From: Cetobacterium sp.
GTDB lineage: Bacteria > Fusobacteriota > Fusobacteriia > Fusobacteriales > Fusobacteriaceae
Assembly: GCF_051649505.1 (NCBI RefSeq)
Contig: NZ_JBOFHF010000039.1
DNA length: 64,000 nt
Reading direction: 5' to 3' (one strand)
In this document: positions 1 to 64,000 of the stretch, piece by piece
Position numbering within the stretch: position 1 is the first letter of the stretch
How the letters are laid out: each line of letters starts with the position of its first letter
Program-made: the position numbers and the translations under genes
The notes under the pieces: generated by a model
The model's database searches: none
Told to the model about the DNA's origin: nothing
What the model saw: the letters and a program-made list of their open reading frames with translations, nothing else

Positions 1-1
1 T

Positions 2-889
2 TGGTTTAAGAGGAATTTAGAAATCGGATTACCTTCAAAAAATGTTAATACAACAGCACCTCTTTTAACCTTAGTAGATCTTTGTGACAAATATGATAAC
101 AAAGAGTTTGAAGAATTGTGTATAGAGTGGGCTAACTGGTTGATGGATGAGTTACCTAAAACAAAAGAAGGTGGATTTCAACATGTGACGACCTCTTTAA
201 CAGATAGAAATGGAATCATTTTAAATGAAGAGCAAGTTTGGATAGATACTTTATTTATGATGGTTTTATTCTTAAATAAAATGGGTGTAAAGTACAGTAG
301 AGAGGATTGGATAGCTGAAAGTATATATCAAGTTTCGTTCCATATAAAATATCTTTATGAGAAAAAAAATGGATTGTTTTATCATGGGTGGAGCTTTATA
401 GAAAATAATAACTTCGGAGAGATATTCTGGTGTAGAGGAAACTCTTGGTTCACTTTAGGAGTGATAGAATTTCTAGAAAGTTGTGGAGATAAAATAGATG
501 AAGGAACGAGAAGGTTCTTCTTAACAACGTATAAAGCTCAAGTTGATAGTTTATTAAAGTTACAATCTGAAAAAGGTGGATGGCATACAGTTTTAACCGA
601 TAAAATGAGTTACTTAGAGGTATCTGGAACAGCAGGAATAGTAGCTGGAATGTATAAAGGTTTGCAATTGGGAGTGTTAGATAGCTCATATGAAGTGGCT
701 GCAAAAAAAGGATTAGAGTTTATTTTAAAAAATATAGATGAAGATGGAACAGTTTTAAATGTTTCTGGTGGAACAGGGATTGGAATGGATAAAGAGCACT
801 ATAAAAATATAATTATTGCACCTATGGCATATGGACAATCATTAACAATAGTAGCTTTAGCAGAAGCACTAAAATATTTGAAAAAATAA
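2..889 (+). CDS. GH88/GH105 unsaturated glycuronyl/rhamnogalacturonyl hydrolase (YteR/YesR-like), 5'-partial
   Basis: The frame is open from position 2 (WFKRNLEIGLPSKNVNTTAPLLTL...), so the gene begins left of the window. It carries WIDTLFM, HGW, FWCRGNSW and YLEVSGTA motifs typical of GH105. Confidence 0.85.
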   Translation, partial: WFKRNLEIGLPSKNVNTTAPLLTLVDLCDKYDNKEFEELCIEWANWLMDELPKTKEGGFQHVTTSLTDRNGIILNEEQVWIDTLFMMVLFLNKMGVKYSREDWIAESIYQVSFHIKYLYEKKNGLFYHGWSFIENNNFGEIFWCRGNSWFTLGVIEFLESCGDKIDEGTRRFFLTTYKAQVDSLLKLQSEKGGWHTVLTDKMSYLEVSGTAGIVAGMYKGLQLGVLDSSYEVAAKKGLEFILKNIDEDGTVLNVSGGTGIGMDKEHYKNIIIAPMAYGQSLTIVALAEALKYLKK

Positions 890-898
890 AAAAGGAGT

Positions 899-2062
899 AT
901 GAAAATGTTAAGTGTTAGAAAAATATATTGGCCAGCAGTTAATATAGTAGGTCCAGGAGCTTTAAAAGAAGGAATTCAAGAGTTAGTAAATATGAATCTA
1001 GGAAAAGCATTGATTGTAACAGATGATGGAATTGTTGGAATTGGAATAATTTCTAAATTAACTGAAGAGTTAGATAGATTAGGCGTAGAATACTCTATTT
1101 TTTCAAAAGTAAATCCCAATCCAACTGTAAAAAATGTAAATGATGGCTTGAAAATTTTGAAAAAAGAAAGTTGTGATTTTATAATTTCTGTTGGAGGGGG
1201 ATCGCCTCAGGATGCGGCTAAAGCAATTGGAATTTTAGCTACTAATGGTGGAGATATTAGAGATTATAACGGTATTTTTTTATCAAAACATAAATCTCTA
1301 CCAATAGTTGCAATTAACACAACATCTGGAACAGCTTCAGAAGTTACAATTAACTATGTAATAACAGATGAAGAGAAAAAAATAAAGATGGTAATGGTTG
1401 ATGCAAATTCATTGGCTACAATTTCAATAAATGATCCAGAGCTGATGATTAAAAAACCAAAAGGATTAACAGCAGCAACTGGAATGGATGCTTTAACTCA
1501 TGCTATAGAAGCATATACAACAGTTGGAGCATATAGAATGACGGATGCCTTAACATTAGAATCGATAAAAATGATTGGAGAATCGTTAGTGGATGCTGTT
1601 GAAAATGGAGAGAATTTAGAGGCTAGATCAAAAATGGCTTGGGGGTCATTTGTAGCTGGTTTAGGATTCTCAAATTGTGGATTAGGAGTAGTGCATTCAA
1701 TGGCTCATCAACTGGGATCTGAATACGATTTACCTCACGGAGTAGCAAATGCAATACTATTACCAGAGGTTGTGGAATACAATCTTTCATCTAATTATAA
1801 AAAATTTAAAGAGATTGCAGCAGCTTTAGGAAAAAATGTAGGTTGTTTAAGAGATGAAGATGGAGCTAGATTAGCGGTTGAAGCAATTAGAGAGCTTTCA
1901 GAAAGAATAGCAATTCCTAAACTAAAGGATACAGCTTTCAATATTATTGATTTAGATAAATTATCAAGTCAAGCTTTTAATGATATCTGTACAGGTGGAA
2001 ATCCAAAAGAGGTATCTCCTGAGATAATAAAAGAGATTTATTTAAAGGCATATAACGCATAG
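899..2062 (+). CDS. Iron-containing alcohol dehydrogenase (lactaldehyde reductase/propanediol oxidoreductase-like)
   Basis: GGGSPQD, TTSGTASE, GMDALTHAIE and HSMAH...HGVANA Fe-ADH motifs. Confidence 0.9.
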   Translation: MKMLSVRKIYWPAVNIVGPGALKEGIQELVNMNLGKALIVTDDGIVGIGIISKLTEELDRLGVEYSIFSKVNPNPTVKNVNDGLKILKKESCDFIISVGGGSPQDAAKAIGILATNGGDIRDYNGIFLSKHKSLPIVAINTTSGTASEVTINYVITDEEKKIKMVMVDANSLATISINDPELMIKKPKGLTAATGMDALTHAIEAYTTVGAYRMTDALTLESIKMIGESLVDAVENGENLEARSKMAWGSFVAGLGFSNCGLGVVHSMAHQLGSEYDLPHGVANAILLPEVVEYNLSSNYKKFKEIAAALGKNVGCLRDEDGARLAVEAIRELSERIAIPKLKDTAFNIIDLDKLSSQAFNDICTGGNPKEVSPEIIKEIYLKAYNA

Positions 2063-2083
2063 TGAAAAGTGAAGAAATGATTT

Positions 2084-2116
2084 AAAAAGAGAGGTAGGTT
2101 AAACCTCTCTTTTTTT
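2084..2116 (+). terminator. Rho-independent terminator
   Basis: AAAAAGAGAGGT/ACCTCTCTTTTT stem followed by a T-run just after the ADH stop. Confidence 0.85.
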
Positions 2117-2147
2117 GTATAACAAATAAAAAGAAGAGGAGGAAAAA

Positions 2148-3365
2148 ATGAAAAGCTTAAAAATAATGAAATTGATATATAAAATTCATAGAAATAAACC
2201 ACCTAAATTAGAAGAGATAGAGAAAATGGGATTATTAGCTGTAAAGATATCTCAATACTATGCTTTGAGAGCTGATTTTATAGATGAGAAAACTTGTGTG
2301 TATCTATCTAAACTATACGAATATAGTTATAGTGCTCAAAAGAGAGAGATAGATTTAGCAATTAATAAAGATGAATGGATTTTAGATGCTTTAGAATCTT
2401 ATGAAAACTTACCATTTTCATCAGCGTCTATTGGACAAGTTCATATTGGACATTTAAGAGGGAATAATAAAGAGCGAAAAAAAGTAGCTATAAAAATTCG
2501 GAAGGATAATTTTAAAGAGAGTTTTTTAAAAGATATAGAGAATGCAAAAAAAATAGCAAATATAATTCTATTCTTTTATCCAAAATTGAAAAAGGTTTTT
2601 AATCCTTTAGAGGTTTTAGAAAATATAGAGGATGGGACTTTAAAGGAGCTGGATTTTTTAAACGAAGTTGAAGGAGCAAACTATCTTAGAAGATTAAGAA
2701 ATGAAAATAGTGAGAAGTTTGATTTGGAGAACTTGTATTTTTCAAATTTTGTAGAGTCTTTATGTAGTGAGAGGGTTGTTGTTTCAAACTTTGTAGAGGG
2801 AAAAAGTTTTAATATACTTTTAAAAGAAGGGAAATTAAATTACTCAGAACTTTTGAAACTTTTTAAATATCATACATTTTTTATGTTTAAACTAGGTGTT
2901 TTTCACGGTGATTTACATCCTGGAAATATTATTTTAGGAGAGAATGGAGAGATAACTTTAATTGATTGTTCAACTATAGGCAAAGTAAAATCTAAGTTGA
3001 GAAAAGGGTTATTTGGATTTTTTTATTATCTTTCGAGATACGATTATGATAAAGCGGCTTTTTATTTAAATGAGATGTCGGAAAAAAGATTGAATCAGAA
3101 AGATTTTGGAAAGTTCTCTGAAAAATTCAAAGCTCTTTACAGTGATTTTAAAGATAGCAATGTTTCTCAGGTGAGTTTAACGAAACGTATGATGGAGACG
3201 ATAAAACTTTCTATAAATTCTGGAATGGAGTTTGAAGAGGGGATGTTTCACGTTATTAAAAGTCTTATGTATTTAGATGGTATGGTTTTGAAATGTAATC
3301 CAGAAGTTAATTTAATGAATGATATAAGAGAGTTTACAGAGTTGTTAAAAAGCGAGTTGAATTAA
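2148..3365 (+). CDS. ABC1/UbiB (AarF) family atypical kinase
   Basis: KISQ (KxGQ-like), SASIGQVH, VAIK, ELDF..E, HGDLHPGN motifs. Confidence 0.85.
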   Translation: MKSLKIMKLIYKIHRNKPPKLEEIEKMGLLAVKISQYYALRADFIDEKTCVYLSKLYEYSYSAQKREIDLAINKDEWILDALESYENLPFSSASIGQVHIGHLRGNNKERKKVAIKIRKDNFKESFLKDIENAKKIANIILFFYPKLKKVFNPLEVLENIEDGTLKELDFLNEVEGANYLRRLRNENSEKFDLENLYFSNFVESLCSERVVVSNFVEGKSFNILLKEGKLNYSELLKLFKYHTFFMFKLGVFHGDLHPGNIILGENGEITLIDCSTIGKVKSKLRKGLFGFFYYLSRYDYDKAAFYLNEMSEKRLNQKDFGKFSEKFKALYSDFKDSNVSQVSLTKRMMETIKLSINSGMEFEEGMFHVIKSLMYLDGMVLKCNPEVNLMNDIREFTELLKSELN

Positions 3366-3404
3366 AAAAGTGGCTATTCGATGATTTGAATAGCCACTTT
3401 GTTT
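3364..3404. terminator. Bidirectional terminator between convergent genes
   Basis: AAAGTGGCTATTC/GAATAGCCACTTT 13-bp stem with an A-run before and a T-rich run after. Confidence 0.85.
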
Positions 3405-3415
3405 ATTAAATTTTT

Positions 3416-3967
3416 TTAGTTAAGTGATTCTCCAAGCTCTTTTAAAAGAGATAGAGTTTCATTTTGAGCTGATAAGTCGTTCGGGTTATGAGCTGAGATA
3501 GCCTCATCAATAAAGAACTCCCATCCAAGGTATTCACAGATACATCTAAATTGTGAAGAGATAATTTTATACTGTTCAGCACCGATTTCGTCAGCACCAA
3601 CAGAGATAAGTCCAACTCTTTTTTTCTTATCAGTCAATTCAGTGTCGTGGGCTTTTGAATACATCTTGTCGATTAAGGCTTTAAGTTGAGCTGAGATTCC
3701 CCACCAGTATACAGGTGAACCGAAAATAAGAGTATCTGCATCAACAATCTTTTGAACTAACTCGTTAGTATTATCGTTCATAAAACACTTTCCACCGTTT
3801 CTTTTGCAAGAATCGCAAGCTATGCAGCCAGCTACGTTGAACTTCGTAACATCAATAAATTCAACTTCACTTTTTGTTTTATCAATTTGTTCCTCTAAAG
3901 TTTTTAGAGCAAAATGAGTATTTCCTTTTAATCTTGGACTTCCGTTTAAAAATAGTATTTTTTCCAT
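3416..3967 (-). CDS. Iron-sulfur flavoprotein / NADPH-dependent FMN reductase family
   Basis: GSPRLKGNT, CIACDSC...C cluster motif, GSPVYW flavodoxin-fold motif. Confidence 0.85.
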   Translation of the reverse strand: MEKILFLNGSPRLKGNTHFALKTLEEQIDKTKSEVEFIDVTKFNVAGCIACDSCKRNGGKCFMNDNTNELVQKIVDADTLIFGSPVYWWGISAQLKALIDKMYSKAHDTELTDKKKRVGLISVGADEIGAEQYKIISSQFRCICEYLGWEFFIDEAISAHNPNDLSAQNETLSLLKELGESLN

Positions 3968-4172
3968 TTCAACCTCCTAAAATAAGATACCACAGTATAC
4001 AACTTAGAGTTAGCTATAAGGCAAGAGATTTTTTTGAATCTAACAGTTCAGTTTACATGAATAATAGAAAATGATAAACTATAAGAAAAAATGAGAGGGG
4101 CGGATTGAATTGAGAGATATACTTCAAAGTTATTCAGAGGATTTGGAAGAGTTTATAAAAACTAGAAAATAG

Positions 4173-7067
4173 TTGGGGGATGCTATGAGATATGAATTTA
4201 TAAGTAATACTAATTTTGAGAGCAATAAAAATTTATATAGATATTTAGAAGAGGGGTTTCAAGATGCAAAGGAGTTTTTCTTTTCAGTTGCATTTATAAA
4301 TTTTGCGGGAGTACAGATACTTTTAGATGTTTTGAAAAAAACAGAAAATTCAGACATTAAAGGTAGAATTTTAACAACAAACTATCTACATTTTACAGAA
4401 CTTAAAGCAGTCCAATACCTAAAAAGATTTAAAAATATAGAAGTGAAATTTTTTGATAGCGATAAGATGGAAGGCTTTCATACAAAGGGATATGTGTTTG
4501 AATATGAAGATAGTTATAAAGCGATAATAGGTTCATCTAATCTCACGAAAAGTGGTCTTAAAAGTAATATAGAGTGGAATACAGGAGTAGTAACTCCTAA
4601 AGGAAGTGAATTTATAACGGGAATATTAAATGAATTCAATTACCTTTGGGAAAAAGCAGTTGAAAATGTAAATCCATATTTAGTTTCATATGTTAAAAAG
4701 CAAGAGAAAGTTGTAAAAAAAGTCCAGAAAAACGAGTATTTAATGGCAGCTGAAGATCATGAGTTTGGAATCTATGACGAATGCGAGATAGAACCTAACT
4801 ATATGCAAAAAGAAGCCTTGAAAAACTTAGAGGATTTAAGGGTTTATAAAGAGAAAAGAGCACTGTGTATAGCGGCTACCGGAACAGGAAAAACATATCT
4901 AGGAGCTTTTGATGTGAGAGCATTTAAAGCTAAACGACTTCTTTTTGTTGTTCATAACGAGGAGATATTAAACTCAGCTATAGCTACTTTTAAAAAGGTT
5001 TTGCCGAATAAAACTATGGGGAAGTTCACAGGAAATTTTAAAAATAGTGATAGAGATTATGTTTTTGCTACAGTTCAAACTTTGAGTTTAAGATACTCTG
5101 AATTTCATGAAAAAGAGTTTGATTACATAATAGTTGATGAGGCTCATCATATAACAGCGAAGAGCTATGAACCTATTTTGAATTACTTTAAACCTCAATT
5201 TTTATTAGGATTAACAGCTACCCCAGAAAGATGTGACGGTGGAAATATATATGAAGTTTTCGATATGAATGTTCCTGTTGAGATACGTTTACAGGAAGCT
5301 TTAGATAAAGAGTTAGTTGTACCATTTCATTATTATGGGATAAAAGATATAGAGGAAGTTGATTTATCAAAGGTAGATTTAAATGATATATCTGCAGTTG
5401 CTAGAATTTTAAATACAGAGAGACGTGTTGATTTTATAATAGAGAAAATGAATTTCTATGGATATAGTGGAGAGAAAAGGAAAACAGTCGGTTTTTGTAT
5501 ATCAGTAGAACATGCAGAGTTTATGGCTAGTCAGTTTGTTCAAAAGGGAATAAAAGCTGTCTCGATTACAGGAACAGATAGTAAGGATACTAGAGATCGA
5601 GTTCTAAAAAGTTTTAGAGAAAGTGATGATTTAGAAGTTATATTTACGGTAAATCTATTCAATGAAGGAGTAGATATCCCGTGTATAAATAGTATTTTAA
5701 TGCTAAGGCCAACAGCTTCACCAATTATTTTTACTCAACAACTTGGAAGAGGTCTTAGACACTCTGAAAATAAAGAGTTTCTAACAGTTATAGATTTCAT
5801 AGGAAATCACTCGAGAGCTTTTTTAATAGCCTTAGCTTTGATTGGTAAAAAAGGCTATGATAAAGAGAGTGTAAAGATAGCGGTAAAAAGAGATTTTGAT
5901 AACTTATCAAAGTTTGTTCATATAAAAATGGATGAGATTTGTAAAGAGGAGATTTTAAAACAGCTCGATAATCAGAATTTTAATAGTTTAAAATATCTGA
6001 AAGAGGAGTACAAAGAGTTTAAAGATATTTTACAAGGTAGAGTCCCAATGCCAATAAATTTTACTCAGTATGAAGAAGCACCAGTTTTCTATAAATACTC
6101 AAAACTTCAAAAATCTTATTTAGATTTTTTGGAGAAAATAAAAGAACCTATTTTTGAAAGAACTGAAAATCAAAAAGTTGTAATAAGAGAGTTTGAAAGA
6201 ATGTTGCCTATAAAAAGAGTTCATGAGTTCGTAATAGCTCACGAGATTATATCAAAAGTTAAGTTACTAAAAGAGGATGAGATAAAAATCTTAGGAAAAT
6301 ATATTGATGTGATATCTTTGAAACATACAAAAGTTACTTTAAACCACGCTAAAGATTTTCTATGTGGAGATTATTCAGATTCTAGTGATTTAAAAAGATG
6401 TGAGCCCTTATTCTTAAGAAAAGGCGACTCTATTGAAATGAGTGAAGTTTTAAAAGAGGTTTTAAAATCTAAAGAGATTAAAGATTACATTCTTCAAATT
6501 TTAGACTATGGACTTTTGAAATATAGTGAAATTTTTGGTAAAAAAGATTATGGATTCCCGTTTTTAAAATTGTATGAAAACTATAATATGAAAGATGTTG
6601 CGTTAATTTGTAACTATGAAAAAAAGCATAGTGCTTTTAGGGGAAGTGGATTATTAACAAATGGTAATGATTATTTTTTATTTGTAGAATTACATAAAGA
6701 TGAGGATATAAAAGAAAGTATAAAATATAATGATAAGATATTGGATAGATATCACTTCCAATGGGAGAGTCCAAACTCAACAAAAGTTGAGAGTGAGAGA
6801 GGACAAAATATAGTTAGAAATAGAGAACGTGGAATAAATTTACATATATTTTTAAGAAAGATTAAAGAGATTGATGGAAAGATTCAGCCATATATCTATA
6901 TTGGAAAAGGTGACACTGTAGATTATAGTGGTGAAAAACCAATTAGAACAAAGTTGAAGTTAGAGAATCCACTTTCAAAAGAGATGTATGTTGAGTTGAC
7001 AGAAAGAGTAGAGCGTTACTTAGAAGTCGCTGAAAAGAAAAAGTTGGAGAATAGGAGAGAGATATGA
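4173..7067 (+). CDS. PLD-nuclease / SF2 helicase / DUF3427 protein, SauUSI-like putative type IV (modification-dependent) restriction enzyme; start may be the ATG at 4185
   Basis: N-terminal FHTKGY...GSSNLT (HxK/GSxN PLD motif), ATGTGKT, DEAHH, TATPER, QQLGRGLR, and a C-terminal Y.D......F.WES DUF3427-type segment. Confidence 0.75.
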   Translation: MGDAMRYEFISNTNFESNKNLYRYLEEGFQDAKEFFFSVAFINFAGVQILLDVLKKTENSDIKGRILTTNYLHFTELKAVQYLKRFKNIEVKFFDSDKMEGFHTKGYVFEYEDSYKAIIGSSNLTKSGLKSNIEWNTGVVTPKGSEFITGILNEFNYLWEKAVENVNPYLVSYVKKQEKVVKKVQKNEYLMAAEDHEFGIYDECEIEPNYMQKEALKNLEDLRVYKEKRALCIAATGTGKTYLGAFDVRAFKAKRLLFVVHNEEILNSAIATFKKVLPNKTMGKFTGNFKNSDRDYVFATVQTLSLRYSEFHEKEFDYIIVDEAHHITAKSYEPILNYFKPQFLLGLTATPERCDGGNIYEVFDMNVPVEIRLQEALDKELVVPFHYYGIKDIEEVDLSKVDLNDISAVARILNTERRVDFIIEKMNFYGYSGEKRKTVGFCISVEHAEFMASQFVQKGIKAVSITGTDSKDTRDRVLKSFRESDDLEVIFTVNLFNEGVDIPCINSILMLRPTASPIIFTQQLGRGLRHSENKEFLTVIDFIGNHSRAFLIALALIGKKGYDKESVKIAVKRDFDNLSKFVHIKMDEICKEEILKQLDNQNFNSLKYLKEEYKEFKDILQGRVPMPINFTQYEEAPVFYKYSKLQKSYLDFLEKIKEPIFERTENQKVVIREFERMLPIKRVHEFVIAHEIISKVKLLKEDEIKILGKYIDVISLKHTKVTLNHAKDFLCGDYSDSSDLKRCEPLFLRKGDSIEMSEVLKEVLKSKEIKDYILQILDYGLLKYSEIFGKKDYGFPFLKLYENYNMKDVALICNYEKKHSAFRGSGLLTNGNDYFLFVELHKDEDIKESIKYNDKILDRYHFQWESPNSTKVESERGQNIVRNRERGINLHIFLRKIKEIDGKIQPYIYIGKGDTVDYSGEKPIRTKLKLENPLSKEMYVELTERVERYLEVAEKKKLENRREI

Positions 7068-7507
7068 AAAAAACTATCTATGTGGTAGGTGCAATTTTAG
7101 AAAATCAGAATGGTGAGATATTTTGTGCTATGAGACCAGAGGATAAGACGTTTCCTGGACTATGGGAGTTTCCTGGCGGTAAGATAGAGGAAGAAGAGGA
7201 CCCGAAAGAGGCTTTGAGAAGAGAGATAGAGGAGGAACTAAATATCTCTATTAAAGTTGGTGAGCTATTCGATGTGGTAGAGAAGGAGTATGAAAAGTTT
7301 ATTATAAATCTAACTACTTATAGTTGTGACATTCTAGATTTTACTAACTTTGAGTTAGTTGAACACCAAGAGTTTAAATGGTTAAAAAGAGAGGAGTTAC
7401 AAAACTTAGAGTGGGTACCAACAGATATTCCTACGTTAGAAAAGTTAGTAAAAAATTCAAAAGAGGCTGTATATAAAAAGTTAAATCAATTGAATTTTAG
7501 AGAATAA
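7064..7507 (+). CDS. NUDIX hydrolase (MutT-like)
   Basis: WEFPGGKIEEEEDPKEALRREIEEEL Nudix box; ATGA overlap with the upstream stop. Confidence 0.9.
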   Translation: MKKTIYVVGAILENQNGEIFCAMRPEDKTFPGLWEFPGGKIEEEEDPKEALRREIEEELNISIKVGELFDVVEKEYEKFIINLTTYSCDILDFTNFELVEHQEFKWLKREELQNLEWVPTDIPTLEKLVKNSKEAVYKKLNQLNFRE

Positions 7508-7535
7508 AATGATGTGAGAGAAGTTTTTAAAATTT

Positions 7536-7575
7536 AAAAGCTATAGGGATTTTGATATCCCTATAGCTTTTTCTT
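7536..7575. terminator. Bidirectional terminator
   Basis: AAAAGCTATAGGGAT/ATCCCTATAGCTTTT 15-bp stem between the convergent NUDIX and argH genes. Confidence 0.85.
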
Positions 7576-8989
7576 AAAATATATCGTTTAATCTATAGTT
7601 AATAAGATCTATTTTGGCCCCCGCGATAAATCTATTTAAATCTTCTAGATGAGATAACAAACTATCTTTACTAGGTCCACCTAAGGACTTTCTTTTTTGT
7701 ACACACGTTTTAATAGCTATATTTTCATATATATCCCCGCTAAAAATATATGAAAACTCTTTGTACTTCTCTAAAGAAAGAGTTTCTAGATTTAAATCGT
7801 TTTGAATACAATAGCTCACAATTGCCCCCGTTATTTTGTAAGCCTCTCTAAAACTCATTCCTCTCACAGTCAGATAATCAGCAACATCAGTCGCATTTAT
7901 AAAACCATCATTACATGCTAAAAGTAAAACCTCATCTTTCACTTTTAGAGTTTTAACCATTCCAACAAATACCTGTAAACATCCTTTGACAGTATCTACA
8001 GCATCAAAGAAAGCCTCTTTATCCTCTTGCATATCTTTATTGTATGCCAAAGGAATCCCTTTCATAGTAGTTAAAAGTGCCATCAAATCACCATAAACTC
8101 TACCTGTTTTCCCCCTAACTAGTTCGGCTGCATCTGGATTTTTCTTTTGTGGCATAATGCTGCTTCCTGTTGAGAAAGAGTCACTTAATTCAATATATCC
8201 ATAGTCATTTGAGCTATAGATTATAATTTCCTCTGAGAATCTAGAAAGATGCATCATAATAATAGAAAGTCCTGACATAATCTCAATCAGATAATCTCTG
8301 TCACTAACTCCATCTAAAGAGTTTAAAGTAGGTCCTTTAAAACCTAGAATTGCAGCTGTAAACTCTCTATCTATTGGATAAGTTGTTCCTGCAAGAGCAG
8401 CACTTCCAAGAGGAGAGAAATCCATAAGCTCAGCAGCATTTTCTAGACGCTTGAAGTCTCTTTTAAACATCTCTGAGTATGCAAACATATAGTGTCCAAA
8501 AGATATGGGTTGAGCTTTTTGAAGATGGGTAAACCCAGGCATATATGTTTCAAAGTTTTTCTCTCCAAGCTCTGTTGTAACCTCAATCAACTCTAAAAGA
8601 AATGATTGAATCTTTTTAACTTCATCCTTTGCAAAGAGCCTCATATCAACTGCAACTTGGTCATTTCTACTACGTCCAGTATGTAGCTTTTTTCCAACAT
8701 CCCCTATTCTATCAATTAGAATTTTCTCAATATTCATATGAATATCTTCGTAAGTTGTACAAAACTCAACTTCACCTCTTTCAATACTTTCTAAAATCTC
8801 GATTAAAGTTTTCTCTATAAGCTCTCCATCCTCTTTTGAAATAATCTCCATTTTAGATAGCCCTCTGACATGAGCGATGCTTCCCATAATGTCATATCTA
8901 TATAGTCTTTTATCAAAGTGTATCGACGAGTGAAAATCTAGGATTAAATCACTTGCTGCTTCTTTGAATCTTCCTGAAAAGTACTGCAT
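7574..8989 (-). CDS. argH: Argininosuccinate lyase
   Basis: HTGRSRNDQ, PGFTHLQKAQP and the GSSIMPQKKNPD signature. Confidence 0.97.
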   Translation of the reverse strand: MQYFSGRFKEAASDLILDFHSSIHFDKRLYRYDIMGSIAHVRGLSKMEIISKEDGELIEKTLIEILESIERGEVEFCTTYEDIHMNIEKILIDRIGDVGKKLHTGRSRNDQVAVDMRLFAKDEVKKIQSFLLELIEVTTELGEKNFETYMPGFTHLQKAQPISFGHYMFAYSEMFKRDFKRLENAAELMDFSPLGSAALAGTTYPIDREFTAAILGFKGPTLNSLDGVSDRDYLIEIMSGLSIIMMHLSRFSEEIIIYSSNDYGYIELSDSFSTGSSIMPQKKNPDAAELVRGKTGRVYGDLMALLTTMKGIPLAYNKDMQEDKEAFFDAVDTVKGCLQVFVGMVKTLKVKDEVLLLACNDGFINATDVADYLTVRGMSFREAYKITGAIVSYCIQNDLNLETLSLEKYKEFSYIFSGDIYENIAIKTCVQKRKSLGGPSKDSLLSHLEDLNRFIAGAKIDLINYRLNDIF

Positions 8990-10494
8990 TTTTCATCTCC
9001 CTTAAAACCTTTTTGTGTAATCAGTTTTATACCAATTAAAATTAAAATCTGTGTAATGATAGCAAATACTATTAAGTAGCTATTTTCAGCGAAACCACCT
9101 ATTAAAAACACAGTTATCGCTAAACCTGCATTTATAAGAGCATATGGAGTCTGAGTTTTAACGTGATTTATATGATCACAACCAGCACCAGCAGATGAAA
9201 GAATCGTTGTATCTGAGATTGGAGAAACATGATCTCCAAAAAGTCCGCCTGAAAGAATAGCTCCTATTGTAACGTAAAGCGGAGCGTTAAAAGTCAGAGC
9301 CATAGGAATAACAAGAGGTATCATAATACTAAAAGTTCCCCATGAGCTCCCAGTTGAAAACGAGATTATAGCTCCAAATAAAAATGCTATAGCTGGAATA
9401 AACCCAGAGTTTATATCTATTGATTTTAAGAAACTGATTAGAAATTGGTCAGCTCCTAAATCTTTGTTGATAACTCCTAAAGACCAAGCCAAAATAAGGA
9501 TTATCACAATCTCACTCATCTTTTTCATACCATTAAGATAGATTGAGAATATCTCTTTGAAAGTTTTAGATTTATAAAATAGCATCAGACCCATAAGAAC
9601 TAAAGCAGCATATAGATATCCACTTGTAAGAGCGGCTCTAAAAGCTCCCCCAGAAACTCTAGAAGTTATAAATGAAACTCCTAGCATCGAGAAAAGTGTT
9701 CCTAGAAGAACAAGGATTGGCAACCAAACAAAAGAGCCACGAGCATTTTCAACACGATACTTTGAGTTATCAACTGTCATTTCATTTTCAGCAACCTCGC
9801 TTTCTAAAGAGAGATTATCTTCAAAAGTTTTCATAGGTCCAAAATCTAACTTTAAAAGAGTCAGAGTTGGAATTATAGTTAAAGCTAGCAGTGGATATAT
9901 GTTAAAAGGTATCGATTTTATAAAACTTTCGTAGTCTGAAAGATTCAGATTTAAAAGCTCAAACTCTTTTTGAAGCAATCCAATTATGAAAACTCCCCAT
10001 CCGATAAACGGGACTAAAACCGCGACTGGTGATGAAGTTGAATCTAAAATGAAAGCTAGTTTTTCCTTAGATATTTTCAATCTTTTAAAAAATGGATTGA
10101 AGATAGGTCCTACAATTAGAGGGGTTCCCAAATCAGAGAAAAATATCATAATCCCTGTGAAATATGCAAGAAGCTGAGCTTTTCTCTTTGAGTTGATAGA
10201 GTTTTTAAAACTTTCAGCAAAAGCGTAAGCTCCTCCAGACATCATCATAAGTTCAATAAATCCACCTATAAAAATCATAAGCACAATAACCCCAGCATTG
10301 TAGCTATCTGTAAGCTGATTTATAAAATATTTACCAACTAGAACCTTTGTAGTCTCTAGCGGATTATAGTTATTTAATATAAAAATTCCACAGAATACAC
10401 TGGAAAAAAGTGACAAAACTACGTTTTTAGTTTTGATTGATAAGAAAACTGCAATTAAAATTGGAACGATAGATAAAACCCCGAATGAAACCAT
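8944..10494 (-). CDS. NhaC-family Na+/H+ antiporter / amino-acid transporter
   Basis: Multi-TM protein with EKLAFILDSTSSP, FSTGSSWGTF and GGLFGDHVSPISDTTILSS motifs. Confidence 0.85.
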   Translation of the reverse strand: MVSFGVLSIVPILIAVFLSIKTKNVVLSLFSSVFCGIFILNNYNPLETTKVLVGKYFINQLTDSYNAGVIVLMIFIGGFIELMMMSGGAYAFAESFKNSINSKRKAQLLAYFTGIMIFFSDLGTPLIVGPIFNPFFKRLKISKEKLAFILDSTSSPVAVLVPFIGWGVFIIGLLQKEFELLNLNLSDYESFIKSIPFNIYPLLALTIIPTLTLLKLDFGPMKTFEDNLSLESEVAENEMTVDNSKYRVENARGSFVWLPILVLLGTLFSMLGVSFITSRVSGGAFRAALTSGYLYAALVLMGLMLFYKSKTFKEIFSIYLNGMKKMSEIVIILILAWSLGVINKDLGADQFLISFLKSIDINSGFIPAIAFLFGAIISFSTGSSWGTFSIMIPLVIPMALTFNAPLYVTIGAILSGGLFGDHVSPISDTTILSSAGAGCDHINHVKTQTPYALINAGLAITVFLIGGFAENSYLIVFAIITQILILIGIKLITQKGFKGDEKCSTFQEDSKKQQVI

Positions 10495-10530
10495 TTTTTA
10501 AATCCTCCTGTATTTTAAAAATACTACCCC

Positions 10531-10561
10531 AAAAGAAAAGGCATACCAAAAATGGTATGCC
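10531..10561 (-). terminator. Intrinsic terminator inside the 5' leader of nhaC-argH (attenuator)
   Basis: Minus-strand GGCATACCA-TTTT-TGGTATGCC followed by TTTTCTTTT, about 37 nt upstream of the nhaC start. Confidence 0.8.
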
Positions 10562-10697
10562 GTAGAGAACTTAACTAAGTTAATAAGCGTATTGTTATGG
10601 CAGCGTCACAATACTTAATTCACAGGATCATAACATCTACGCCGTCGGCCTTAGGCTCCGTATATGGAAGTGAACTAACCTCTATTTTGTTTTATTA
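10562..10697 (-). ncRNA. Candidate cis-regulatory RNA (riboswitch-like leader), family not recognised
   Basis: GC-richer structured leader between a sigma70 promoter and an intrinsic terminator. UAGAGG (10684-10679) can pair with UCUCUA (10568-10563) to close the domain. Confidence 0.55.
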
Positions 10698-10703
10698 GAT
10701 GTG

Positions 10704-10733
10704 AGTATACTATATAATCACTCTAGTTGTCAA
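10704..10733 (-). promoter_or_regulatory. sigma70-type promoter of nhaC-argH
   Basis: TTGACA-N18-TATACT on the minus strand. Confidence 0.7.
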
Positions 10734-10750
10734 TTTTTTTATTTTTAAAT

Positions 10751-12250
10751 TTATTGAAGATTGATTAAAACTCCAATAACCATGAAGATTGAACCTAGAA
10801 GGAATAACACTCCTTGGAACTTAATTTGTAACTTTGCCCAAACTCCCCACTCAATTTTAGCAATTCCTAAAATCGCCATCAGAATTCCAGAAGTTGGAAC
10901 GAACATATTTGTAAATCCATCTCCTAGTTGGAAAGCAAGTACAGCAACTTGTCTAGGAACTCCAACTAAGTCAGCTAGAGGCGCCATTATTGGCATCGTA
11001 AGTGCAGCTTGTCCAGATCCAGATACAACAAAGAAGTTGAATGTAGATTGGAAGAAGTACATTGCGATTGCTGATACAGAAGCGTGTAGTTGACTTAGAA
11101 CTCCAGCCACTGAGTTAAGAACAGTGTTTAAAACTGTAGGTGTTCCAGCATCTACTCCACCAAGAACTAAAACAATTCCTTTTGCCATTCCAACAACTAA
11201 AGCAGCTCCGATTAACTCTTCTGCTCCTTTTCTGAAAGATATGGCGATATCATTTACTGTCATATTGTTTAAGTTGAATATAACTCCAATTATTCCAGAG
11301 ATAATACCCATAATTGTGAATTGAGCAGCGATTTCAGGAAGGTAGTAACCATGTAATACAACTCCCCAAACAATCCAAGACATCCCTAAGAATATAGTTA
11401 AGAATACTAATTTATGCCCAAACTTGAATTCTAAATCCTCTGCTTCATCAGCTTTGAAGTCATCTCTAAAGAATTTATCAGTCTCATAAGAGATAGATAA
11501 CTCAGGGTTAGCTTTAACTTTCTTAGCATAGTTCATAGTGTAAACAATTCCAAATGTCGTAAAGAATATCCACATAGCTATTCTAAACATAGCACCAGAA
11601 AGTACAGGAACTCCTGCAACCCCTTGAGCTATAGCCACACTGAATGGATTCATCCAAGAAGTAGCAAAACCAATTTGAGTTGAGATGTAGCACATAAAGA
11701 TTCCAGTGATAGAGTCATATCCCATTCCAACAACGATAGGAATTAAGATCATAGCAAACGGGATAGCTTCCTCTCCCATACCAAATACAGCTCCACCTAA
11801 AGAGAACAGTAGGAACACTAGAGGAATTAATAGTACCTCAGATCCTTTTGTCTTCTTTATCATATTTAGGATTCCAGCTTCAACAGCCTTAGTTTTTAAA
11901 ATAATACCGAAAGCTCCACCTGTAATCAGGATGAAAGCGATAATTCCAACAGCAGTTCCCCACTTATCTCCACTAACAAGACCTTCGAAGATATAGTTAG
12001 TTATACTCATATCTCCACCAGCAGCAAAAATAGGAACACCTTTAATAAGTGGCTTTCCAAGCTCATCTAAAGCATAGGCAAAACTTCCAGGAACAGGAAC
12101 AGTTCTAGTTTTCATACCAGCTTCAGTAGCGTATTGAATTTTTTCCATAGTAAAGCTTCCAACTGGGATAAGATACGTCAGTATAGCAGCAAAAATAACT
12201 ACGAAAAAGATGATGACATAGGTATCAGGTATTCTGATTTTTTTCTTCAT
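10751..12250 (-). CDS. yfcC: YfcC-family putative basic amino acid antiporter
   Basis: IPDTYVIIF N-terminus, GFATSWMNPF, SGSGQAALTMPIMAPLADL and FQLGDG motifs. Confidence 0.8.
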   Translation of the reverse strand: MKKKIRIPDTYVIIFFVVIFAAILTYLIPVGSFTMEKIQYATEAGMKTRTVPVPGSFAYALDELGKPLIKGVPIFAAGGDMSITNYIFEGLVSGDKWGTAVGIIAFILITGGAFGIILKTKAVEAGILNMIKKTKGSEVLLIPLVFLLFSLGGAVFGMGEEAIPFAMILIPIVVGMGYDSITGIFMCYISTQIGFATSWMNPFSVAIAQGVAGVPVLSGAMFRIAMWIFFTTFGIVYTMNYAKKVKANPELSISYETDKFFRDDFKADEAEDLEFKFGHKLVFLTIFLGMSWIVWGVVLHGYYLPEIAAQFTIMGIISGIIGVIFNLNNMTVNDIAISFRKGAEELIGAALVVGMAKGIVLVLGGVDAGTPTVLNTVLNSVAGVLSQLHASVSAIAMYFFQSTFNFFVVSGSGQAALTMPIMAPLADLVGVPRQVAVLAFQLGDGFTNMFVPTSGILMAILGIAKIEWGVWAKLQIKFQGVLFLLGSIFMVIGVLINLQ

Positions 12251-12300
12251 TTTACATTCTCCTTCTAAAAATTATGTATATTTTTTTGTTTTTCTGAGAA

Positions 12301-12330
12301 AGTATACTACAGATTAATGCTAAGTGTCAA
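12301..12330 (-). promoter_or_regulatory. sigma70-type promoter of yfcC
   Basis: TTGACA-N18-TATACT on the minus strand. Confidence 0.65.
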
Positions 12331-12506
12331 TCTAAAAAAGACAGCTTATTGTCCTTTTTTTTAGTATCAAAGTATTTTATTTTAATAAAGTTCTTTTACA
12401 AAGAACAAAAGTACTAAAAAACAGTAAAAAAACTGTTGTATTTTAATTTTTTATATGTTATTATCTTTAAAAATAAAAAATAATTTTCAAAAGGACGGTG
12501 ATAATT

Positions 12507-13931
12507 ATGAGTAACGAAAGAGGTAATTGGGGATCGAGTGTTGGATTTGTATTGGCAGCTGCAGGGTCAGCTATTGGACTTGGAAATTTATGGAAGTTTC
12601 CATATTTAGCAGGAAAGAATGGTGGAGGAGCATTTGTATTGGTGTATCTAACACTGATAGTAATACTAGGATTCTCTTTAATGCTAGGAGAGATGGCTAT
12701 AGGTAGAAGAGGAAAATCGGATGCCTTCGGTTCATACAACAACATTAAAAAAGGTTGGGGATTCATAGGAATATTTGGAATTTTATGTTGCTTCATTATC
12801 TACTCTTACTATGTAGTTATCGCTGGGTGGATTGTAAAATATATCGGTATGTTTATTAGAGGAGGATTAACAGAGGATCCAGTGACAACATTTGGAAACT
12901 TTATCTCTTCTGGAACATCACCTATAGTATATAGCTTCATTGTAGTAATTGTAACGGCATTAATTGTTTTAAAAGGTGTATCTGGTGGAATTGAAAAAGC
13001 AAGTAAAATAATGATGCCTGTATTGTTCATATTTATGCTAGTTATTGTTGCAAGATCGGTAACTCTTCCAAATGCAATGGAAGGAATAAAATATTTCCTT
13101 AAGCCTGATTTCTCACAGATAACTCCTTCAGTTGTAATAGCAGCTTTAGGACAGGTATTTTTCTCACTAAGTTTAGGTATGGGTGCTATGATAACTTATG
13201 GTAGTTACTTACCTAAGGATACAAACCTTGTAAAAAGTGCGTTATGTATCCCAGTGCTAGATACACTTATTGCTTTATTAGCAGGACTTGCCATCCTACC
13301 AGCAGTTTTCTCGTTTGGATTAGAGCCAACAGCTGGACCAGGATTAATCTTTATAACTTTACCAAAAGTATTTGCTTCAATGCCTTTTGGAAATGTATTT
13401 GGAATTATATTCTTCCTATTAGTTTTATTTGCTGCACTTACATCAACTATCTCTTTACTAGAGGTTGTAGTATCGTTTGTTGTGGATCAAATGAAATTAG
13501 ATAGAAAAAAAGCTACAATTTTAGTAAGTGCTTTAATAGCAGGATTTGCAATTCCAAACTCACATTCGTTTGGACCAATGGCAGATTTAAACGTATTCTT
13601 TGGAATGAACTTCTTTGATTTCTTAGGATACTTAACAGATAATATTTTACTTCCGGTTGGAGGACTTATGCTTTGTGTATTTGTTGGATTTATCTGGGAT
13701 AAAGAGGATCTTAAAAATGAGATTACAAACAATGGTGAGGTTTCATTCCCACTATTCTCAGCTTGGATGATTGGAGTTAAATACTTAGGAATCCAACTGT
13801 TATCACTGATTTTACTTGGAGCAGTAGGGGTTGTAGGAAAAGGTATAAACTACTCACTGATCGCAATCTTTATGTTACAAGTTTTATTTGATGTGTTAGA
13901 GAATAAAAAGAAATCTAAATCAGCAGCTTAA
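12507..13931 (+). CDS. NSS (SNF) family sodium-dependent amino-acid transporter
   Basis: R..W.S..GF.LAAAGSAIGLGNLWKFPY, GGGAF and GQVFFSLSLG motifs. ATG 12507 is preferred over GTG 12498 by RBS spacing. Confidence 0.9.
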   Translation: MSNERGNWGSSVGFVLAAAGSAIGLGNLWKFPYLAGKNGGGAFVLVYLTLIVILGFSLMLGEMAIGRRGKSDAFGSYNNIKKGWGFIGIFGILCCFIIYSYYVVIAGWIVKYIGMFIRGGLTEDPVTTFGNFISSGTSPIVYSFIVVIVTALIVLKGVSGGIEKASKIMMPVLFIFMLVIVARSVTLPNAMEGIKYFLKPDFSQITPSVVIAALGQVFFSLSLGMGAMITYGSYLPKDTNLVKSALCIPVLDTLIALLAGLAILPAVFSFGLEPTAGPGLIFITLPKVFASMPFGNVFGIIFFLLVLFAALTSTISLLEVVVSFVVDQMKLDRKKATILVSALIAGFAIPNSHSFGPMADLNVFFGMNFFDFLGYLTDNILLPVGGLMLCVFVGFIWDKEDLKNEITNNGEVSFPLFSAWMIGVKYLGIQLLSLILLGAVGVVGKGINYSLIAIFMLQVLFDVLENKKKSKSAA

Positions 13932-13956
13932 AAGAAATTAGAATAATTCTTCTATT

Positions 13957-13988
13957 AAAAGATGTAGTTTTTTAGCTACATCTTTTTT
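13957..13988 (+). terminator. Rho-independent terminator
   Basis: AAAAGATGTAG/CTACATCTTTT stem with a T-run. Confidence 0.8.
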
Positions 13989-14044
13989 GTATTTTCTCTT
14001 TCAAAAATGTTATACTAAGTATACTAAACAATAAGGAGCAAGAC

Positions 14045-17000
14045 ATGAGAAGAGTGCTATTTTTATTTAAAATATTAATAATTTTAATAGTTCTACTAGA
14101 GAGTCTCTACGCTAAGGATATAGATCCTTTAAAGGAGTTCACCTACGATATAGTAGTTGAAAACTATACTCAAAATATCAAAAAAGATATTAGGGTAAAA
14201 AATAATTTAAATGAGTTACGTGGAGTTTTAGCCAATAACGGTGAAAACTTTTTAGATATAGAGGGTGCTGCTTTTAAATCTTGGGAGATATACAGAGATG
14301 GTGAAAAGTTAAGTGTTGGAGATAGAGATGTTTTAGATGATACAATTTTAGAACTTCTTCAAAATGAGGTAGTAAAATATAAAATTGTAGCAAAGCCAAA
14401 TGAGAAGTTGCTCGGACAAAAGTTAAAAAATGAGGTAGTAATTTACGAGGGCGGACAGATATCAGAAAAGTTAAGTTATGAGAATGAGGTTTTAAAATCA
14501 AAACCAAAAATCAAAAGAGAGATAGATTCAGAGAGTTACACTTTAGGTGGGTATTTAACTTACAAACTAACAGTTGAACCGGATAGTTCGGGGTATCTGA
14601 ATAACTATATTGTTAATGAGCATATACAGGATATCTTAGTTCCAACTTTAAACGGGAAAGATGAACCTTTTTTAAAAGATATAGAGATTAAAACAAATCA
14701 GAAAACATCTGGAGTAGGGGTAGATATTCCTAGTGGAGAGAGTTTAATATATGAAGTTAAAGGGCGTGTAAATGATAAAGTTTTAGGAGATGTAACCTAT
14801 AAAGAGTTAACTATAAAAAGTCCACCTCCGAATATAAAGGCTAGGATTTTAAACTCTGGAAAATATTCTCCAGGAAGACTTTATACCTATGAAGTTGAGA
14901 TTGAAAATTCTGGACTTGGAAATGCTGAAGCCGTTCCAATTCGAGCTTTTATGAAAAAGAGTCTGGCTCGGGATTGGAATGAGGAGATGTCACCGGCATT
15001 TTTAAATGCTCAAGATATAAATGAAAAAGTGAATATTGGTGCTGGAAAAAAGATTTTTAAAAAATATTCAGTGACAATATCAGATTTTCTGATAGGTGAT
15101 GTGTATTTGGATTTTGTAATTAATAGTCATACGTACAACAATAAAATAGAATCACATTCACCAGAACCATATATAAGTAGAAAAGTAGAGAGATACCTAG
15201 ATAAAACAGGAAAGAAAAAAATAGACTCCTACACACCAGAAGGATATATAGAGTACCTTTTCAGAGTTGAGAACCGTGGAAAAGGGATTTTAAAAGGGTA
15301 TGATTTAGATCCAAGTATAGATGAGATTAAAACAAAATCTTCCACTGGAGATGAAATTTTGGCTTTTAGTAGAAGTGAGACCAAAAATGTTTTAGAGCGA
15401 GGAGAGGGAGCTCGTTTATTACCTGGAGGATTTACAGAGTACAGAGTTCTAGGAAAAGTTAGTAAAGACGCTGTAGGAGATATAAAAAAAGATGAGATAG
15501 TTTCAAAGATGATGAGTAGTGATGTAGCTCACACGTTTTCAGTTTCGAATAAAAACTATAAGCCTGGAGAGAGTATAGAATATGTTGTAAGCTTAAAAAA
15601 CAGTGGACTTGGAACGGCTTATGGAGTTCAGCATAAATTGGGAATAGATTCAGCTAAAGTTAAACAGTCTGGAATGCAGGATAGAGAGGTGAACCCTTTT
15701 AAAAATGTTGAAAAGATAGAGCAGTTTCCAACTATATACCCAGGTCAGGAGTTTAAATACACATTTAAAGGAGTTACTAAAAACAATATTTTTGAGAACA
15801 TAGAAGTCGATTCTATTTATGGTGAAGATAAAAAATCTACCTTAGTTGAAGCTCTTCCGGGAAAGTTGGAGTTTACGAACTCTTTAAAAAGTGTAAATGG
15901 AAAGATGATGAACGGAACCTTAAAATATAAACCTGGAGATATGGTAACATATGAAATTCAACTAAAAAATATAGGAGAGGGTTTTTTAAGCGGTGTTTCT
16001 ATAAAAAGTAATCTCGATGAGATTAAAGCGTTTATGGCTGGGTCAGATGTGAAGGAAAAAGCACTTGAAAATATAGAGATATCGGTAAAAAGTAGTGACC
16101 CAAGAACAGTTATAACTTCTGAGATGGGAGACAATTTAAATCATATACGAAAAAAAATAGATTTCGCTCCGAAGAGTAGTATAACTTTTCATATTTCAGG
16201 AGTTGTTTCTGATAAAACTTTAGGAACTTTGAGTGGCCTAGTTTTCAAAGTGAATGGTATCACTAAAACATCAGAGGAACTTTCGGGTTTTGGAGGCTCT
16301 GTAACTGGAGAGAAGATTTTACTTCAACCAGAAAATGGAGTATACAAACCTGGAGATAAATTGAAATATATGCTTACTATTAAAAATAGTGGTGATGGAT
16401 ATGGTAGGTATATTCCGATAGAGGATTTGTTATCAGAGGTTAGAACTGAAAAAGAGGGAAAACGTTATGGGCGAGCTTTTAGTAATTGGAAGGTAACTTA
16501 TTTAGGGGCTCGTGATGAATCTTCAAGATTTAAGAAGTACACATATTTAAAAAATGAGGTGTTGGGTCGAGAGGATTTAAACACAAAGGTGGATATAGGT
16601 CCTGGAGTTGAGATAGAGTTTTTGATAGAAGCGGATATAGATGAAGATGCGATAGGAGTTATTGAAAGTAAGGCTAAAATAGCTGGTGGAACAACTGATG
16701 GCCAAACTATATTTTTAAAACCTATCTCTGAATACTCAGAAGAGGAAAAAGTTGAGCAGGGGATTCGTGTGAAGCTCAGTTCGACGAAAAGTGAATTGAA
16801 AATAGGAGAAGTTGTGGGTTTTACCGTAAATGTTGAAAATCGTGACAATAAAACTTATGAAAACCTATCTTTAAAAAATATAACTCCAAAAGGTTTTAGA
16901 TATTTAGAGGATGAAGTAGAAAATTTTTCCTTGGTTGCAGATCAAAAATACACTAAGACGTTTTATATGAAAGCGACGGTTGGAGCAAGTGTTGGAAAAA

Positions 17001-19708
17001 ACAGTTTTCAAACCTCTGTGAGCAGTAAAAATAGTAAGATTTCAAATTTAGCTGAAACAAGTGTAGAGGTAAAAGGGGATTCACTGCTAAATACAGCTAC
17101 AATTATAGGAAAAGTTATAGATGAGAAAACTGATAGAGGTATTCCTCATGCTGTGCTTTATACACCTGGAGGAATAGTTGTTCAAGCTGACGATGAGGGT
17201 AGATTTCACTTACCAGATCAGTGGGTGGATAAAACATTTGGAGAGAATTTTCTTTTAAAGCTAGACGAGAATAGCCTTCCATCTGGAAGTGTCATAAAGA
17301 GTGAAAATCCAATGATAAAAAGAATAACTCCATACTCTTTGACAAAGTTTAACTTCATAGTTCAAACGCCTGAAAAAGCAGAAGAATTAGAAGAGCTTAG
17401 TAGCGATCCAGACGACATAAAATTAAATTATGTTGGAGCAGGATTTCTAGACGCCTACGTTGGAAAAGAGAGTGACTCTCCAAGAGCGACATATTTTGGA
17501 AAGGCGAGCTACGGGGATTATAAACTGACTTTACATTTTGATACTAAAGATAAAAAAAGTATGAGTCTTTTAGAGAGAATCACGGATGATGATTATGTTT
17601 ATTATCCTACTTACGGGGATGATTCGAAAATTAGAAAAGAAGTAAGTACGAGAGGAAAAATATACTTAAAGTTTCAACATAAAGATTCAAGCTTGCTCTG
17701 GGGAAATTATGAAACAGGTTTTACAGGAACTCGTTTTATGGATTACAATAAAGAGCTATATGGATTTAAAGGTGAGTATAAGCAGGATGATATAAACATC
17801 AAAGTTTTTATGAGTACACCTAACACAATGTATGGCCATGATGAGTTTTTAGGAACTGGAGGTAGCTTGTATTTTCTAAAAAACGGAGATATATTGAAAG
17901 GTAGCCAAAAAGTTTGGATAAAAGTTGTCGACTCTGATAGCTATGTTGTAGAAAAGATTATCTATCTTCAAGAGGGGCGTGACTATGAGATCGATCCATT
18001 TATTGGACGGATTATTTTGACAACTCCACTCAGCGGTGGTAGTTCAACTGGTTACTACACTTACCTTGTTGCTGACTATAGTTATCTTCCAAAAGATGCA
18101 GAGGTTTCAGACTCGTCAAACTATGGACTTAAAACTGTAAAGGATATAAATGAAAACATCGCAATTGGAGTTACAGCTGTACATGAGAGTCGTGGAAAAG
18201 AAAACTACGATTTAAAAGGAGTTGAGATAAAACTACGTGATGAGAAAGGCAACTATATAAAAGGTGAGTTTAGTAGAAGTGAGGGAGTTTCAAATATAAA
18301 TAACCATCTGTCTTTTGATGGAGGATTGACGTTTCAAAGCTTAGGGCGAGAGGATGATAAAATTCGAGGTAATGCCTACAGAATAACGGGAGCTCTAAAG
18401 CTTTTAGAAGAAGCTGAACTAAAAGCTTGGTATGAAAGAAAAGAAAGAGGCTACTCTTTCGCTTCGGATTTAGCGGATAGGTTTCTTCAAACCTTTGGAA
18501 GTGAGTTGAGCTATACTCATTCAGAAAAATTAAAAAGCTATCTTAAATTTCAATATATTGAAGAGATGAGATGGGGCGAAGAGCGGGACACTCGAACTGT
18601 TAGCAGCCTTAAACTAGAGTACATTTTAAATGAAAGTACAAAGATATATAGTGAGATTAAAGCTGGAATATCTAACGCTATCTCGCTAGGAGCTGAAAAA
18701 AGAATCAACGACAGATTTAAAATTAACGGCAGTACATCTTTTAGTGATTCGGGGAACTACTTTGAATTGGGAGGAGATTATCAGCTTTATGATGATTATA
18801 ATATATATTCAGGCTACAGTTCAGATGGAGAGATAAATCGTGACAGATATACATTTGGTCAAAGAGCAAGAGTTGGAGAGCGTACAAGTATCTATGCAGA
18901 AAACCAGTTTATCAAAGAGCGTGGTAAAGAGGCTTCTCTTCAAGGGTATGGAATAGATTATGACTTTAGACGTGGTGTCACAATAGGTGGTGCTATTCAA
19001 TACGGAGAGGTTATTCTACCAAACGACGAGAAAAGTGACCGTCGTGGAATCTCTCTTTACTCTAGATCTGAATCAGAAAGATTAACTTTAAAAAACCGTA
19101 TTGAATATCGTTCAGAGCGAGGGGATGAGGAGATTGAGCAGTATCTTACTAGTAACTCTTTTACTTACAGATATAATAAAGAGTATACCTTTGCTGGAAA
19201 ACTTAACTACTCATTCACAGATGATACCTACGAGAATAGATACCTAGAAAGCAGCATAGGCTTAGCTTACCGTCCAATTTTAAATGATAGACTGAACTAC
19301 CTATCAAGATATACAATGATTTTAGATAAAGATACAAAAGCTGGAAAAGATTTTAGTGCTTATATAGCTGAGTTTGAAACAATCTACTCACTAACAAGAA
19401 GACTGGATTTATCCCTAAAAAATGGTTATAGACGTGAGAAAAACAGCTATCTAAATGACCTTTATATGCTAGGGTTTAAAGCTAACTATACAGTTATGAA
19501 TAGCTGGGAAGTATATGGGCAATATCAGATGCTTTTGGATAGAGCTAATGAGGATGTGTTGAGTGGAGCTATATTTGGAATCTATAAAAATCTAGATAAA
19601 AATATGAAGTTTGGAGGGGGATATAATTTCTCGGGATTCAAGGACTCTTTAGGAGAAGAGGACTATAAAACCTCGGGGTGGTTTTTAAATATAATTGGAA
19701 GTATTTAG
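14045..19708 (+). CDS. 1887-aa exported protein: signal peptide, about 8 DUF11-like Ig repeats and a long C-terminal outer-membrane beta-barrel-like region
   Basis: Signal peptide ending SLYA. Repeated Y(K/S/T)PG..(I/L/V).Y.(I/V).(L/V)KN.G.G motif. The C-terminal part has alternating aromatic/Gly strands and ends WFLNIIGSI. Confidence 0.7.
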   Translation: MRRVLFLFKILIILIVLLESLYAKDIDPLKEFTYDIVVENYTQNIKKDIRVKNNLNELRGVLANNGENFLDIEGAAFKSWEIYRDGEKLSVGDRDVLDDTILELLQNEVVKYKIVAKPNEKLLGQKLKNEVVIYEGGQISEKLSYENEVLKSKPKIKREIDSESYTLGGYLTYKLTVEPDSSGYLNNYIVNEHIQDILVPTLNGKDEPFLKDIEIKTNQKTSGVGVDIPSGESLIYEVKGRVNDKVLGDVTYKELTIKSPPPNIKARILNSGKYSPGRLYTYEVEIENSGLGNAEAVPIRAFMKKSLARDWNEEMSPAFLNAQDINEKVNIGAGKKIFKKYSVTISDFLIGDVYLDFVINSHTYNNKIESHSPEPYISRKVERYLDKTGKKKIDSYTPEGYIEYLFRVENRGKGILKGYDLDPSIDEIKTKSSTGDEILAFSRSETKNVLERGEGARLLPGGFTEYRVLGKVSKDAVGDIKKDEIVSKMMSSDVAHTFSVSNKNYKPGESIEYVVSLKNSGLGTAYGVQHKLGIDSAKVKQSGMQDREVNPFKNVEKIEQFPTIYPGQEFKYTFKGVTKNNIFENIEVDSIYGEDKKSTLVEALPGKLEFTNSLKSVNGKMMNGTLKYKPGDMVTYEIQLKNIGEGFLSGVSIKSNLDEIKAFMAGSDVKEKALENIEISVKSSDPRTVITSEMGDNLNHIRKKIDFAPKSSITFHISGVVSDKTLGTLSGLVFKVNGITKTSEELSGFGGSVTGEKILLQPENGVYKPGDKLKYMLTIKNSGDGYGRYIPIEDLLSEVRTEKEGKRYGRAFSNWKVTYLGARDESSRFKKYTYLKNEVLGREDLNTKVDIGPGVEIEFLIEADIDEDAIGVIESKAKIAGGTTDGQTIFLKPISEYSEEEKVEQGIRVKLSSTKSELKIGEVVGFTVNVENRDNKTYENLSLKNITPKGFRYLEDEVENFSLVADQKYTKTFYMKATVGASVGKNSFQTSVSSKNSKISNLAETSVEVKGDSLLNTATIIGKVIDEKTDRGIPHAVLYTPGGIVVQADDEGRFHLPDQWVDKTFGENFLLKLDENSLPSGSVIKSENPMIKRITPYSLTKFNFIVQTPEKAEELEELSSDPDDIKLNYVGAGFLDAYVGKESDSPRATYFGKASYGDYKLTLHFDTKDKKSMSLLERITDDDYVYYPTYGDDSKIRKEVSTRGKIYLKFQHKDSSLLWGNYETGFTGTRFMDYNKELYGFKGEYKQDDINIKVFMSTPNTMYGHDEFLGTGGSLYFLKNGDILKGSQKVWIKVVDSDSYVVEKIIYLQEGRDYEIDPFIGRIILTTPLSGGSSTGYYTYLVADYSYLPKDAEVSDSSNYGLKTVKDINENIAIGVTAVHESRGKENYDLKGVEIKLRDEKGNYIKGEFSRSEGVSNINNHLSFDGGLTFQSLGREDDKIRGNAYRITGALKLLEEAELKAWYERKERGYSFASDLADRFLQTFGSELSYTHSEKLKSYLKFQYIEEMRWGEERDTRTVSSLKLEYILNESTKIYSEIKAGISNAISLGAEKRINDRFKINGSTSFSDSGNYFELGGDYQLYDDYNIYSGYSSDGEINRDRYTFGQRARVGERTSIYAENQFIKERGKEASLQGYGIDYDFRRGVTIGGAIQYGEVILPNDEKSDRRGISLYSRSESERLTLKNRIEYRSERGDEEIEQYLTSNSFTYRYNKEYTFAGKLNYSFTDDTYENRYLESSIGLAYRPILNDRLNYLSRYTMILDKDTKAGKDFSAYIAEFETIYSLTRRLDLSLKNGYRREKNSYLNDLYMLGFKANYTVMNSWEVYGQYQMLLDRANEDVLSGAIFGIYKNLDKNMKFGGGYNFSGFKDSLGEEDYKTSGWFLNIIGSI

Positions 19709-19726
19709 TTTTAAAAAATAAAAGGC

Positions 19727-19778
19727 AAAAGAAAAAGAGAGACATTTCTTCGGGGGGAGGGGCGTCTCTCTTTTCTTT
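19727..19778. terminator. Bidirectional terminator with a large G-rich loop
   Basis: AAGAGAGAC/GTCTCTCTT stem extended by A/T runs, between convergent genes. Confidence 0.7.
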
Positions 19779-19794
19779 ATAATTTTTGATAAAG

Positions 19795-20049
19795 CTATTT
19801 TTTAGTATTTATCTTCGAATAGATAAATAGAACAACCAAAGCACCTGCAGCGGCAGTAAAGATACTACCGAAATTTAATCCTTGAACAGAACCTATTCCG
19901 ATAAGCTTACCAAGATAACCACCAACAAAAGCACCAACAATTCCTAAAACCATAGTTGCTAAAATTCCGCCACCTTGTTCTCCGGGCATTATCCATTTAG
20001 CAAGAGCACCTGCAAGAATTCCAAGAACAATCCATGTGAAAATTCCCAT
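19795..20049 (-). CDS. GlsB/YeaQ/YmgE family small membrane stress protein
   Basis: MGIFTWIVLGILAGALAKWIMPG...GIVGAFVGG. The second ATG (20049) fits the AAGGAG RBS spacing. Confidence 0.9.
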   Translation of the reverse strand: MGIFTWIVLGILAGALAKWIMPGEQGGGILATMVLGIVGAFVGGYLGKLIGIGSVQGLNFGSIFTAAAGALVVLFIYSKINTKK

Positions 20050-20237
20050 AACGCTCATCTCCTTTAAAAAAAATTAAATTCTGCTTTAATATTCAAAAAA
20101 AAATCAAACTTTCTTTTAAAAAAAATAAAAAAATTTGACTTTTTATTCAGAGGTGTAGTATATAGGAATATTGAGAAAAGCTTCAGAAAAAATATGTTTT
20201 AATCACTTTTTGACTTATAACTTAAGGAGGGATTGCT

Positions 20238-21329
20238 ATGAAAAAATTAAAAACATTCCAATTTATGGAGGAGTTCGATCATGAGCAAGTAGTATATTTC
20301 TACGACAAAAACACAGGTTTAAAAGGTATAACCGCTATTCATAATACGGATTTAGGACCAGCTCTAGGGGGAACAAGACTTTGGAATTATAAAACAGAGG
20401 AGGAAGCTCTGTTAGATGTTATCAGATTATCAAGAGGAATGACTTATAAAGCTGCAGTTGCTGGATTGAACTTAGGTGGAGGAAAAACAGTTTTAATTGG
20501 AGATCCAAAAAAAGTTAAAAGTGAAGCGTATTTTAGAGAGCTAGGAAGATTTGTTCAAAGTTTAAATGGAAGGTATATAACAGCTGAGGATGTAAACACA
20601 AGTACATCAGATATGGGGTTTGTAGCTATGGAGACTGACCATGTTGTGGGGCTTCATGGAAAGAGTGGAAATCCATCGCCGTTCACAGCCTTAGGGGCTC
20701 TATACTCAATAAGAGCGGCTTTAAAAGTACAGTTTGGAGATTCTACAATTGAAGGAAAAACATTCTCGGTTCAAGGAGCGGGTCAAACAGGGTATTATTT
20801 AATCAAATACCTTTTAGGTGACAACGAGCATGGCGACAAAGCAAAGAAAATCTACTTTACAGAGATAAATGAAACATATATTGAGAGAATGAAAAAAGAG
20901 CATCCAGAGGTGGAGTTTGTTAAACCTCAGGATATATACGGTTTAGATGTGGATGTGTTCTCACCTTGTGCTCTTGGAGGAGTTATAAATGATGAGACTA
21001 TACCGCAATTAAAGTGTTCGATAGTCGCTGGAACATCAAACAACGTATTGAAGGGCGAGGAGCATGGAGCTCAATTGAAAGAGAAGGGTATTTTATATGC
21101 ACCAGATTTCGTTGCAAACGGTGGAGGTCTAATCAACGTTTATCACGAGTTGAAAGGTTATAACAAAGATGCAGCAACGGCTGATGTAAAAGCTATCTAC
21201 GATAGATTAATACAAATTTTTGAGATAGCTAAAGTTCAGGGTATACCTGTGAATATAGCCGCTATGAAGTTTGCTGAAGAGAGAATAAAAAGTATTAAAA
21301 ATATGAAACCGAGTTACATAAAAAGATAA
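20238..21329 (+). CDS. Leucine dehydrogenase (Glu/Leu/Phe/Val dehydrogenase)
   Basis: GPALGGTR, LSRGMTYK, GGGK, YITAEDV, PCALGG and YAPDFVANGGG motifs. Confidence 0.93.
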   Translation: MKKLKTFQFMEEFDHEQVVYFYDKNTGLKGITAIHNTDLGPALGGTRLWNYKTEEEALLDVIRLSRGMTYKAAVAGLNLGGGKTVLIGDPKKVKSEAYFRELGRFVQSLNGRYITAEDVNTSTSDMGFVAMETDHVVGLHGKSGNPSPFTALGALYSIRAALKVQFGDSTIEGKTFSVQGAGQTGYYLIKYLLGDNEHGDKAKKIYFTEINETYIERMKKEHPEVEFVKPQDIYGLDVDVFSPCALGGVINDETIPQLKCSIVAGTSNNVLKGEEHGAQLKEKGILYAPDFVANGGGLINVYHELKGYNKDAATADVKAIYDRLIQIFEIAKVQGIPVNIAAMKFAEERIKSIKNMKPSYIKR

Positions 21330-21351
21330 AAAAATAGATTTGGAGGTCGTA

Positions 21352-22254
21352 ATGAATTTTTTTGCCCAACTATTAGAAAGATGTAAAGAGAGTCATATTA
21401 AAAGAGTACCTGTTGTGGTTTCAGCTCATGAGGATGAGTTATTAAAAGCTATTTTAAGAGCTAGAAGAGAGGGAATAGTAACTTCGCCTATTTTAATTGG
21501 TGATAGAGAGGAGATTTTAAAACACCTACTGCAAAATGGAGCAGACTTAGATGATTTTCAGATTATTCACGGAGATACAAAAGAAAAATGTAGTGAGATA
21601 GCGATTCAGAGTATTTTAAGTGGAGCCGGAGATTTTTTGGTAAAAGGTCTAGTTGATACATCAATTATACTAAAAGCGATACTGAATAAAAAAGAGGAGT
21701 TGGCAAAGTCAGAAAATGGAGAGATATTTTTCTCGCATGTGACAGTAGCAGAACTAGACGCGATAGATAGATTGATAGCTTTTGGAGACGCAGCTATGAA
21801 TATACTTCCAGATATTGAGAGTAAAATAAAAATAATAGAAAATTGTTATTCGGTTTGGAGTGCTCTGCATCTTAGAACACCGAAAATAGCTCTTTTAGCA
21901 GCGAAAGAACATGTATCTAAAAAGATGATAGCGACGACAGACGCTCATACAATCACTAAAAAATTAGGAGAGGATGAAAGGTTTATAGTAGAGGGACCAC
22001 TCTCTTTAGATAACGCTCTTTCGAAAAAATCAGCAGAGATAAAAGGTATAGCTGGAAAGATCCAAGGGGATGCGGATATACTTATAATGCCAAATATAGA
22101 AGCTGGGAATATCTTCTATAAGAGTTTATGCTATTTGACAAAGAGCAAAACAGCAGGAGTTTTGGTGGGAGCAAAAATACCAATAGTTATAACATCAAGA
22201 GCTGACAGTGAAGAGAGTAAGTTCTTATCGATAGTGTTGGCATCAGTTATTTAG
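21352..22254 (+). CDS. ptb: Phosphate butyryltransferase
   Basis: LVKGLVDTS, GPLSLDNA, DILIMPNIEAGNIFYK and PIVITSRADS motifs. GGAGG RBS precedes ATG 21352. Confidence 0.9.
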   Translation: MNFFAQLLERCKESHIKRVPVVVSAHEDELLKAILRARREGIVTSPILIGDREEILKHLLQNGADLDDFQIIHGDTKEKCSEIAIQSILSGAGDFLVKGLVDTSIILKAILNKKEELAKSENGEIFFSHVTVAELDAIDRLIAFGDAAMNILPDIESKIKIIENCYSVWSALHLRTPKIALLAAKEHVSKKMIATTDAHTITKKLGEDERFIVEGPLSLDNALSKKSAEIKGIAGKIQGDADILIMPNIEAGNIFYKSLCYLTKSKTAGVLVGAKIPIVITSRADSEESKFLSIVLASVI

Positions 22255-22259
22255 GAGGT

Positions 22260-22481
22260 GTGGATTTGGCTAAGTTTAAGGTGAGTTTTAATAAAGAGCG
22301 GTGTAAAGGGTGTGGACTTTGCACTCTGTTTTGTCCGATGAAGATTGTGCATCTGAATATGGATGAAATGAATTCTAAGGGCTATAATGTGTCGCATCTA
22401 ACGGATGAGGAAAAATGTGTTGGTTGTACAAACTGTGCTATGATGTGCCCAGATTCAGTTATAAGTATAGATAAGATTTAA
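22260..22481 (+). CDS. 2x[4Fe-4S] ferredoxin (oxidoreductase delta subunit)
   Basis: CKGCGLCTLFCP and CVGCTNCAMMCP motifs. Confidence 0.92.
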   Translation: MDLAKFKVSFNKERCKGCGLCTLFCPMKIVHLNMDEMNSKGYNVSHLTDEEKCVGCTNCAMMCPDSVISIDKI

Positions 22482-22491
22482 GGAGGAGTTT

Positions 22492-23547
22492 ATGGCAAAA
22501 AAGCTAATGAAAGGTAATGAAGCTATGAGTGCAGCAGCTATAAATGCTGGCTGTAGATTTTTCTTTGGATACCCAATAACACCACAAAATGAGATTCCTG
22601 AGTATATGTCAAGGGAGCTTCCAAAGGTTGGAGGGTCTTTTATACAAGCTGAGTCTGAGGTTTCGGCTATAAATATGGTTTATGGTGCAGCGGGATGTGG
22701 AGCTAGAGTTATGACATCCTCTTCATCTCCGGGAATGGCTTTAAAGCAGGAGGGGTTATCGTATATAGCGGGAGCTGAACTACCTTGCGTGGTTATAAAT
22801 GTGACAAGGGGAGGCCCTGGGCTTGGTGGGATTCAACCATCTCAAGCCGATTATTTCCAAGCCACTCGTGGAGGGGGAAATGGTGACTACTACATGCCTG
22901 TTTACGCTCCAGCCACAGTCCAAGAAGCTGTAGATTTGATAGGGAAAGGATTCGATGTAGCCGATCAATACAGAACTCCAGTTATGCTGTTAGTTGATGG
23001 AATGATAGGGCAGGTTATGGAGCCAGTGGAGTTAAATGAAAATCTCGAGAGAAAGGAGTTCGATAAAAGCTGGGCGACAACGACAACAAAGGGTGAACGA
23101 GCACCAAATATTATAAACTCACTTTACTTAAAGCCAGAGGAGTTAGAACTCCATTGTGAGAAACTATTTAGAAAGTTTGACGCTATAAAAGAAAACGAGG
23201 TTATGTCTGAAACTATAGGTTTAGAGGACGCCGACATAGTTCTAGTTGCATATGGAACAACGGCTCGTATAGCTAAAAATGTTATTAAAAATTTGGAAAA
23301 AGATGGAATTAAAGCTGGGCTTATAAGACCTATAACGGTTTGGCCTTTCCCATATGAGGATGTAAAAAATCTAAATGAAAACGTGAAAAACATCCTTGTC
23401 GTTGAGATGAGTATGGGGCAGATGATAGAGGACGTTCGGCTTGGAAACGAAGGAAAAAAGCCAGTTCACTTCTACGGAAGAACGGGTGGGATGGTTCCAA
23501 CTCCAGAGGATATAATAAAAAAAGTGAAAGAGATAGTGGGGAGGTAG
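22492..23547 (+). CDS. vorB: 2-oxoacid:ferredoxin oxidoreductase alpha subunit (VorB-type, 3-methyl-2-oxobutanoate dehydrogenase)
   Basis: KGNEA, GYPITPQNE, QAESE, TSSSSPG and RGGPGLG motifs. Confidence 0.88.
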   Translation: MAKKLMKGNEAMSAAAINAGCRFFFGYPITPQNEIPEYMSRELPKVGGSFIQAESEVSAINMVYGAAGCGARVMTSSSSPGMALKQEGLSYIAGAELPCVVINVTRGGPGLGGIQPSQADYFQATRGGGNGDYYMPVYAPATVQEAVDLIGKGFDVADQYRTPVMLLVDGMIGQVMEPVELNENLERKEFDKSWATTTTKGERAPNIINSLYLKPEELELHCEKLFRKFDAIKENEVMSETIGLEDADIVLVAYGTTARIAKNVIKNLEKDGIKAGLIRPITVWPFPYEDVKNLNENVKNILVVEMSMGQMIEDVRLGNEGKKPVHFYGRTGGMVPTPEDIIKKVKEIVGR

Positions 23548-23549
23548 TT

Positions 23550-24305
23550 ATGGAAAGTATCTATAAAAGAAGTGCAGGATTGACAGATGTGCCTACCCAC
23601 TATTGTCCTGGGTGTACGCATGGAATTGTTCATAAGTTGGTGGCCCAAACTTTAGAGGAGCTAGGAGTGATAGGAGATACAGTTGGAGTAGCACCAGTCG
23701 GATGTGCTGTTTTAGCTTACAAATATTTCAATGCAGATATGCACGAGGCATCTCACGGTAGAGCACCAGCGGTTGCAACTGGAATCAAAAGAGTGCTGCC
23801 TGATAAAGTTGTATTCACATATCAAGGGGATGGAGATTTAGCAAGTATTGGAGCAGCAGAGATTGTCCATGCAGCAGCTAGAGGAGAGAAGTTCGTAACT
23901 ATTTTTATAAACAACACAACATATGGAATGACAGGTGGGCAGATGGCACCCACAACTCTAATAGACCAAAAGACAACAACATCTCAAGATGGAAGAAATC
24001 CTGAGATTCAAGGTTATCCAGTTCATATGTCTGAGATGTTAGCTACTTTAACTGGAAGTTACTATATAGAAAGATGCTCGGTTCATGATCCTGTTAGCAT
24101 AAGAAAAACGAAAAAAGCTATAAAAAAAGCCTTTCAATTGCAACTAGAAGGAAAAGGATTCTCTATGATTGAGATACTCTCAACATGCCCAACGAACTGG
24201 GGGAAAACACCAGGGGAATCATTGGAATGGCTAAAGGATGGAGTGATGAATGTATTCCCACTAGGAGTTTTCAAGGATAAAAGTGAGGTGGAGAAAAATG
24301 GATAA
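23550..24305 (+). CDS. 2-oxoacid:ferredoxin oxidoreductase beta subunit (TPP-binding)
   Basis: YCPGCTHG, HGRAPAVATG, GDGD...NN TPP motif, GMTGGQMAPT. Confidence 0.9.
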   Translation: MESIYKRSAGLTDVPTHYCPGCTHGIVHKLVAQTLEELGVIGDTVGVAPVGCAVLAYKYFNADMHEASHGRAPAVATGIKRVLPDKVVFTYQGDGDLASIGAAEIVHAAARGEKFVTIFINNTTYGMTGGQMAPTTLIDQKTTTSQDGRNPEIQGYPVHMSEMLATLTGSYYIERCSVHDPVSIRKTKKAIKKAFQLQLEGKGFSMIEILSTCPTNWGKTPGESLEWLKDGVMNVFPLGVFKDKSEVEKNG

Positions 24306-24849
24306 TTTCATAATATGTTCAGGCTTTGGAGGGCAAGGAGTTATGTCGATGGGGCAGATTCTTGCATACTCGGGAATGATAGAGAGTAAAGAGGTTTCGT
24401 GGTTGCCGTCGTATGGTCCAGAGATGAGGGGAGGAACAGCTAACTGCTCGGTTATACTTTCAGATGAACCTATCGGGTCACCGGTTATAACGAATAATGC
24501 AACAGTTCTTATAGCTATGAATCTACCCTCACTTAAAAAGTTTCAGGATTCACTCGTAGAAAATGGGGTGCTTTTAGTGAACTCATCCCTTGTGAAAGAG
24601 GCGAGTGACAGAGGGGATATAAAAGTATATAAAATACCAGCAAATGACTTGGCTCATGAGCAGTGTGCAAATTTAAAAGTAGCTAATATGGTTATGTTAG
24701 GAGCGTATTTAGAGATATCGAAGAGTTTGAAAGATGAAAGTGTATTACATGGGTTTTTAAAGATTTTTGGAGAGAGAAAAGCTGACCTTTTACCTATCAA
24801 TGAGAAAGCTCTTCAAGTTGGAAGAGAGTATGTAAAAAATAACTACTAG
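24298..24849 (+). CDS. 2-oxoacid:ferredoxin oxidoreductase gamma subunit
   Basis: GFGGQGVM, PSYGPEMRGGTA and NMVMLGA motifs. ATG 24298 follows GAGGTG. Confidence 0.9.
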   Translation: MDNFIICSGFGGQGVMSMGQILAYSGMIESKEVSWLPSYGPEMRGGTANCSVILSDEPIGSPVITNNATVLIAMNLPSLKKFQDSLVENGVLLVNSSLVKEASDRGDIKVYKIPANDLAHEQCANLKVANMVMLGAYLEISKSLKDESVLHGFLKIFGERKADLLPINEKALQVGREYVKNNY

Positions 24850-24860
24850 GGAGAAGGAGT

Positions 24861-25919
24861 ATGAAAAATTTTAATATTTTAGTTATCAATCCAGGATCGA
24901 CATCAACGAAAATTGCATATTTTACAAATGGAGTTGAGAAGTTAAAACGTGAGTTGCATCATGAGAGTGAGTTCTTGAAAACTTTGGATTACGAGGGTGA
25001 ATTGGAGTATAGATACTCTTTGATTAAAGAGTTGCCGATTGAGTTCAGCAATTTAGAGGCGGTTGTTGGAAGGGGTGGGCTTTTAAAGCCGTTGAAGAGT
25101 GGAACGTATTCTGTGAACGATAAGATGATAGATGATTTACGTAGTGAGTTTTATGGAAAGCACGCTTCGAATTTAGGTGGTATTTTAGCTAAGAAGATAG
25201 CGGATGAGCTAAAGATCCCGTCGTATATAGTGGACCCTGTGGTTGTGGATGAGATGAGTGAGCTTGCTAAAGTTTCGGGAATGCCTGAGCTTGTCAGAAG
25301 GTCGGTGTTCCACGCTTTAAATCAAAAGGGTGTGCTTAAAAAATATTGTAAAGAGTTGGGGATAGATTACAATGAAAAAACTTTTATAGCTGTTCATATG
25401 GGTGGTGGAATTTCGGTTGGGCTTCATAAAAATGGAGAGGTCGTAGATGTAAATAATGCTCTTGATGGAGATGGACCCTTCACTCCAGAGCGTGCTGGGA
25501 CTCTGCCGATTGGAGATTTCTTTAAGCTTTATTACACTGGGCAACACTCGAAGGAGTTTTTACTGCGAAGGCTAAAAGGTGATGGTGGAATCTCTGCTTA
25601 CCTTGGAACTAACAGTGTGAAAGAGGTTATGGACAGGGTTTTGAGTGGAGATGAAAAAGCTAAAAAAATTATAGATGCGATGTGTTATCAGATAGCTAAG
25701 GAGATTGGTGGTCTTGCTGCTGTTGCAGAGGGTGCTGTGGATGCTATCGTTTTAACTGGTGGAATGGCGTATTCGGATTATATCTGTGAGGAGATAACGA
25801 AACGGGTGGCTTTTATAGCTAAGGTTGTTCGTGTACCAGGGGAGTTTGAGATGCAGTCGCTATATGATGGTGGAGCTAGAGTTTTAAATAGAGTTGAGGA
25901 TGTGAAGGAGTATATTTGA
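24861..25919 (+). CDS. buk: Butyrate (branched-chain acyl) kinase
   Basis: INPGSTSTK, GRGG, HASNLG, VDPVVVDE, HALNQK and GPFTPERAG motifs. Confidence 0.95.
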   Translation: MKNFNILVINPGSTSTKIAYFTNGVEKLKRELHHESEFLKTLDYEGELEYRYSLIKELPIEFSNLEAVVGRGGLLKPLKSGTYSVNDKMIDDLRSEFYGKHASNLGGILAKKIADELKIPSYIVDPVVVDEMSELAKVSGMPELVRRSVFHALNQKGVLKKYCKELGIDYNEKTFIAVHMGGGISVGLHKNGEVVDVNNALDGDGPFTPERAGTLPIGDFFKLYYTGQHSKEFLLRRLKGDGGISAYLGTNSVKEVMDRVLSGDEKAKKIIDAMCYQIAKEIGGLAAVAEGAVDAIVLTGGMAYSDYICEEITKRVAFIAKVVRVPGEFEMQSLYDGGARVLNRVEDVKEYI

Positions 25920-25957
25920 ATTCTGAAAAGAGGTTATAAAAAGATTTTTACAAAAAT

Positions 25958-25986
25958 TTGATTTTTAGAAGAAAGAGTAGTATAAT
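25958..25986 (+). promoter_or_regulatory. sigma70 promoter for a candidate antitoxin sRNA
   Basis: TTGATT-N17-TATAAT. Confidence 0.7.
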
Positions 25987-25991
25987 TAACA

Positions 25992-26066
25992 CATAAACGA
26001 TTATAATTCAATGTTAATGACTACATTGTATGGGGAAGAGCTAGGAGTGAGAAACTAGCTCTTTTC
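25992..26066 (+). ncRNA. Candidate type I antitoxin sRNA (~75 nt)
   Basis: Own promoter and terminator, no ORF. 25996-26009 and 26014-26025 are exact reverse complements of 26143-26156 and 26124-26135. Confidence 0.65.
26036..26066 (+). terminator. Intrinsic terminator of the sRNA (and first terminator after buk)
   Basis: AAGAGCTAG/CTAGCTCTT 9-bp stem, loop GAGTGAGAAA, T-rich tail. Confidence 0.85.
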
Positions 26067-26081
26067 TATTTTTTGTAGTTA

Positions 26082-26090
26082 TGATATAAT
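26082..26090 (+). promoter_or_regulatory. Extended -10 promoter for the small toxin-like ORF
   Basis: TGaTATAAT; predicted start near 26097-26098. Confidence 0.6.
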
Positions 26091-26135
26091 TAGTATCAGT
26101 GGTTACTTACCCTAGAAAGGGGGTGTAGTCATTAA

Positions 26136-26195
26136 ATGCAAAGAATTATAATCGTTATTGCCCTTTTTTTACTACTTGCTAAAAAAGGATACTAA
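26136..26195 (+). CDS. 19-aa hydrophobic peptide MQRIIIVIALFLLLAKKGY, candidate Ibs-like type I toxin
   Basis: Strong AGAAAGGGGGTG SD-like element upstream, single hydrophobic helix, terminal Tyr, own promoter and terminator. Absent from the ORF track because of its size. Confidence 0.7.
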   Translation: MQRIIIVIALFLLLAKKGY

Positions 26196-26204
26196 GTAAT
26201 CACT

Positions 26205-26235
26205 AGCTAGGTGCCTCACTCACCTAGCTTTTTTT
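26205..26235 (+). terminator. Intrinsic terminator of the small-ORF mRNA
   Basis: AGCTAGGTG/CACCTAGCT 9-bp stem, loop CCTCACT, T-run. Confidence 0.85.
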
Positions 26236-26259
26236 AAGAAAAAAATACTGGGAGAAGAG

Positions 26260-27093
26260 ATGAAAAGAGTTACGGGGTTATTATTTTTATTACCACAATT
26301 GGTGTTAGGGCAGGATAGTTGGAGAGGGATTCCATATCCTATGAACCGTTGGGGTGTGTCAGTTATGGGTGTTAAGCAGACTGAGAAAGGAAACTTGACA
26401 GAGGCTAGTGTTTCGGGAATAAAAATAGGAGAAAAGTTAACTGCAAATGTAGACTTTTTAAAACCAGAGGATTTGAAGATGGATGCAGATGTTCAAATAG
26501 TTAAGGTGGATTATTTTGTATTACCGTTTTTAAATTTATATGCAATAGGTGGAAAATTAGAGGCAGCAGCTCAGTTTAATTTAGGGAGAGCTAATGTAAA
26601 TTTTGATAGTACAGGTAAACCAGTTTTAGATGGTCTTTTAGGGGCTGTTGGAGATGGGATAGCAGAATATGTTCCTAAAAGTATAGAGTATAAATCAGAA
26701 GGAAAGTTATATGGAGCAGGAGCTTTAATAGCTGGAGAGTACAATAGAGTTTTCTCATCACTTCAATATACATATACAAGAATAGAGATGGATGGAGATG
26801 TAGCAGCTAAAAGTGCTGAGGTTGCAGCAGGAAGAGTTGGTTATGTAGTTTATCGTAATAAAGGCTATTCTGTAACACCTTATTTAGGTGCAGCTTATCA
26901 AAAAACTGAGAGTTCATTATCTGGTCCGATTCCTGGGTTAGAGGGTGTGAATTATCAGTTCCAAATGGAGCTAGAAAAAGTAACACCATCAGTTGGAGTT
27001 TTCACAGTAATAAATGATAGTTTTACAGTTTTAGTGGATTATTCGTTTGGAGATAGAGAGACTTTAGCTATAGATTTAGGGTATAGATTTTAG
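26260..27093 (+). CDS. Hypothetical outer-membrane beta-barrel protein
   Basis: Signal peptide, amphipathic strands, C-terminal LGYRF BAM-type signal. Confidence 0.65.
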   Translation: MKRVTGLLFLLPQLVLGQDSWRGIPYPMNRWGVSVMGVKQTEKGNLTEASVSGIKIGEKLTANVDFLKPEDLKMDADVQIVKVDYFVLPFLNLYAIGGKLEAAAQFNLGRANVNFDSTGKPVLDGLLGAVGDGIAEYVPKSIEYKSEGKLYGAGALIAGEYNRVFSSLQYTYTRIEMDGDVAAKSAEVAAGRVGYVVYRNKGYSVTPYLGAAYQKTESSLSGPIPGLEGVNYQFQMELEKVTPSVGVFTVINDSFTVLVDYSFGDRETLAIDLGYRF

Positions 27094-27118
27094 TTTATAA
27101 ACAATATACATGTATCAC

Positions 27119-27152
27119 CTAAAGTATAAAAAGTGATATTTTTATACTTTAG
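27119..27152. repeat. Perfect 14-bp inverted repeat (candidate operator) over the fic promoter
   Basis: CTAAAGTATAAAAA-gtgata-TTTTTATACTTTAG, just upstream of TGaTATAAT (27156-27164). Confidence 0.7.
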
Positions 27153-27194
27153 ATATGATATAATCATTTATAAAATAAAAAAAAGGTGATTTAT

Positions 27195-28412
27195 ATGACT
27201 AAGTATGAAGAGTTGTTGAAGTTATATTATAAAAAACAAAATATAACAGAAGAGTTGGAAAAAAGATTAACTAATCCATGTACATATAAAACAGAATTAG
27301 AGATTTTTCCTATTTCAAAAGAAAAAAGAGTTATGGATCAAAAATTTGAACTATTCTATTTACCGATAGGGGATATATTGCTTTTAGAGGAGAAGATATA
27401 TAGACAGAGTGCAGAGATTCAAAGATTGTCTATAAACTTACCGATGATAGCAAGAGTTTCTTGTATCAGAGAGATTATGGTTAATGAAATTATAAAGACA
27501 AATGGAATAGAGGGAGTAAGAACTACTAAGAAAGATGTCTATGAAAGTATGGATTCGAAAAAGAAAACTAGGCTTTCTGGAATTATAAATAAATATAATC
27601 AAATAATAGAAAATAATATTGAGAGAATAGATTCTCCAGAAGAGATTAAAGAGTTATATGAATATATATTTTCTCAGGATATTTTGGAAAATCCAGAAAA
27701 TAGACTGGATGGAAAGCTGTTTAGAAAAGGAAGAATCCATATAAGTAATGGATTGAAAACGGTTCATATAGGAGATACATCTGAAGAGATGATTATATCT
27801 CATATTACAGATTTGGTTAAATTTATGAATAAAAGTGATATTCAAAGTCTTGTAAAAGCGTCGATAGCTCACTATTATTTAGAGTATATTCATCCGTTTT
27901 ACGATGGGAATGGACGTTTTGGAAGATTGCTATTTTCGATGTATTTGGCAAGAAAAACTGATGTTTTTACAGCACTTTCTCTTTCGTATGCAATATTTTC
28001 TGATAAAGATGGATATTCAAAGCTGTTTTTAGATGTTTCAAATCCTAGAAATTGTGGAGAGGTAACATTTTTTGTAAAAGGTATGTTGGAATTTATTTTG
28101 AAAGGGCAAGAAAGTATAATAGAGATGCTAAATCAAAATATAGTGAAGTTAGAATTTGCATTTCAGTATATAAAAGATTGTAGTTTAACAGAGATAGAAA
28201 GTGAGATTTTATCGATATATGTTCAAGGTTATATTTTTGCAGAGAGATCTCATATGAAAGATTCTGAAATTTTAGAGTATTTACCAATAAAAAGTAAATT
28301 GACTCTAAAAAAACATCTAGATTCGTTAGTAGATAAAAATTACCTTCAACAGATATCTAAGAGACCTTCTCAACATAGTTTAAGTGAATTTTTGAAAGGT
28401 GAGTTTGAATAA
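27195..28412 (+). CDS. Fic family protein with C-terminal winged-helix-like tail
   Basis: HPFYDGNGRFGR Fic motif and N-terminal TNGIEG inhibitory-type motif. GTG 27186 is an alternative start. Confidence 0.9.
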   Translation: MTKYEELLKLYYKKQNITEELEKRLTNPCTYKTELEIFPISKEKRVMDQKFELFYLPIGDILLLEEKIYRQSAEIQRLSINLPMIARVSCIREIMVNEIIKTNGIEGVRTTKKDVYESMDSKKKTRLSGIINKYNQIIENNIERIDSPEEIKELYEYIFSQDILENPENRLDGKLFRKGRIHISNGLKTVHIGDTSEEMIISHITDLVKFMNKSDIQSLVKASIAHYYLEYIHPFYDGNGRFGRLLFSMYLARKTDVFTALSLSYAIFSDKDGYSKLFLDVSNPRNCGEVTFFVKGMLEFILKGQESIIEMLNQNIVKLEFAFQYIKDCSLTEIESEILSIYVQGYIFAERSHMKDSEILEYLPIKSKLTLKKHLDSLVDKNYLQQISKRPSQHSLSEFLKGEFE

Positions 28413-28474
28413 GAAAATTATAGAAAAGATTTAAAGGTTAAGCCTAGTATAAACTGCTAAAGGATGGTGGTGAA

Positions 28475-29281
28475 ATGCTAGGCTTAGTTTGTATGTTAGA
28501 TGGAAAAGGGATGAAAAAAGGTGTGGCATCTTTAAAGGCTTTCAATCTCGAAAAGGTTAGAGTGGCTGCACTTTTCAATCTCGATTATACTTTAGAAACA
28601 ATAAGATTTTGTAGACTTAAAGGTTATATATATAGAATGTCGTCTTCGGTTATTCCTTATCCTGATTGCTGGGAGTGGAATAAAGATGAAGAGATTTTGA
28701 AAAAATTAGCTCAGATAAAAAAACAGAGTTCAAAGATTCGGTTAATCATACATCCAGATCAGTTTGTGGTTTTAAATAGTGATTCGGAAAGTGTGATAAA
28801 AAACTCTTTAAAAATTTTGCAAAGTCAGACTGATTTTGCAAAGTTAGCAGGAGCGAGTGATTTGGTTTTACATATTGGAAAAAAAGATGGGATTCAAAAG
28901 TTTATAGAAACTTTTGAAAAATTAGACGATTACACAAAAAGTATTTTAGTTTTAGAAAATTGTCACTACTATAAGGTAGATGAAGTTTTAAAACTGTGTG
29001 AAAAGATTGGGATTCCGATGGTTTTAGATGTTCATCACGCGAGGGTTACAAATAGTGAAGGGTATGATGTAGAAAAAATAAAGGCGACTTGGAAAGATAG
29101 AAAGCCACTCGCTCATATCTCTTCTGGAAAAGAGTCTGAGGATGATAAATCTCATGCTGATTATATATCAGAAGAGGATGTTCAGAAGTTTGGATGGCTT
29201 TTTCAAGAGTTTGACGTAGAGGTTGAAGCGAAAAAAAAGGAGCGAGCACTTGAAAAGTTAGAAAGAGACCAGAAAATTTAG
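28475..29281 (+). CDS. uvsE: UV DNA damage repair endonuclease UvsE/UvdE
   Basis: YRMSSSVIP, HPDQFVVLNS, LVLEN, DVHH, H.SS and HADYI motifs. Confidence 0.85.
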   Translation: MLGLVCMLDGKGMKKGVASLKAFNLEKVRVAALFNLDYTLETIRFCRLKGYIYRMSSSVIPYPDCWEWNKDEEILKKLAQIKKQSSKIRLIIHPDQFVVLNSDSESVIKNSLKILQSQTDFAKLAGASDLVLHIGKKDGIQKFIETFEKLDDYTKSILVLENCHYYKVDEVLKLCEKIGIPMVLDVHHARVTNSEGYDVEKIKATWKDRKPLAHISSGKESEDDKSHADYISEEDVQKFGWLFQEFDVEVEAKKKERALEKLERDQKI

Positions 29282-29295
29282 ATCTGGTCTCTTTT
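29262..29295. terminator. Bidirectional terminator; copy 1 of a 29-bp direct repeat
   Basis: AAAGAGACCAGA/TCTGGTCTCTTT stem overlapping the uvsE stop. Confidence 0.8.
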
Positions 29296-29309
29296 AAAGT
29301 TGTTTAAAG

Positions 29310-30290
29310 TTATTTTATAGTGGATCTTCGTATAACAAGAGATGGTAAAATTTCAAAGTTTCCAAAATGATAGAATCTCTCTTCTGATATTTGATTTAAA
29401 AGAATCTCAAACCCCTTTTCGACAATCTCTTGAATCGGTTGATTTACACTTGTAATTTTTAAAATCTGAGATAAAATTGTATTATCAAAACTAGCAACCA
29501 TAGTATCTTTTGGTATATTTATATCACGAGCTTCAAGCTCTTTAATAAGCTCATATGCTACAGTATCGTTTGTTGTAAAAAATCCATCAGGATATTTAGA
29601 CAGAGTACCCAAGAACTTTTTAATGTAGTTTTTTATTTCGAAGTTTGAAAGAGGTGTATTAGGTGTGAAAATACACATATTTTCATCGACTCCAAATCCC
29701 TTTTCATAAAGTTCACTTTGAAATCCAATATATTTCTCATCATTTTCAGGTCCTATATAAGCTAGATTAACCCTTCCTTGTTCGATAAAGTGCTTTGCAA
29801 CAAGTTCCCCACCATATCTGTGATTAGTTGAGATACTATTTGTTTCTGGGAATTGGTTTGTCAAAGTTATATGTGGAATATTTCTATTTTTAAGATACCT
29901 TATATTTTCAGCAGAGTTGGCCACAACAATAACCCCATCAACATTTCTTCTTATAAAATTATTTATATTTTCAAATTCAATTTCAGGACTTCCTTGAGAG
30001 TTGTGTAGGATAATGTTGAATCCATTTTTTGTAGCTATTTTCTCCAAATGATCCAAAATTTCTATAAAATATGGATTCGTTAAATTTGGAATTGAAACTC
30101 CTATTAAAAAAGAGTTGCTTTTCTTAAGAGACTGTGCGGCTAAATTCGGTTGGTAGTTTAGTTCTTTGATCCACTTTCTAACTACTTTAACTTTTTCCTC
30201 ATCAACGTTTTCAGGAGTATTTAAGACTCTAGAAACGGTCGAAAGAGAAACTCCAGCTTTTTCAGCGACTAATTTCATTGTTATTTTCAT
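29310..30290 (-). CDS. LacI-family transcriptional regulator
   Basis: TMKLVAEKAGVSLSTVSRVLN HTH, YQPNLAAQSL hinge, sugar-binding core. Confidence 0.95.
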   Translation of the reverse strand: MKITMKLVAEKAGVSLSTVSRVLNTPENVDEEKVKVVRKWIKELNYQPNLAAQSLKKSNSFLIGVSIPNLTNPYFIEILDHLEKIATKNGFNIILHNSQGSPEIEFENINNFIRRNVDGVIVVANSAENIRYLKNRNIPHITLTNQFPETNSISTNHRYGGELVAKHFIEQGRVNLAYIGPENDEKYIGFQSELYEKGFGVDENMCIFTPNTPLSNFEIKNYIKKFLGTLSKYPDGFFTTNDTVAYELIKELEARDINIPKDTMVASFDNTILSQILKITSVNQPIQEIVEKGFEILLNQISEERFYHFGNFEILPSLVIRRSTIK

Positions 30291-30304
30291 ATACACTCCT
30301 TCTT

Positions 30305-30318
30305 AGAGAACGTTTTCA
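30305..30318. promoter_or_regulatory. Candidate LacI operator (lacI side)
   Basis: AGAGAACGTTTTCA, imperfect palindrome centred on CG. Confidence 0.55.
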
Positions 30319-30423
30319 TACAATGTATTATACATTAATTTTTCAAAAAATCAAATATTTTAATTTTTTTGTTCTTTATTAGAAAAAAAAGAATCAAAAT
30401 AGAAGATTAAAACATAAAAACAA

Positions 30424-30473
30424 TTGACTTTTGGATTAAAAAGTATTATACTCATCTCAATAAAACGTTTTCA
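30424..30473 (+). promoter_or_regulatory. Promoter plus LacI-type operator of the sugar ABC operon
   Basis: TTGACT-N17-TATACT followed by ATAAAACGTTTTCA (30460-30473). Confidence 0.7.
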
Positions 30474-30537
30474 CAAATTTGAAAAAATTTTCAAAATAAA
30501 AATATAGATAAACAAAAAGTTAATAAAGGAGAAAATT

Positions 30538-31917
30538 ATGAAAAAATTAATTTTATTAGGAGCAATGAGTTTATTAGTTATGAGTTGTGGAGAGAAAGAG
30601 AGTAAAAACAAAGAGATAACAATCTGGACACAGGCGTCTGCAGAACATCCAGAAGGGAAGATGTTCCAAACAAGAGCTGAAGAATACAATAAAAGTTTTC
30701 CAGATAAATTACCTATAAAAATTCAGAATTTCACAAGAGCTGGTGCAGGATCAGGTTATATGGATAAGCTAAATGCAGCAATAACGGCTTCAGATGCCCC
30801 AGATATATTTACATTGGATGGACCGGATATAGCTTCTTATGCTACTGCTGGAGTGATAAAACAGCTAGATAATGTTATGAATGAAGAATTTTTATCAGGA
30901 TTTACAAAAGCGATTAAAGAACAAGGAACTATAGATAATAAATTTTATGGAATAGGGTATCAAGATTCTGGAGTTATCATTTTATATAACGAGGAGATAA
31001 TAGAGATGTTACCTCAGGATGTAAAATCTTTAATTCCTATGACCCCTGAGGCTGATTGGACATGGGATGATTTTTATAAAATATCTTTAGCGGTTAAAGA
31101 GCTAAAATCAAATCCAGAATTTAAAGAGACTGAAACAATAAAAAAATTAGAACTTCCTGTAAGTTTTGCATTGGGAGATATCGTTAAAGGTGGTTATGAG
31201 ATAGCGATGTATTATCTTGCACCTATTATATGGACGAATAACTCTAATGTGGTTTCAGAAGATGGATTGACTACTGATGGATATTTGAATAATCCTAAAA
31301 CAATAGAAGCCTTACAAGTATTTGGAAAGTTTTTCAGAGATGATTTAGGTGGGGTAGTAGAGTCAGAAAAAGCCTTTCATAATGGAAAAGCTGCTTTAGC
31401 AGTTGCAGGTTCTTGGTATATTCCAGATTTAACAAATAACTACCCAGAGTTAAAATATAGAGCGTTGAAATATCCGAAAATATCAAAAGAATTTACAGGA
31501 AATTATACACCTTCAGGAAGTTGGGCTTTCGTTGTAAATGGAGCCTTAAAAAATGATGACTTTAAAACGAAAGAGGTACTTGAAGCTCTAGAGTGGATGA
31601 CAAATGATGATTCAGTGAAAGTTTATTATAATGCAAATAACTCTATACCTGTAAGAGCATCTATGATAGATATAATTGATACAAATACACCAAACCAAAA
31701 TTTTAATGAAGCTTGGACAGCTTTAAAAAACGAAGTTAAAAATACAAATAAAGCTAGACCGAATTCACCGATTTATCCATATATTTCTGAAACTTTTGCA
31801 AAAGATATAATATCAAAAATTGCAAGAGAGAAAACTGCGGATTTTGAAATGATAAAAAAATATACAGACGAAGCTATAATAAAAATTGATAGAGAGGCTA
31901 AAAAATACAGAAAATAG
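30538..31917 (+). CDS. Sugar ABC transporter substrate-binding lipoprotein
   Basis: Lipobox LVMSC, PDIFTLDG and AVAGSW motifs of family 1 SBPs. Confidence 0.88.
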   Translation: MKKLILLGAMSLLVMSCGEKESKNKEITIWTQASAEHPEGKMFQTRAEEYNKSFPDKLPIKIQNFTRAGAGSGYMDKLNAAITASDAPDIFTLDGPDIASYATAGVIKQLDNVMNEEFLSGFTKAIKEQGTIDNKFYGIGYQDSGVIILYNEEIIEMLPQDVKSLIPMTPEADWTWDDFYKISLAVKELKSNPEFKETETIKKLELPVSFALGDIVKGGYEIAMYYLAPIIWTNNSNVVSEDGLTTDGYLNNPKTIEALQVFGKFFRDDLGGVVESEKAFHNGKAALAVAGSWYIPDLTNNYPELKYRALKYPKISKEFTGNYTPSGSWAFVVNGALKNDDFKTKEVLEALEWMTNDDSVKVYYNANNSIPVRASMIDIIDTNTPNQNFNEAWTALKNEVKNTNKARPNSPIYPYISETFAKDIISKIAREKTADFEMIKKYTDEAIIKIDREAKKYRK

Positions 31918-31932
31918 AAAAGGGGAAGTGAG

Positions 31933-32814
31933 ATGCGAATTCTAAAAAAAATAGATAAAGAGAGTATAGCGGGATTAGGGTTTCTAACACCTGCAATTAT
32001 ATTGATTTCATTATTTGTAATAGGTCCTATGCTGATAGCATTTTCGTATGGATTTACAGATTATCATCTGTTGAGACCTCATGCTAAGGAGTTTATAGGT
32101 TTAGATAACTTTAAATATATGTTAAAAGATCCAATAATGTTTAAAAGTTTTTTGAATACAACGTTATTTGTGGTTTTAGTTGTTCCTCTACAACTTTCAA
32201 TGGCACTTTGCTTTGCCTTGATAATAAATAAAAATTTTAAAGGGAATATAATTTCAAAGCTCGCATTTTTCTCGCCAGCTGTGTTATCACTTGTTGTAAT
32301 CTCAATTTTATGGAGTATCTTACTAAATCCAAACTCGGGATTATTGAATCAATTTTTAGAACTTTTAGGATTCGAAAAACAGCCATTTCTTCATAGTGTG
32401 ACTCAAGCCATGCCAACAATAGCGTTTATCTCGGCTTGGTCAGGATGTGGATACCAGATGCTTATATTCCTTTCTGGTTTAAAAAATATTCCAAATGAAC
32501 TGTATGAAGCTGCAAAAATCGATGGGGCAAATAGATTCCAAAGTTTTATATATGTGACATTACCATGTCTAAAACCTATAACTGTATTCCTAGTTGTTAC
32601 AACAATAATCGGAGCCTTTAAACTTATTGTTCAACCTATGGTTATGACAGGTGGTGGACCAGATAATGCAACTATGACGATTTTACAATATATATATGAA
32701 TATGGATTTAGACATAGAAATACCGGATATTCAAGTGCAGTGACGATAGTCTTTGTAGTTATGTTAGTTATACTATCATTAATATTTAAAAAGTTTATAC
32801 ATGAGGAGGATTAA
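31933..32814 (+). CDS. Sugar ABC transporter permease
   Basis: FIGLDNF and the ELYEAAKIDGA EAA motif. Confidence 0.92.
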   Translation: MRILKKIDKESIAGLGFLTPAIILISLFVIGPMLIAFSYGFTDYHLLRPHAKEFIGLDNFKYMLKDPIMFKSFLNTTLFVVLVVPLQLSMALCFALIINKNFKGNIISKLAFFSPAVLSLVVISILWSILLNPNSGLLNQFLELLGFEKQPFLHSVTQAMPTIAFISAWSGCGYQMLIFLSGLKNIPNELYEAAKIDGANRFQSFIYVTLPCLKPITVFLVVTTIIGAFKLIVQPMVMTGGGPDNATMTILQYIYEYGFRHRNTGYSSAVTIVFVVMLVILSLIFKKFIHEED

Positions 32815-32815
32815 G

Positions 32816-33661
32816 ATGAAAAGTAGATTGAGTTTAAAAAAAATAGGTTTTCATATATTTGTAATGAGTTTATCTCTACTATTTATACTTCCTCTATTTT
32901 GGATGATATCCTCATCATTTAAAACTGAACAGCAGATATATTCTGATATGACATCACTGAGAGCGTTTTTTCCAAACCTTAAAAACTTTACGGTAAAACC
33001 CTATACAGAACTGTTGAGTTCATATAATATTTTTAGGAATATGCTAAATAGTTTATTTTATTCTGTTATAACCGTAGCATCAAGTTTAGTTATCAACTCT
33101 TTAGCTGGTTATGCTCTAGCTAAGATGAAAATACCTTTTAAAAAGATATTTATGATAGCGATAGTTGGACTAATTATTGTTCCTACAGAAGCTACTATAC
33201 TACCGATGTATCTGATAGTAAATAGATTGGGACTAGTAAATACTATTCCTGGAGTTGTATTGCCATTCTCAGCGAGTGTTATGAGTATATTTTTATACAG
33301 ACAATATTTTTTAAAGTTTCCAACAGAACTTATTGAAGCTGGAAAAATTGATGGATTATCATCAGTTCAAATATTCTTTAGAATTGTAGTTCCAGTTAGT
33401 ATTCCAATATACATAACAACTGGAGTCTTAGCTTTCTTAGCCTCTTGGAACGATTTCTTATGGCCGGTTATGGTTATAAGTAGAGAGAGAATGATGCCGA
33501 TTCAAGTTGCTCTTAGTGCAATATTTGCAGATAGAGAAAATATATTCACAAACCATATGATGGCAGGATTAACCCTAGCAACTATTCCTGTAATTCTTAT
33601 ATATCTAATTTTCCAAAAATATATTGTTCAAGGAATAGCAACAACAGGGTCAAAAGGATAA
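32816..33661 (+). CDS. Sugar ABC transporter permease
   Basis: ELIEAGKIDG EAA motif and WNDFLWP. ATG 32816 follows GAGGAGG. Confidence 0.92.
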   Translation: MKSRLSLKKIGFHIFVMSLSLLFILPLFWMISSSFKTEQQIYSDMTSLRAFFPNLKNFTVKPYTELLSSYNIFRNMLNSLFYSVITVASSLVINSLAGYALAKMKIPFKKIFMIAIVGLIIVPTEATILPMYLIVNRLGLVNTIPGVVLPFSASVMSIFLYRQYFLKFPTELIEAGKIDGLSSVQIFFRIVVPVSIPIYITTGVLAFLASWNDFLWPVMVISRERMMPIQVALSAIFADRENIFTNHMMAGLTLATIPVILIYLIFQKYIVQGIATTGSKG

Positions 33662-33704
33662 AGTTAAAAGATTAAAATAAAGATATAATAAAAGGAGATA
33701 AAAG

Positions 33705-35072
33705 ATGGATAAAAGACCAAAGCTTCATTTTACACCACCTAAAAATTGGATGAACGATCCAAATGGATTATGTTTTTATAAAGGAGAGTACCACCTGTTT
33801 TATCAGCACAACCCTGAGAATTGTTATTGGGGAAATATGACATGGGGACATGCAAAGAGTAAAGATCTTTTCAGTTGGGAGCATTTAGAATATGCCTTAA
33901 TTCCTGATAAAGGGTTTGCAGATGAGGATGGATGTTTTTCAGGAAGTGCTTTTATAGAAAATGATGAATTATATCTAGCTTATACAGGTATTGTAATGAC
34001 AGAGAAAAAAATAAATGAGCATGGTAATCCGGTTACAGCAACGGATGATTCGATGATATCAACTCAACTGTTTGCAAAATCAAAGGATGGAATACATTTT
34101 GAGAAATTAGAAACTGAAATAGTTGCGCCTGAAAATTCTTGTAAAGCTCATTTTAGAGATCCTAAAGTTTGGAAAAAAGATGAAGTTTATTACATGGTTG
34201 TTGGAGCAAAAGAGTCAGGAAAGGGAAAAATTCTTCTGTATAAATCTGAGGATTTAAAAGATTGGGAAGTTTTGAGTGAGATAAAGAAAGATGATTTTGG
34301 ATTTATGTGGGAGTGTCCGGATATGTTCAGTCTAGATGGGAAAGACGTTTTGATCTTTAGTCCTCAAGGAATAGGGCAGAATGGACAGGAACATATATCG
34401 GGATATTTTGTTGGAGAGTTGGATTATACGACTGGAAGTTATAGCTTTGATAAGTTTAATCTTTTAGATTATGGATTTGAATACTATGCTCCACAAACTT
34501 TTTTAGATGAAAAAGGAAGAAGAGTGTTGATAGGGTGGCTTGTTAACCACGCACCACTTCCAGGAGAGAATTGGTCAGGGATGATGACACTTCCAAGAGA
34601 GTTGAAAGTGATAGGAGAGAGATTATATTCGTATCCTGTAGAAGAGATATTGAGCTACAGAAAAGAGTTGATTCAAGTAGGCAGTGTAACTGAAAAGGGT
34701 ATCGAAATACTAGACGGTGCTTTTGATATGGAGTTTAAAGTTAATTTAGATAAGGATTTCAATTTAACAATATTCAAAAATGAAATTGAAGGATTGGAGT
34801 TATCTTGGGATGAGAAAGCATCAGTTTTAAAATTAGATAGAAGTGGAGTTATAAATGGTTTTAAAGCGTTAGAAACATTTGGAGTTAAAAGAGAGTTAGA
34901 GCTTTCGAATAGAGGCGTTGTTGATTTTAGAGTGATAGGGGATAAAAGTGTTGTTGAAATCTATGTAAATGGTGGAGAGTTTGTAATGTCATCTGTAATA
35001 AATAGAGATAAAACTCAAAATAATATTTTTTTCAAAGGAGAGTTTGAAGATATAAAACTTTGGAAAATTTAA
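33705..35072 (+). CDS. GH32 beta-fructofuranosidase / sucrose hydrolase
   Basis: WMNDPNG, FSGS, RDP and WECPD catalytic motifs. Confidence 0.95.
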   Translation: MDKRPKLHFTPPKNWMNDPNGLCFYKGEYHLFYQHNPENCYWGNMTWGHAKSKDLFSWEHLEYALIPDKGFADEDGCFSGSAFIENDELYLAYTGIVMTEKKINEHGNPVTATDDSMISTQLFAKSKDGIHFEKLETEIVAPENSCKAHFRDPKVWKKDEVYYMVVGAKESGKGKILLYKSEDLKDWEVLSEIKKDDFGFMWECPDMFSLDGKDVLIFSPQGIGQNGQEHISGYFVGELDYTTGSYSFDKFNLLDYGFEYYAPQTFLDEKGRRVLIGWLVNHAPLPGENWSGMMTLPRELKVIGERLYSYPVEEILSYRKELIQVGSVTEKGIEILDGAFDMEFKVNLDKDFNLTIFKNEIEGLELSWDEKASVLKLDRSGVINGFKALETFGVKRELELSNRGVVDFRVIGDKSVVEIYVNGGEFVMSSVINRDKTQNNIFFKGEFEDIKLWKI

Positions 35073-35100
35073 ATAAATTAAAACAAGACGGGAGTAAAAA

Positions 35101-35864
35101 ATGAAAAAGATGTTGATGGTTTCAATTGGGTTGTGTGCTTTGATGTTTGTGAGTGAAAACGGGTATGCTCAAAATAGTGAAGAAGTTATAGCGATTGAAA
35201 AAAGAGGTGGGGACTCTGGAATTGAAAACTATGGTGAAAATCAAATTAGATTCTTTGAATTGGAAAAAGAACTTAACTCTTTAAAAGGAAAAGAGTTTAA
35301 TTTCACAGGTTTTATAGGAACAAAAGTTGAAATAGAGCAGCTTTCGAATTTATCTATACATCTGAGAGTATAGATAATAGAGATGCAGTTAAATTAAAGC
35401 CCTCGGTTTACTACAAGCTAAATGAAAAGTTAGCTTTAAACAACTCGTTTCTTATAGGAAGAGAGTTTAAAGGTGGGTATGATGATTATGAGTTAATTGA
35501 GTTAGAACCAGGTTTTGGCTATAAGTTGAGAGATGATTTTGGTATGGGTATAAACTATTTCTTTAAATGGGGTCAGACATCAAACGAAAGATTCACAGAA
35601 AGAGAAAGATTTTTCAAACCGTATGTGTGGAAGAGTTTTGCAGATTTAGGATTAGAATTATCTCTGTGGGGAGAAATTGGTCCATATAGCAATAATAATG
35701 GTGCTAGACACAACAATACAAAATTTGGAATAACAGGAAATAAAACTTTAACAGAAACATTAAAGGTTGTTGGAGAGGTGAATTATAAAAGAGAGGAACA
35801 AAAGAGCTCTAAGAAAGATATAGATGTAACTTTTGTGATGCTAGGATTACAGTATAGTTTTTAA
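35101..35864 (+). pseudogene. Frameshifted outer-membrane porin-like gene (254 aa if repaired)
   Basis: The signal-peptide ORF from 35101 and the frame of the 35526 ORF (open from 35331) join with one extra base near 35330. The protein ends GLQYSF. Confidence 0.75.
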
Positions 35865-35868
35865 GATA

Positions 35869-35902
35869 AAAAGAGACCAGAAAAATTAATTCTGGTCTTT
35901 TA
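35869..35902. terminator. Bidirectional terminator; copy 2 of the 29-bp direct repeat
   Basis: AAAAGAGACCAGAA/TTCTGGTCTTTT hairpin; 26/29 identical to 29262-29290. Confidence 0.8.
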
Positions 35903-36172
35903 TAATTTTTTATAAATTTCGCCTCTATTACCAGCTAGTAAAACTTCTATTATTACAATCTGTCCATTTACAACTTTGAAAATTATTCTATAATCTTTTA
36001 TTCGCATTCTCAAAAGTCCTTTAAATCCTTTCAAAGCTTTTATATCTGTATTTGGATTTTCATTTATTATATTTTTTTTAAACATCTCTTCGATATCTTT
36101 ATGTTTAGTAAAAAATTTATTTGCACTCTTAGAGTAGTTAAATTTACACTTCAACTGTTTCACTTCTTTCAA
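35900..36172 (-). CDS. RelE/ParE-family type II toxin (true start uncertain: 36172, 36163 or 36154)
   Basis: LLRMRIKDYRIIF...GNRGEIYK RelE-type C-terminus; overlaps the antitoxin stop. Confidence 0.8.
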   Translation of the reverse strand: MKEVKQLKCKFNYSKSANKFFTKHKDIEEMFKKNIINENPNTDIKALKGFKGLLRMRIKDYRIIFKVVNGQIVIIEVLLAGNRGEIYKKL

Positions 36173-36410
36173 TCGTTAGATCATCATCAGTTAAAGAGTT
36201 TAAAGCCTCTAAAATTGCTACTTCTTCCTCTTCATCTACATATTCAGTAATACTATTTAATCTATAAAAAATACTATTTTTTCTTTTTTCAAGAGCCATC
36301 TGAATTCCTTCTCTTATTAATTCACTCATGCTCTCATCATATATTTTAGAAACTTTTTTAATATCATCTATCAATTCTTGGTCCAGTCTTAAATTAAAAC
36401 TATTTTTCAT
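36144..36410 (-). CDS. Ribbon-helix-helix antitoxin
   Basis: NSFNLRLDQELIDDIKK...SMSELIREGI RHH pattern with an acidic C-terminus; lies upstream of the RelE-like gene. Confidence 0.75.
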   Translation of the reverse strand: MKNSFNLRLDQELIDDIKKVSKIYDESMSELIREGIQMALEKRKNSIFYRLNSITEYVDEEEEVAILEALNSLTDDDLTIERSETVEV

Positions 36411-36439
36411 ATTTCACCTCTCAATAATATAATTGGTAC

Positions 36440-36479
36440 ATTGTATATACAATATATCATATGTGTATGTAAAAATCAA
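36440..36479 (-). promoter_or_regulatory. TA promoter with a palindromic operator
   Basis: TTGATT-N17-TATATT on the minus strand. The perfect palindrome ATTGTATATACAAT (36440-36453) overlaps the -10. Confidence 0.65.
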
Positions 36480-36500
36480 AAATTAAATTATTTTGAATAT

Positions 36501-36536
36501 AAAAAAGCTGTAGAAACTCATCTTCTACAGCTTTTT
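36501..36536 (-). terminator. Terminator
   Basis: AAAAAGCTGTAGAA/TTCTACAGCTTTTT 14-bp stem. Confidence 0.85.
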
Positions 36537-36548
36537 GCTTTTGAATTA

Positions 36549-37163
36549 TTAATAAAGTTTTAGAGATATCGTAGAGATAAAGGCTCCAACATATGAAACG
36601 TTGAATGAAAGGTAGTCTGTGATATCATAGCCAACTCCAACATTAGCTCCGATGATGTAATCTCCACCGATGTTTGTATTAAACTTCGATTTTTTTATAA
36701 CCTCTCCAGTTTCGTTGTCATAGATGTAGTTCTCTTTCTCATATCCCTTTACAACCCCAACTCCAAGGCTAAGGTAGAAATCATTTAAACTTTTAAATGG
36801 TCTTAAATACTTCCCAGCTGCTAAAACGTACGAGTCGTTATCAAAACTGTTTTTAAAATACCCAAAGCTAATCCCAAAATCTTCGATTGGTCTATACTCA
36901 AATCCAATTAGATTCGTATCGTTGTTGTAGATGTCATTGTCGTTTGTATGTGTAGTGTAGATACTTCCAATCAGTCTCAGTTCAGGCTTGAAAACTTTTT
37001 CATTTGATTGAAACTCTACAATAGTAGCGTCATTAGTAGTAATAGTCTCTTCGATAGCCACTTCACTTTTAAGTTCTAAAGGTGCTATATCAACGATCTC
37101 CTTAGCAAAAGCAAGGTTTCCTAAAACAAAAAGTGTTGTTAATAATTTTGTATAAAATTTAAT
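36549..37163 (-). CDS. Hypothetical outer-membrane beta-barrel protein (PagP-like pattern), probable ATT start
   Basis: GGAGG-7nt-ATT gives the signal peptide MKFYTKLLTTLFVLGNLAFA. It has N.N..LIGFEY, GYFKNS and GVVKGY strands. Confidence 0.6.
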   Translation of the reverse strand: MKFYTKLLTTLFVLGNLAFAKEIVDIAPLELKSEVAIEETITTNDATIVEFQSNEKVFKPELRLIGSIYTTHTNDNDIYNNDTNLIGFEYRPIEDFGISFGYFKNSFDNDSYVLAAGKYLRPFKSLNDFYLSLGVGVVKGYEKENYIYDNETGEVIKKSKFNTNIGGDYIIGANVGVGYDITDYLSFNVSYVGAFISTISLKLY

Positions 37164-37374
37164 TTTAATCCCTCCAGGTACAAACAATTTGTTATTTTTT
37201 TCACACAGAAGCGGTGCATTCTATTATACCCTATTATCCGAGAATCGTCTATAAAGAGAAAATAAAAGATCTATAAAATTACATCTTCTTGACTTTTGAA
37301 GACTATATTTATATACTATAATACGTATAAAAAATAACAGAAGAGAAAGAGTTAGATAGTATCGGGAGGATTTT

Positions 37375-38835
37375 TTGAAGCATTATATAAAGATTTTAAA
37401 TTGCATCTTTCTCTTTATATTGATATTTTCAATGTATATGAGGAAAGAATGGTTACACACAGAAATCTCTACATCAATTGAACATATAAATAACAGTTTT
37501 GATGAAAAAATATATATACTAAAAAACGAGATACATTATTTGAATAAAACAAAAAAAATATTGGAGCTCCCAGAGTATGAGGTTGAGGGACCAATAACTT
37601 ATTTTGCAACTGATGGGTATGGAGTCTATCTAGATAGAGTTTCTCCACTTCCAGAAACCTATGAGTTTTATAATTTAAGGGGCGCAAAGATGGCCTTAAA
37701 TGCGAGACTAAATGATTCGGTTTTAGGGATTATTTATAATAAGGCTAAAGAGGTTGAAGCTGAAAAGCTTTTAGAAAATCAGGAGAATTTTTGTCGAGGA
37801 AAAGGGGATATCGTTTTTGTAGATACCTACGATGAGAGATGGGTTAAAATTTTCCAGAAGAACTCACTTTCAAAAGATTTCTTTAAAAACAAAAAAAGTA
37901 TATCGAGAAACAATATAGATTATGCAGTTTACGATTCGTATATTGATAAAGTTTTTAATAAAAATATGTTCTCTATTATTATACCAACCTATGATATAAA
38001 CGATGATATAGAGTATCTAAGAGGGATTTGGTATTTTGACTTCAATGAGAAGTTTTTTGAAAAGGATTTGAAAAAAGCTAAGGGTAAGTTAGGTTTAAAT
38101 CTAGCTGTTGTAGATTCAAAAAATAAAGTTGTAGGCTCAACAGAGGAGGACTTTAATTTTACAGAGGCGACTATGAAGGACTATTATAGTTATAAGTTAG
38201 GAAAAACGAGCTATAGAGTTCTTGTAGAAAGAATAGGTATTAAAAACCTTTTGGGTTATGAAGAGCTTATATTTATTATGTTTTTAATCTCTTTAAAAAT
38301 GTATGGATATAAAAAAGAGAAGCTTCAAATAGAGGTTGAAAAGTTAAAAGTTGCAGAAAAGATAAGAGACCATTTATTGGTGAGGGACTCTTTGACAAAG
38401 ATGTACAACAGATATTTTATAGAGAAGAGTTTAGGATATCCACTTCAAAAATGTGGAGTTGTTTTGATAGATATAGATCACTTTAAAAGTATAAATGATA
38501 ACTATGGACATGAAAAGGGAGACCATATTTTGCGTGCTGTGAGTAATATCATAAAACTTTTAGGTGGTAAAAATGTACATGGAATACGTTGGGGTGGCGA
38601 GGAGTTTCTTGTTCTTTTCAAAGACACGGATAGATATAAACTTTTAAGAAAGCTAGAGCTAATCCAGGTGTCGATTAAAAAGCTGCGGATAGTAGAAAAT
38701 AGAGTTGTAACAGTTTCGATAGGAGCTTTGATAGATGATATAGATAGTAAAGAAGCTCTTTATAAAGCTGTTTCAGAGAGTGATAAAAATCTATATAAAG
38801 CAAAAAACTCGGGAAGAGATAGAATAGTGATATAA
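37375..38835 (+). CDS. Membrane-anchored sensor diguanylate cyclase (GGDEF)
   Basis: Two TM segments flanking a periplasmic region, then RDSLT, DIDHFKSINDNYGH..GD, RWGGEEF and AKNSGRDR. Confidence 0.9.
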   Translation: MKHYIKILNCIFLFILIFSMYMRKEWLHTEISTSIEHINNSFDEKIYILKNEIHYLNKTKKILELPEYEVEGPITYFATDGYGVYLDRVSPLPETYEFYNLRGAKMALNARLNDSVLGIIYNKAKEVEAEKLLENQENFCRGKGDIVFVDTYDERWVKIFQKNSLSKDFFKNKKSISRNNIDYAVYDSYIDKVFNKNMFSIIIPTYDINDDIEYLRGIWYFDFNEKFFEKDLKKAKGKLGLNLAVVDSKNKVVGSTEEDFNFTEATMKDYYSYKLGKTSYRVLVERIGIKNLLGYEELIFIMFLISLKMYGYKKEKLQIEVEKLKVAEKIRDHLLVRDSLTKMYNRYFIEKSLGYPLQKCGVVLIDIDHFKSINDNYGHEKGDHILRAVSNIIKLLGGKNVHGIRWGGEEFLVLFKDTDRYKLLRKLELIQVSIKKLRIVENRVVTVSIGALIDDIDSKEALYKAVSESDKNLYKAKNSGRDRIVI

Positions 38836-38838
38836 GAA

Positions 38839-38869
38839 AAGCCAACCGGTTAAAATAGGTTGGCTTCTT
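38839..38869 (+). terminator. Terminator
   Basis: AAGCCAACC/GGTTGGCTT stem. Confidence 0.7.
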
Positions 38870-38980
38870 ATATATTAAAAAAGTTTACATGAAATTTAAG
38901 ACAAAAAAAATATCTATCTATGTTATAATAATATTAAATAATGAACTAAGACTAAGAAAATAAAAGTGAGGAAAGTTTTT

Positions 38981-40063
38981 ATGATTAGAAAAGTTAATCG
39001 TGTTATACAAGATTTTCTAAGGCCCATTAGATTAGGTATTGGAAAGATGATGTGGGATAAAAAAGATAGGAAAAGTCTAGAGTTAGTACAAGGTGATAGA
39101 GTTGATATGAAGAGTGTCAAATCTATTCTTTTTTTACGTTACGATGGGAAAATTGGAGATATGGTGATCAATACTTTGCTATTTAGAGAGGTAAAGAAAA
39201 AATATCCAAATGTGAAAATAGGTGTAGTTGCTAGAGGAGCAGCAAAGGATATTGTAAAGTTTAATCCATATGTAGATGAGATCTATGACTATGAAAAGGG
39301 AAAAGAGAGATCTTTAGGAGAGAGAGTAAGAAAAGAGCAATATGATGTTGTAGTAGATTTCTCTGAGATGTTACGTGTAAATCAGATGAAGCTTGTAAAT
39401 CTATGTGGCGGTAAGGTAAACATAGGTTTAGATAAAGAGAGCTGGAAACTTTTTGATCTCAGTTATAAAAAAAGTTATGATAAACATATAACAGAGATGT
39501 ATAAAAACATATTAAAGCTTTTAGGGATAGAAAATCCAGATTTGAGTTATGAGATATATAGTGATAAAGATGTCAAAAATAGAATAGATAGGATAGTTAA
39601 AGGTGTAGAGGGAGAGATTATAGTATTGAACCCATATGCAGCTAGTAAACATAGAAGTTTTAATAGAGAGAGAATTTTAGAGATATCTAAGAAAGTTTTA
39701 AAAGATCAGAAAAATGTACTTTTATATATAGGAGAGCCTAGTAAAAAAGCTGAGATTTTAGAGATTATAGAAACCTTAAAATGTAGTAGAGTTTTATATC
39801 CACAACTAAAGGGGATTTTAGATGTAGCTGAGCTAATATCTCATGCAAAGTATATAATAACACCAGATACATCTATTGTTCATATAGGCGTATCTAAAAA
39901 TATACCTATGAGTGCTGTTTATAGATTGGATACTGGGGATAACAACTCAATTGTATGGGGACCAAACTCAGAGCGTGTAAAACAGATTTTCTCAAAAGAT
40001 GTTCCAAAAGTTGGAGAAGAAGCTGATATAAATAAGTTTGATGTAGAGGAGATTGTAGTATGA
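38981..40063 (+). CDS. GT9 LPS heptosyltransferase
   Basis: LRYDGKIGDMV and ITPDTSIVHIG GT9 motifs. GTG 38966 is an alternative start. Confidence 0.88.
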   Translation: MIRKVNRVIQDFLRPIRLGIGKMMWDKKDRKSLELVQGDRVDMKSVKSILFLRYDGKIGDMVINTLLFREVKKKYPNVKIGVVARGAAKDIVKFNPYVDEIYDYEKGKERSLGERVRKEQYDVVVDFSEMLRVNQMKLVNLCGGKVNIGLDKESWKLFDLSYKKSYDKHITEMYKNILKLLGIENPDLSYEIYSDKDVKNRIDRIVKGVEGEIIVLNPYAASKHRSFNRERILEISKKVLKDQKNVLLYIGEPSKKAEILEIIETLKCSRVLYPQLKGILDVAELISHAKYIITPDTSIVHIGVSKNIPMSAVYRLDTGDNNSIVWGPNSERVKQIFSKDVPKVGEEADINKFDVEEIVV

Positions 40064-41229
40064 AGAAGAAGATAGCCATATACAACGGACAGCTATATAT
40101 GGGTGGAATCGAAAGAGTTTTAATAAACTATTTGGAAAAGTTATCAAAAGAACCAGAACTAGATATTACACTGATAATAAAAGAGAATATTCCTGAGAAA
40201 AATATATTTTTAAATGAGGTTCCAGATAATATAAAGGTAGTTTTTATAAAATCTGAAGAGATGTGTAGAAATACAGATAGATTAAGAGCGAATAAGAAAA
40301 GTTTTATCTCTAGGTTACAGTACCAATGGGCTCTATTCTATGAAAGAGTTGTTATGAAAAATTGGGTAAAAAAGCATTTTGAAACTAATAAATACCATAC
40401 AGTTATAGATTTTGATATGAGTTTATCAAAATATGTTGCAGAGGTAAAGCAAGATGTTGTAGCCTGGGTTCACTTTACATTAAAAGGTAGAAAAAAGAAA
40501 AGAGTTAAACTATTTAGAGAAAAGTGTGAATACTATAAAAAAATTGTTGTTATCTGCGATGACATGAAAGATGAATTAGTTGAGCTTATGCCTGAATATG
40601 CTGAAAAAGTTGTAAGGGTATATAACCCTATGGATTTTGAAACTATAAAAAGGAAAGCAAACGATGAATCAGAGTTATCAGAAGCTGATAAAAAATTATT
40701 GAATGAAAAGTATTTCGTAGCGGTATCAAGACTTGTAGCTGGAAAAAATAGGGTTGCTTTGGTAGAGATATATTCTGAATTGAAGAAAAAAGGGGTTAAC
40801 CATAAACTATATATTTTAGGTGATGGTGAAGATAAACCTAATATAGAGAAAAAGATAGAGGAGTTAAAACTTCAAAATGATGTGCTTCTTTTAGGAAATA
40901 GAAAAAATCCATTTCCATTCATGAAAAACGCAGAGCTGTTTTTACACACATCTATGGGAGAGGGACTACCAACAGTTTTTGTAGAAGCGATGTTGTGTGA
41001 TACTATTGTGGTGGCTTATGATTGTCCGACTGGTCCTAGAGAGATATTAGCAGATGGAAAAGCTGGTGGGTTAATTCAATTGAATAATAAAGAGGCTTTT
41101 GAGAACAAAGTTTTAGAGATATTAGAGAGTAGTGATTTACAAAACAAGATAAAAGCAGAGATGAAGTCAAAAGTAGTTGAATTTAACTACGAGCATATAA
41201 GTAAAGAATTATTGGAGTTATTTAAATGA
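40060..41229 (+). CDS. GT4 glycosyltransferase (LPS core)
   Basis: MGGIERVL and EGLPTVFVEAM...YDCPTGPREIL. Confidence 0.88.
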   Translation: MKKKIAIYNGQLYMGGIERVLINYLEKLSKEPELDITLIIKENIPEKNIFLNEVPDNIKVVFIKSEEMCRNTDRLRANKKSFISRLQYQWALFYERVVMKNWVKKHFETNKYHTVIDFDMSLSKYVAEVKQDVVAWVHFTLKGRKKKRVKLFREKCEYYKKIVVICDDMKDELVELMPEYAEKVVRVYNPMDFETIKRKANDESELSEADKKLLNEKYFVAVSRLVAGKNRVALVEIYSELKKKGVNHKLYILGDGEDKPNIEKKIEELKLQNDVLLLGNRKNPFPFMKNAELFLHTSMGEGLPTVFVEAMLCDTIVVAYDCPTGPREILADGKAGGLIQLNNKEAFENKVLEILESSDLQNKIKAEMKSKVVEFNYEHISKELLELFK

Positions 41230-41966
41230 TAAAAAAAAGCGAATATAAAAATTTTGAGATTCATTATAAAACAGAAGCTTCTAAGATATTAGCTCAAAAA
41301 GTTTTAGATACGGATTATAAAGTAGTTCAAGAGTATAAAAATACAGAGAGAAATTATGTTGCTAAAATTATTTTAGACGAAAAAACTTATGTTTTAAAAT
41401 CTCCAAAAGCTGAAACTGTTATACCTCAAAGAAAACTAGGAACAGCTTTTAAAAAAGGAGAGGGACTTACAAGCTTCCTAAATATTGACAGAGCTCAAGA
41501 GATAGGAATAGATTTCTTTATAGAACCTTTAGCTGTTATGGTTAGAAGAGGAGTTTTTGTAAAAGAGAGTTTTATACTTATGGATTATATTGAGGGAGAG
41601 AACATAAAAACAGTAGAAGATATAGATATAATTATGAAGATGGTAGAAAGAATTCATGAAAAAGGAATATATCATGGAGATTTAAATACATCAAACTTTA
41701 TAAAAACAAAAGCTGGAATAAAAATAATAGATTCTCAAGCTAAAAGAGAGAAAATTTGGCATTTTAAAAGAGGATATGATATTTTAACTATGAAAAATGA
41801 TCTTTTAGTTTTACTTTTAAAATATGATGTCGAGAAAAATTATAGAGTTAAAAGGGACTTAGGGTACCTTTTAGCTTATTTTATAAAGAACTTTAAAAAG
41901 CTTTCATTAATAAAAAAGATTAGAGAGATTAAAATTAAACTCAGAAATAAAGGGTGGAAGGTGTAG
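41226..41966 (+). CDS. waaY: LPS core heptose kinase (RfaY/WaaY family)
   Basis: YVLKSP, YHGDLNTSNF and IID kinase motifs within a core cluster. Confidence 0.75.
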   Translation: MIKKSEYKNFEIHYKTEASKILAQKVLDTDYKVVQEYKNTERNYVAKIILDEKTYVLKSPKAETVIPQRKLGTAFKKGEGLTSFLNIDRAQEIGIDFFIEPLAVMVRRGVFVKESFILMDYIEGENIKTVEDIDIIMKMVERIHEKGIYHGDLNTSNFIKTKAGIKIIDSQAKREKIWHFKRGYDILTMKNDLLVLLLKYDVEKNYRVKRDLGYLLAYFIKNFKKLSLIKKIREIKIKLRNKGWKV

Positions 41967-41967
41967 C

Positions 41968-43161
41968 ATGAAAAACTTAGTAGTTAGAAGTGGAAGCCTT
42001 CGTATGGGTGGACTTGAAAGAGTTCTTATAGAGATGCTTCAGAACTTAGATAGAGAAAAATACAAAATCTCCTTGATAATAGAGGATAATTCAGGAGAGG
42101 AAAATGTATTTTTAAATGATGTCCCTAAAGGGATAGAGATATATTTTTTAAAACCCGAAGAGTTGATAAAAAGAACACACTATCATAGAGAGAGAAAAAG
42201 TAATATCTATAATAAAGTGATGTATAATCTATTAATGATGAAAGAACATAGTTTTGTTTTAGAGAGAACCAAAGAGGTTTTAAAAGAGATTGAATCTAAA
42301 AATGGAGAGATAGATGTATTTTTAGATTATGACTGGGGAGCTAGAAGATATGTTGAAAAGCTAGAAGCAAAGAAGAAAATAGTTTGGATACACAACTCGG
42401 TTCCAAAACTTTTAAAGAAAGAATCAAAGATAGTAAGATTTGGAAAAAATTTAGATAAATACGATACTGTTGTTGCTATATGTGATGATATGAAAAAAGA
42501 GTTAGAGGAGATATATCCTTATTTAAAAGGAAAAGTAAAAAGAGTTTATAATCCTTTTAATTTCAATAGAATTTTAGGACTTTCAGAAGATAAGAGCGAA
42601 TTGACAGAAGAGCAGAAAAGATTTATACATGAAGATTATATAGTTGCTGTTTCAAGATTAGATACAGTGCAAAAGGATTATGAAACTTTAATAAAGGGAT
42701 ATAAAATAGCTTTAGAAAATGGAATAACGGAGAAATTATATATAATTGGTGATGGACCTGATAGAAAAGAGATTGAGGAGTTAATAAAAACTAACTCTTT
42801 AGAAGAAAATGTAAAGCTTATAGGAAAGACTAAAAATCCATATGTATGGATGAAAAATAGTAAGTTATTTGTTCATAGTTCAAATTATGAAGGGTTACCA
42901 ACAGTTTTAATAGAAGCGATGATATGTGGTAAAGTTGTAATCTCTTCAAATTGCCCAACAGGACCTTTTGAAATTTTAAAAGGTGGAGAGGTTGGAGTTC
43001 TTTTTGAAGTGAAAGATTACAAAAAATTAGCTAAAGAGTTGACAGCTTTATTGAGGGATAAAAAAGAGTTAGAGAGATTTGAAGGTTTAGTCACAGAAAG
43101 AGTAAAAGAATTTAGAAGTGATATAGTGATAAAAGAGTATGAAAAAACAATAGATTTTTAA
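41968..43161 (+). CDS. GT4 glycosyltransferase (LPS core)
   Basis: RSGSLRMGGLERVL and EGLPTVLIEAM. Confidence 0.88.
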   Translation: MKNLVVRSGSLRMGGLERVLIEMLQNLDREKYKISLIIEDNSGEENVFLNDVPKGIEIYFLKPEELIKRTHYHRERKSNIYNKVMYNLLMMKEHSFVLERTKEVLKEIESKNGEIDVFLDYDWGARRYVEKLEAKKKIVWIHNSVPKLLKKESKIVRFGKNLDKYDTVVAICDDMKKELEEIYPYLKGKVKRVYNPFNFNRILGLSEDKSELTEEQKRFIHEDYIVAVSRLDTVQKDYETLIKGYKIALENGITEKLYIIGDGPDRKEIEELIKTNSLEENVKLIGKTKNPYVWMKNSKLFVHSSNYEGLPTVLIEAMICGKVVISSNCPTGPFEILKGGEVGVLFEVKDYKKLAKELTALLRDKKELERFEGLVTERVKEFRSDIVIKEYEKTIDF

Positions 43162-43176
43162 TAGGGAGATTTCAGT

Positions 43177-44337
43177 ATGAAAAAAATAAAAGTAGGTCTT
43201 TTAGTTGAAGAGTTTTACGATAAAGATTTAGGTGGTTTTGGTGGTTACGGTATATTAGCTAGAGAATATATAGCTAAATACATTCCAAATTCAGAGATTG
43301 AAATAGAGGTTATAATTGGAAGTAATTCTAAAAAAGAGATAAAAACAATAGAAAGAGATAACACTAAAATACATTACCTACCTAAAAATTGGTCTTCGAA
43401 ATTAGATGTAGATTTTATATATTTAAATATGGTAAAAAAATTTTTTAAAGAGCAAAAGTTCGACTTATATTTAAGTATAGAGATGAGTAAAATTGCATAT
43501 GAGGTTATGAAAAGGGAAAAAAATAAAAAGTTGATATTATGGGTGCAAGACCCAAGACCTAAATATGATTGGGAAGAGATAAAGAGTGTTCCTATGTCAA
43601 ATGAATATGATAGCTATTTAAATTACTATAGTAAATGGGAAGGAAGAATACAAGATTTACTTCAAAAATTAGATAGAGAGGATAGATTAGTTATTATATC
43701 TCAAGGTGAATATTTAAAAAAGAAAGCTATTGATCTGTATAAATTACCTGAAAATAAAGAGATTAAATATTTCCCAAATCCAGTAGTAATAACAGAAAAT
43801 TTTAAAATAGAAAATAAAAAATCATCAGTATTATTTTTAGGAAGACTAACACCAGTAAAAAGACCTTGGATATATTTTGAATTAGCTAAAAAATTTAAAG
43901 ATTATACTTTCTATGTTTGTGGTCAAGGAACGGAGATAGATGAAATAATTGAAAAATATAAAGATGTTGAAAATTTAAAATTTATGGGACACGTTTCTGG
44001 AGATGAAAAGGATAGATTATTAAAAGAATCTAAAATACTAGTAAATACTTCAATACATGAAGCCATACCAGTTTCGTTTTTAGAAGCTATATCTTATGGA
44101 TTAAAAATTTTAAGTTGTCAAAATCCAGATGATATAACGAAGAAAAATGGTTATTTTACTGGAACAATTTTAGGAGAGGGAATCTCAGAATTGGAAGAGT
44201 TTGAAAAAGGAATCAGAAACTGTATAGAGAATTATAAAGAGGAAGAGATTTTAAATTCAATAAAAGAAATAAAAGATAAACATAATTTAGAGAAATTTAT
44301 TTCTAATATGAGAGATTTAATAAAAAATGAATTATAA
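43177..44337 (+). CDS. GT4-like glycosyltransferase
   Basis: FLGRLTPVKRP and EAIPVSFLEAISYG GT-B motifs. Confidence 0.8.
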   Translation: MKKIKVGLLVEEFYDKDLGGFGGYGILAREYIAKYIPNSEIEIEVIIGSNSKKEIKTIERDNTKIHYLPKNWSSKLDVDFIYLNMVKKFFKEQKFDLYLSIEMSKIAYEVMKREKNKKLILWVQDPRPKYDWEEIKSVPMSNEYDSYLNYYSKWEGRIQDLLQKLDREDRLVIISQGEYLKKKAIDLYKLPENKEIKYFPNPVVITENFKIENKKSSVLFLGRLTPVKRPWIYFELAKKFKDYTFYVCGQGTEIDEIIEKYKDVENLKFMGHVSGDEKDRLLKESKILVNTSIHEAIPVSFLEAISYGLKILSCQNPDDITKKNGYFTGTILGEGISELEEFEKGIRNCIENYKEEEILNSIKEIKDKHNLEKFISNMRDLIKNEL

Positions 44338-44361
44338 GATTTAGGGATTTGAGGGGGGATA

Positions 44362-45576
44362 ATGCATAATATTGTTATAAGAAGCGGAAGTCTCCGAATG
44401 GGAGGACTTGAAAGAGTATTGATAGATACTCTAAATATTATTGATAGAGAAAAATATACAGTAACGCTAATTATAGAGGATGATTGTGAAGAGGAAAATA
44501 TTTTCGCAGAGGATATTCCAAAAGATGTAGAGCTATATTTTATAAAGCCCAAAGCTATGATAGACAAAACTCACAGTTATAGAGTTAAGAGGAAAAAATG
44601 TATTTTATCAAAGATATTGTATAACTACAATATGCATCTAGAACACAAGTTCACATTGAAAAGAACTTTAGAAATTTTAGATAAAATAAAAGATAAGCAT
44701 GGAGAGATTGATCTTTTCATAGATTATGACTGGGGAGCTACAAGATATATTCATAAGTTAGAAGTTAAAAATAAGGTTGTATGGATACATAACTCGATTA
44801 AAAATCTTATGAAAAAAGAGAGTAAGATAAGACGTTTTGGAAGACGTTTAAAAAAATATGATTATATTGTAAATATCTGTGATGAGATGAAAGTTGAAAC
44901 AGAAAATTTATATCCATTTTTAAAAGGGAAGGTTAAAAGAGTTTATAATCCTTTAGATTATAAAAAAATAGAGAAACTATCTTTAGATGAAAGTGAATTG
45001 ACAGATAAAGATAAAGAGTTAATTAAAGAGGAATATATTTTAGCTGTTTCAAGGTTAGATACAGTTCAAAAAGACTATGAAACTTTATTAAAAGCTTTAA
45101 AAGTCGCTTTAGAAAATGGTTTTAGCAAGAAATTGTATATTCTAGGTGATGGTCCAGATAGAGACGAGATAGAAAAAATAGCAGCAGAGTTTAATCTTAA
45201 AGATAGAGTAGTATTTTTAGGAAGAAAAAAGAATCCATATATCTGGATGAAAAATTGCTCTTTCTTTGTTCATAGCTCAAAGTATGAGGGGTTTGGATTG
45301 GTATTAGCAGAAGCTATGGGCTTAGGAAAAGCTGTAGTTTCATCAAATTGCAGTGTTGGACCAAAAGAGATTTTAGAGTTTGGTAAGTCAGGAGCTCTTT
45401 TTGGAGTTGGAAATTTTAAAGAGTTAGAAGAGATACTTTTAAAGTTAGAAAATAATAAAAAGTTGATAGATGAGCTCGCAGAAAATGCAAAAGTGAGATC
45501 AGAAGAGTTTAGTTTTGAAAATATAGGAGAGAGATTAGATGAGCTCTTTAATTATGTTTTAGGGGAGAAAAAATGA
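44362..45576 (+). CDS. GT4 glycosyltransferase (paralog of 41968-43161)
   Basis: RSGSLRMGGLERVL, DYDWGA, AVSRLDTVQKDYETL and EGFGLVLAEAM. Confidence 0.88.
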   Translation: MHNIVIRSGSLRMGGLERVLIDTLNIIDREKYTVTLIIEDDCEEENIFAEDIPKDVELYFIKPKAMIDKTHSYRVKRKKCILSKILYNYNMHLEHKFTLKRTLEILDKIKDKHGEIDLFIDYDWGATRYIHKLEVKNKVVWIHNSIKNLMKKESKIRRFGRRLKKYDYIVNICDEMKVETENLYPFLKGKVKRVYNPLDYKKIEKLSLDESELTDKDKELIKEEYILAVSRLDTVQKDYETLLKALKVALENGFSKKLYILGDGPDRDEIEKIAAEFNLKDRVVFLGRKKNPYIWMKNCSFFVHSSKYEGFGLVLAEAMGLGKAVVSSNCSVGPKEILEFGKSGALFGVGNFKELEEILLKLENNKKLIDELAENAKVRSEEFSFENIGERLDELFNYVLGEKK

Positions 45577-46829
45577 AAATTAGCAGAGAACACTACGGAA
45601 AAATAGAGGAGATACTACTATATCTGATAGGATTATCATTGTTTGTAAGTTATGATATTTCTAAAATATTAGCGTCAGTAACAATATTGGTGCTAATAGG
45701 AAGAAAAGTATTATATAAAGAACCGCTAGATTGTGGAAATGAAAATATTAAAAAATTTATAATTGGATATATTTTAATAGGAATAGTTTGGAATTTTATA
45801 GGTGGAATGAGTTATAAACCGGTTAGAAACTTTTTAAAAATGTCTAGGTATATGCCATTTGTATTTTTCCTATATCCACTATTTCAAAAAAAGAGCGAAC
45901 TTTTCAATAGATTCTTAATTTGTGGACTGGGAAGTTATCTTATACTTTTAGGGAAGGTGATATCAGTATATAAAAAAAATCCTTTTGGAAGAGTACAGGT
46001 GTTTGAAGGGGTAAACCCAACCGGAACTATGGGTGCTATGGTTGCAGTTTTTAGTTTTGGTTTATTTATTTCAGAGAGGAATATGTTAAAAAAAATAGGG
46101 TATATATTAATTTATATATCAGGAATATTTATAACTGTAGCAACACAGGGACGTGCGCCATTAGTTGGAGCTCTATTAGGAACAGGATTGATAGTGTTAC
46201 TAGAGTTATACTCAAATTTCAATATAAAAAAGATGTTGTTTTTATTGAGTGCAGTTTTAATATTGGGATTTGCGGGAATAAAAGCTATTCCAGCTCAGAA
46301 ATTAGCTAGATTTAAAACAGCTTTTAATACAGAAAAAACAGCAAGGAATGCTTCGAATGGCTTAAGAATGGATATGTGGAGAATTGGAATAAAAAGAGTA
46401 AAGGAAAATCCAATATTCGGTTCAGGAACTAAATTTGATAAGGAGAATCTATTTAAAAAATTTGCAGAGGAGTTACCCCAAAATACACCTGTAGAGAAAA
46501 GCTATAGAAATACTCTTTTGACAAAAGGTTTTAATGATGCTCATAGTATGTATATAAACGCAGCTGTAGATAATGGAATATATGTAGTTTCTTTAATTAT
46601 TCTTTGGTTTGTAATGCCGGTATATTTAGTTATAAAAAATATAAAAAGTTTAGAGGATAAAAGATATCTTTTAGGAGCAGTAGGAGCAGTAGTTGCGTAC
46701 TTAACTGTAGGAACTTTCTGGATGCTTTGGAGAACACCAGAACAGATGTATTTCTGGATTTTATTAACAATTCTGTTGAGTACAGTTTACCAAAAAGAGA
46801 AAATAGAAATTAGTAGAGCTCGGGATTAA
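45573..46829 (+). CDS. waaL: O-antigen ligase
   Basis: Multi-TM protein with TQGRAP, SNGLRMDMW, NPIFGSG and DAHSMY ligase motifs. Confidence 0.85.
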   Translation: MKISREHYGKIEEILLYLIGLSLFVSYDISKILASVTILVLIGRKVLYKEPLDCGNENIKKFIIGYILIGIVWNFIGGMSYKPVRNFLKMSRYMPFVFFLYPLFQKKSELFNRFLICGLGSYLILLGKVISVYKKNPFGRVQVFEGVNPTGTMGAMVAVFSFGLFISERNMLKKIGYILIYISGIFITVATQGRAPLVGALLGTGLIVLLELYSNFNIKKMLFLLSAVLILGFAGIKAIPAQKLARFKTAFNTEKTARNASNGLRMDMWRIGIKRVKENPIFGSGTKFDKENLFKKFAEELPQNTPVEKSYRNTLLTKGFNDAHSMYINAAVDNGIYVVSLIILWFVMPVYLVIKNIKSLEDKRYLLGAVGAVVAYLTVGTFWMLWRTPEQMYFWILLTILLSTVYQKEKIEISRARD

Positions 46830-46850
46830 AAAATCCCTAGCTCTTTTTTT
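46815..46850 (+). terminator. Terminator of the core cluster
   Basis: AGAGCT.GGGATT/AATCCC.AGCTCT stem with a T-run. Confidence 0.8.
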
Positions 46851-46964
46851 AATTTTTCAGAGTAGAAATCAACAATGCTAGAGCATATTTAATAGTCTTT
46901 TAGAAAATTTTGATGAATCCCTGCAGTAACTTCACACTCACAAATAAACATAAATTAGAGAGTT

Positions 46965-46991
46965 GGTCTAGGAAATATCCTAGACCTTTTT
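46965..46991 (+). terminator. Orphan intrinsic terminator in the waaL-wzz spacer
   Basis: GGTCTAGGA-AATA-TCCTAGACC followed by TTTTT. Confidence 0.65.
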
Positions 46992-47174
46992 AATTATTCT
47001 AAATTTACATCATATAATCAGAACCAAAGTTACTAATACGGGACAAATAAATTTACAAAATGATACTTATTGAAGGTTTTTTAAGAAAAAATAAAAAAAC
47101 TTCTAGTTTTTTTCTTAATTAAAAAATGCTATAATGTTTAAGGAAAATAAAAAATTAAAAGGAGAAGGGGAAGA

Positions 47175-49547
47175 ATGAACCGTGAAGTTTCTACAGAATT
47201 TAGACGTGACGATGATGAGATTGATTTAATCGAGTTATTGATGATACTGGTAAGAGAGAAAAAAACTATATTTATAACTGTAATTATAGTTACACTTCTA
47301 TCGTTAGGGGGAGCGCTTTTTGAAAGAAATGTTTCTAAAAAAGCGGAAATAATATTAACACCAAAAAGTTCGACGTTTAAAGAGAGTAACTTTTTGATAG
47401 CTGGTGTACTAGAAAAAGTATATTCTGAAAATGATATTAGAGTTAATCAGAAAATATCATTGGATGAATTCCGTGGAGAGTTTAAAATCGAGGGCATTAT
47501 ACCAAAAGCTATTGAAGATAAAAAGGCATTTTTAGCTAAGAGTGGAGAAACACTTACATATACTCCAACATCATATAAGATAAGTTTAAGAGTTGGTAGT
47601 ATTTCAGAAAGTGAAAGAGTACTACAAAACTATGTGGAGAATTTAAACTCTTACTATAGAGAACAACGTGAATCAACATATAGATTTAAAGAGTTTGATC
47701 CTGGGATATTAGAGGATGATAGATACAACTATCAAGATTATCTGAGAATATTAGAGGCTAGAAAATCTGCTTTAATAGATCTGATAGCGGGAAGAGAAAA
47801 CTCTAGATTAAACTATGTTTCTTATGGTTTTGGATATAGAAAGATAAAAATAGCACTTGATAATTTAGAATCAATTAGAATACAAGAGCTAAAAAACTAC
47901 CTTTTAGCAACAAATATAGTTAGAAATAAAGAGAAGTTTGAAAGTGAATTTATAAATAAAAAATTTAAAATAGAAAATAGTATTAAAGAGAAAAAAGAGC
48001 AAGCAGTCAACTACAAAGCTTTAGTAGATAACTATAAGTTTGAAAACAATCAGATGGTTGTTCCAAAGGGTGTAAAAATATCTTTAGGAGATAACGTTAG
48101 AGAGAGATACTATACAGAACTTATGTCAAACTACTTAAAAGCTGAGAGTGAAGTTCTTAGTCTTCAAGAGGAGTTAAAAGAGTTAATCTATATAAATAAA
48201 AACTTAAGAATCGCTACTGAGGATGAGAAAGACTATATAATACATAGATTGAAGATGATAATAGCTGATTATAACTCTATAGTAAGTCAAGCAAATAGAT
48301 TAGAAGCAAAAGAGAACTATATAGATAATGGAAAATTAATACAGATAGCTGCTCCAGCAGAGATAGTATCAAATTCAAAAGCTAAATTGATATTGGCAGT
48401 AGGAGTTGTAATGGGAGTATTCTTAGGAGTTATGATGGCATTTATTAAAAACTTCTACTCATCGTTTAAAAATGCGAGTAAGGGATTATTAGCAATAGGG
48501 ATGTTCTTCTTTATAGGTGTAAACTCATATTCTAAAGAGGAAGTGGTAATAGGATTTACTCACAAAGAGATGGCATCTGGATTAAATCCAGATAAAACTC
48601 CTTTTGATTTAAATGAGGTTTTATTAAAGGGATATTTAGTAGATGAGTTAGGATTACCAATAAGTAAAATGAAGGATGTAAACATTTCACCAATATTTCC
48701 AAATAGTAGCTTGAAATCTGTAGAGAGTAGATTGAAATCTGGAGAGAGTGGATATCTTTATGTACCAACAGAGTATAGAGTAACTCTGGATTTAAAAGAT
48801 TCTAAAATGGAAAAAGAGATGAAGGAGAAAATTGAATTATATTTCCCAACATTTTATATAAACTATTTCCTAGAGATAAGTACAGGAAAACATCCAGATT
48901 ATTTAGAGCAATATGGTAACTATAGAGATACGATAAAGGCTTTAAGCAATATGATAAGTGGATTAAATGCTGAGATTGAGCAAAGAAAAGCTAACGCTGC
49001 TACAAAAGAGATATTTTATGAGTATAATAACCTAGGAGTAGAGCTAAGTAAAACGAGTGATGTGAGATATAGAGATACAGTTAACTTTATAAGATCTAAC
49101 CATCTAGTAAGAGACATCACATTAGAGAAGATATTTTTAACAGGGGAGAACAGATATATAAATCTGACATTGGATTCTTTAGCTAGTAAAAAGAAGACAT
49201 ACGTAAATATATTGAAAAACTACTCTACTGGAGAGCGTAGTGCTTCAATTTTAGAGAGTGGAGATCTAGCTATGAGCGCTGATTCTGGACTTCGTGAGAA
49301 GCAGTATATAGATATAACAAAAACATATGTAGATAATCTTAATAATGAAAATAGTTTAAAGATTAAACTTATAGAGAATGAGCGTAACTTTAAAGAGATG
49401 AGATTACCTACAGAATTAGAGATGGACAGATTGAAAAAAGAGTTTAAAGATATACAAGATGAGTTAAACTCGATTGTAGATAGAATGGTAGCTGTAGAGC
49501 TAAAAGATTATAGAAGAGAGTACGTAGGAAGCGTAAAAGTATTTTAA
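47175..49547 (+). CDS. wzz: Wzz-like polysaccharide co-polymerase with an extra, duplicated C-terminal domain
   Basis: DEIDLIELLMIL...KK.IFITVIIVT N-terminus and a Gly-rich second TM (GVVMGVFLGV), followed by about 350 extra residues resembling the first periplasmic domain. Confidence 0.7.
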   Translation: MNREVSTEFRRDDDEIDLIELLMILVREKKTIFITVIIVTLLSLGGALFERNVSKKAEIILTPKSSTFKESNFLIAGVLEKVYSENDIRVNQKISLDEFRGEFKIEGIIPKAIEDKKAFLAKSGETLTYTPTSYKISLRVGSISESERVLQNYVENLNSYYREQRESTYRFKEFDPGILEDDRYNYQDYLRILEARKSALIDLIAGRENSRLNYVSYGFGYRKIKIALDNLESIRIQELKNYLLATNIVRNKEKFESEFINKKFKIENSIKEKKEQAVNYKALVDNYKFENNQMVVPKGVKISLGDNVRERYYTELMSNYLKAESEVLSLQEELKELIYINKNLRIATEDEKDYIIHRLKMIIADYNSIVSQANRLEAKENYIDNGKLIQIAAPAEIVSNSKAKLILAVGVVMGVFLGVMMAFIKNFYSSFKNASKGLLAIGMFFFIGVNSYSKEEVVIGFTHKEMASGLNPDKTPFDLNEVLLKGYLVDELGLPISKMKDVNISPIFPNSSLKSVESRLKSGESGYLYVPTEYRVTLDLKDSKMEKEMKEKIELYFPTFYINYFLEISTGKHPDYLEQYGNYRDTIKALSNMISGLNAEIEQRKANAATKEIFYEYNNLGVELSKTSDVRYRDTVNFIRSNHLVRDITLEKIFLTGENRYINLTLDSLASKKKTYVNILKNYSTGERSASILESGDLAMSADSGLREKQYIDITKTYVDNLNNENSLKIKLIENERNFKEMRLPTELEMDRLKKEFKDIQDELNSIVDRMVAVELKDYRREYVGSVKVF

Positions 49548-49562
49548 TAGAGGGGGGAAAAG

Positions 49563-51410
49563 GTGTTTAGAGAGAATATAATAACCGAACTATTTTCAAA
49601 TAAGAGAAATATAGTTAAGTTAGGAATAGACCTATTATCAGTAGTGGCTGGAATCTTTCTAGGCCTTTTAGTGAGATTCGAGAATAGGTTTTTAGAAAAT
49701 ATTCATGAGAGCTACTTCTTAGTATATGGAGTAGCCTTTTTGGCTATTTATCTTTTTAGAAAAAATGGATTGAAAAGTTGGAGCTATACAAATTCGTTAG
49801 ATGTACTAAATTTAGCGTTTACGAATCTAGTAGCTTTAATGATAACTCTTTCATACTATGCTGTATTGAGAGAGAGTTACTCTAGAACAGTTGTGCTAGT
49901 GGGATTTGTAATGATACTTATGCTACAACTACTTTGGAGATTTTTCTTTAGGTTAAATAGATCGTATAAGGTTATGCTGAGTAAAAATAAGCCTAAGATG
50001 AATACCTTAGTATATGGAGCTGGAGATGCGGGTGTTGCTCTTATTAGAGATGGACTAACAAATCCGAACTACCCATATCATATTACTGCTATCTTAGATG
50101 ACGATAGACGTAAGCGTGGGACATATATAAGTGGAGTAAAGGTGTTTGGAGATTTCTATGATCTTGCGGATGTTGTGAGAGAGCAGAGTATTGAGATGGT
50201 GATAATAGCTATTCCAACTATAAAAAGAGAGCGTATAAAAGAGATAATTGATTTAACAAAGTGTTGTAGTGATGTAAAAGTTAAAATTTTGCCTGGGTTA
50301 GATGATATTCTTCAAGATGAGAATATAGCTAATCAGGTAAGAGATGTAAGTATAGAGGATCTACTTGGAAGAGAGCAGGTCTTAGTGAATGGAGATAATA
50401 TAAAAGATATTATCGAGGATAAAGTTGTATTTGTAACTGGTGGAGCGGGAAGTATTGGAAGTGAGCTAGCACGTCAAATAGCTAGATACAAACCAAAAAA
50501 ACTAGTTACGATAGATGTAAATGAAAACGATCTTTACTTTTTAGAGCTAGAGCTTAAAAGAGCTTTTAAAGATCTCGACTTACAAAGTGAGATTTGTAAC
50601 ATCAGAGAAGAGGATAAGGTTGAGTTACTTTTCAATAGATATAATCCAAATATAGTTTTCCATGCAGCTGCTCATAAACATGTGCCGTTGATGGAGCACA
50701 ACCCAGAGGAAGCTATAAAGAACAATATATTTGGAACTAAAAAAGTTGCAGAGATGGCTATAAAGTATGGAGCAGAAAGATTTGTATTAATCTCTACAGA
50801 TAAAGCTGTTAACCCAACAAATATAATGGGAGCAACAAAAAGAGCTTGTGAGATTGTGGTTGAATCGATGAATGGAAAGAGCGATACAAAGTTTATGGCT
50901 GTAAGGTTTGGAAATGTTTTAGGAAGTAATGGTTCGGTTATTCCAATATTTAAAAAGCTGATAAGCGAAGGGAAAAACTTAACGCTGACTCACCCAGATA
51001 TCACAAGATACTTTATGACAATCCCAGAAGCAGCTCAACTTGTTATAGAAGCTGGATCGCTTGGAAAGGGCGGAGAGCTATTTATCCTAGATATGGGAGA
51101 GCCTGTAAAAATAATTGATCTAGCTCGTACTATGATAAAGCTATCGAATGCTGATGTGGATATCGAGATAGTTGGACTACGTCCTGGTGAGAAACTTTAT
51201 GAAGAGTTGCTTTATGATGTAAGTGCAGCGCTGAAAACAGAGAACAACAAAATCTTTATAACTAAAATTGACCCTATGGATATTCAGTTAGATTATCATT
51301 TAGAAAAACTAGCAGCAGCTATTAAGGCTCCAGAAAAAGAGAATCTTAAAACTCTTATGAAAGAGTTTGTGATTACTTATAAAGAAGCACCTTTAGAGGT
51401 TAAAAGCTAA
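49563..51410 (+). CDS. PglF/CapD/WbpM-family UDP-GlcNAc 4,6-dehydratase
   Basis: N-terminal TMs, VYGAGDAG, VTGGAGSIGSEL, HAAAHKHVP, STDKAVNP and VRFGNVLGS. Confidence 0.93.
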   Translation: MFRENIITELFSNKRNIVKLGIDLLSVVAGIFLGLLVRFENRFLENIHESYFLVYGVAFLAIYLFRKNGLKSWSYTNSLDVLNLAFTNLVALMITLSYYAVLRESYSRTVVLVGFVMILMLQLLWRFFFRLNRSYKVMLSKNKPKMNTLVYGAGDAGVALIRDGLTNPNYPYHITAILDDDRRKRGTYISGVKVFGDFYDLADVVREQSIEMVIIAIPTIKRERIKEIIDLTKCCSDVKVKILPGLDDILQDENIANQVRDVSIEDLLGREQVLVNGDNIKDIIEDKVVFVTGGAGSIGSELARQIARYKPKKLVTIDVNENDLYFLELELKRAFKDLDLQSEICNIREEDKVELLFNRYNPNIVFHAAAHKHVPLMEHNPEEAIKNNIFGTKKVAEMAIKYGAERFVLISTDKAVNPTNIMGATKRACEIVVESMNGKSDTKFMAVRFGNVLGSNGSVIPIFKKLISEGKNLTLTHPDITRYFMTIPEAAQLVIEAGSLGKGGELFILDMGEPVKIIDLARTMIKLSNADVDIEIVGLRPGEKLYEELLYDVSAALKTENNKIFITKIDPMDIQLDYHLEKLAAAIKAPEKENLKTLMKEFVITYKEAPLEVKS

Positions 51411-51937
51411 TGGAAAAGGTAATTTTAATAGGAGCTGGGGGACATGCTAGAGTGCTAGTAGATGCAGCTCTTCATGATGAAAATATTGAGATAGTTGGAT
51501 TTTTAGATGATGGAGATATAGATGAGATACTAGGAATTAAAAAACTTGGAAATACCTCGGAAATAGAAAAATTTAGAAACTATAAGTTTCATATAGCAAT
51601 AGGAAACAACAATTTAAGAGAGCAGTTAGGAGCTGAGATAGGTTCTGAAAAGTTGGTAACAATAGTTCATCCTGCCGCTTATATATCGAGAGATGTACAG
51701 ATAGGAAAAGGGTGTTATATTGGAGCAAATGCTGTTATCAATTCAAAAACAATAGTAGAGGATATGGTGATAGTAAATACCAAAAGTGTGGTTGAACATG
51801 ACTGTATCTTAAAAAAGGGGGCTCATCTATCTTATGGGGTGCTTTTAGGAAGCTCTGTGAAAGTGGATGAGAAAGTTTATATAGAGATGGGAAGCGTAGT
51901 GCAAAGAGGAATAAAAGTAGAAAGGGATATAAGATGA
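51410..51937 (+). CDS. PglD/NeuD-family hexapeptide-repeat acetyltransferase
   Basis: IGAGGHARV, AIGNN and IVHPAA followed by left-handed beta-helix repeats. Confidence 0.85.
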   Translation: MEKVILIGAGGHARVLVDAALHDENIEIVGFLDDGDIDEILGIKKLGNTSEIEKFRNYKFHIAIGNNNLREQLGAEIGSEKLVTIVHPAAYISRDVQIGKGCYIGANAVINSKTIVEDMVIVNTKSVVEHDCILKKGAHLSYGVLLGSSVKVDEKVYIEMGSVVQRGIKVERDIR

Positions 51938-52608
51938 AAAGGTTATTTGATATAGTTGCATCATTAGTAGGTTTAATAGTTTTTTTACCACTGATGATAG
52001 TAGTTGGAATAATAGTTAAAATGACATCACCTGGACCGATTCTTTTCTCTCAAAAGCGTTTAACAAAAGGGATGAGAGAGTTTTCAATCTATAAGTTCCG
52101 TAGTATGACGAGCAATGAGGCGAGAGAGAAAAATACAGTTCAGATAAAAGGAAGCTCAAGTGAGATAACACCTATCGGAAAGTTTATGAGAAAAACTAAG
52201 ATAGATGAGTTACCACAATTCTGGAATATTTTAAAAGGGGATATGAGCTTTATAGGTCCAAGACCAGAGCTACCTAGACGTTTGAAATATTATGATGAGA
52301 GACAAAAAGGGATATTCGCCCTTCGTAGTGGAATATCATCTCCAGCAAGTATAGTATTTTCAGATGAGGAGTACTTGATGAATCAGGTGCAGGATCCGGA
52401 GAAGTTCTATATAGAACAAATAATGCCATATAAAATAGAGTTAAATCTTTATTATATAAAACATCAAAGCTTCTTTTATGATATCTGGCTTATAATAGCA
52501 ACACTATTAAAGATAGTTAACAGAGTTAAGAATGAGGATGTTGTAAAAGATAAAGAACTTCTATTAAAAAGAGAGAAGATGGTATCTAAGATAGGAGTTG
52601 AGTATTAA
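51934..52608 (+). CDS. Monotopic phosphoglycosyl transferase (PglC/WbaP C-terminal type)
   Basis: KRLFDI, KFRSM, IDELPQ and GDMSFIGPRP. Confidence 0.92.
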   Translation: MKRLFDIVASLVGLIVFLPLMIVVGIIVKMTSPGPILFSQKRLTKGMREFSIYKFRSMTSNEAREKNTVQIKGSSSEITPIGKFMRKTKIDELPQFWNILKGDMSFIGPRPELPRRLKYYDERQKGIFALRSGISSPASIVFSDEEYLMNQVQDPEKFYIEQIMPYKIELNLYYIKHQSFFYDIWLIIATLLKIVNRVKNEDVVKDKELLLKREKMVSKIGVEY

Positions 52609-53495
52609 TGAAGAAGACTCTACTAATAACAGGAGCCAGCGGATTTATAGGCAGTAACTTTATAAAAAAGTATGAGCATGAATACAATATAATACCTGTC
52701 TGCTTAATAGAAAAATCACCAGAAGAGCTAGATTTTACTGGAGTGGATACAATACTTCACTTAGCTGCCTTAGTTCACCAGATGAAGGGAGCGCCAGAAG
52801 AGAGATATTTTGAAATCAACACTGAGTTGACTAAAAGATTAGCAGTTAAGGCTAAAGAGGCTGGAGTAAAGCATTTTGTGTTTTATTCTACAGTAAAGGT
52901 TTATGGATTTGATGGGGATTTAAATAACCATGATTTTGTATTGACAGAGAACTCTCCTTGCAATCCAAACGATCCGTATGGAGCTAGTAAATATGAAGCT
53001 GAAAAATTGCTAAGAGCTTTAGAAGATGAAAGTTTTAAAGTTGCAACAATAAGACCTCCTATGGTTTATGGAGAGGGAGTAAAAGGTAATATGCTGAGTT
53101 TAATAAAACTTATAGATAAGTTACCGATTATACCTTTGGGATATGATAAAAATAGAAGAAGTGTTATTAGTACAGAAAATTTACTGTATATGACTCACTT
53201 AATAATTCAAAAATCAGCAGATGGAATATACCTAGGAACAGAGGGTAATCCAGTATCTATTAATGAGATAGCTACTTCTATACAAAAGGGATTAGGAAAA
53301 AATAGAATAAACATAGAATTACCAAAGTTTGTATTCAAAATTCTATGTAAAGTAAAACCCGATATAATGGTACGTCTATTTGGAACTCTGGCTTTTAAGC
53401 AAGAGGATAATTATACTAAAATAGGCTATAAATCACAAAATACTATGGATAATGCGATAAAGATAATGATTGGGGATTATAAAAATGCAAAATAA
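52608..53495 (+). CDS. NAD-dependent epimerase/reductase (WbpV/WbpK-like 4-keto-sugar reductase)
   Basis: ITGASGFIG, HLAALVH, YGASK and RPPMVYG. Confidence 0.85.
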   Translation: MKKTLLITGASGFIGSNFIKKYEHEYNIIPVCLIEKSPEELDFTGVDTILHLAALVHQMKGAPEERYFEINTELTKRLAVKAKEAGVKHFVFYSTVKVYGFDGDLNNHDFVLTENSPCNPNDPYGASKYEAEKLLRALEDESFKVATIRPPMVYGEGVKGNMLSLIKLIDKLPIIPLGYDKNRRSVISTENLLYMTHLIIQKSADGIYLGTEGNPVSINEIATSIQKGLGKNRINIELPKFVFKILCKVKPDIMVRLFGTLAFKQEDNYTKIGYKSQNTMDNAIKIMIGDYKNAK

Positions 53496-54597
53496 AAAGA
53501 TAATGTTAAGTGCAAATAATGCATTTGTAATTTATAATTTTCGTTATGGATTAATGAAGGCTTTAGAACAAGAAGGGTATGAAATAATAACTTTGGCTGG
53601 AGAAGACTCAGTAGCAGAAGAGATAAAAAATAACGGATGGAAATATATAAATTTAGATATAGATAGAAGAGGTAAAAATATAATAAATGATTTGAAGTTA
53701 TTTTATTCGTATTATAAAATTTATAAAAAAGAGAAACCGGATTATATTCTTCAATTTACAATTAAACCTAATATTTATGGGACTTTAGCTGCTAAAATTT
53801 TAGGAATTTCAGTTATAAATAATGTGACTGGATTAGGTGATGTTTTTAGTAAAGAAAATTTAACGAGTAAAATAGTTAAACTACTTTATAAAGTAGCATT
53901 TAAATTCCCTAAAAAGGTATTTTTTCAAAATGATGATGACTTAGAAATATTTTTAAAAAATAAATTGATTGATAGAAAAATCTGTGGAAGATTACCAGGT
54001 TCTGGAGTAGATATAGAAAAATTTAAACCATTAAAGAAAGAAAATTCAAACGAAAAATTTAAGTTTTTATTTTTAGGAAGAATTAGTGAAACTAAAGGTG
54101 TTAGATTAATAAATGAAGCATCAAAATTACTGAGAGATAAATATCCAAATGTTGAATTTCAGCTTTTAGGAAAAGTTTACACGGAAGAGAGTAGTCATGT
54201 ATCTAAAGAAGAATTAAAAGAATGGGAAAAACATTCAAATATTAAATATCTTGGAACATCAAAAGATGTAAGAAATGAAATTAAAGAATGTGATTGCATA
54301 TTGTTTCCATCGTACTACAGAGAGGGTGTACCTAGAAGTTTAATAGAGGCTGCTGCGATGGCTAAACTCATAATTACGACTAATAATGTAGGATGTAAAG
54401 ATATAGTTCAAGATGGATACAATGGATATTTAGCAGAACCAAAAGACTTAGATTCATTAATAGAAAAAATTGAAAAAGTATTAAGTTTAGGAAAAGAAGA
54501 CATAGAAAAGCTAGGTTTAAATGGAAGAAAGAAAGTTGAAAAGGAGTTTGATGAAAAAATAGTTATCCAAAAATATTTAGAGGTTATTCAAAAATAG
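53485..54597 (+). CDS. GT4 glycosyltransferase (PglA/WbpU-like)
   Basis: FTIKPNIYG, FQN.DD, GSGVD and YREGVPRSLIEA. Confidence 0.88.
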   Translation: MQNKKIMLSANNAFVIYNFRYGLMKALEQEGYEIITLAGEDSVAEEIKNNGWKYINLDIDRRGKNIINDLKLFYSYYKIYKKEKPDYILQFTIKPNIYGTLAAKILGISVINNVTGLGDVFSKENLTSKIVKLLYKVAFKFPKKVFFQNDDDLEIFLKNKLIDRKICGRLPGSGVDIEKFKPLKKENSNEKFKFLFLGRISETKGVRLINEASKLLRDKYPNVEFQLLGKVYTEESSHVSKEELKEWEKHSNIKYLGTSKDVRNEIKECDCILFPSYYREGVPRSLIEAAAMAKLIITTNNVGCKDIVQDGYNGYLAEPKDLDSLIEKIEKVLSLGKEDIEKLGLNGRKKVEKEFDEKIVIQKYLEVIQK

Positions 54598-54606
54598 GAG
54601 GGGAAA

Positions 54607-55641
54607 ATGAAAACATATCTGATAACAGGTGGAGCGGGATTTATTGGCTCTACATTGAGTGAGAGAATATTAAAAGATGGGAATAAAGTTATAGCTTTAG
54701 ATAGTTTTAATGATTTTTACGACTATAAAATAAAATTAAATAATGTTTTAGAAGTTAATAAGAAAGAATATCGATTTGATTCAGAAGATAAGGAAAAAAA
54801 TATAAAAGTGTTAAAAACATTAGTGGATTCAGAAAATTATATTCTTGAATATGTAGATATAAGAGATTTAAAAGGTTTAGAAAGAGTTTTTACAGATAAT
54901 AAGATAGATACAGTTATTCATTTAGCTGGTCTTGGAGGAGTAAGACCTTCGATAGAAGATCCTTTACTTTATGAAGAGGTAAACGTAAGAGGAACTAATA
55001 ATATCTTTGAAGTGATGAGAAGAACAGGGGTTAAAAAGATTTTAGCGGCCTCTTCATCATCTGTTTATGGAAATAACGAAAGTGTTCCTTTTAAAGAAAC
55101 AGATATAGTAGATTTTGCAATCTCTCCATATGCAGCTTCTAAAAAAGCAAATGAGGTATTAGCGCATACATATCATCATCTATTCAATATAGATGTAGTT
55201 ATGTTGAGATTCTTTACTGTATTTGGCCCAAGACAGAGACCAGATTTAGCAATCTATAAGTTTACAAAGCTGATAGATGAAGATAAAAATATACCGTTCT
55301 TTGGTGATGGAAGCACAAGTAGAGACTATACATATGTAGATGATATAGTTAAAGGTGTTATGTTGTTAGCTAATTATGTAGAAAACAATAGCAACGTCTA
55401 TGAAATATCAAACATAGGTGGAAGTGATCCAGTATCTTTAAAAGAGATGGTAGAGATAATAGAAGAAGTTTTAGGTAAAAAAGCTAAGATAAATAGATTA
55501 CCTATGCAACCAGGAGATGTAAATAGAACTTATGCTGATTTAACAAAAATAAAGAATCTTGTTGGATACGAAGCTGATAATACTTTTAAACAAGGAGTAG
55601 AAAAGTTTGTAAAGTGGTATTTTGAAAAAGTTAAAAAATAG
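54607..55641 (+). CDS. UDP-glucuronate 4-epimerase-like SDR
   Basis: ITGGAGFIG, HLAGLGGVRPS, SSSSVYG, YAASK, RFFTVFGP.QRPDLAI and QPGDV. Confidence 0.88.
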   Translation: MKTYLITGGAGFIGSTLSERILKDGNKVIALDSFNDFYDYKIKLNNVLEVNKKEYRFDSEDKEKNIKVLKTLVDSENYILEYVDIRDLKGLERVFTDNKIDTVIHLAGLGGVRPSIEDPLLYEEVNVRGTNNIFEVMRRTGVKKILAASSSSVYGNNESVPFKETDIVDFAISPYAASKKANEVLAHTYHHLFNIDVVMLRFFTVFGPRQRPDLAIYKFTKLIDEDKNIPFFGDGSTSRDYTYVDDIVKGVMLLANYVENNSNVYEISNIGGSDPVSLKEMVEIIEEVLGKKAKINRLPMQPGDVNRTYADLTKIKNLVGYEADNTFKQGVEKFVKWYFEKVKK

Positions 55642-55653
55642 GGGATGAAAACT

Positions 55654-56820
55654 ATGAAAATAGCTATAGCAGGAACAGGATATGTGGGATTATCTAATGC
55701 AATACTATTAGCTCAAAATAATGAAGTAATAGCATTAGATATAATTCCTGAAAAAGTTGAGATGATTAATAATAAAAAATCTCCAATAGTAGACAAAGAA
55801 ATCAGTGAATTTTTAGCAACTAAAGAGTTAAATTTAAAGGCAACAGTAGATAAAGAGTTAGCATATAAAGGTGCAGAGTTTGTAGTAATAGCAACACCTA
55901 CAGATTATGATCCTGAGAAAAATTATTTTAATACAAGTAGTGTCGAAGCTGTAATAAAAGATGTTAGCAGTATTAATCCAAAAGCTACGATGGTAATAAA
56001 ATCTACAGTACCAGTTGGATATACTGATAAAATTAGAAAAGAGTTTGGAATAGATAACGTTATATTCTCACCAGAGTTTTTAAGAGAGGGAAAAGCTCTT
56101 TACGATAATCTTTACCCAAGTAGAATAATAATGGGAGACAAATCAGAAGAAGCTAAAAAATTTGCAAACTTATTATTAGAAGGAGCTATAAAAAAAGATG
56201 TTCAAATGTTATTTATGAATAGTACAGAAGCCGAAGCTGTAAAACTATTTTCAAATACATATTTAGCTTTAAGAGTAGCTTATTTTAATGAATTAGACAC
56301 ATATGCAGAGCTAAGAGGATTAAATACTAAAGATATAATAGAGGGAGTAGGGCTTGATCCAAGAATAGGAGCACACTACAATAATCCTTCATTTGGTTAT
56401 GGTGGATATTGTTTACCAAAAGATACAAAGCAGTTGAGAGCAAACTATTCGGATGTTCCTAATAATTTGATTGAAGCGATAGTAGATTCTAATAGCACTA
56501 GAAAAGATCATATAGCAGATAGTATCATAAGAAGAAATCCAAAGATAGTTGGAGTATATAGACTTACGATGAAAACTGATTCAGATAATTTCAGAGCTTC
56601 ATCTATTCAAGGTGTTATGAAAAGAATTAAAGCTAAAGGAATAGAAGTTGTAGTGTATGAGCCAGTTTTAAAAGATGAGACATTCTTTAATTCGAGAGTT
56701 ATAAAAGATTTTGAAGAGTTTAAATCAATAAGTGATGTTATTGTAAGTAATAGATTATCAGAAGAACTCTTAGATGTAGAAAATAAAGTTTATACGAGGG
56801 ATTTATATGGAAGAGATTAA
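55654..56820 (+). CDS. ugd: UDP-glucose 6-dehydrogenase
   Basis: [28 protein letters not shown] and [13 protein letters not shown] 55645 is an alternative start. Confidence 0.95.
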
Positions 56821-57847
56821 AATCCTGGCATTGACAAATTATTATGAAGAAGGTCCAAGTTCAAGATATCGAAGTTTTAATTATGAAAAATATTTTTTGT
56901 TAAATGGAATAAAAATAGAATATTTCCCCTTATTTTTTGATGGCTATGTAAAAAGATTGTACTCAAAAGAAAAAGTAAATACTTTCTATAAAATTTATTG
57001 TATTTTAAAAAGAATAGTTTATATTTTGCATAATAAAAAAAAATATAATCATATTATAATAGAGACGGAATTGATAAAATATGCACCTTTATTTTTTGAA
57101 AAATTTTTATTAAAAGGAGCCTCTTATAGTTTAGATTATGATGATAATCCAAATTTAATATATAAAAAAAATAAAATTTTTAAAATTCTTTATGGTCAAA
57201 AAATATTAAAATTAGCCAAAAATGCAAGGTTTATAACAGTTGGAAATAAATGGTTTTATAAAGAAATTAAAACAGAAAATATAGTTTATTTACCGACGGT
57301 AATAGATATAGATAAATACTATATCACAGAAAAGAAAAAAAATAATACATTAATTATAGTTTGGATTGGATCTCCTTCTACAGAAAAATATTTAGATATT
57401 ATAAAAACGCCACTAAAAGAGTTATCTTTAAAATATGATTTTGAATTGAAAATAATAGGTAGCGAAAAAAAAATAGAGGGTGTAAATGTAAGAAATATAA
57501 AATGGGAACAAGAAACAGAAATAAAAGAAATTTCAAATTCAGATATAGGTATTATGCCTTTAGAAAATACTTTTTGGGAAAAAGGCAAATGTGGGTTCAA
57601 GTTAATACAATATATGGCTTGTGGATTACCTGTAGTTGCTTCAAATTCACCTGCAAATAAAGAAATAGTAAATGGAAATGGCTTTATTTTAAATGAAGAG
57701 AAAGAATGGACTATTAAGCTAGAAAAGTTATTAATAGATAAAGAGTTGAGGAAAGAAATGGGAAAAGAATCAAGACGTATTATAGAGGAAAAATATACCT
57801 ATCAAGTTTGGGGAAAAAGATATTCACAATTAATTAAAAATTTGTAA
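56807..57847 (+). CDS. GT4 glycosyltransferase
   Basis: GPSSRYR, WIGS and [20 protein letters not shown]. Confidence 0.88.
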
Positions 57848-57910
57848 AAATAAGAAAATTGTTTTATAGGAGGTTAAAAAAACTACATTTAAAAGTAGTT
57901 TAAAAACTAA

Positions 57911-59176
57911 ATGAAAAAAATTCTATTTATAACATATCAATTTCCACCATTTGGTGGTTCTCATTCTACAAGAACATTAAATATAGCGAATGAGTTGAGC
58001 CGTGAGAATGAAGTAATTGTGTTAACAGTTGAAATTACAGAAAAATTACCATTTTATGACTTTGATTTATATAGAAAAGTAAATCAAGAAGTAAAGATAA
58101 AAACAGCTCCAATGGGAATTTTGCATGCAAAAGATTATAATTCTAAAGAAAAAGAGAAAATAAAAGATATAAAATTTATTTTAAAATCTTATTTAAAAAA
58201 AAATAAAAAATCTATTTTAATACCAGACACAGTAATTGATTGGTATCCAAAAGCTTTAAGAGAAGCTCGAAAAATAGTAAAGGAATATAAACCAGATGTA
58301 ATTTTATCGTCTGCAACCCCTTATACCAATCATTTAATAGCTTGGAAAGTAGCTAAAGAAAATAACTTGGAATTATTTTTAGATTATGGAGATCCTTGGG
58401 TTTATGAACAAAGTGTTAAAAGGGGGATAATACGATTTTTATTTGAAAAATATTTAGAGAGAAAAATTTTAAAAAGATCAAGTCATATATTTGTTACAAC
58501 TAAAAACACTAAGAAGTTATATGAAAAAAACTTTCAAATTCAATCAAGTAAAATCTCAGTAGCTTATATGGGATTCGAGCCTAGAGATTTTATGAAAATA
58601 TTAGATAATTCAAAAAATGAAAAGTTAGAATTTATTTATGGTGGAAGCTTAAATCCAATACATAGAAATCCGATTATATTTTTTAAAGCTATTTCTAAAC
58701 TATCGGAAGAGATTAAAAATAAAATTTCAATTGAAATATATACAGGAGATGAAGCTTTATATAGTGATTTAGTTAAAGGATTGGGAATAGATAATGTGGT
58801 AAAATTTAATGAATTAATTTCACATGATAAATTTATGGACATGTTACAAAAAAAAAATATATTAATTCTTTTTGGAAATTCGGATAACCTTCAAATCCCT
58901 GGTAAAATTTTCAATTATATTGGAAGTTTAACAAATATATTTTTAATAAACAATCAAGAAAAAATTCAAGAGGATGAAACAAATGATATTATATCAGAAT
59001 TTGAAAATAATTTTATTGTAAAAAATGAGTTAAATCAAATAAAAAGAAAGTTAGAAGAAATATATCATCTTTGGGAAAAAAATAATTTGAAAAAAAACCT
59101 AAAAGAAGATACACAAAAATATTCGTGGAAGGAAAGTCTTCAAAGTATAGGAAAAGTGATTAATAAAAATGCTTAG
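57911..59176 (+). CDS. GT-B fold glycosyltransferase
   Basis: YQFPPFGG, DYGDPW, YGGSL and QIPGKIFNYIG. Confidence 0.8.
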   Translation: MKKILFITYQFPPFGGSHSTRTLNIANELSRENEVIVLTVEITEKLPFYDFDLYRKVNQEVKIKTAPMGILHAKDYNSKEKEKIKDIKFILKSYLKKNKKSILIPDTVIDWYPKALREARKIVKEYKPDVILSSATPYTNHLIAWKVAKENNLELFLDYGDPWVYEQSVKRGIIRFLFEKYLERKILKRSSHIFVTTKNTKKLYEKNFQIQSSKISVAYMGFEPRDFMKILDNSKNEKLEFIYGGSLNPIHRNPIIFFKAISKLSEEIKNKISIEIYTGDEALYSDLVKGLGIDNVVKFNELISHDKFMDMLQKKNILILFGNSDNLQIPGKIFNYIGSLTNIFLINNQEKIQEDETNDIISEFENNFIVKNELNQIKRKLEEIYHLWEKNNLKKNLKEDTQKYSWKESLQSIGKVINKNA

Positions 59177-60347
59177 TTATTTAGTTTTTTTTTATACATG
59201 CTTTCTTTTTAGTTGTCTTGAAAAGATTAAAGAAAAGTATTTATTAAAAATATTTTTATTTATATTTTATATAATAATTTTTGGATTTAGAAATAAAATA
59301 GGTGTAGATTGGTATAATTATGAATATTTTTATACATATTTTAATGGTTTTACGTATCTTAAAGAATTTGATATTAAGATGTTTATATTTAGCTTTCCAA
59401 ATATGGATATTGGATTTAAAATTATTAGTTTATTTTTATTTGGAAACTCAGAGTTTAAATTACTTTTTATAAATATATTACTAAGTATTTTTATTTGTTT
59501 AAGTTTAAATAGATTTATAAAAAAGGATGAGGTTTTAAAAAAATATTATTTCTCCTATATAACTTTTTTTATGGTTTTTTATTTTTTTATAGATGTAGAT
59601 ATAATTCGACAAAGTATAGTCTTTTATAGCTTTTTATATACATTTGATATTTTATTTGAAAATAAAGTAAAGTTTTTAAAAATTAATTTTTTAGTTGGAG
59701 CAGTTCATATAGTGACATCCTATTTGAATTTATTTTTTATAATTATACTAAAAAAAATAAAGGTAACAAGGATAAGGATAATTTTTATAACGATTAATTA
59801 TATAGCATTTAAGACTTTAAATTTGAGTACATATATAAATAAGTTTTTAATTATATGTATTGAAAGAGTAAATTTTCATAATATAAAAAAAATAAAGAAT
59901 TATTTAAATATTGAATCTCAAAATAATATAAACTTTTCTTTTATATTAAATGTATTTATTTTACTATGTCTAGTTTATTATTACAAAAAAGTATTTAAAA
60001 AAAATACAAGAGAAGAGTATGTTTTAAAAATGTTTTTATGGATGATTATATTAGAAAGTATATTAGCAAATTATCAAGTAGCGGTTAATAGATTTAATTA
60101 TTACTATAGATTTACAATACCATATCTAATTATTTATATGATAGATAAGATTATTAAAAAAAAATTAAAAATAATATTTATAATAATAATCACGTGGATA
60201 TATTTAACACTAAGAATGTTAATTTTTTTTAGTGATTTAAATAATAGAAAAGTTTATTTGCCATATTCAAACTATTTATTTAAAACAGATGAAAATGATA
60301 ATCAACTTAGAGAAAAAAGAATTAAAATTGAAAATAAAGAGTTATAA
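59169..60347 (+). CDS. wzy: EpsG-family Wzy polymerase
   Basis: Multi-TM, very AT-rich gene with FGFRNKIGVDWYNY, IIRQSI, RFNYY and PY.N motifs. Confidence 0.8.
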   Translation: MLSYLVFFYTCFLFSCLEKIKEKYLLKIFLFIFYIIIFGFRNKIGVDWYNYEYFYTYFNGFTYLKEFDIKMFIFSFPNMDIGFKIISLFLFGNSEFKLLFINILLSIFICLSLNRFIKKDEVLKKYYFSYITFFMVFYFFIDVDIIRQSIVFYSFLYTFDILFENKVKFLKINFLVGAVHIVTSYLNLFFIIILKKIKVTRIRIIFITINYIAFKTLNLSTYINKFLIICIERVNFHNIKKIKNYLNIESQNNINFSFILNVFILLCLVYYYKKVFKKNTREEYVLKMFLWMIILESILANYQVAVNRFNYYYRFTIPYLIIYMIDKIIKKKLKIIFIIIITWIYLTLRMLIFFSDLNNRKVYLPYSNYLFKTDENDNQLREKRIKIENKEL

Positions 60348-60377
60348 AATGATTTGTTAGGAGGAATGTGGTTTAAG

Positions 60378-61469
60378 ATGAAAGTAGGATTAATTTTTGG
60401 AACTAGACCAGAAGCAATAAAGATGGCGCCGGTATATCATGTTTTAAAGAACAATGATATTGATGTCAAAGTTATTTCAACGGGACAGCATAAAGAAATG
60501 TTGTATCAAGTGTTAGATTTATTTGAAATAAAGCCAGATTATGAATTGAGTATAATGAAAGAGGGTCAAGGATTATCAGAATTAACTAGTAGATTGATTA
60601 AAAAAGTTGAAGAAGTTATAAAAGAAGAAAAGTTAGATTTTATATTAGTTCAAGGAGATACTACATCAGCTTTTGTAGGAGCACTTGTAGGATTTTATAA
60701 TAAGATACCTGTAGGTCATATAGAAGCTGGACTTAGAACAGGAGATATTTACTCTCCATTTCCAGAAGAAGCTAATAGAAAATTGATAGGAAATATAGCA
60801 AAAGTTCATTTTGCTCCGACTGATATAAATGTTAATAATTTACTAGCTGAAGGATATAAAAATGATAATATTTTAAAAGTTGGAAATACAGTTATTGATG
60901 CCCTTTATTGGGTAAAACAAAATAAAAGTGCTGATTTAGATTCTATAAGAGAAAAGTATGATTTAACAAACAAAAAATATATACTTATGACAATGCATAG
61001 AAGAGAAAATTGGGGTGAGCCAATGAGAGTTGCATTAAAAGGGGTAAGAAAATATTTAGAAGAAAATAAAGAGTTATATTTAGTTTTTCCAATGCATATG
61101 AATCCATTAGTAAGAGAAGTGATAAGAGAAGAGTTAGAAGGATTTGATAGAAAAATTCTTATAGATCCATTAGAGTACTTGGAATTTATAAGTGTTATGG
61201 ATGGAGCACATTATATAATGACAGATTCTGGTGGAGTTCAAGAGGAAGCTCCAAGTTTAGGAAAACCTACTTTAGTATTAAGAGATACAACAGAAAGACC
61301 TGAAGCTATAGAGGCAGGAACAGCTAAATTAATAGGAACATCTTCGGAAGAAGTTTATAAATATATGAAGTTATTAGAAGGTGAGTTATACTTTGAAATG
61401 TCAAAAGCTAATAATCCTTATGGAGATGGAAAGACTTCAGAAAAAATATTAGAATATTTAAAAAAATAA
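60378..61469 (+). CDS. wecB: UDP-N-acetylglucosamine 2-epimerase (non-hydrolysing)
   Basis: FGTRPEAIK, TGQH, VQGDT, HIEAGLRT, PFPEEANR, HRRENWG and DSGGVQEEAP. Confidence 0.95.
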   Translation: MKVGLIFGTRPEAIKMAPVYHVLKNNDIDVKVISTGQHKEMLYQVLDLFEIKPDYELSIMKEGQGLSELTSRLIKKVEEVIKEEKLDFILVQGDTTSAFVGALVGFYNKIPVGHIEAGLRTGDIYSPFPEEANRKLIGNIAKVHFAPTDINVNNLLAEGYKNDNILKVGNTVIDALYWVKQNKSADLDSIREKYDLTNKKYILMTMHRRENWGEPMRVALKGVRKYLEENKELYLVFPMHMNPLVREVIREELEGFDRKILIDPLEYLEFISVMDGAHYIMTDSGGVQEEAPSLGKPTLVLRDTTERPEAIEAGTAKLIGTSSEEVYKYMKLLEGELYFEMSKANNPYGDGKTSEKILEYLKK

Positions 61470-61479
61470 AGGAGTTTCA

Positions 61480-62748
61480 ATGAAAAATAGTTTGAATATA
61501 GCATTTGTTACTCCTAGAATATCTGGGATTGGTGGAGCAGAAAAATATGTTTGTGAAAAAATATTATGGTTAAAAAAAAATGGTTTTAATTGTATTGTTA
61601 TAGCAGGGAATCATACAGATTCTGAGTCACCATATTTAGAAAAGCTAAGGAAAGAAGGAGTAAAGTATTATAATCTTTCATGGATTAATGATCCCTCTTT
61701 TCTATTAAATAAAAAGTCTTTAGAAATAAAAATTAAAGAACTTAATTTAATTATAAAACAAAATAAAATTGATTTGATAGAAACTAATCAAATAGTTTGT
61801 GGAATATATGTATATAATTTATCTGTAAAATACAAAATTCCAGTTTTATTAAACGTATTGTCAGAGTTAGGATTTGGAAAAAAAACTAATTATATAGAGT
61901 TATTAAAGAGGTTTAATGAAAATGGTTTGTATTATAATCTAGGAAGTAATTCAAATAAATATATTGAAGATGAAACTAAAGAGAAGTTAAAAAATTGTAA
62001 AAATATACCCATTCCCATAAGTTGGAATCATAACTTAAAAATAACTGATGAAAATTTTATTTTATCTATAGCTAGATTTGACGGTGGAAAAGAATATTTA
62101 TTTTCCTTAATTGAAGATTTTAGAAAAATAAAGTTATTGAATAGAAAAGATATACCTAAAGAATTAATCATTGTTGGAGATGGGCCATATCGAGAAAGGA
62201 TTGAAAAAAGAGTTAACGAGATAAATAAAGAATTTGGAGAGATAAGTATAATTTTGAAGGGTTTTTTAACAGGAATAGAACTTGAAAAATTATATTCGCA
62301 ATGTAGTTTATATATAGGAATGGGAACAACACTACTAACAGCAGCGGCTTACCAAAAACCATGTATTATAGCTACAATTGATAAAGATAATAATTATAGT
62401 TCAATTGGTTATTTTAAAAAAGAAGAGGATGGGGGATATAGTTTTGGTCAACCGTTAGAAAAATCCAAATTTGAAAGTTATGATTACTATATATTAAAAC
62501 TATATGAAGATAATAAAATAAAGAGTAGTGTAATTTTAAAAAGTTATAATTTTATTTTAGAAGATTTCTCATTAGAAAGTGTTATGAAAAAATGGCAAAA
62601 TGAATATAGTCAGGTAGTTAAAAAATTTAATTTTTTTGAAAATAAATATTATATTCCTAGATATAAATGGGATTTATATTTAAAGATATATTTAAAAAAA
62701 TATAAGATTATCAAAAGACTTATTGAAGTAATTAAAAATAAAGGGTGA
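61480..62748 (+). CDS. GT4-like glycosyltransferase
   Basis: GGAEKYV, SIARFDGGK, IVGDGP and GMGTTLLTAA. Confidence 0.8.
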   Translation: MKNSLNIAFVTPRISGIGGAEKYVCEKILWLKKNGFNCIVIAGNHTDSESPYLEKLRKEGVKYYNLSWINDPSFLLNKKSLEIKIKELNLIIKQNKIDLIETNQIVCGIYVYNLSVKYKIPVLLNVLSELGFGKKTNYIELLKRFNENGLYYNLGSNSNKYIEDETKEKLKNCKNIPIPISWNHNLKITDENFILSIARFDGGKEYLFSLIEDFRKIKLLNRKDIPKELIIVGDGPYRERIEKRVNEINKEFGEISIILKGFLTGIELEKLYSQCSLYIGMGTTLLTAAAYQKPCIIATIDKDNNYSSIGYFKKEEDGGYSFGQPLEKSKFESYDYYILKLYEDNKIKSSVILKSYNFILEDFSLESVMKKWQNEYSQVVKKFNFFENKYYIPRYKWDLYLKIYLKKYKIIKRLIEVIKNKG

Positions 62749-62752
62749 TTTG

Positions 62753-63151
62753 ATGAAAAAATACGAATTACTTTCTTTTCCACAATTAGGTGATGATAGA
62801 GGTCACCTTGTTGTTGTTGAAGGAATGAAGAATATACCGTTTGAAATAAAAAGAATGTTTTATATTTATGGAACAAAAGATAATGTTGTTAGAGGCCAAC
62901 ATGCAAATAGAAAATCAGAATTTGTCTTAATAAATTTAGCAGGAACTTGTAAAATAAAAGTTGATGATGGAAAAAATGATGAGATTATAATTTTAGATAA
63001 ACCTCACGAGGGAATTTATTTAGATAAAATGGTATGGAAAGATATGTATGATTTTTCTAAAGATTCAATACTATTAGTTTTATCAAATCATTCTTATGAT
63101 TCAGAAGAATATGTAAGAGATTATGAAGAATTTAAAAAAGAGATGAAATAG
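62753..63151 (+). CDS. dTDP-4-keto-6-deoxyglucose 3,4-ketoisomerase (FdtA/QdtA cupin)
   Basis: DDRGHL, PFEIKRMFYIY, RGQHAN and Y..EEYVRDYEEF. Confidence 0.9.
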   Translation: MKKYELLSFPQLGDDRGHLVVVEGMKNIPFEIKRMFYIYGTKDNVVRGQHANRKSEFVLINLAGTCKIKVDDGKNDEIIILDKPHEGIYLDKMVWKDMYDFSKDSILLVLSNHSYDSEEYVRDYEEFKKEMK

Positions 63152-63162
63152 GGGGAAATTAT

Positions 63163-64000
63163 ATGAAGGTACCATTCAATTTATTAAGTAAAACTTATTT
63201 TATGAAACAAGAAGAGTATGAGCAAAAAGCTCTTGAAGTTCTGAGAAATGGTTGGTATGTATTAGGAAATGAAGTTAAAGAGTTTGAAAAAGAGTTTAGT
63301 AATTATATAGGAAGTAAATATTCTATAGGTTTAGATAATGGACTTAATGCTTTAGTAATAGCTTTTAGACAACTTGGAATAGGAGCTGGAGACGAAGTAA
63401 TTGTTCAGGCTAATACTTATATTGCTTCTGTAATGGGAATAACAATGAATGGAGCAACTCCAGTTTTTGTAGAACCAGATCAATATTTTAATATAGATGC
63501 GGATAAAATAGAAGCAGCAATAACAGATAAAACAAAAGCTATTTGTGTAGTTCATCTTTATGGTCAAGCTTCAAATATGGATAAAATAATGGAACTATCT
63601 AAAAAATATAATTTAGAAATAGTTGAAGATTGTGCACAGTCTCATGGAGCAGATTTTAATGGTAAGAGAACAGGAACATTTGGAATTGGTTGTTTCTCGT
63701 TTTATCCAAGTAAAAATCTAGGATGTTTTGGAGATGGTGGAGCAATAACAACAAATTGTGAAAAATTTGATAGAGATTTTAGAGTTTTAAGAAACTATGG
63801 AAGTGAAAAAAGATACTATAATGAAGTTGTAGGTTATAATTCTAGACTTGATGAGCTACAGGCAGGACTACTGAGAGTGAAACTATCTCATTTAGATGAG
63901 TTAACAGAAGAAAGAGAGAAGATAGCGAAAAGATATTTATCAGAGATAAAAAATCCTAAGATAGAGTTACCTTTAGTAAGAGAAGGAGCTACTTCAGTTT
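63163..64000 (+). CDS. DegT/DnrJ/StrS aminotransferase (FdtB/QdtB-like), 3'-partial; not in the ORF track
   Basis: Read from ATG 63163: MKVPFNLL...GWYVLGNEVKEFE...DNGLNAL...VHLYGQ...EDCAQSHG...SFYPSKNLGCFGDGG...RNYGS...NSRLDELQA; no stop before the window end. Confidence 0.92.
   Translation, partial: MKVPFNLLSKTYFMKQEEYEQKALEVLRNGWYVLGNEVKEFEKEFSNYIGSKYSIGLDNGLNALVIAFRQLGIGAGDEVIVQANTYIASVMGITMNGATPVFVEPDQYFNIDADKIEAAITDKTKAICVVHLYGQASNMDKIMELSKKYNLEIVEDCAQSHGADFNGKRTGTFGIGCFSFYPSKNLGCFGDGGAITTNCEKFDRDFRVLRNYGSEKRYYNEVVGYNSRLDELQAGLLRVKLSHLDELTEEREKIAKRYLSEIKNPKIELPLVREGATSV

Follow-up and report, generated by a model that had tools for sequence, protein, structure and literature searches.

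A conserved structured RNA in the leaders of transporter and arginine-related genes of Cetobacterium and its relatives, a candidate riboswitch class

The minus-strand leader of the nhaC-argH operon in the window (by which we mean the whole 64,000-nucleotide stretch of Cetobacterium sp. DNA that was analysed) is one copy of a previously undescribed cis-acting structured RNA family. Comparison of the copies establishes the family, its fold, two invariant loops, the terminators that follow and the set of genes behind them, and we regard the reality of the structured RNA family as practically certain. Two of its properties are those expected of riboswitches: a covarying aptamer with conserved unpaired nucleotides, and recurrence in same-orientation 5' UTRs of related genes. 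With all candidate ligands taken together, the most economical reading, and in our view a probable one, is a riboswitch that binds a metabolite. Within it, we tentatively favour a class that would respond to plentiful arginine, or to a closely related metabolite of the pathway, by turning off a regulon for arginine acquisition. More doubtful is the bolder proposal that this would be the first natural riboswitch class to bind L-arginine, serving as the arginine sensor of a family that lacks ArgR and interchangeable at nhaC-argH with Arg-codon attenuation.

The window leader extends for about 165 nt on the minus strand between a near-consensus promoter and the terminator of nhaC-argH (Table 1). 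The promoter, the terminator before the ribosome-binding site and the other features named in the first-pass annotation all lie where it had placed them on this strand, and its remark that the leader is richer in G+C than its surroundings holds as well (40% in the aptamer against 29-31% in the flanks). Transcription would start near 10697 (minus strand), and the distance of the (G)TATACT box is kept in paralogous and orthologous copies. The terminator hairpin, GGCAUACCA-UUUU-UGGUAUGCC at 10561..10540 and then UUUUCUUUU, is the only terminator-like site in the leader, where shuffled sequences lead one to expect 0.1; the leader as a whole folds with a z-score of -2.6 relative to shuffles. The small hairpin that adjoins the Shine-Dalgarno (SD) sequence has similar counterparts in the paralogs. 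Behind it, the nhaC product shows weak similarity to Tet(35) and to models of the ArcD arginine/ornithine antiporter, and the nhaC-argH pair is kept with overlapping ORFs across the family, down to 66% identity. Upstream of the leader is encoded a YfcC-type 'putative basic amino acid antiporter' (NF008611, 739 bits).

Table 1. Features of the nhaC-argH leader and its genes, in window coordinates
Feature	Position	Strand	Description
Promoter	10704..10733	minus	-35 TTGACA 10733-10728, 18-nt spacer, -10 TATACT 10709-10704; 11/12 consensus positions
Aptamer-like domain	10563..10684	minus	about 122 nt, closed by P0; covariance models R1 and R2 score 141-151 bits
P0, 5' strand UAGAGG	10679..10684	minus	pairs with UUCUCUA 10569-10563 (G10679 with U10569)
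P1, 5' strand GUUCAC	10670..10675	minus	pairs with GUGAAU 10623-10618
P2, 5' strand CAUAUAC	10660..10666	minus	long-range pairing with GUUAUG 10634-10629
Invariant core GAGCCUAAGGCCGACGGC in P2 loop	10641..10658	minus	3-bp hairpin GCC-GAN-GGC, 10649-10647 with 10643-10641
P2, 3' strand GUUAUG	10629..10634	minus	paired with CAUAACA in the first-pass annotation
P1, 3' strand GUGAAU	10618..10623	minus	supported by covariation
P4 hairpin	10589..10614	minus	GUAUUGU 10614-10608 with ACAAUAC 10595-10589
P5, AU-rich hairpin of variable length (CUUA...UAAG)	10570..10587	minus	supported by covariation
P0, 3' strand UUCUCUA	10563..10569	minus	terminator begins 1 nt beyond
Intrinsic terminator	10531..10561	minus	9-bp G+C-rich stem, UUUU loop, UUUUCUUUU tail
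Post-terminator spacer	10492..10530	minus	GGGGUAG, small AU hairpin at about 10524-10510, SD AGGAGG 10509-10504, ATG 10494-10492
nhaC	8944..10494	minus	NhaC-family transporter, 516 aa
argH, argininosuccinate lyase	7574..8989	minus	TIGR00838, 594 bits (cut-off 280); 46-nt overlap with nhaC

The fold rests on an alignment of 59 distinct sequences (87 matches collected) from 4 genera. Standard pairs fill 91.4% of its pair cells, against 30-47% when the partners are slid, and 24 of the 32 pairs carry compensatory changes; on four of five measures the alignment outdoes every one of 500 shuffles, although the kinship of the copies inflates such shuffle statistics. The helices supported by covariation are P0, P1, a long-range P2, a 3-bp hairpin, P4 and P5, and RNAalifold independently recovers P1, P2, the small hairpin and P4. 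The predicted layout is that of a weak closing helix, P0, around a four-way arrangement whose arms are P1 with P2, P4, and P5. P4 pairs in 100% of cells, with compensatory changes in 5 of 7 pairs (GUAUUAC/GUAAUAC, GAAUCAC/GUGAUUC, AUAUCAC/GUGAUAU and GUAUUGC/GCAAUAC occur as variants); P1 pairs in 97%, with 4 of 6 pairs compensatory (GUCCAC/GUGGAU, GUCUGC/GCAGAU, AUCUGU/ACAGAU, AUUUAC/GUAAAU); and P5 in 92%, with 3 of 4, for example CCU/AGG at locus L049. All six pairs of P2 are compensatory (CACAA/UUGUG, AUAUGAU/AUCAUAU, UUACAA/UUGUAA, ACAG/CUGU), as are all six of P0, in which 79-82% of cells pair and the changes come mostly from the yjiH-B clade (AAAUAU/GUUAUUU).

Two of these helices had been drawn in the first-pass annotation: its P1-like helix UAGAGG/UCUCUA (10684-10679 with 10568-10563) is our P0 and its GUAUUGU/ACAAUAC (10614-10608 with 10595-10589) our P4, and compensatory changes keep both. 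An 11-bp helix that it had placed at 10641-10629 with 10599-10588 did not survive comparison. This helix can be drawn, and is present in the RNAfold minimum-energy fold of the window copy alone, but across the alignment 66.8% of its cells pair against 65.2% in shuffles, and it would occupy the 3' strands of both P2 and P4. By covariation the partner of UGUUAUG is CAUAUAC, in the long-range P2, and not CAUAACA; the competition once proposed between the 11-bp helix and GUAUUGU/ACAAUAC likewise finds no comparative support. Covariation and single-sequence folds also replaced an early hand model, in which CUUCC paired with GGAG beside a local GAU...AUC hairpin, by the long-range P2, and a fold in which the P1 3' strand would pair near the 3' strand of P0 instead was rejected because it does not follow the covariation of P1.

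The terminal loop of P2 is an invariant core that includes the 3-bp hairpin, and the P4 loop holds a second invariant segment, GANGCUGCCAUA. Over the 59 distinct sequences the core has the consensus GAGCCUAAGGCYGANGGY, with 14 of 18 positions that never vary; in a single sequence the first G of the last GGY is replaced by A, and the hairpin columns differ only by C to U opposite G and by one G to A. The 12-nt loop of P4, GACGCUGCCAUA (10607-10596), is almost invariant, reading A-N-GCUGCCAUA with no variation besides N in the 59 sequences. Invariant loops of this kind are a pattern typical of ligand pockets. The two loops could possibly touch via (A)UGGC:GCCA(U); the columns of the pseudoknot candidates AUGGC:GCCAU and AGC:GCU are invariant and hence outside the reach of covariation.

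DNA search and covariance models find four copies in this genome, and relatives carry up to five. Besides the window copy, they precede an AstE/AspA-like gene (contig C13) and two yjiH paralogs (C36 and C39), whose products are paralogous 'Gate'-domain membrane proteins that NCBI names YjiH family; behind the second of these paralogs a polar amino-acid ABC transporter is encoded. Covariance models built from the copies and run on 131 Fusobacteriaceae genomes (15 genera) detect the motif in 21 of 22 Cetobacterium genomes and in three further genera (3/3, 9/16 and 4/11 genomes), and in none of the eleven other genera. No motif was found in the sampled members of other families of the phylum Fusobacteriota nor, outside the phylum, in 151 sampled genomes of Roseburia's phylum and 5 single genomes. 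In metagenomes, 41 loci matched a strict pattern, many of them in samples from fish and human guts.

The genes behind the motif form a narrow set. A downstream gene is readable for 51 of the 59 distinct copies and always belongs to one of five types: YjiH (29 distinct sequences), AstE/AspA-like (10), nhaC (8), yfcC (3) and argH directly (1). The element, which the first-pass annotation had tied to nhaC, is not confined to that gene; its commonest partner is a YjiH-family transporter gene. The motif always lies in the 5' UTR and in the same orientation, with a terminator and then an SD sequence wherever downstream sequence is readable. The nhaC copies have argH as the next gene in both loci with enough downstream sequence, and at one locus (L045) argH stands directly behind the motif without nhaC. 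The yfcC copies are shortened, with P0 and P1 missing because the -10 box occupies the position of the P1 strand. The AstE/AspA-like protein carries a signal peptide; among proteins of solved structure, N-acetyl-diaminobutyrate deacetylase and enzymes of the succinylglutamate desuccinylase type are closest to it. In genus g13 YjiH is the sole target, and some genomes of this genus have lost the motif together with the intergenic spacer, so that yjiH is joined to the upstream operon. The yjiH orthologs without the motif show no Arg leader peptides; their spacer is missing or the gene ends an ABC operon.

Four points suggest arginine as the signal: argH is a direct target, Arg-rich leader peptides take the place of the RNA in some relatives, ArgR is missing, and lysine is already served by its own riboswitches. 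The second point comes from an uncultured Cetobacterium (L091) and from Fusobacterium sp. MFO224 (L093), in which nhaC-argH has no RNA; between its promoter and a terminator there is instead a short ORF with an SD sequence before it. One of the encoded peptides, MKLRTLLRERQTNNSINKELSETRL, contains 4 Arg among its 25 residues (P = 0.012, against the local Arg frequency of 3.6%); the other, MLNIRTRRIRIKFNNMSALYLIDRLF, contains 5 among 26 (P = 0.002 on the same basis), including the run RTRRIR. By analogy, this is the layout of classical arginine attenuation, which would read through when arginine is scarce and would mean that nhaC-argH answers to arginine supply. Such attenuators occupy the same place between promoter, terminator and nhaC-argH as the RNA, and presumably share the read-through at scarce arginine that is proposed for it, but they sense charged tRNA(Arg) by translating an Arg-rich ORF, whereas the RNA has a conserved, tertiary-looking fold; none of the four leaders of this genome contains a conserved SD-preceded ORF. 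Since one operon may answer different signals across species, the swap is suggestive and not proof. An arginine-related ligand, as the first-pass annotation had suggested from argH, is still the best guess in view of these peptides, the ligand itself being something that we infer.

As for protein regulators, none of the 131 Fusobacteriaceae genomes searched contains the ArgR C-terminal domain; because ArgR is missing from the whole family, a test for complementary distributions of ArgR and the motif is uninformative. The proposed role of the leader would resemble that of ArgR/AhrC, which exert arginine-dependent repression on genes of arginine uptake and synthesis, with the difference that ArgR/AhrC are protein repressors acting on DNA operators. 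Arginine deiminase is absent from this genome. Against the arginine model, the commonest target, YjiH, has no known substrate, the argG operon lacks the RNA, and no antiterminator was found (see below). The SBP-argG operon of this genome has, in place of the RNA, a leader ORF (MTMKRILRTQ...) and a terminator, and the 2 Arg among the 33 residues of this ORF are not a significant enrichment.

The foremost alternative, though one that we consider fairly unlikely, is a riboswitch for something other than arginine. Its ligand might be a different amino acid or amino-acid derivative (ornithine, citrulline, argininosuccinate, lysine, histidine, an N-acyl amino acid or a dipeptide) or an ion that YjiH, NhaC or YfcC transports, and it might also be a switch that the substrate turns ON. 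In favour of this alternative, the most widespread target, YjiH, is without an assigned substrate, the E. coli yjiH gene lies beside the isoaspartyl dipeptidase gene, and the nearest solved relatives of the AstE/AspA-like protein deacylate N-acetyl-diaminobutyrate or succinyl-glutamate. Yet argH is controlled directly, once even without nhaC, it is Arg-rich leader peptides that stand in for the RNA at nhaC-argH, and, for lysine in particular, canonical lysine riboswitches are already present in the genome. An ON switch would suit the strong stand-alone terminator with no visible antiterminator, which looks like a default-OFF, ligand-ON arrangement; unlike in typical ON switches, however, P0 does not overlap the terminator arm.

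In every copy with readable downstream sequence the terminator lies 0-11 nt past P0 and is followed by a short hairpin and the SD sequence, and its 5' arm, G(G)CAUAC, is kept across genera; P0 and the terminator do not overlap. A mutually exclusive antiterminator was searched for among the copies and none was identified: where an aptamer column can join the 5' arm of the terminator in a helix of 5 bp or more, the positions are merely scattered, and RNAduplex pairs the aptamer with this arm at about -6.7 kcal/mol, no better than with shuffled arms (-6.2 kcal/mol). The CGUAGA/UCUACG antiterminator of the first-pass annotation is broken in the leaders of nhaC orthologs, where GAUGA and UCUAGGGC stand instead. 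One weak pairing recurs, between (U)AUGUU(U) of a P2 strand and (A)GGCAU(A) of the terminator. It reaches 7 bp in yjiH-A and yfcC leaders and 5 bp in those of nhaC, takes the form ACGUU:AGCGU, with one compensatory change, in the yjiH-B clade, and is missing in the AstE-like and g13 copies; the best helix between P2 strand and terminator averages 5.0 bp, against 4.1 bp in shuffles. As an antiterminator, this pairing is only a lead. A role of the P0 3' strand as an anti-SD was dismissed, since in the yjiH-B clade P0 differs while the SD sequence stays the same.

In the arginine model that we favour, the two invariant loops would form a pocket for a small molecule, possibly with the loop-loop contact (A)UGGC:GCCA(U), and the signal would be arginine or a very close arginine-pathway metabolite. 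Binding would lock the domain, the terminator would form and transcription would end short of the gene; at low ligand, RNA polymerase would read through. If the recurrent pairing is real, a ligand-locked P2 would hide the antiterminator strand, which would make a simple OFF switch. As no antiterminator rises above the controls, the coupling of aptamer to terminator and its polarity are put forward as a proposal, and so are ligand binding itself, arginine as the ligand and the mode of switching. The regulon would be a set for the acquisition of arginine and basic amino acids, comprising two YjiH transporters (one together with a polar amino-acid ABC transporter), the secreted AstE/AspA-type hydrolase, NhaC with argH and, in some species, the YfcC-type antiporter.

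The missing RNA-only antiterminator would also be expected if the sensor were a macromolecule, either an RNA-binding regulatory protein or, as in T-boxes, uncharged tRNA(Arg), with this factor stabilising or blocking a structure and so controlling the terminator. We judge this unlikely. T-boxes are, like this RNA, terminator-bearing leaders before amino-acid transport and biosynthesis genes of low-G+C bacteria; the invariant UGGC resembles their tRNA-acceptor-binding UGGN and could pair with the 3' GCCA end of a tRNA, and the invariant P4 loop contains GCCA as well. But the leader has half the usual T-box length and lacks stem I, a specifier loop and an antiterminator bulge on the terminator, the aptamer does not overlap the terminator, and no codon-like triplet is conserved (the variable position of the P4 loop is C, A or U); Rfam gives no T-box match (RF00230) to the leader at E<=10. 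For a protein sensor, no conserved regulator gene lies beside the copies. A compact junction with invariant loops in up to five unlinked leaders is, moreover, the usual signature of a metabolite aptamer.

Highly unlikely, in our view, is a structured RNA that senses nothing: a stable 5' leader, a trans-acting small RNA released at the terminator, or an element of mRNA stability or processing. The structurally independent look of aptamer and terminator is compatible with this, as are the conserved sequence of the terminator arm itself and the prospect that up to five loci would yield terminated transcripts of about 165 nt with the invariant loops in common. Against it stand the strict 5' UTR position and orientation before coherent transport and arginine genes, the loss of the RNA together with its spacer in those g13 genomes where yjiH is fused to the upstream operon, and its replacement by a leader-peptide attenuator at nhaC-argH.

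The metabolite-binding riboswitch that we prefer would not be one of the described classes. Rfam 15 (4227 covariance models, judged at the gathering score) has no match in the whole 64-kb window, in agreement with the first-pass annotation, which had called the leader riboswitch-like and could match it to none of the classes that it considered. At E<=10 the window leader draws only chance matches to unrelated families, the best at 20.7 bits against a cut-off of 60, and the leaders of the three paralogous loci have no match at E<=0.1. Full-text literature searches returned no description of the motif, and a search for 'arginine riboswitch' gave passing mentions only and no described class. To our knowledge, natural riboswitches for proteinogenic amino acids are limited to lysine, glycine and glutamine. 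Like the glutamine (glnA) and glycine riboswitches, the candidate would be a natural amino-acid-binding class, and it shares with the glutamine class a small size and restriction to narrow lineages; sequence, fold and gene sets differ from both, and in Rfam the leader matches neither. FuFi-1 is likewise a highly conserved structured RNA of Fusobacteria and Firmicutes followed by a Rho-independent terminator, but it is reported to occur in 5' UTRs only on rare occasions (Weinberg et al., 2017, PMC5737381). Identity with FuFi-1 was rejected, the present motif being always in 5' UTRs; no Rfam family matched the leader, FuFi-1 included if it is in Rfam 15. A Breaker-lab survey of F. nucleatum ATCC 25586 lists only HRC-7-1 and HRC-7-2, without details (PMC8632094), and the Yale GC-IGR survey included the same strain; the genus of F. 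nucleatum presumably falls among the eleven of 15 Fusobacteriaceae genera in which the motif was not found.

The closest comparison is with the lysine riboswitch (RF00168, L-box). Both are multi-helix junctions with a terminator, control transporters as well as biosynthetic genes and are found in Fusobacteriota and in this very genome, and the leader, too, would be amino-acid-responsive. Lysine riboswitches begin with AGAGG, as does the window leader. The NhaC-family transporter genes (lysW) are classical lysine-riboswitch targets (PMC5584792). That the leader is a diverged member of a described class, such as a minimised lysine riboswitch, is nevertheless extremely improbable: RF00168 misses it at E<=10 with permissive filters, a meaningful negative since the same model finds two canonical copies at other loci of the genome (119 and 106.9 bits), the genome's other copies also go without a match in Rfam at E<=0.1, and the leader, with four helices in about 122 nt against a five-way junction of about 180 nt, differs in helix layout and invariant nucleotides and has argH in place of lysine genes among its targets.

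An orphan class whose regulon points to arginine narrows the choice to a short list of testable ligands. It would offer an explanation of how arginine is sensed in the ArgR-less Fusobacteriaceae, and the link between aptamer and terminator would be of interest for the mechanics of riboswitches. It would also give a physiological context to three protein families that are poorly understood: YjiH, this subgroup of NhaC and the AstE/AspA-like enzymes that are secreted. As Cetobacterium is a dominant commensal of fish and mammal guts, the regulon bears on the exchange of amino acids there.

At the nhaC-argH operon, the RNA motif is replaced in two relatives (L091, an uncultured Cetobacterium, and L093, Fusobacterium sp. 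MFO224) by an Arg-rich leader peptide followed by a terminator, so that two attenuation devices appear to have been exchanged in evolution at a single operon. The gene pair itself is kept across the Fusobacteriaceae and, in the window, nhaC shares 46 nt (8944-8989) with the argH reading frame, which together suggest that the two genes are translationally coupled. In the argG operon of the window's genome, a leader ORF and a terminator are followed by an amino-acid-binding-protein gene and then argG.

Feature coordinates (L, locus; C, contig; G000, the window's genome)
Feature	Location	Details
Arg-rich leader peptide and terminator, nhaC-argH	L091:2221-2460; L093:2205-2465	
argG operon locus	L214 489-2905	L214 as a whole is G000 contig C27:32162-35644
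argG operon promoter	L214 489-518	
argG operon leader ORF	L214 552-653	MTMKRILRTQIKITKKNMFLCALKNHLINFVML; SD upstream
argG operon terminator	L214 690-716	
Canonical lysine riboswitch	L214 2731-2905	119 bits; immediately 3' of argG
Post-terminator segment (example)	L032 about 4150-4215	on the minus strand; a second example is window 10510-10530
Truncated motif copies 5' of yfcC	L064:199-324; L067:1965-2090; L068:493-618	C. somerae and relatives

The truncated yfcC copies of the motif (L064, L067, L068) retain a terminator, the invariant core and helices P2, P4 and P5; they lack P0 and P1 because a -10 box (TATACT) occupies the site expected for the P1 5' strand. In the window's genome, the yfcC gene (10751-12250) is not preceded by a motif copy. 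Beyond the terminator, most yjiH-A copies carry UUGGCA immediately 3' of the U-tract, complementary to UGCCA of the invariant P4 loop, and then a hairpin (CAGAAAUUU/AAAUUUCUG) that abuts the SD; in the nhaC and AstE-like copies this segment carries UUUUGGGGUAG and another small hairpin.

At the yjiH ortholog of genus g13, the whole leader is lost in 7 of the 16 genomes (L252-L257, L264), where the gene starts only 20-40 nt after an upstream methyltransferase gene. At a further locus, L033:148-530, a sequence 5' of an mgtE gene gives a match that resembles the cspA thermoregulator; its 52.8 bits fall short of the gathering score (78). Physical linkage of YjiH-family genes to polar amino-acid ABC transporters occurs in two different gene orders (L258-L262, genera g19 and g35; L033:2327-5390) and hints at a role for YjiH proteins in amino-acid uptake.

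Follow-up and report, generated by a model that had tools for sequence, protein, structure and literature searches.

The leader in front of the nhaC-argH genes of Cetobacterium sp. (contig NZ_JBOFHF010000039.1 of assembly GCF_051649505.1) is one copy of a conserved four-stem RNA of about 120 nt that has no match in Rfam 15 and that precedes genes linked to basic-amino-acid uptake, and argH, in Cetobacterium and close relatives. It is probably a new riboswitch class that controls transcription termination (probability about 0.6), perhaps for arginine, although the ligand and the ON/OFF direction are inferences from the downstream genes.

Organization and conserved structure of the leader

We analyzed a stretch of 64,000 nucleotides (the window), in which a first-pass annotation made from the sequence alone had noted, on the minus strand, a consensus promoter, a GC-rich leader closed by a P1-like helix, and a strong intrinsic terminator before the ribosome binding site of nhaC-argH. 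The observation was borne out, and every coordinate given for it was correct. Within the window, an ORF at 10751-12250 (minus strand) encodes a YfcC/DcuC-family protein that matches the model for "putative basic amino acid antiporter YfcC" at 739 bits, and it is followed by a 256-nt spacer that holds the leader. The features of the locus, all on the minus strand, are as follows.

10704-10733 (-): sigma-70-type promoter, -35 TTGACA (10733-10728), 18-nt spacer and -10 TATACT (10709-10704), 11 of 12 consensus positions; the inferred transcription start is near 10697, about 13 nt before P1.
10563-10684 (-): whole conserved domain of 122 nt, the putative aptamer, a four-way junction closed by P1, UAGAGG (10684-10679) with UCUCUA (10568-10563); junctions UUA (10678-10676), UAA (10617-10615), G (10588) and U (10569).
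10618-10675 (-): P2 arm, with P2 GUUCAC (10675-10670) and GUGAAU (10623-10618), an internal loop of UUC on one side and AUCCU on the other, P2a CAUA-AC (10666-10663 and 10661-10660) and GU-UAUG (10634-10629), and an apical region (10659-10635).
10641-10659 (-): near-invariant apical segment GGAGCCUAAGGCCGACGGC (family consensus GAGCCUAAGGCYGA-N-GGC), a candidate ligand pocket or tertiary-contact element.
10589-10614 (-): P3 hairpin, GUAUUGU (10614-10608) with ACAAUAC (10595-10589), whose 12-nt loop GACGCUGCCAUA carries the invariant GCUGCCAUA (10604-10596).
10570-10587 (-): P4 hairpin, CUUA (10587-10584) with UAAG (10573-10570), with an AU-rich loop of variable length.
10531-10561 (-): intrinsic terminator, stem GGCAUACCA/UGGUAUGCC (10561-10540) and U-tract UUUUCUUUU (10539-10531), beginning 1 nt after P1.
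10504-10524 (-): second conserved hairpin, GUAUUUU..AAAAUAC (10524-10510), directly abutting the SD AGGAGG (10509-10504); start codon at 10494-10492.
8944-10494 (-): first gene, an NhaC-family membrane transporter of 516 aa.
7574-8989 (-): second gene, argH, argininosuccinate lyase, whose reading frame overlaps the end of nhaC.

In the DNA, the terminator is GGCATACCA/TGGTATGCC, 9 bp with 5 G-C pairs, followed by TTTTCTTTT, and the region has 1 such site against 0.1 expected from shuffled sequences. The 122-nt domain is 40% GC and its core is 48%, whereas the flanks are 18-28% and the genome is 30%. The NhaC-family protein matched Pfam PF03553 (E = 1.6e-54) and gave weak matches to Tet(35) and to ArcD arginine/ornithine antiporter models, and ArgH matched the TIGR00838 equivalog at 594 bits against a cut-off of 279.5.

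A DNA search of relatives found the leader several times per genome, and a covariance model (R1), built from an alignment of 22 copies (A1), found four copies in this genome (E = 1e-17 to 1e-26), which are 76-84% identical; the copy at this locus scored 146 bits (E = 1.4e-26). The four copies (C13, C36 and C39 being our labels for contigs of this genome) and the genes that follow them are:

Copy A, this locus: nhaC-argH.
Copy B, contig C13, 1442-1570: a 361-aa AstE/AspA-family protein with a signal peptide.
Copy C, contig C36, 18222-18342: a YjiH-type "Gate" membrane protein.
Copy D, contig C39, 49145-49276: a second YjiH paralog, then a polar-amino-acid ABC transporter.

All four copies have a promoter-like pair of hexamers at the same distance from the motif. 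The terminators of copies C and D differ in sequence from that of copy A, while that of copy B is nearly identical and the 120-nt core is conserved; this is the pattern expected of an aptamer with a free-evolving expression platform.

To test the structure, the hits of R1 were re-aligned as A2 (35 distinct sequences) and A3 (47 distinct sequences). On A3, 95.0% of cells in the four-way junction (P1, P2/P2a, P3, P4) were paired, against 82.3% in shuffles and 29-48% when the 3' partners were slid by 1-3 columns, and 22 of 28 pairs showed changes on both sides, in 184 cells against 51.5 expected; none of 500 shuffles reached these values. Since the sequences come from a narrow clade, these counts include inherited changes. 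P3 was 100% paired, with double changes in 5 of its 7 pairs (for example GU/AC changing to AC/GU), P2 was 98.5% paired with double changes in 4 of 6 pairs, P2a was 95.7% paired with double changes in all 6 pairs, and P4 was 94.5% paired with compensatory variants in all 4 pairs. P1 (AGAGG/UCUCU in the consensus) was the weakest helix, at 83% paired over its five pairs; its four core pairs were 90-98% paired and three of them showed compensatory variants, and copy D has a wholly different but still pairing P1. Two segments were invariant or nearly so in A1, A2 and A3, GAGCCUAAGGCYGA at the tip of the P2 arm and GCUGCCAUA in the P3 loop, and because the apical segment does not vary, covariation cannot test how it pairs internally. 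All 29 consensus pairs are canonical in copy A, and RNAfold alone recovered the four-way junction for several single copies. The element therefore has the covariation-supported secondary structure and the highly conserved unpaired nucleotides by which riboswitches are generically defined.

The first-pass annotation had also proposed an 11-bp helix (10641-10629 with 10599-10588) that competes with GUAUUGU/ACAAUAC (10614-10608 with 10595-10589), and an antiterminator formed by GCCG..GUAGA with UCUACGGC. Both of the competing helices are present in copy A, where the fold that uses the 11-bp helix (-25.7 kcal/mol) and the consensus fold (-24.3 kcal/mol) are nearly isoenergetic, which is why a single sequence could not decide between them. 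Across copies, however, the 11-bp helix was 69.4% paired against 68.8% in shuffles and showed no covariation, so it was rejected as a conserved element, and its strand GUUAUG instead pairs with CAUAUAC to form P2a. The antiterminator was rejected as well, since GUAGA was found only in this species' copy and other copies read GAUGA there.

Distribution, comparison with known classes and downstream genes

To determine how widely the motif occurs, we searched 151 Fusobacteriota genomes with R1. The motif was found in 31, with 1-5 copies per genome, all in one family and in four genera (16/17, 8/14, 4/8 and 2/2), and in 0/45 genomes of the sister family and 0/20 of the largest genus of the same family, presumably Fusobacterium proper. 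An exact-pattern scan of one genome for each of 185,579 species returned 50 stretches, of which 49 are from Cetobacterium (including C. somerae), "Fusobacterium" perfoetens, "Fusobacterium" sp. SB021, "Fusobacterium" sp. MFO224 or uncultured Fusobacteriaceae, in agreement with the first-pass guess of Fusobacteriota; the fiftieth, in a Ruminococcus MAG, lies inside a coding sequence, is not recognized by R1 and is a chance match. A metagenome scan added 42 true hits with the same operon types, several of whose record names point to fish-gut and human-gut samples, bringing the hits in relatives and metagenomes to more than 100.

No Rfam 15 family, including the lysine, SAM-I, T-box, TPP, FMN, purine, glycine, glutamine, c-di-GMP and guanidine classes, gave a hit at gathering score over the whole 64-kb window, and three divergent copies searched at E up to 10 gave only unrelated low-score noise with no family recurring. 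As a positive control, the same library (RF00168) found two lysine riboswitches elsewhere in this genome, at 119 and 107 bits. The lysine riboswitch is likewise an amino-acid-related leader with a multi-helix junction followed by an intrinsic terminator in a low-GC anaerobe, and in this very genome one controls a paralogous NhaC-family transporter, but it has five helices rather than four, is about 180 nt rather than about 120 nt, differs in its invariant nucleotides and is associated with lysC or dap genes. The SAM-I riboswitch (S-box) is also a four-way junction closed by P1 with a terminator directly downstream; its conserved core sequences are unrelated, no Rfam model (SAM-I being expected among them) matched, no sulfur or methionine genes lie downstream of the motif, and no clear overlap of P1 with an antiterminator was found. 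T-box leaders occupy the same regulatory niche, preceding amino-acid transporters that include NhaC-family ones (PMC2494555) and acting on a terminator, but they are much longer than the 122-nt domain, no T-box model hit was found, and the conserved sequences typical of T-box leaders were not seen in the alignment. The element most resembles in kind the orphan riboswitch candidates of the Breaker-laboratory surveys (PMC8632094, PMC11109978, PMC5737381), that is, a conserved structured 5' leader with a terminator, a coherent set of associated genes and an unknown ligand. None of the motifs described in those texts matches this gene set or host range; two unnamed motifs from F. nucleatum, HRC-7-1 and HRC-7-2 (PMC8632094), could be compared only by host, and since our motif was absent from that presumed genus, identity is unlikely but not excluded. 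Full-text literature searches found no description of this motif and no validated bacterial arginine riboswitch.

Every copy whose downstream gene could be read lies upstream of it and in the same orientation, in front of an ORF of one of five families that we link to basic-amino-acid uptake or arginine. In roughly 50 distinct full leaders that were folded, a terminator hairpin with a U-tract directly follows the motif in nearly all, within a few nucleotides of P1, and in a few YfcC-type copies it lies further downstream; an SD follows. A hairpin equivalent to the one abutting the SD (CAGAAAUUU..AAAUUUCUG|GAGG) is present in the YjiH-type leaders of other genera. Among the 66 R1 hits in the genome collections, the first downstream genes are of the YjiH/Gate family (35, in all four genera), the AstE/AspA family with a signal peptide (12), NhaC (10, of which 7 are visibly followed by argH) and YfcC (4). 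The commonest target is thus a YjiH-type membrane protein, not nhaC, and both the multi-copy family and its set of genes had gone unseen in the first-pass annotation. The nearest solved relatives of the AstE-like protein, a predicted secreted deacylase, are N-acetyl-diaminobutyrate deacetylases. The YfcC-type copies are degenerate, keeping P2a, the core, P3, P4 and the terminator but lacking P1 and P2; in this window, the region upstream of yfcC (12251-12470) holds only a plain promoter and no copy or remnant of the motif. In one related species (locus L008) the motif directly precedes argH with no nhaC between them, and the binding protein of the ABC transporter behind copy D best matches the lysine/arginine/ornithine subfamily. 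In contrast, argG is not behind the motif but sits in a separate operon with its own leader, and YjiH has no known substrate.

To place these genes in context, we examined arginine and lysine control in this genome. ArgR (PF01316) is absent here and reaches its curated cut-off in only 1 of 151 genomes of the phylum; since it is missing well beyond the genera that carry the motif, its absence is consistent with the arginine idea but does not discriminate. The genome has argG and argH, but its only carbamoyltransferase is PyrB, so that arginine can come only from citrulline or from uptake. Lysine is already covered by the canonical riboswitches on lysC (aspartate kinase) and on another NhaC paralog, distinct from the gene studied here.

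Possible mechanism and ligand

Overall, our analysis shows the family, its structure, its position, its terminators and the genes it precedes, whereas the switch itself, binding of a ligand, the identity of that ligand and the OFF direction are inferred. That this is a real, conserved cis-regulatory RNA is close to certain. In our reading, the RNA would be made from its own promoter and fold as it is transcribed, and binding of a small molecule would then decide whether RNA polymerase stops at the intrinsic terminator 1 nt downstream or reads on into nhaC-argH; the segments GCUGCCAUA and GAGCCUAAGG would be needed for this response. The most economical ligand hypothesis is arginine or a closely related basic-amino-acid metabolite, which would shut off uptake, scavenging and the last biosynthetic step when plentiful and so do the job of ArgR, a protein acting on DNA, in end-product control of arginine uptake and argH; arginine itself remains a tentative assignment, and the OFF direction, which rests on gene logic and a weak candidate antiterminator, is no better than an even guess. 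The earlier interpretation was partly supported, in that the leader is a structured cis-acting element outside the Rfam classes, lying between a promoter and a terminator, for which an arginine-related ligand is a reasonable guess, whereas its switching model was not supported.

To look for an antiterminator, we folded transcripts truncated at the terminator loop, ran duplex searches and averaged pairing probabilities over 49 leaders, and found no convincing one. The 5' half of the terminator, (A)GGCAUAC, is unusually conserved and can pair with UACGCUU, which spans the end of P3, J3/4 and the start of P4 (5-7 of 7 pairs in all copies, usually with a C-A mismatch), and with UGCC of the P3 loop, but both pairings are weak, with a mean predicted probability of about 0.1. 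A few compensatory changes (in the leaders labeled L023 and L051 and in the g9 copies) are explained by covariation within P3 or within the terminator.

The same RNA could work with the opposite logic, as an ON switch for an imported substrate such as citrulline, an N-acylated basic amino acid, a dipeptide or ornithine that induces uptake (YjiH, NhaC, YfcC, ABC), periplasmic deacylation (AstE-like) and conversion (ArgH), a reading that we consider possible but unlikely. In its favor, no real antiterminator was found and the terminator is a strong, self-contained default hairpin; YfcC-type antiporters and the AstE-like protein would fit substrate induction; and the 3' strand of P1, UUCUCU, resembles an anti-SD that RNAfold pairs with the SD in many full-length leaders, so that formation of P1 would free the SD. 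The P3 loop can also pair with GGCA in the 5' half of the terminator, but over only 4 bp and without significance. P1 and the terminator do not overlap, unlike in typical ON riboswitches, ArgH as the only enzyme of central metabolism fits end-product repression better, and argG, which would be needed to use citrulline, is not among the genes controlled. We also asked whether distant YjiH homologues point to a substrate, using a close-homologue search, a search of representatives and four examinations of gene context; no Rfam element and no copy of the motif lay upstream of them, and the only hint was one homologue between ABC transporter genes and an M20 amidohydrolase gene, which looks like a catabolic or salvage layout.

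Somewhat less likely still, the RNA may be bound by a trans-acting factor that carries the metabolic signal, such as an attenuation protein in the manner of TRAP, PyrR, HutP or ANTAR, or an uncharged tRNA. Two long invariant single-stranded segments (14 and 9 nt) are equally what a protein-binding site would look like, no alternative RNA pairing explains the switch, and lineage-specific protein/RNA pairs are often confined to a narrow clade as this family is. However, a 120-nt four-way junction with covarying stems and conserved junctions is typical of metabolite aptamers and much more elaborate than the short repeats or single hairpins bound by TRAP, PyrR, HutP, PRD or ANTAR proteins, no regulator gene is consistently linked to the copies, and neither T-box model hits nor T-box sequences were found. 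A diverged lysine or SAM-I riboswitch missed by the Rfam models is very unlikely: the RNA begins with AGAGG, as lysine leaders do, precedes an NhaC paralog and has a four-way junction like SAM-I, but the permissive searches returned no riboswitch family, the true lysine riboswitches of the genome score 107-119 bits, the invariant segments match no class hallmark known to us, and no lys/dap or met/SAM genes lie downstream. Equally improbable is a non-regulatory repeat or small-RNA gene; the motif is multi-copy and, with its own promoter and terminator, probably yields a short RNA of about 165 nt, yet in over 100 instances and four genera it lies in the sense orientation immediately 5' of an ORF with an SD, from the same few gene families wherever these could be read, and it has no terminal inverted repeats or target-site features of a mobile element.

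Natural riboswitches for protein amino acids are known only for lysine, glycine and glutamine (PMC5584792), and the only claim of an arginine riboswitch, from a fungus, was dismissed by McCown et al. 2017 (PMC5473149). If the arginine reading is correct, which is doubtful on present evidence, this would be the first natural arginine-sensing riboswitch class, a four-way-junction aptamer that replaces ArgR in Cetobacterium and allied Fusobacteriaceae, and it would assign YjiH-type "Gate" proteins, a Tet(35)-like NhaC paralog and a periplasmic AstE-like hydrolase to arginine acquisition. The narrow host range limits the general reach of the finding, but a well-supported orphan aptamer candidate with genes centered on argH and basic-amino-acid transporters, in a phylum almost without ArgR, makes the existence of an arginine riboswitch directly testable with one 122-nt RNA. 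Whatever the ligand, it would give a first functional handle on the widespread and uncharacterized YjiH-family membrane proteins and add a regulatory tool for Cetobacterium, a dominant and nutritionally important fish-gut genus. Finally, the YjiH-type leaders carry a conserved UUGGCAG right after the U-tract that is complementary to CUGCCA of the invariant P3 loop; this complementarity is present in 18 of 50 leaders, a count that shuffled loops reached in 17 of 200 trials, and it is not significant.

The argG leader and two lysine riboswitches

In addition to the motif studied here, we found that the argG operon in this genome (G000) has its own long leader, located on contig C27 (locus L077). 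The elements of this region are as follows.
L077:480-730 (contig C27, about 32640-32890), leader
L077:768-1481, gene for a lysine/arginine/ornithine-type binding protein
L077:1492-2694, argG
The leader consists of a promoter-like TTGACA..TATTAT, an SD, and a short ORF of about 35 codons beginning ATGACTATGAAAAGGATTTTAAGG, which contains two AGG arginine codons, and next comes a terminator-like hairpin, GAGCCAGTG..CACTGG, followed by eight T. This arrangement, inferred from sequence alone, may be a leader-peptide attenuator for arginine, separate from the motif studied here. Two canonical lysine riboswitches (RF00168) were also found in this genome, scoring 119 and 107 bits, at contig C27, 34892-35066 (+), and contig C35, 52590-52763 (+). 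One lies upstream of aspartate kinase, directly after argG, while the other lies upstream of a different NhaC-family paralog. When 151 Fusobacteriota genomes were examined, the ArgR repressor domain (PF01316) reached its cut-off in only 1 of 151; the phylum outside the four genera that carry this RNA motif also lacks the motif.

A second hairpin and degenerate copies of the motif

A second conserved hairpin was observed between the terminator and the SD, at 10510-10524 (-) of the window and at the equivalent positions in the loci L032, L023, L053, L022 and others. The 3' strand of this hairpin abuts or overlaps the SD (CAGAAAUUU..AAAUUUCUG|GAGG in YjiH-type leaders), and its 5' flank, UUGGCAG, is complementary to the invariant P3 loop CUGCCA. 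Degenerate copies of the motif were found upstream of yfcC in other Cetobacterium species, at the following loci.
L067:7028-7150
L085:6500-6622
L106:494-616
L103:3407-3522
These copies keep P2a, the invariant core, P3, P4 and a terminator, but a promoter-like sequence replaces P1 and P2. In contrast, yfcC in this window (10751-12250) has only a plain promoter (12331-12300) and no remnant of the motif.

Neighboring genes

In two Cetobacterium MAGs, with the motif at L105:7701-7826 and L123:5477-5602, the motif-controlled YjiH gene is followed within 150 nt by genes for a 230-aa putative regulator and a putative four-subunit 2-oxoacid:ferredoxin oxidoreductase, both named only from the starts of their sequences. 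In this window, two genes were found that converge on argH.
4173-7067 (+), gene for a 964-aa protein combining a PLD-like nuclease domain, a ResIII/helicase core and DUF3427
7064-7507 (+), gene for a NUDIX hydrolase
The two genes overlap by 4 nt, and the architecture, on its appearance alone, looks defence-like. In one metagenomic copy (L174:945-1068), the motif is followed by an ORF of at least 323 aa, cut off by the end of the locus, that matches none of the usual downstream gene families; from the start of its sequence it looks like a transposon-associated TnpB-type protein, suggesting a recent insertion between the leader and its gene.

Follow-up and report, generated by a model that had tools for sequence, protein, structure and literature searches.

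The window, a 64,000-nucleotide stretch of contig NZ_JBOFHF010000039.1 from Cetobacterium sp. (assembly GCF_051649505.1), carries two small predicted transcription units one behind the other on the + strand, located where the DNA behind the butyrate kinase gene (buk) is variable. The first (unit 1) is predicted to specify a short structured RNA and the second (unit 2) a messenger with a 19-codon hydrophobic open reading frame (ORF). Their parts, named here after the roles predicted for them, are the following.

25958..25986, + strand: sRNA promoter from the promoter scan, with −35 TTGATT (25958-63), a 17-nt spacer and −10 TATAAT (25981-86)
25993..26074, + strand: predicted antitoxin sRNA of ~80 nt (fold and covariance model; 5′ end inferred from the −10 box)
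25996..26009, + strand: site A, single-stranded 5′ tail of the predicted sRNA, complementary to toxin codons 3-7 (repeats, covariation, fold)
26009..26028, + strand: hairpin 1, stem CAAUG/CAUUG with loop 26014-26023 (repeats, stem covariation, fold)
26014-26025, + strand: site B, the hairpin-1 loop plus 2 nt, complementary to the spacer between Shine-Dalgarno sequence (SD) and AUG
26036..26074, + strand: terminator T1, stem 26036-44 / 26055-63, loop 26045-54 and U tract (fold and covariation)
26045-26051, + strand: site C, T1 loop sequence GAGUGAG (terminator-loop comparison)
26082..26090, + strand: toxin promoter, extended −10 TGaTATAAT (TGATATAAT), read from the sequence
26098..26236, + strand: predicted toxin mRNA of ~139 nt (fold, z = −3.5, and module alignment A2)
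26098..26109, + strand: 5′ arm of the 12-bp mRNA-closing helix, pairing with 26193-26204 (repeats, covariation, fold)
26110..26123, + strand: SD hairpin CCCU-AGAA-AGGG, which occupies part of the SD (covariation and fold)
26119-26123, + strand: SD GGGGG, read from the sequence
26124..26135, + strand: site B′, predicted target of the antitoxin loop between SD and AUG (repeats, covariation)
26136..26195, + strand: predicted toxin ORF of 19 codons plus stop, MQRIIIVIALFLLLAKKGY (sequence reading, coding signature)
26143..26156, + strand: site A′, predicted target of the antitoxin 5′ tail, codons 3-7 (repeats, covariation)
26193..26204, + strand: 3′ arm of the 12-bp mRNA-closing helix, made up of the stop codon plus 9 nt downstream (repeats, covariation, fold)
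26205..26236, + strand: terminator T2, stem 26205-13 / 26221-29 and U tract (terminator scan)
26215-26221, + strand: site C′, CUCACUC, T2 loop and stem edge, complementary to the T1 loop

Two predicted transcription units in tandem

The promoter that the earlier note had read for unit 1, TTGATT-17-TATAAT, is the best sigma-70-like site of the region in the promoter scan, and 39 of 40 distinct modules retain a promoter of the form TTGnnn, ~17 nt, TATAAT. The 80-nt RNA has a predicted minimum free energy of −24.4 kcal/mol (z = −5.2), and R1, a covariance model built on unit 1, scores 98 bits at 25993-26074. Across 22 copies the stems of the sRNA pair in 100% of cells, with compensatory changes, and hairpin 1 co-varies too in remoter copies (AAUG/CAUU to GAUG/CAUC). 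T1 is a strong and conserved terminator with a 9-15 bp stem and a long U tract, paired in 100% of cells and likewise carrying compensatory changes; it is absent from the terminator scan solely because its 10-nt loop exceeds the limit of the scan, and it folds cleanly, in agreement with the earlier prediction of a terminator here. The same prediction had described unit 1 as an ORF-less RNA of ~75 nt. Taken literally, this does not stand, as unit 1 holds a 15-codon ATG frame; the frame has no SD, however, and is cut to 3 codons in the paralogue L002 and to 10 in L040, so a conserved ORF was rejected and, the frame not being conserved, the sRNA is in effect non-coding. Tandem repeats were looked for in unit 1 by repeat search, and none was found.

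All parts of unit 2 that had been proposed (extended −10, SD, hydrophobic 19-codon ORF, terminator) were located. Its promoter is kept as TGnTATAAT or TGnTATACT in 38 of the 40 distinct modules, where it lies 7-9 nt ahead of the conserved GUGGUU with which the mRNA starts. The mRNA-closing helix is paired in 98.8% of cells, two of its pairs showing compensatory changes, and the SD hairpin in 96%; with a closing helix between its 5′ and 3′ parts and an SD hairpin, both covarying, the putative toxin messenger looks like a type I toxin mRNA. The ORF bears a strong coding signature. It is exactly 19 codons long in 32 of 35 distinct peptides, and T occupies the second position of codons 4-14 in 93% of cases, compared with 34% at the first and 40% at the third position, which together support translation of the peptide. 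The consensus reads M-x-R/K, eleven hydrophobic residues, x, K/E, K, G/V/L, Y, with a hydrophobic core in 35 of 35 variants, and the 19-aa frame has the character of the membrane-type peptide genes of <60 aa that are sought in type I systems. Codons 3-7 vary freely in their nucleotides, in step with the sRNA tail, while always encoding hydrophobic residues.

This arrangement could also be read as a single transcript, with unit 1 as a long 5′ leader that folds in cis onto the start region and T1 as an attenuator, either leaky or regulated; there would then be no diffusible antitoxin. Intramolecular pairing of this kind would be expected to yield the same covariation as pairing between two RNAs, and type III systems have the same order of sRNA, terminator and toxin, with read-through (PMC8167048). 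Moreover, two metagenome variants (L165 and L176) have no toxin promoter, which implies that the toxin there could be made only by read-through from the sRNA promoter, in a cis arrangement. Nevertheless, we consider the single transcript quite unlikely, given the extended −10 element that stands between T1 and the mRNA 5′ helix in those 38 of 40 modules, the strength of T1 and its retention with compensatory changes, an mRNA-closing helix that begins where the second promoter is predicted to start transcription, and the survival of many sRNA genes alone. The conservation of both promoters and of a strong T1 argues for a diffusible sRNA, short of proof, and the two RNAs are probably separate transcripts.

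Predicted, covarying contacts between the two RNAs

The repeat search returned the two pairs of exact reverse complements that had drawn attention to the locus, namely a 14-nt perfect inverted repeat (25996-26009 / 26143-26156) and a 12-nt one (26014-26025 / 26124-26135). When the 279 nt of 25958-26236 were shuffled with dinucleotides preserved, a perfect inverted repeat of at least 14 nt appeared in 1 of 300 shuffles, and the usual longest was 7-9 nt. As claimed, the target blocks surround the toxin start, the 12-nt block being the SD-to-ATG spacer and the 14-nt block codons 3-7. They are separated by a gap of 7 nt, AUGCAAA, so that the start codon lies inside the gap with a helix on each side. 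The bracketing of the start codon thus stands, with a correction to its position: the ATG occupies 26136-26138, immediately 3′ of the 12-nt block.

Compensatory change in the complementary blocks, which the earlier note had named as a check, was found in paralogues and homologues alike by module alignment and duplex energies. In the 14 whole modules aligned, i.e. the complete modules from genomes plus the plasmid, 97.1% of the cells in the inter-RNA helices pair, compared with 69.4% for shuffled columns and 36-45% for slid partners, and 19 of the 26 pairs have changed on both sides (90 cells). Helix 1 (site A/A′) is paired in 95% of cells and helix 2 (site B/B′) in 99%, with 9/14 and 10/12 pairs, respectively, changed on both sides; G-U pairs are tolerated. 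None of 500 shuffles attained any of the covariation measures, although these counts are not probabilities and overstate significance because the compared sequences are related by descent, a weakness that affects neither the comparison with slid partners nor the orthogonality seen among paralogues of a single genome. Nowhere is the module more variable than in its recognition blocks, and the surrounding scaffold is nearly invariant.

These properties also bear on a reading at the DNA level, in which the inverted repeats would delimit a miniature mobile element, serve in recombination or form a cruciform. The element is indeed multi-copy, sits in variable regions and coincides with assembly breaks at contig ends. 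On the other hand, its arms are the most variable segments and yet complementary within each copy, the opposite of what transposase-bound ends would show; they tolerate G-U pairs, lie internally rather than at the termini of the element, and one of them falls within a conserved ORF. Mobile-element ends and a cruciform were rejected on these grounds, and we give the DNA-level reading as a whole hardly any credence.

The pairing between the RNAs is also specific. RNAduplex energies range from −26 to −34 kcal/mol for cognate pairs (mean about −31) and average −11.4 ± 5.2 for non-cognate ones, and paralogues inside one genome are mutually orthogonal in their pairing. The same holds for 31 distinct metagenome modules, which were chosen by the toxin 5′UTR alone and hence independently of the sRNA: cognate pairs reach −32.3 kcal/mol compared with −15.5 ± 5.9 for non-cognate pairs, and 22 of the 31 sRNAs have their cognate target as the best-ranking one, most of the remaining cases being near-identical relatives or truncated contigs. 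Full-length cofolding, in which the gain is counted after paying for intramolecular structure, favours the cognate pair of the window by −13.9 kcal/mol and non-cognate pairs by ~0.

A third contact joins the two terminators. The T1 loop GAGUGAG (26045-51) is complementary to CUCACUC of T2 (26215-21), and across module types the loop pairs change in step: GUGAG/CUCAC, GUCGG/CCGAC, GGGCGAA/UUCGCCC, GGGUAA/UUACCC, GUGCAA/UUGCAC, GGUGGCAA/UUGCCAC and GGGGAAAA/UUUUCCC. The mean complementary run between terminator loops is 6.45 nt in cognate and 4.3 nt in non-cognate pairs. Judged from these alignments, the inter-RNA pairing is under selection, and the module appears to hold an sRNA gene with its own conserved promoter and terminator that is complementary to the toxin mRNA at three covarying sites.

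Distribution, genomic setting and loss

The module belongs to a family whose members occur in genomes of Cetobacterium and its close relatives, on one C. somerae plasmid and on metagenome contigs. A second copy in the genome of the window (G000 contig 21, L002) is 74% identical across the whole module, and genomes of the same genus, mostly from fish guts, carry one to several copies. In a search of 131 genomes of the family with R1, real matches came from 14 of 22 genus genomes and from two neighbouring genera. The tandem order on one strand, each unit with promoter and terminator, is kept in homologous modules; the layout is shared by all 14 complete modules of the alignment and by those metagenome modules whose upstream DNA is long enough for a judgement. 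Weaker R1 matches in other Fusobacteriaceae genera and at 19726-19816 of the window were rejected as just the common GAGCTAG...CTAGCTC-type terminator. Terminators of the form AAAAAGAGCTAG-loop-CTAGCTCTTTTT stand behind unrelated Cetobacterium genes (e.g. L140, L141, L144 and L146, as well as this window site) and produce such weak matches.

Small plasmids are a recurrent setting. On the 4.1-kb mobilisable C. somerae plasmid NZ_CP092525.1, rep is immediately followed by a complete module; this was also the only plasmid recovered in searches with divergent metagenome variants. The toxin-5′UTR pattern returned 38 loci on metagenome contigs, 36 of them real modules (GC 22-38%), and metagenome copies adjoin Rep_3 initiators, a Mob_Pre relaxase and a P22-type antirepressor. 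The 5′UTR pattern had no match in viral contigs, nor did the module in the phage collection, and Rfam covariance models run against 25700-26500 gave noise only (best 18.7 bits vs a gathering threshold of 90, and 18 vs 128).

The chromosomal neighbourhoods vary. Downstream of the module in the window are a gene for a signal-peptide protein ending in GYRF, with no Pfam match (26260-27093), and a Fic/DOC gene (27186-28412). In a close relative (L152, G017 contig 62), an extra HTH-Fic gene lies between buk and the module, with the palindrome TTAACGAAATATCGTTAA ahead of it. The second copy in the window's genome is followed on the same strand by an outer-membrane gene of the MipA family (L002 631-1377, E = 7e-39). 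Since neighbours differ elsewhere, a link with outer-membrane genes, which stand downstream of both copies in this genome, was rejected.

Several divergent or partial forms were also seen. Another Cetobacterium genome carries a second scaffold with the same same-strand layout (L022, G006 contig 36, 1440-1730, minus strand; peptide MLKILIVIVFFLLAKNLY), which is more divergent, differs in hairpin and terminator and has both recognition blocks; its sRNA also occurs without a toxin, upstream of the extra Fic gene in G017 (L152 1968-2085). L085 (G010 contig 269) and L068 are 3′ halves of the sRNA (hairpin 1 and T1) with no promoter of their own, placed directly after outer-membrane-type genes ending in GYRF or GYIF, and may serve as terminators or 3′UTR-derived sRNAs. 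In L046/L069 (G014 contig 31) the ORF is extended to 31 aa (MMSKIIFIGILFLLIFFIYYKNILDILSHIF), without the KKGY end and T2, and the sRNA and both recognition blocks are intact. In L045/L089 (G010 contig 140) the sRNA gene is followed by a TGATATACT promoter and then by an unrelated ORF that does not match (MSFFMYVFLIACVYYNKKGNPWF...). L125/L127, from another genus of the family, show a promoter, a short RNA and a terminator, then TGATATAAT and GGTGGT...AGGAGGTG with a longer non-hydrophobic ORF, in which no complementarity to the small RNA was seen.

Loss within the family is asymmetric. When the sRNA itself was the search query, 28 distinct sRNA genes were recovered; 11 of them lack a toxin, and in two the toxin is disabled, by a premature stop (L099) or by deletion of the SD (L016). 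In a further two loci (L048, L050) the toxin ORF has been cleanly removed from between T1 and T2. Conversely, toxins located by their own 5′UTR nearly always have the sRNA upstream. In one low-coverage contig, L191, the toxin is present and the 5′ half of the sRNA is replaced. Some orphan sRNAs match toxins elsewhere at cognate strength, such as L017 against the plasmid toxin (−30.1 kcal/mol).

It could be argued that the pairing is real and the peptide a harmless small membrane protein under sRNA control, which would make the module a regulatory pair rather than an addiction system. Bacteria have many non-toxic small hydrophobic proteins, and short hydrophobic peptides are not always toxic. 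What makes this unlikely in our view is the combination of a multi-copy module with mutually orthogonal specificities within one genome, its location on tiny plasmids beside rep and mob genes, the repeated loss of the peptide gene with the sRNA kept and almost never the reverse, and a self-locking mRNA architecture typical of type I toxins (PMC7472228). We therefore favour a toxic peptide, and we infer that the sRNA represses its synthesis in trans.

A candidate type I module and its relation to known systems

The interpretation offered in the earlier note, an antitoxin built from same-strand inverted repeats upstream of its toxin, is supported by the comparative evidence, and its sequence-level predictions all held. 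A type I toxin-antitoxin module with the two genes in tandem on one strand is the probable reading of the locus, and we hold it with good confidence. In the mechanism that we propose, a near-consensus promoter would give the ~80-nt sRNA, its 5′ tail free and followed by a small hairpin and an intrinsic terminator, and ~20 nt downstream the extended −10 promoter would give the ~139-nt mRNA for a 19-residue hydrophobic peptide with basic ends. Alone, the mRNA would hold its very 5′ end in the 12-bp helix with the stop-codon region and its SD partly in the small hairpin. The two RNAs would probably first kiss through their terminator loops (6-8 nt), after which the hairpin-1 loop would settle on the 12 nt between SD and AUG, and the sRNA 5′ tail on the 14 nt of codons 3-7, this order of contacts being the likeliest in our view. 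With only AUGNNNA left unpaired, the initiation region would be clamped and binding of the 30S subunit blocked, and the sRNA-mRNA duplex could possibly be cut as well. Carried on small plasmids, the pair would cause the death or arrest of cells that have lost the plasmid, and the chromosomal copies and toxin-less sRNA genes may be relics or give protection against such plasmids. Fusobacteria have been reported to be without Hfq and ProQ; such an absence, if true, would fit extended, structured antisense pairing that is independent of a chaperone.

The closest functional parallel is par/Fst of Enterococcus faecalis pAD1 (RNA I/Fst and RNA II; homologues e.g. Lpt), which likewise has short, separated contact blocks near the start together with complementary terminator loops, an mRNA whose 5′ end is sequestered in a helix and whose SD lies in a stem-loop, and a plasmid location adjoining replication genes (PMC7472228; PMC5608710). 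The 5′ sequestration and the SD stem-loop are conserved among par-like loci, and in par of pAD1 it is a terminator-loop kiss that starts complex formation, which the T1/T2 loop contact of Cetobacterium resembles (PMC7472228). However, the par RNAs are convergent, run across direct repeats and share one bidirectional terminator, whereas the Cetobacterium module has tandem genes, inverted DNA repeats and two separate terminators with matching loops; Fst has ~33 aa and a PXXXG-type motif, compared with 19 aa and no such motif here. The likeness in multi-site contact, terminator loops, 5′ helix and SD stem-loop is functional only.

The peptide itself is more reminiscent of Ibs of E. coli. Both are hydrophobic, have 19 residues, start with M-x-R/K and end in Y (IbsC is MMRLVIILIVLLLISFSAY). 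A profile comparison with hhalign gave a probability of 64% over 13 columns, which leaves homology unproven. Sib, in contrast, is a fully overlapping antisense RNA from the opposite strand, whereas the Cetobacterium sRNA gene lies upstream on the same strand. Inside the ORF, the minus strand gave no sigma-70-like site in the promoter scan, and in alignment A2 the best minus-strand candidate, TATAAC (AATAAC in this copy), is without the −7 T and is not conserved. An overlapping minus-strand antisense RNA was accordingly rejected, as it has no conserved promoter and would leave the covarying repeats unexplained.

In tisB/istR-1, zorO/orzO, dinQ/agrB and timP/timR, as in Cetobacterium, the sRNA gene stands beside the toxin gene without overlap and complementarity is limited. 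Antitoxins encoded next to their toxins in the manner of tisB/istR-1 pair through one contiguous block, often in the 5′UTR or at a standby site; the Cetobacterium sRNA differs in lying on the same strand, in using three blocks and in the predicted clamping of the start codon. The sRNAs of those four systems are divergent and on the opposite strand (PMC12390103; PMC8167048). The gene order is instead that of type III systems such as ToxIN, with antitoxin RNA, Rho-independent terminator and toxin on one strand (PMC8167048). There the antitoxin RNA consists of a repeat array and binds a protein toxin, an endoribonuclease, whereas the Cetobacterium module has a 19-aa peptide toxin, an sRNA that would pair with the mRNA, and a promoter for the toxin itself. 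By analogy, the module would combine a type III layout with a type I mechanism and par/Fst-like contacts.

In a 2025 paper, an antitoxin of type I is by definition encoded on the strand opposite to its toxin, and the systems known until then are placed in Proteobacteria, Firmicutes and Tenericutes only, to which the paper adds a cyanobacterial candidate (PMC12390103). An opposite-strand antitoxin, overlapping or divergent, is not what we find, the sRNA being on the strand of the toxin in the 14 aligned complete modules and in the metagenome modules that could be judged. Fusobacteria are not mentioned by Fozo et al. (2010). In the full-text literature, whose coverage leaves out many subscription papers, we found no type I system reported in Fusobacterium, Cetobacterium or Fusobacteriota, and no type I antitoxin described upstream on the same strand, consistent with the earlier note, whose author knew of no characterised example of this layout. 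On balance we lean towards an undescribed type I class, the first in Fusobacteriota, with a same-strand upstream antitoxin gene and with contacts through tail, hairpin loop and terminator loop, each of the three evolving separately. Its dozens of mutually orthogonal pairs would circulate on small plasmids and leave behind toxin-less antitoxin genes in chromosomes, which may neutralise incoming plasmids.

If so, the opposite-strand assumption in searches for type I systems (PMC12390103) would miss real systems, as this same-strand family illustrates, and systems missed in this way would help to explain the apparently narrow phylogenetic range of type I, which would extend to Fusobacteriota. With at least 30 variants in which three short contacts have co-evolved on a fixed scaffold, the family would offer a ready-made set of orthogonal sRNA-mRNA pairs, usable for studying the evolution of RNA recognition specificity and, along the lines of devices engineered from other type I systems (PMC12721322), for regulatory devices. 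The module also marks small Cetobacterium plasmids, which are possible vectors for this abundant fish-gut commensal.

What the first reader, a model, noticed from the sequence alone, without database searches (positions are those of the whole stretch)
26136..26195. Hidden 19-aa Ibs-like membrane peptide
Seen: MQRIIIVIALFLLLAKKGY, with an early Arg, an 11-residue aliphatic core (IIIVIALFLLL) plus Ala, and a terminal Tyr. Established: E. coli Ibs toxins are 18-19 aa with the same pattern and a terminal Tyr. Inference: a membrane-depolarising toxin or persistence factor far outside the Proteobacteria where Ibs is described.
Basis: partly seen in the sequence, partly recalled or inferred. Interest (0 to 1): 0.7.

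Follow-up and report, generated by a model that had tools for sequence, protein, structure and literature searches.

The report
Tiny RNA-guarded membrane peptide gene
The 19-residue reading frame is a real, conserved gene for a tiny membrane peptide. It is held in check by a small RNA encoded just upstream, so it looks like a new RNA-controlled (type I) toxin-antitoxin family in fish-gut Cetobacterium and its small plasmids; it resembles E. coli Ibs in design but not detectably in sequence, and its toxicity is untested.

Summary
The ORF is exactly as described: ATG 26136 to TAA 26195 (+), MQRIIIVIALFLLLAKKGY.

Comparative data show it is a gene. About 35 distinct alleles occur in three Fusobacteriaceae genera, fish-gut metagenomes and a 4.1-kb C. 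somerae plasmid. All are 18-19 codons with an SD at a fixed distance, N-terminal basic residues, a hydrophobic core and a terminal Tyr in all but one.

In the most variable block, T occupies codon position 2 in 46 of 48 codons, against 19 of 48 at positions 1 and 3.

An ~83-nt sRNA is encoded immediately upstream on the same strand. It is complementary to the peptide mRNA at three sites: codons 3-7, the SD-AUG spacer and the terminator loop. All three sites co-vary between copies. Cognate duplexes average -32.7 kcal/mol and non-cognate ones -14.1.

The mRNA also folds 5' end to 3' end and buries its SD.

Orphan sRNA copies and toxin-deleted copies exist. No intact peptide gene lacks its sRNA where the upstream DNA is assembled.

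An Ibs profile does not recognise the peptide (E=410). I read it as an Ibs analogue in a new type I toxin-antitoxin-like family, not an Ibs family member.

The parts
25958..25986 (+). Promoter P1 of the upstream small RNA (TTGATT-17-TATAAT)
   Evidence: 10 of 12 match. The -10 element is conserved in the paralogue and relatives.
25993..26075 (+). Candidate antitoxin sRNA, about 83 nt: single-stranded 5' tail, stem-loop SL1 (26009-26028), terminator T1 (stem 26030-26069, loop 26045-26054, U-run to 26075). The ends are predicted, not mapped.
   Evidence: Fold z=-4.75. The consensus structure has compensatory pairs in T1. Its short internal ORF is not conserved.
25996..26009 (+). sRNA pairing block 1 (5' tail), complementary to codons 3-7 of the peptide ORF
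   Evidence: inverted repeat I1. It co-varies in every paralogue.
26014..26025 (+). sRNA pairing block 2 (SL1 loop), complementary to the SD-AUG spacer
   Evidence: I4, 12 nt, 100% complementary. It co-varies across copies.
26082..26090 (+). Promoter P2 of the peptide mRNA: extended -10 (TGaTATAAT)
   Evidence: Read. In 24 of 26 distinct modules a TGnTAnA[AC]T motif ends 7-8 nt before the conserved GTGGTT.
26097..26236 (+). Peptide mRNA, about 140 nt (predicted ends)
   Evidence: Fold -40.4 kcal/mol, z=-3.87. Consensus structure of 11 copies. Covariance model R1.
26098..26109 (+). 5' arm of the 5'-3' long-distance helix of the mRNA
   Evidence: I6. Two pairs show compensatory changes; CG and UA alternate with the TAG/TAA stop codon.
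26115..26125 (+). Shine-Dalgarno GAAAGGGGGTG, partly buried in a small hairpin (26109-26113 with 26120-26124)
   Evidence: 9-10 nt before the start codon in all 19-codon copies; hairpin conserved.
26124..26135 (+). mRNA target of sRNA block 2 (between SD and AUG)
26136..26195 (+). The finding: 19-codon ORF plus stop, MQRIIIVIALFLLLAKKGY
26143..26156 (+). mRNA target of sRNA block 1 (codons 3-7)
26162..26188 (+). Hairpin inside the ORF (CCUUUUUU with AAAAAAGG)
   Evidence: 8 pairs, 2 of them with compensatory changes.
26193..26204 (+). 3' arm of the long-distance helix; it includes the stop codon
26205..26236 (+). Terminator T2 of the mRNA (stem 26205-26229, loop 26214-26220, U-run). Its loop is complementary to the T1 loop.
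   Evidence: Loop-loop complementarity co-varies in five sequence classes and appears as I3.

Best explanation
The ORF is a genuine gene for a 19-residue peptide with one short hydrophobic helix, and it is the toxin half of a type I toxin-antitoxin-like cassette. Shown by sequence: it has its own extended -10 promoter, a strong SD, a conserved 19-codon frame and an intrinsic terminator. Immediately upstream on the same strand lies a separate promoter-to-terminator unit for an ~83-nt RNA. That RNA's 5' tail, first hairpin loop and terminator loop are complementary to codons 3-7, the SD-AUG spacer and the terminator loop of the peptide mRNA. All three contacts co-vary from copy to copy. The mRNA also pairs its 5' end with the stop-codon region and buries its SD. 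Inferred: the sRNA binds its own mRNA, probably starting loop-to-loop, covers the ribosome-binding region and blocks translation, perhaps also triggering cleavage of the duplex. The self-locked mRNA fold keeps the primary transcript poorly translatable. If the shorter-lived RNA is lost, for example after plasmid loss, the peptide is made, inserts into the cytoplasmic membrane and damages it, as Ibs, Hok and Fst do. Because copies sit on small rep/mob plasmids, plasmid addiction is the most likely original role, and chromosomal copies such as the one in this window are derived.
For: Coding evidence. Every intact copy is 19 codons (18 in one subfamily). That covers 11 distinct alleles from related genomes, 3 divergent ones, the plasmid copy and all 29 metagenome hits, which give 21 distinct peptides, 28 of 29 ending in Tyr. 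The start codon lies 9-10 nt after GAAAGGGGGTG. In the hypervariable codons 4-7 (12 distinct blocks, 57% mean nucleotide identity) T is at codon position 2 in 46/48 codons and at positions 1 and 3 in 19/48 each; 46/48 residues are I, L, F or V. Frame +1 is full of stops and frame +2 has a conserved stop.

RNA partner. BLAST finds the internal inverted match. Cognate duplexes average -31.1 kcal/mol against -10.7 for non-cognate pairs in 10 copies, and -32.7 against -14.1 in 28 modules. Terminator-loop complementarity co-varies. sRNA and mRNA structures carry compensatory pairs. P2 is present in 24 of 26 distinct modules.

Toxin-antitoxin-like population genetics. The cassette is multi-copy within genomes. 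At least 8 loci keep the sRNA without the ORF. One copy has the toxin precisely deleted, one lacks the SD and one is C-terminally truncated. Every intact ORF whose upstream DNA is assembled has its sRNA.

Plasmid link. An intact, unannotated copy sits on the 4,104-bp C. somerae plasmid NZ_CP092525.1, which otherwise carries rep, mobC and a relaxase. Rep, MobC or relaxase homologues lie next to roughly a dozen other copies.

Expression. The locus occurs in contigs of fish-gut metatranscriptome runs.
Against: No experiment bears on toxicity, translation or RNA pairing; all of this is sequence inference. The RNA-run evidence is assembled contigs without strand information and could include DNA. 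The whole ORF overlaps RNA-structure constraints (sRNA target, internal hairpin, 5'-3' helix), so the conserved KKGY-stop end could be kept for RNA reasons and dN/dS cannot be interpreted. Variable columns are spread evenly over codon positions (11, 9, 11). The hydrophobic stretch of 11-12 residues is short for a membrane span. One allele group lacks P2, and the full P1-to-T2 transcript folds into the same pairing in cis, so the upstream element might act partly as a leader. No match to any curated toxin family.
Confidence: 0.62

Rival explanations
1. The peptide is real and under sRNA control but is not a toxin. It would be a small membrane protein with a regulatory or structural role, such as modulating a transporter or a plasmid function, whose level must be tightly limited.
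For: The coding and sRNA evidence is the same as for the main explanation. Many bacterial membrane peptides under 50 aa are regulators rather than toxins (established knowledge). The chromosomal copy in the window sits between ordinary genes, buk and an outer-membrane protein gene.
Against: Several features are hallmarks of type I toxins and are not known for regulatory small proteins: multi-copy cassettes with private, co-varying RNA partners; a self-locking mRNA fold; orphan sRNAs with deleted or decayed peptide genes; and carriage as the only accessory cassette recognised here on a 4.1-kb rep/mob plasmid that also has two hypothetical genes. No conserved protein-gene neighbour is shared between copies.
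Confidence: 0.15
2. The upstream element works mainly in cis. Transcripts from P1 read through T1, and the 5' segment folds back on the initiation region of the ORF as a long leader, so there is no free antitoxin RNA.
For: The 244-nt P1-to-T2 transcript folds so that the 5' segment pairs with the SD spacer, AUG and codons 1-7 (-82.9 kcal/mol, z=-7.9). One allele group (L101/L111) has no P2 motif between T1 and the mRNA. Covariation cannot tell cis pairing from trans pairing.
Against: T1 is a strong, conserved intrinsic terminator with a long U-run and compensatory stem changes. An extended -10 at a fixed 7-8 nt before the mRNA's 5' helix is kept in 24 of 26 modules. At least 8 loci keep the sRNA unit alone. 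In one RNA run, k-mers of T1 had word depth 130-150 against about 7 for the ORF; this is weak, because T1 is shared between paralogues.
Confidence: 0.1
3. The ORF is not translated. The locus is a purely RNA-level pair, for example a plasmid copy-number or incompatibility antisense system, and the frame is incidental.
For: Small plasmids commonly use antisense RNAs for replication control (established knowledge), and copies lie next to rep genes. Every part of the ORF overlaps an RNA pairing element.
Against: The frame length is invariant in about 35 alleles. T at codon position 2 shows a 3-nt periodicity in the freely varying block. A canonical SD sits at the correct distance, and divergent members have AAGGAGGTG. 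On the plasmid the cassette lies downstream of rep, not in its leader, and chromosomal copies have no rep nearby.
Confidence: 0.08
4. The peptide is a true evolutionary member of the Ibs family, by ancient ancestry or horizontal transfer, whose antitoxin gene has been rearranged.
For: It has the same length, an N-terminal basic residue, a hydrophobic core and a terminal Tyr. Both systems use two recognition regions, one coding and one at the initiation site (PMC4147584). Profile searches lose power quickly at 19 aa: a profile of the KKGY subfamily detects its own divergent subfamilies only at E 0.09 to 59.
Against: Profile tests in both directions give no signal (E=410 and E above 470). The C-terminal motifs differ: SF-x-x-Y in Ibs against [KE]K-x-Y here. 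The gene layout differs, nothing matches an Rfam family including Sib/QUAD, and Ibs is reported only in Enterobacteriaceae and Pasteurellaceae, with apparent homologues in H. pylori (PMC2887945).
Confidence: 0.05

Closest known systems
Ibs/Sib type I toxin-antitoxin modules of E. coli (ibsA-E / sibA-E)
   Same: The peptide is 18-19 aa with a basic residue near the N terminus, an aliphatic core and a C-terminal Tyr. The modules are multi-copy, with paralogue-specific RNA recognition. The repressor RNA contacts one site in the coding region and one at the translation initiation region, like Sib TRD1 and TRD2 (PMC4147584).
   Different: No profile-level sequence similarity. Sib lies on the opposite strand and overlaps the whole ORF; here the sRNA is a separate gene upstream on the same strand, so complementarity is not automatic and is kept by co-variation. 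There is a third, terminator-loop contact. The peptide carries Lys residues near its C terminus. The host phylum is Fusobacteriota.
par of Enterococcus faecalis plasmid pAD1 (Fst mRNA RNA I / antitoxin RNA II)
   Same: Complementarity is dispersed rather than continuous: 5' segments cover the toxin's initiation region and the terminator loops can also pair (par features from established knowledge and PMC4147584; here). It is plasmid-borne with chromosomal copies.
   Different: The par RNAs are transcribed convergently and share one bidirectional terminator; here the two genes are in tandem with two separate terminators. Fst is about 33 aa, whereas this peptide is 19 aa.
hok/sok (plasmid R1) and aapA1/IsoA1 (H. 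pylori) toxin mRNAs
   Same: A 5'-3' long-distance helix and SD sequestration would keep the full-length toxin mRNA poorly translatable (known systems from established knowledge and PMC6733600). A plasmid-addiction setting is plausible.
   Different: Those antitoxins are cis-antisense on the opposite strand, and hok uses a leader ORF (mok). Whether this mRNA needs 3' processing for activation is unknown.
tisB/istR-1, shoB/ohsC, zor/orz, dinQ/agrB (E. coli)
   Same: The antitoxin gene is adjacent and does not overlap the toxin gene, with limited complementarity (PMC4147584).
   Different: In those systems the sRNA is divergently transcribed and pairs in the long 5' UTR, at a standby site and not at the start codon or coding region. 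Here it is co-directional and covers the initiation region and codons 3-7.

Membership tests
Type I toxin-antitoxin system (generic) | Small (under 60 aa) hydrophobic peptide ORF with its own translation signals | tested here: met
   19 aa, SD 10 nt upstream, frame conserved in about 35 alleles; coding periodicity.
Type I toxin-antitoxin system (generic) | Adjacent RNA gene whose product can base-pair with the toxin mRNA | tested here: met
   Three complementary blocks. Cognate duplexes average -32.7 kcal/mol and non-cognate -14.1 over 28 modules. Loop-loop covariation. The pairing itself is predicted, not measured.
Type I toxin-antitoxin system (generic) | sRNA and mRNA exist as separate transcripts | tested here: inconclusive
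   Conserved P1, T1, P2 and T2 and orphan sRNA units argue for separate transcripts. The only RNA data are unstranded contigs, and a cis fold is possible.
Type I toxin-antitoxin system (generic) | The peptide is toxic when overproduced and the RNA neutralises it | not testable with these tools
   Only indirect evidence: toxin-deleted or decayed copies with the sRNA retained, and no intact ORF without its sRNA.
Ibs/Sib | 18-19 aa peptide with N-terminal basic residue, hydrophobic core and C-terminal Tyr | tested here: met
   IbsA-E read from NC_000913 compared with the family alleles.
Ibs/Sib | Sequence recognised by an Ibs profile | tested here: not met
   The Ibs HMM ranks the window peptide 1199 of 57,458 (E=410) and does not list the paralogue. 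The reverse HMM ranks Ibs below 2,200. Each left-out Ibs is found at rank 1. Natural N-extended ORFs of relatives give 0 families in Pfam and NCBIfam. Caveat: power at 19 aa is low for divergent relatives.
Ibs/Sib | Antitoxin RNA encoded on the opposite strand and overlapping the whole ORF; Sib (QUAD) RNA family | tested here: not met
   The E. coli layout is shown. Here the complementary RNA gene is upstream on the same strand, no terminator was found on the opposite strand, and there is no Rfam match.
par (Fst / RNA II) | Convergent transcription with a shared bidirectional terminator; Fst-type toxin of about 33 aa | tested here: not met
   The genes are in tandem with separate terminators T1 and T2, and the peptide is 19 aa. 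No profile comparison with Fst was run.
par (Fst / RNA II) | Dispersed complementarity covering the initiation region plus the terminator loops | tested here: met
   Blocks 1 and 2 and terminator loops. This is a resemblance in how it works, not evidence of membership.

The most novel reading that the evidence does not exclude
This is the first type I toxin-antitoxin family of Fusobacteriota and has a gene layout I could not find described. The antitoxin sRNA is encoded in tandem, upstream on the same strand as the toxin mRNA. Each copy keeps a private three-site recognition code (5' tail to codons 3-7, hairpin loop to SD-AUG spacer, terminator loop to terminator loop) through co-evolution. 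It drives addiction of small Cetobacterium plasmids through a 19-residue peptide that has converged on the Ibs design.
Probability: 0.5. Interest if true: 0.72.

Novelty: new variant of a known kind. Interest (0 to 1): 0.6.

Why it matters
A 2025 paper states that type I toxin-antitoxin systems are known only from Proteobacteria, Firmicutes and Tenericutes, and it adds one cyanobacterial case (PMC12390103). Current search pipelines look for the antitoxin on the opposite strand. A Fusobacteriota family whose antitoxin lies on the same strand would widen both the taxonomic range and the search rules.

In this layout complementarity is not a by-product of overlapping genes. The three co-varying contacts across dozens of natural alleles are therefore a ready-made map of which RNA-RNA contacts decide cognate recognition. 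That map is directly testable with swaps and compensatory mutants.

A 19-residue peptide that arrived at the Ibs design independently would help define the minimal requirements for membrane-active toxins.

Cetobacterium somerae is a dominant fish-gut symbiont of interest to aquaculture, so a stabilising cassette on its small plasmids would also be a practical tool for vector design.

Tried and rejected
- **Chance ORF:** rejected on conservation, although the composition alone fits 5 ORFs in the genome.
- **Ibs membership:** tested with profiles in both directions and with leave-one-out controls, and not met.
- **Curated protein families:** Pfam and NCBIfam scans need at least 20 aa, so I used natural in-frame N-extended ORFs of three relatives, with no hit. 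The window peptide could not be scanned because a stop codon lies directly upstream.
- **Large protein database:** Structure prediction and the protein atlas need at least 30 aa and were not tried.
- **Rfam:** a permissive scan gave only noise.
- **Phage origin:** no match in the phage collection or in viral contigs.
- **Peptide encoded in the sRNA:** its short ORF is not conserved in the paralogue.
- **Rep-leader or copy-control element:** rejected because the cassette lies downstream of rep on the plasmid and chromosomal copies have no rep.
- **Two inverted copies in genome G004:** an artefact. The contig is a perfect 6-kb palindrome.
- **dN/dS:** not attempted, because every part of the ORF overlaps an RNA pairing element. 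Simple counts by codon position were uninformative (11, 9, 11).
- **Transcription evidence:** only unstranded Logan contigs were available, so transcript ends and strand could not be established.
- **Wider distribution:** the covariance model found nothing outside three genera of one family among 131 family genomes and a 151-genome phylum sample. This means not found in those searched, not absent.

Full report
**Observation**

The window carries ATG at 26136, 19 sense codons and TAA at 26193-26195 on the + strand. The product is MQRIIIVIALFLLLAKKGY. A strong SD-like GAAAGGGGGTG lies at 26115-26125, and an intrinsic terminator at 26205-26229 is followed by a T-run.

I read IbsA-E from NC_000913. 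They are 18-19 aa, begin MM[KR], have an aliphatic core and end in Tyr.

**Is it more than chance?**

Not by composition. The genome is 70% A+T. Among 57,458 ORFs of 12-45 aa, 5 fit '17-21 aa, hydrophobic run of at least 10, terminal Y'. Of 27,613 ORFs of 15-25 aa, 127 have such a run.

The case rests on comparison with relatives:
- The same genome has a second copy of the whole ~280-nt region at 74% identity. Its ORF is also 19 codons, MLKLIFVGILFLLLVEKVY.
- BLAST and a covariance model of the mRNA found copies in 12 of 131 genomes of the family. By genus that is 7 of 22 in the window's own genus (Cetobacterium by record titles), 1 of 3 in a second genus and 3 of 11 in a third. None were found in 45 genomes of the sister family or elsewhere in a phylum sample.
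- A pattern scan of metagenome contigs gave 29 more loci, some from fish samples by contig name.
- Every intact copy encodes exactly 19 residues, or 18 in one small subfamily. That covers 11 distinct alleles in genomes, 3 divergent ones, one on a plasmid and 21 distinct peptides in the 29 metagenome loci.
- All have one to three basic residues at positions 2-4, a hydrophobic core containing an almost invariant Phe11, a [KE][KN]-x end and a terminal Tyr. The single exception ends in His.

**Coding signature**

Codons 4-7 lie in a block that differs freely between copies: 12 distinct versions with 57% mean pairwise identity. T nevertheless occupies codon position 2 in 46 of 48 codons, against 19 of 48 at positions 1 and 3. 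As a result 46 of 48 residues are I, L, F or V. The copies are related, so the chi-square value there overstates significance.

The start codon is always 9-10 nt after the SD. Divergent members have a canonical AAGGAGGTG. Frame +1 is full of stops and frame +2 has a conserved stop.

I did not compute dN/dS, because every part of the ORF also lies in an RNA pairing element (see below).

**RNA context**

Directly upstream on the same strand are a sigma-70-type promoter (25958-25986, 10 of 12 match) and a strong terminator hairpin with a U-run (about 26030-26075). Together they delimit an RNA of about 83 nt.

It folds into a single-stranded 5' tail, a stem-loop with a conserved stem and a variable loop, and the terminator (z=-4.75). 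The terminator shows compensatory changes in the consensus fold. Its own short ORF is not conserved.

Three segments of this RNA are complementary to the peptide mRNA:
- 25996-26009 pairs with codons 3-7 (26143-26156).
- The hairpin loop, 26014-26025, pairs with the SD-AUG spacer (26124-26135, 12 of 12).
- The terminator loop pairs with the loop of the mRNA's terminator.

Because both genes are on the same strand, this complementarity is not a by-product of overlap. In every copy I read, both partners have changed together:
- Predicted duplex energy between the sRNA 5' region and the mRNA initiation region averages -31.1 kcal/mol for cognate pairs and -10.7 for non-cognate pairs in 10 copies.
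- In 28 distinct modules including metagenomic ones, the values are -32.7 and -14.1.
- The terminator loops fall into five co-varying sequence classes.

An extended -10 (TGnTAnA[AC]T) ends 7-8 nt before the conserved 5' end of the mRNA in 24 of 26 distinct modules. This argues for a separate mRNA promoter.

The mRNA itself folds so that its first 11-12 nt pair with the stop-codon region. Two of those pairs show compensatory changes, and TAA/TAG alternates with U/C in the 5' arm. The fold also places the SD in a small hairpin and forms a hairpin inside the ORF.

A 5'-3' lock plus SD sequestration is typical of type I toxin mRNAs such as hok and aapA1 (PMC6733600 and established knowledge).

**Population pattern and genomic setting**

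- At least eight loci keep the sRNA unit without the peptide gene.
- One locus has the peptide gene precisely removed, leaving both terminators.
- One copy lacks the SD region, and another is truncated and has no sRNA.
- A short contig from an RNA run joins 26092 to 26231. It is a toxin-less allele of this very locus.
- Every intact peptide gene whose upstream DNA is assembled has its own sRNA.

This asymmetry is what one expects if the peptide is harmful without its RNA.

An intact, unannotated copy (MLRVLIVIVLFFLLNKKGY) lies on the 4,104-bp C. somerae plasmid NZ_CP092525.1. That plasmid otherwise carries rep, mobC, a relaxase and two hypothetical genes. Homologues of that Rep, MobC or relaxase lie beside roughly a dozen other copies.

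No copy was found in phage collections.

The window's own copy is chromosomal, between buk and an outer-membrane protein gene, in a stretch that varies between close relatives.

**Expression**

Two fish-gut metatranscriptome runs hold 76% of the sampled words of the 256-nt locus but only 39% of an 801-nt stretch that includes the flanks. Contigs from RNA runs cover 25927-26387, 26033-26210 and 26063-26260.

These are assembled contigs without strand information, and DNA carry-over cannot be excluded. I count this only as weak support.

**Comparison with Ibs**

The resemblance in design is real. Both are 18-19 aa with an N-terminal basic residue, an aliphatic core and a terminal Tyr. Both are multi-copy. 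Both have a repressor RNA with one recognition site in the coding region and one at the initiation site, as described for Sib TRD1 and TRD2 (PMC4147584).

Membership is not supported:
- An HMM of IbsA-E ranks the window peptide 1199th of 57,458 small ORFs (E=410) and does not list the paralogue.
- An HMM of the Cetobacterium peptides finds only the two own copies (E 1e-12 and 9e-10) and ranks Ibs below 2,200.
- The method works within Ibs: each left-out member is found at rank 1, with E from 1e-7 to 4e-10.
- The method loses power fast. A profile of one Cetobacterium subfamily finds its own divergent relatives only at E 0.09 to 59. Deep common ancestry therefore cannot be excluded; there is simply no evidence for it.
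- The antitoxin layout differs. Sib lies on the opposite strand and fully overlaps the ORF.
- Rfam, Pfam and NCBIfam give nothing.
- Ibs is reported only from Enterobacteriaceae and Pasteurellaceae, with apparent homologues in H. pylori (PMC2887945).

In the way its RNAs recognise each other, the system is closest to par of pAD1. That system has dispersed 5' complementarity over the initiation region plus terminator loops, and it is plasmid-borne. However, par is convergent with a shared terminator and encodes a 33-aa toxin.

**Mechanism proposed**

Shown by sequence:
- two co-directional transcription units;
- three co-varying complementary sites;
- a self-pairing mRNA;
- a conserved 19-codon hydrophobic frame.

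Inferred:
- the sRNA binds its own mRNA, probably first through exposed loops;
- it occludes the region from the SD to codon 7 and blocks initiation;
- when the sRNA is lost, the peptide is made and perturbs the membrane;
- on plasmids this gives post-segregational killing.

**Rivals**

The rivals are a non-toxic regulatory membrane peptide, a mainly cis-acting leader, an untranslated RNA-only pair and true Ibs homology.
- For the leader: the full read-through transcript folds into the same pairing, and one allele group lacks P2.
- The RNA-only reading is disfavoured by the coding periodicity.

**Novelty**

I found no paper describing type I systems in Fusobacteriota or in Cetobacterium. A 2025 paper states they are known only from Proteobacteria, Firmicutes and Tenericutes, and it adds one cyanobacterial case (PMC12390103). 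The reviews and the database paper that I searched for these terms describe overlapping antisense or divergent neighbours, not a same-strand tandem antitoxin (PMC4147584, PMC8594479). My literature search covers open-access texts only.

Earlier notes of this scan on this same stretch had flagged the tandem layout, the terminator-loop complementarity and the 5'-3' lock. I tested all three here and they hold. Other new type I-like families noted by the scan in other genomes all have opposite-strand antisense RNAs.

**Verdict**

It is an Ibs analogue rather than an Ibs family member, and toxicity is untested.

Noticed in passing
L091 (NZ_CP092525.1, 4,104-bp C. somerae plasmid), across the record origin, minus strand: An intact sRNA-plus-peptide cassette lies directly downstream of rep and is not annotated in the record. 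Apart from two hypothetical genes, it is the only accessory element recognised here on this rep/mobC/relaxase plasmid.
   Followed up: partly
L084 (G004:C7:4000-16500): The contig is a perfect 6,017-nt inverted duplication with 119 nt between the arms. It carries mobC, relaxase and rep-like genes and the cassette. It is most likely an assembly artefact of a small plasmid, so the 'two copies' in that genome are probably one.
   Followed up: partly
window 26092/26231 (joint in run X4); L043 (G009:C44): Toxin-less alleles. One short contig from an RNA run skips 26093-26230 at this very locus, with 7 other letters in between. A genomic paralogue keeps the sRNA and both terminators but lacks the whole peptide mRNA body.
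   Followed up: partly
L040 (G013:C140), oriented copy: An orphan copy of the sRNA with its terminator and the P2-like extended -10 is followed by a different ORF, which begins MSFFMYVFLIACVYYNKKGNPWF and has a hydrophobic N terminus. It might be another cargo under the same RNA scaffold. No complementarity was obvious by eye.
   Followed up: no
L101 and L111 (metagenome contigs): One allele group (MKKKLFAIVLFLLIVEKVY) has no P2 motif. The sRNA terminator's U-run abuts the mRNA 5' helix, so there the peptide mRNA could arise only by read-through or processing.
   Followed up: no
L041 (G015:C31): A variant copy has the usual sRNA pairing blocks but a 31-codon ORF (MMSKIIFIGILFLLIFFIYYKNILDILSHIF) and no recognisable 3' helix or terminator of the family.
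   Followed up: no
window 26260-27093 and 27186-28412; L088 2351-3271: The signal-peptide beta-barrel-like protein just downstream is only 73.7% identical in the close relative G023, where buk is 98.6% identical. Fic-domain genes (HPFxDGNGR motif) flank the cassette: one downstream in the window, and another inserted between buk and the cassette in G009. This is a variable accessory patch after buk.
   Followed up: partly
Contig ends in G013, G015, G105, G021, G023, G006: Many copies sit within a few hundred bases of contig ends. The repeat therefore breaks short-read assemblies, and copy numbers per genome are underestimates.
   Followed up: no
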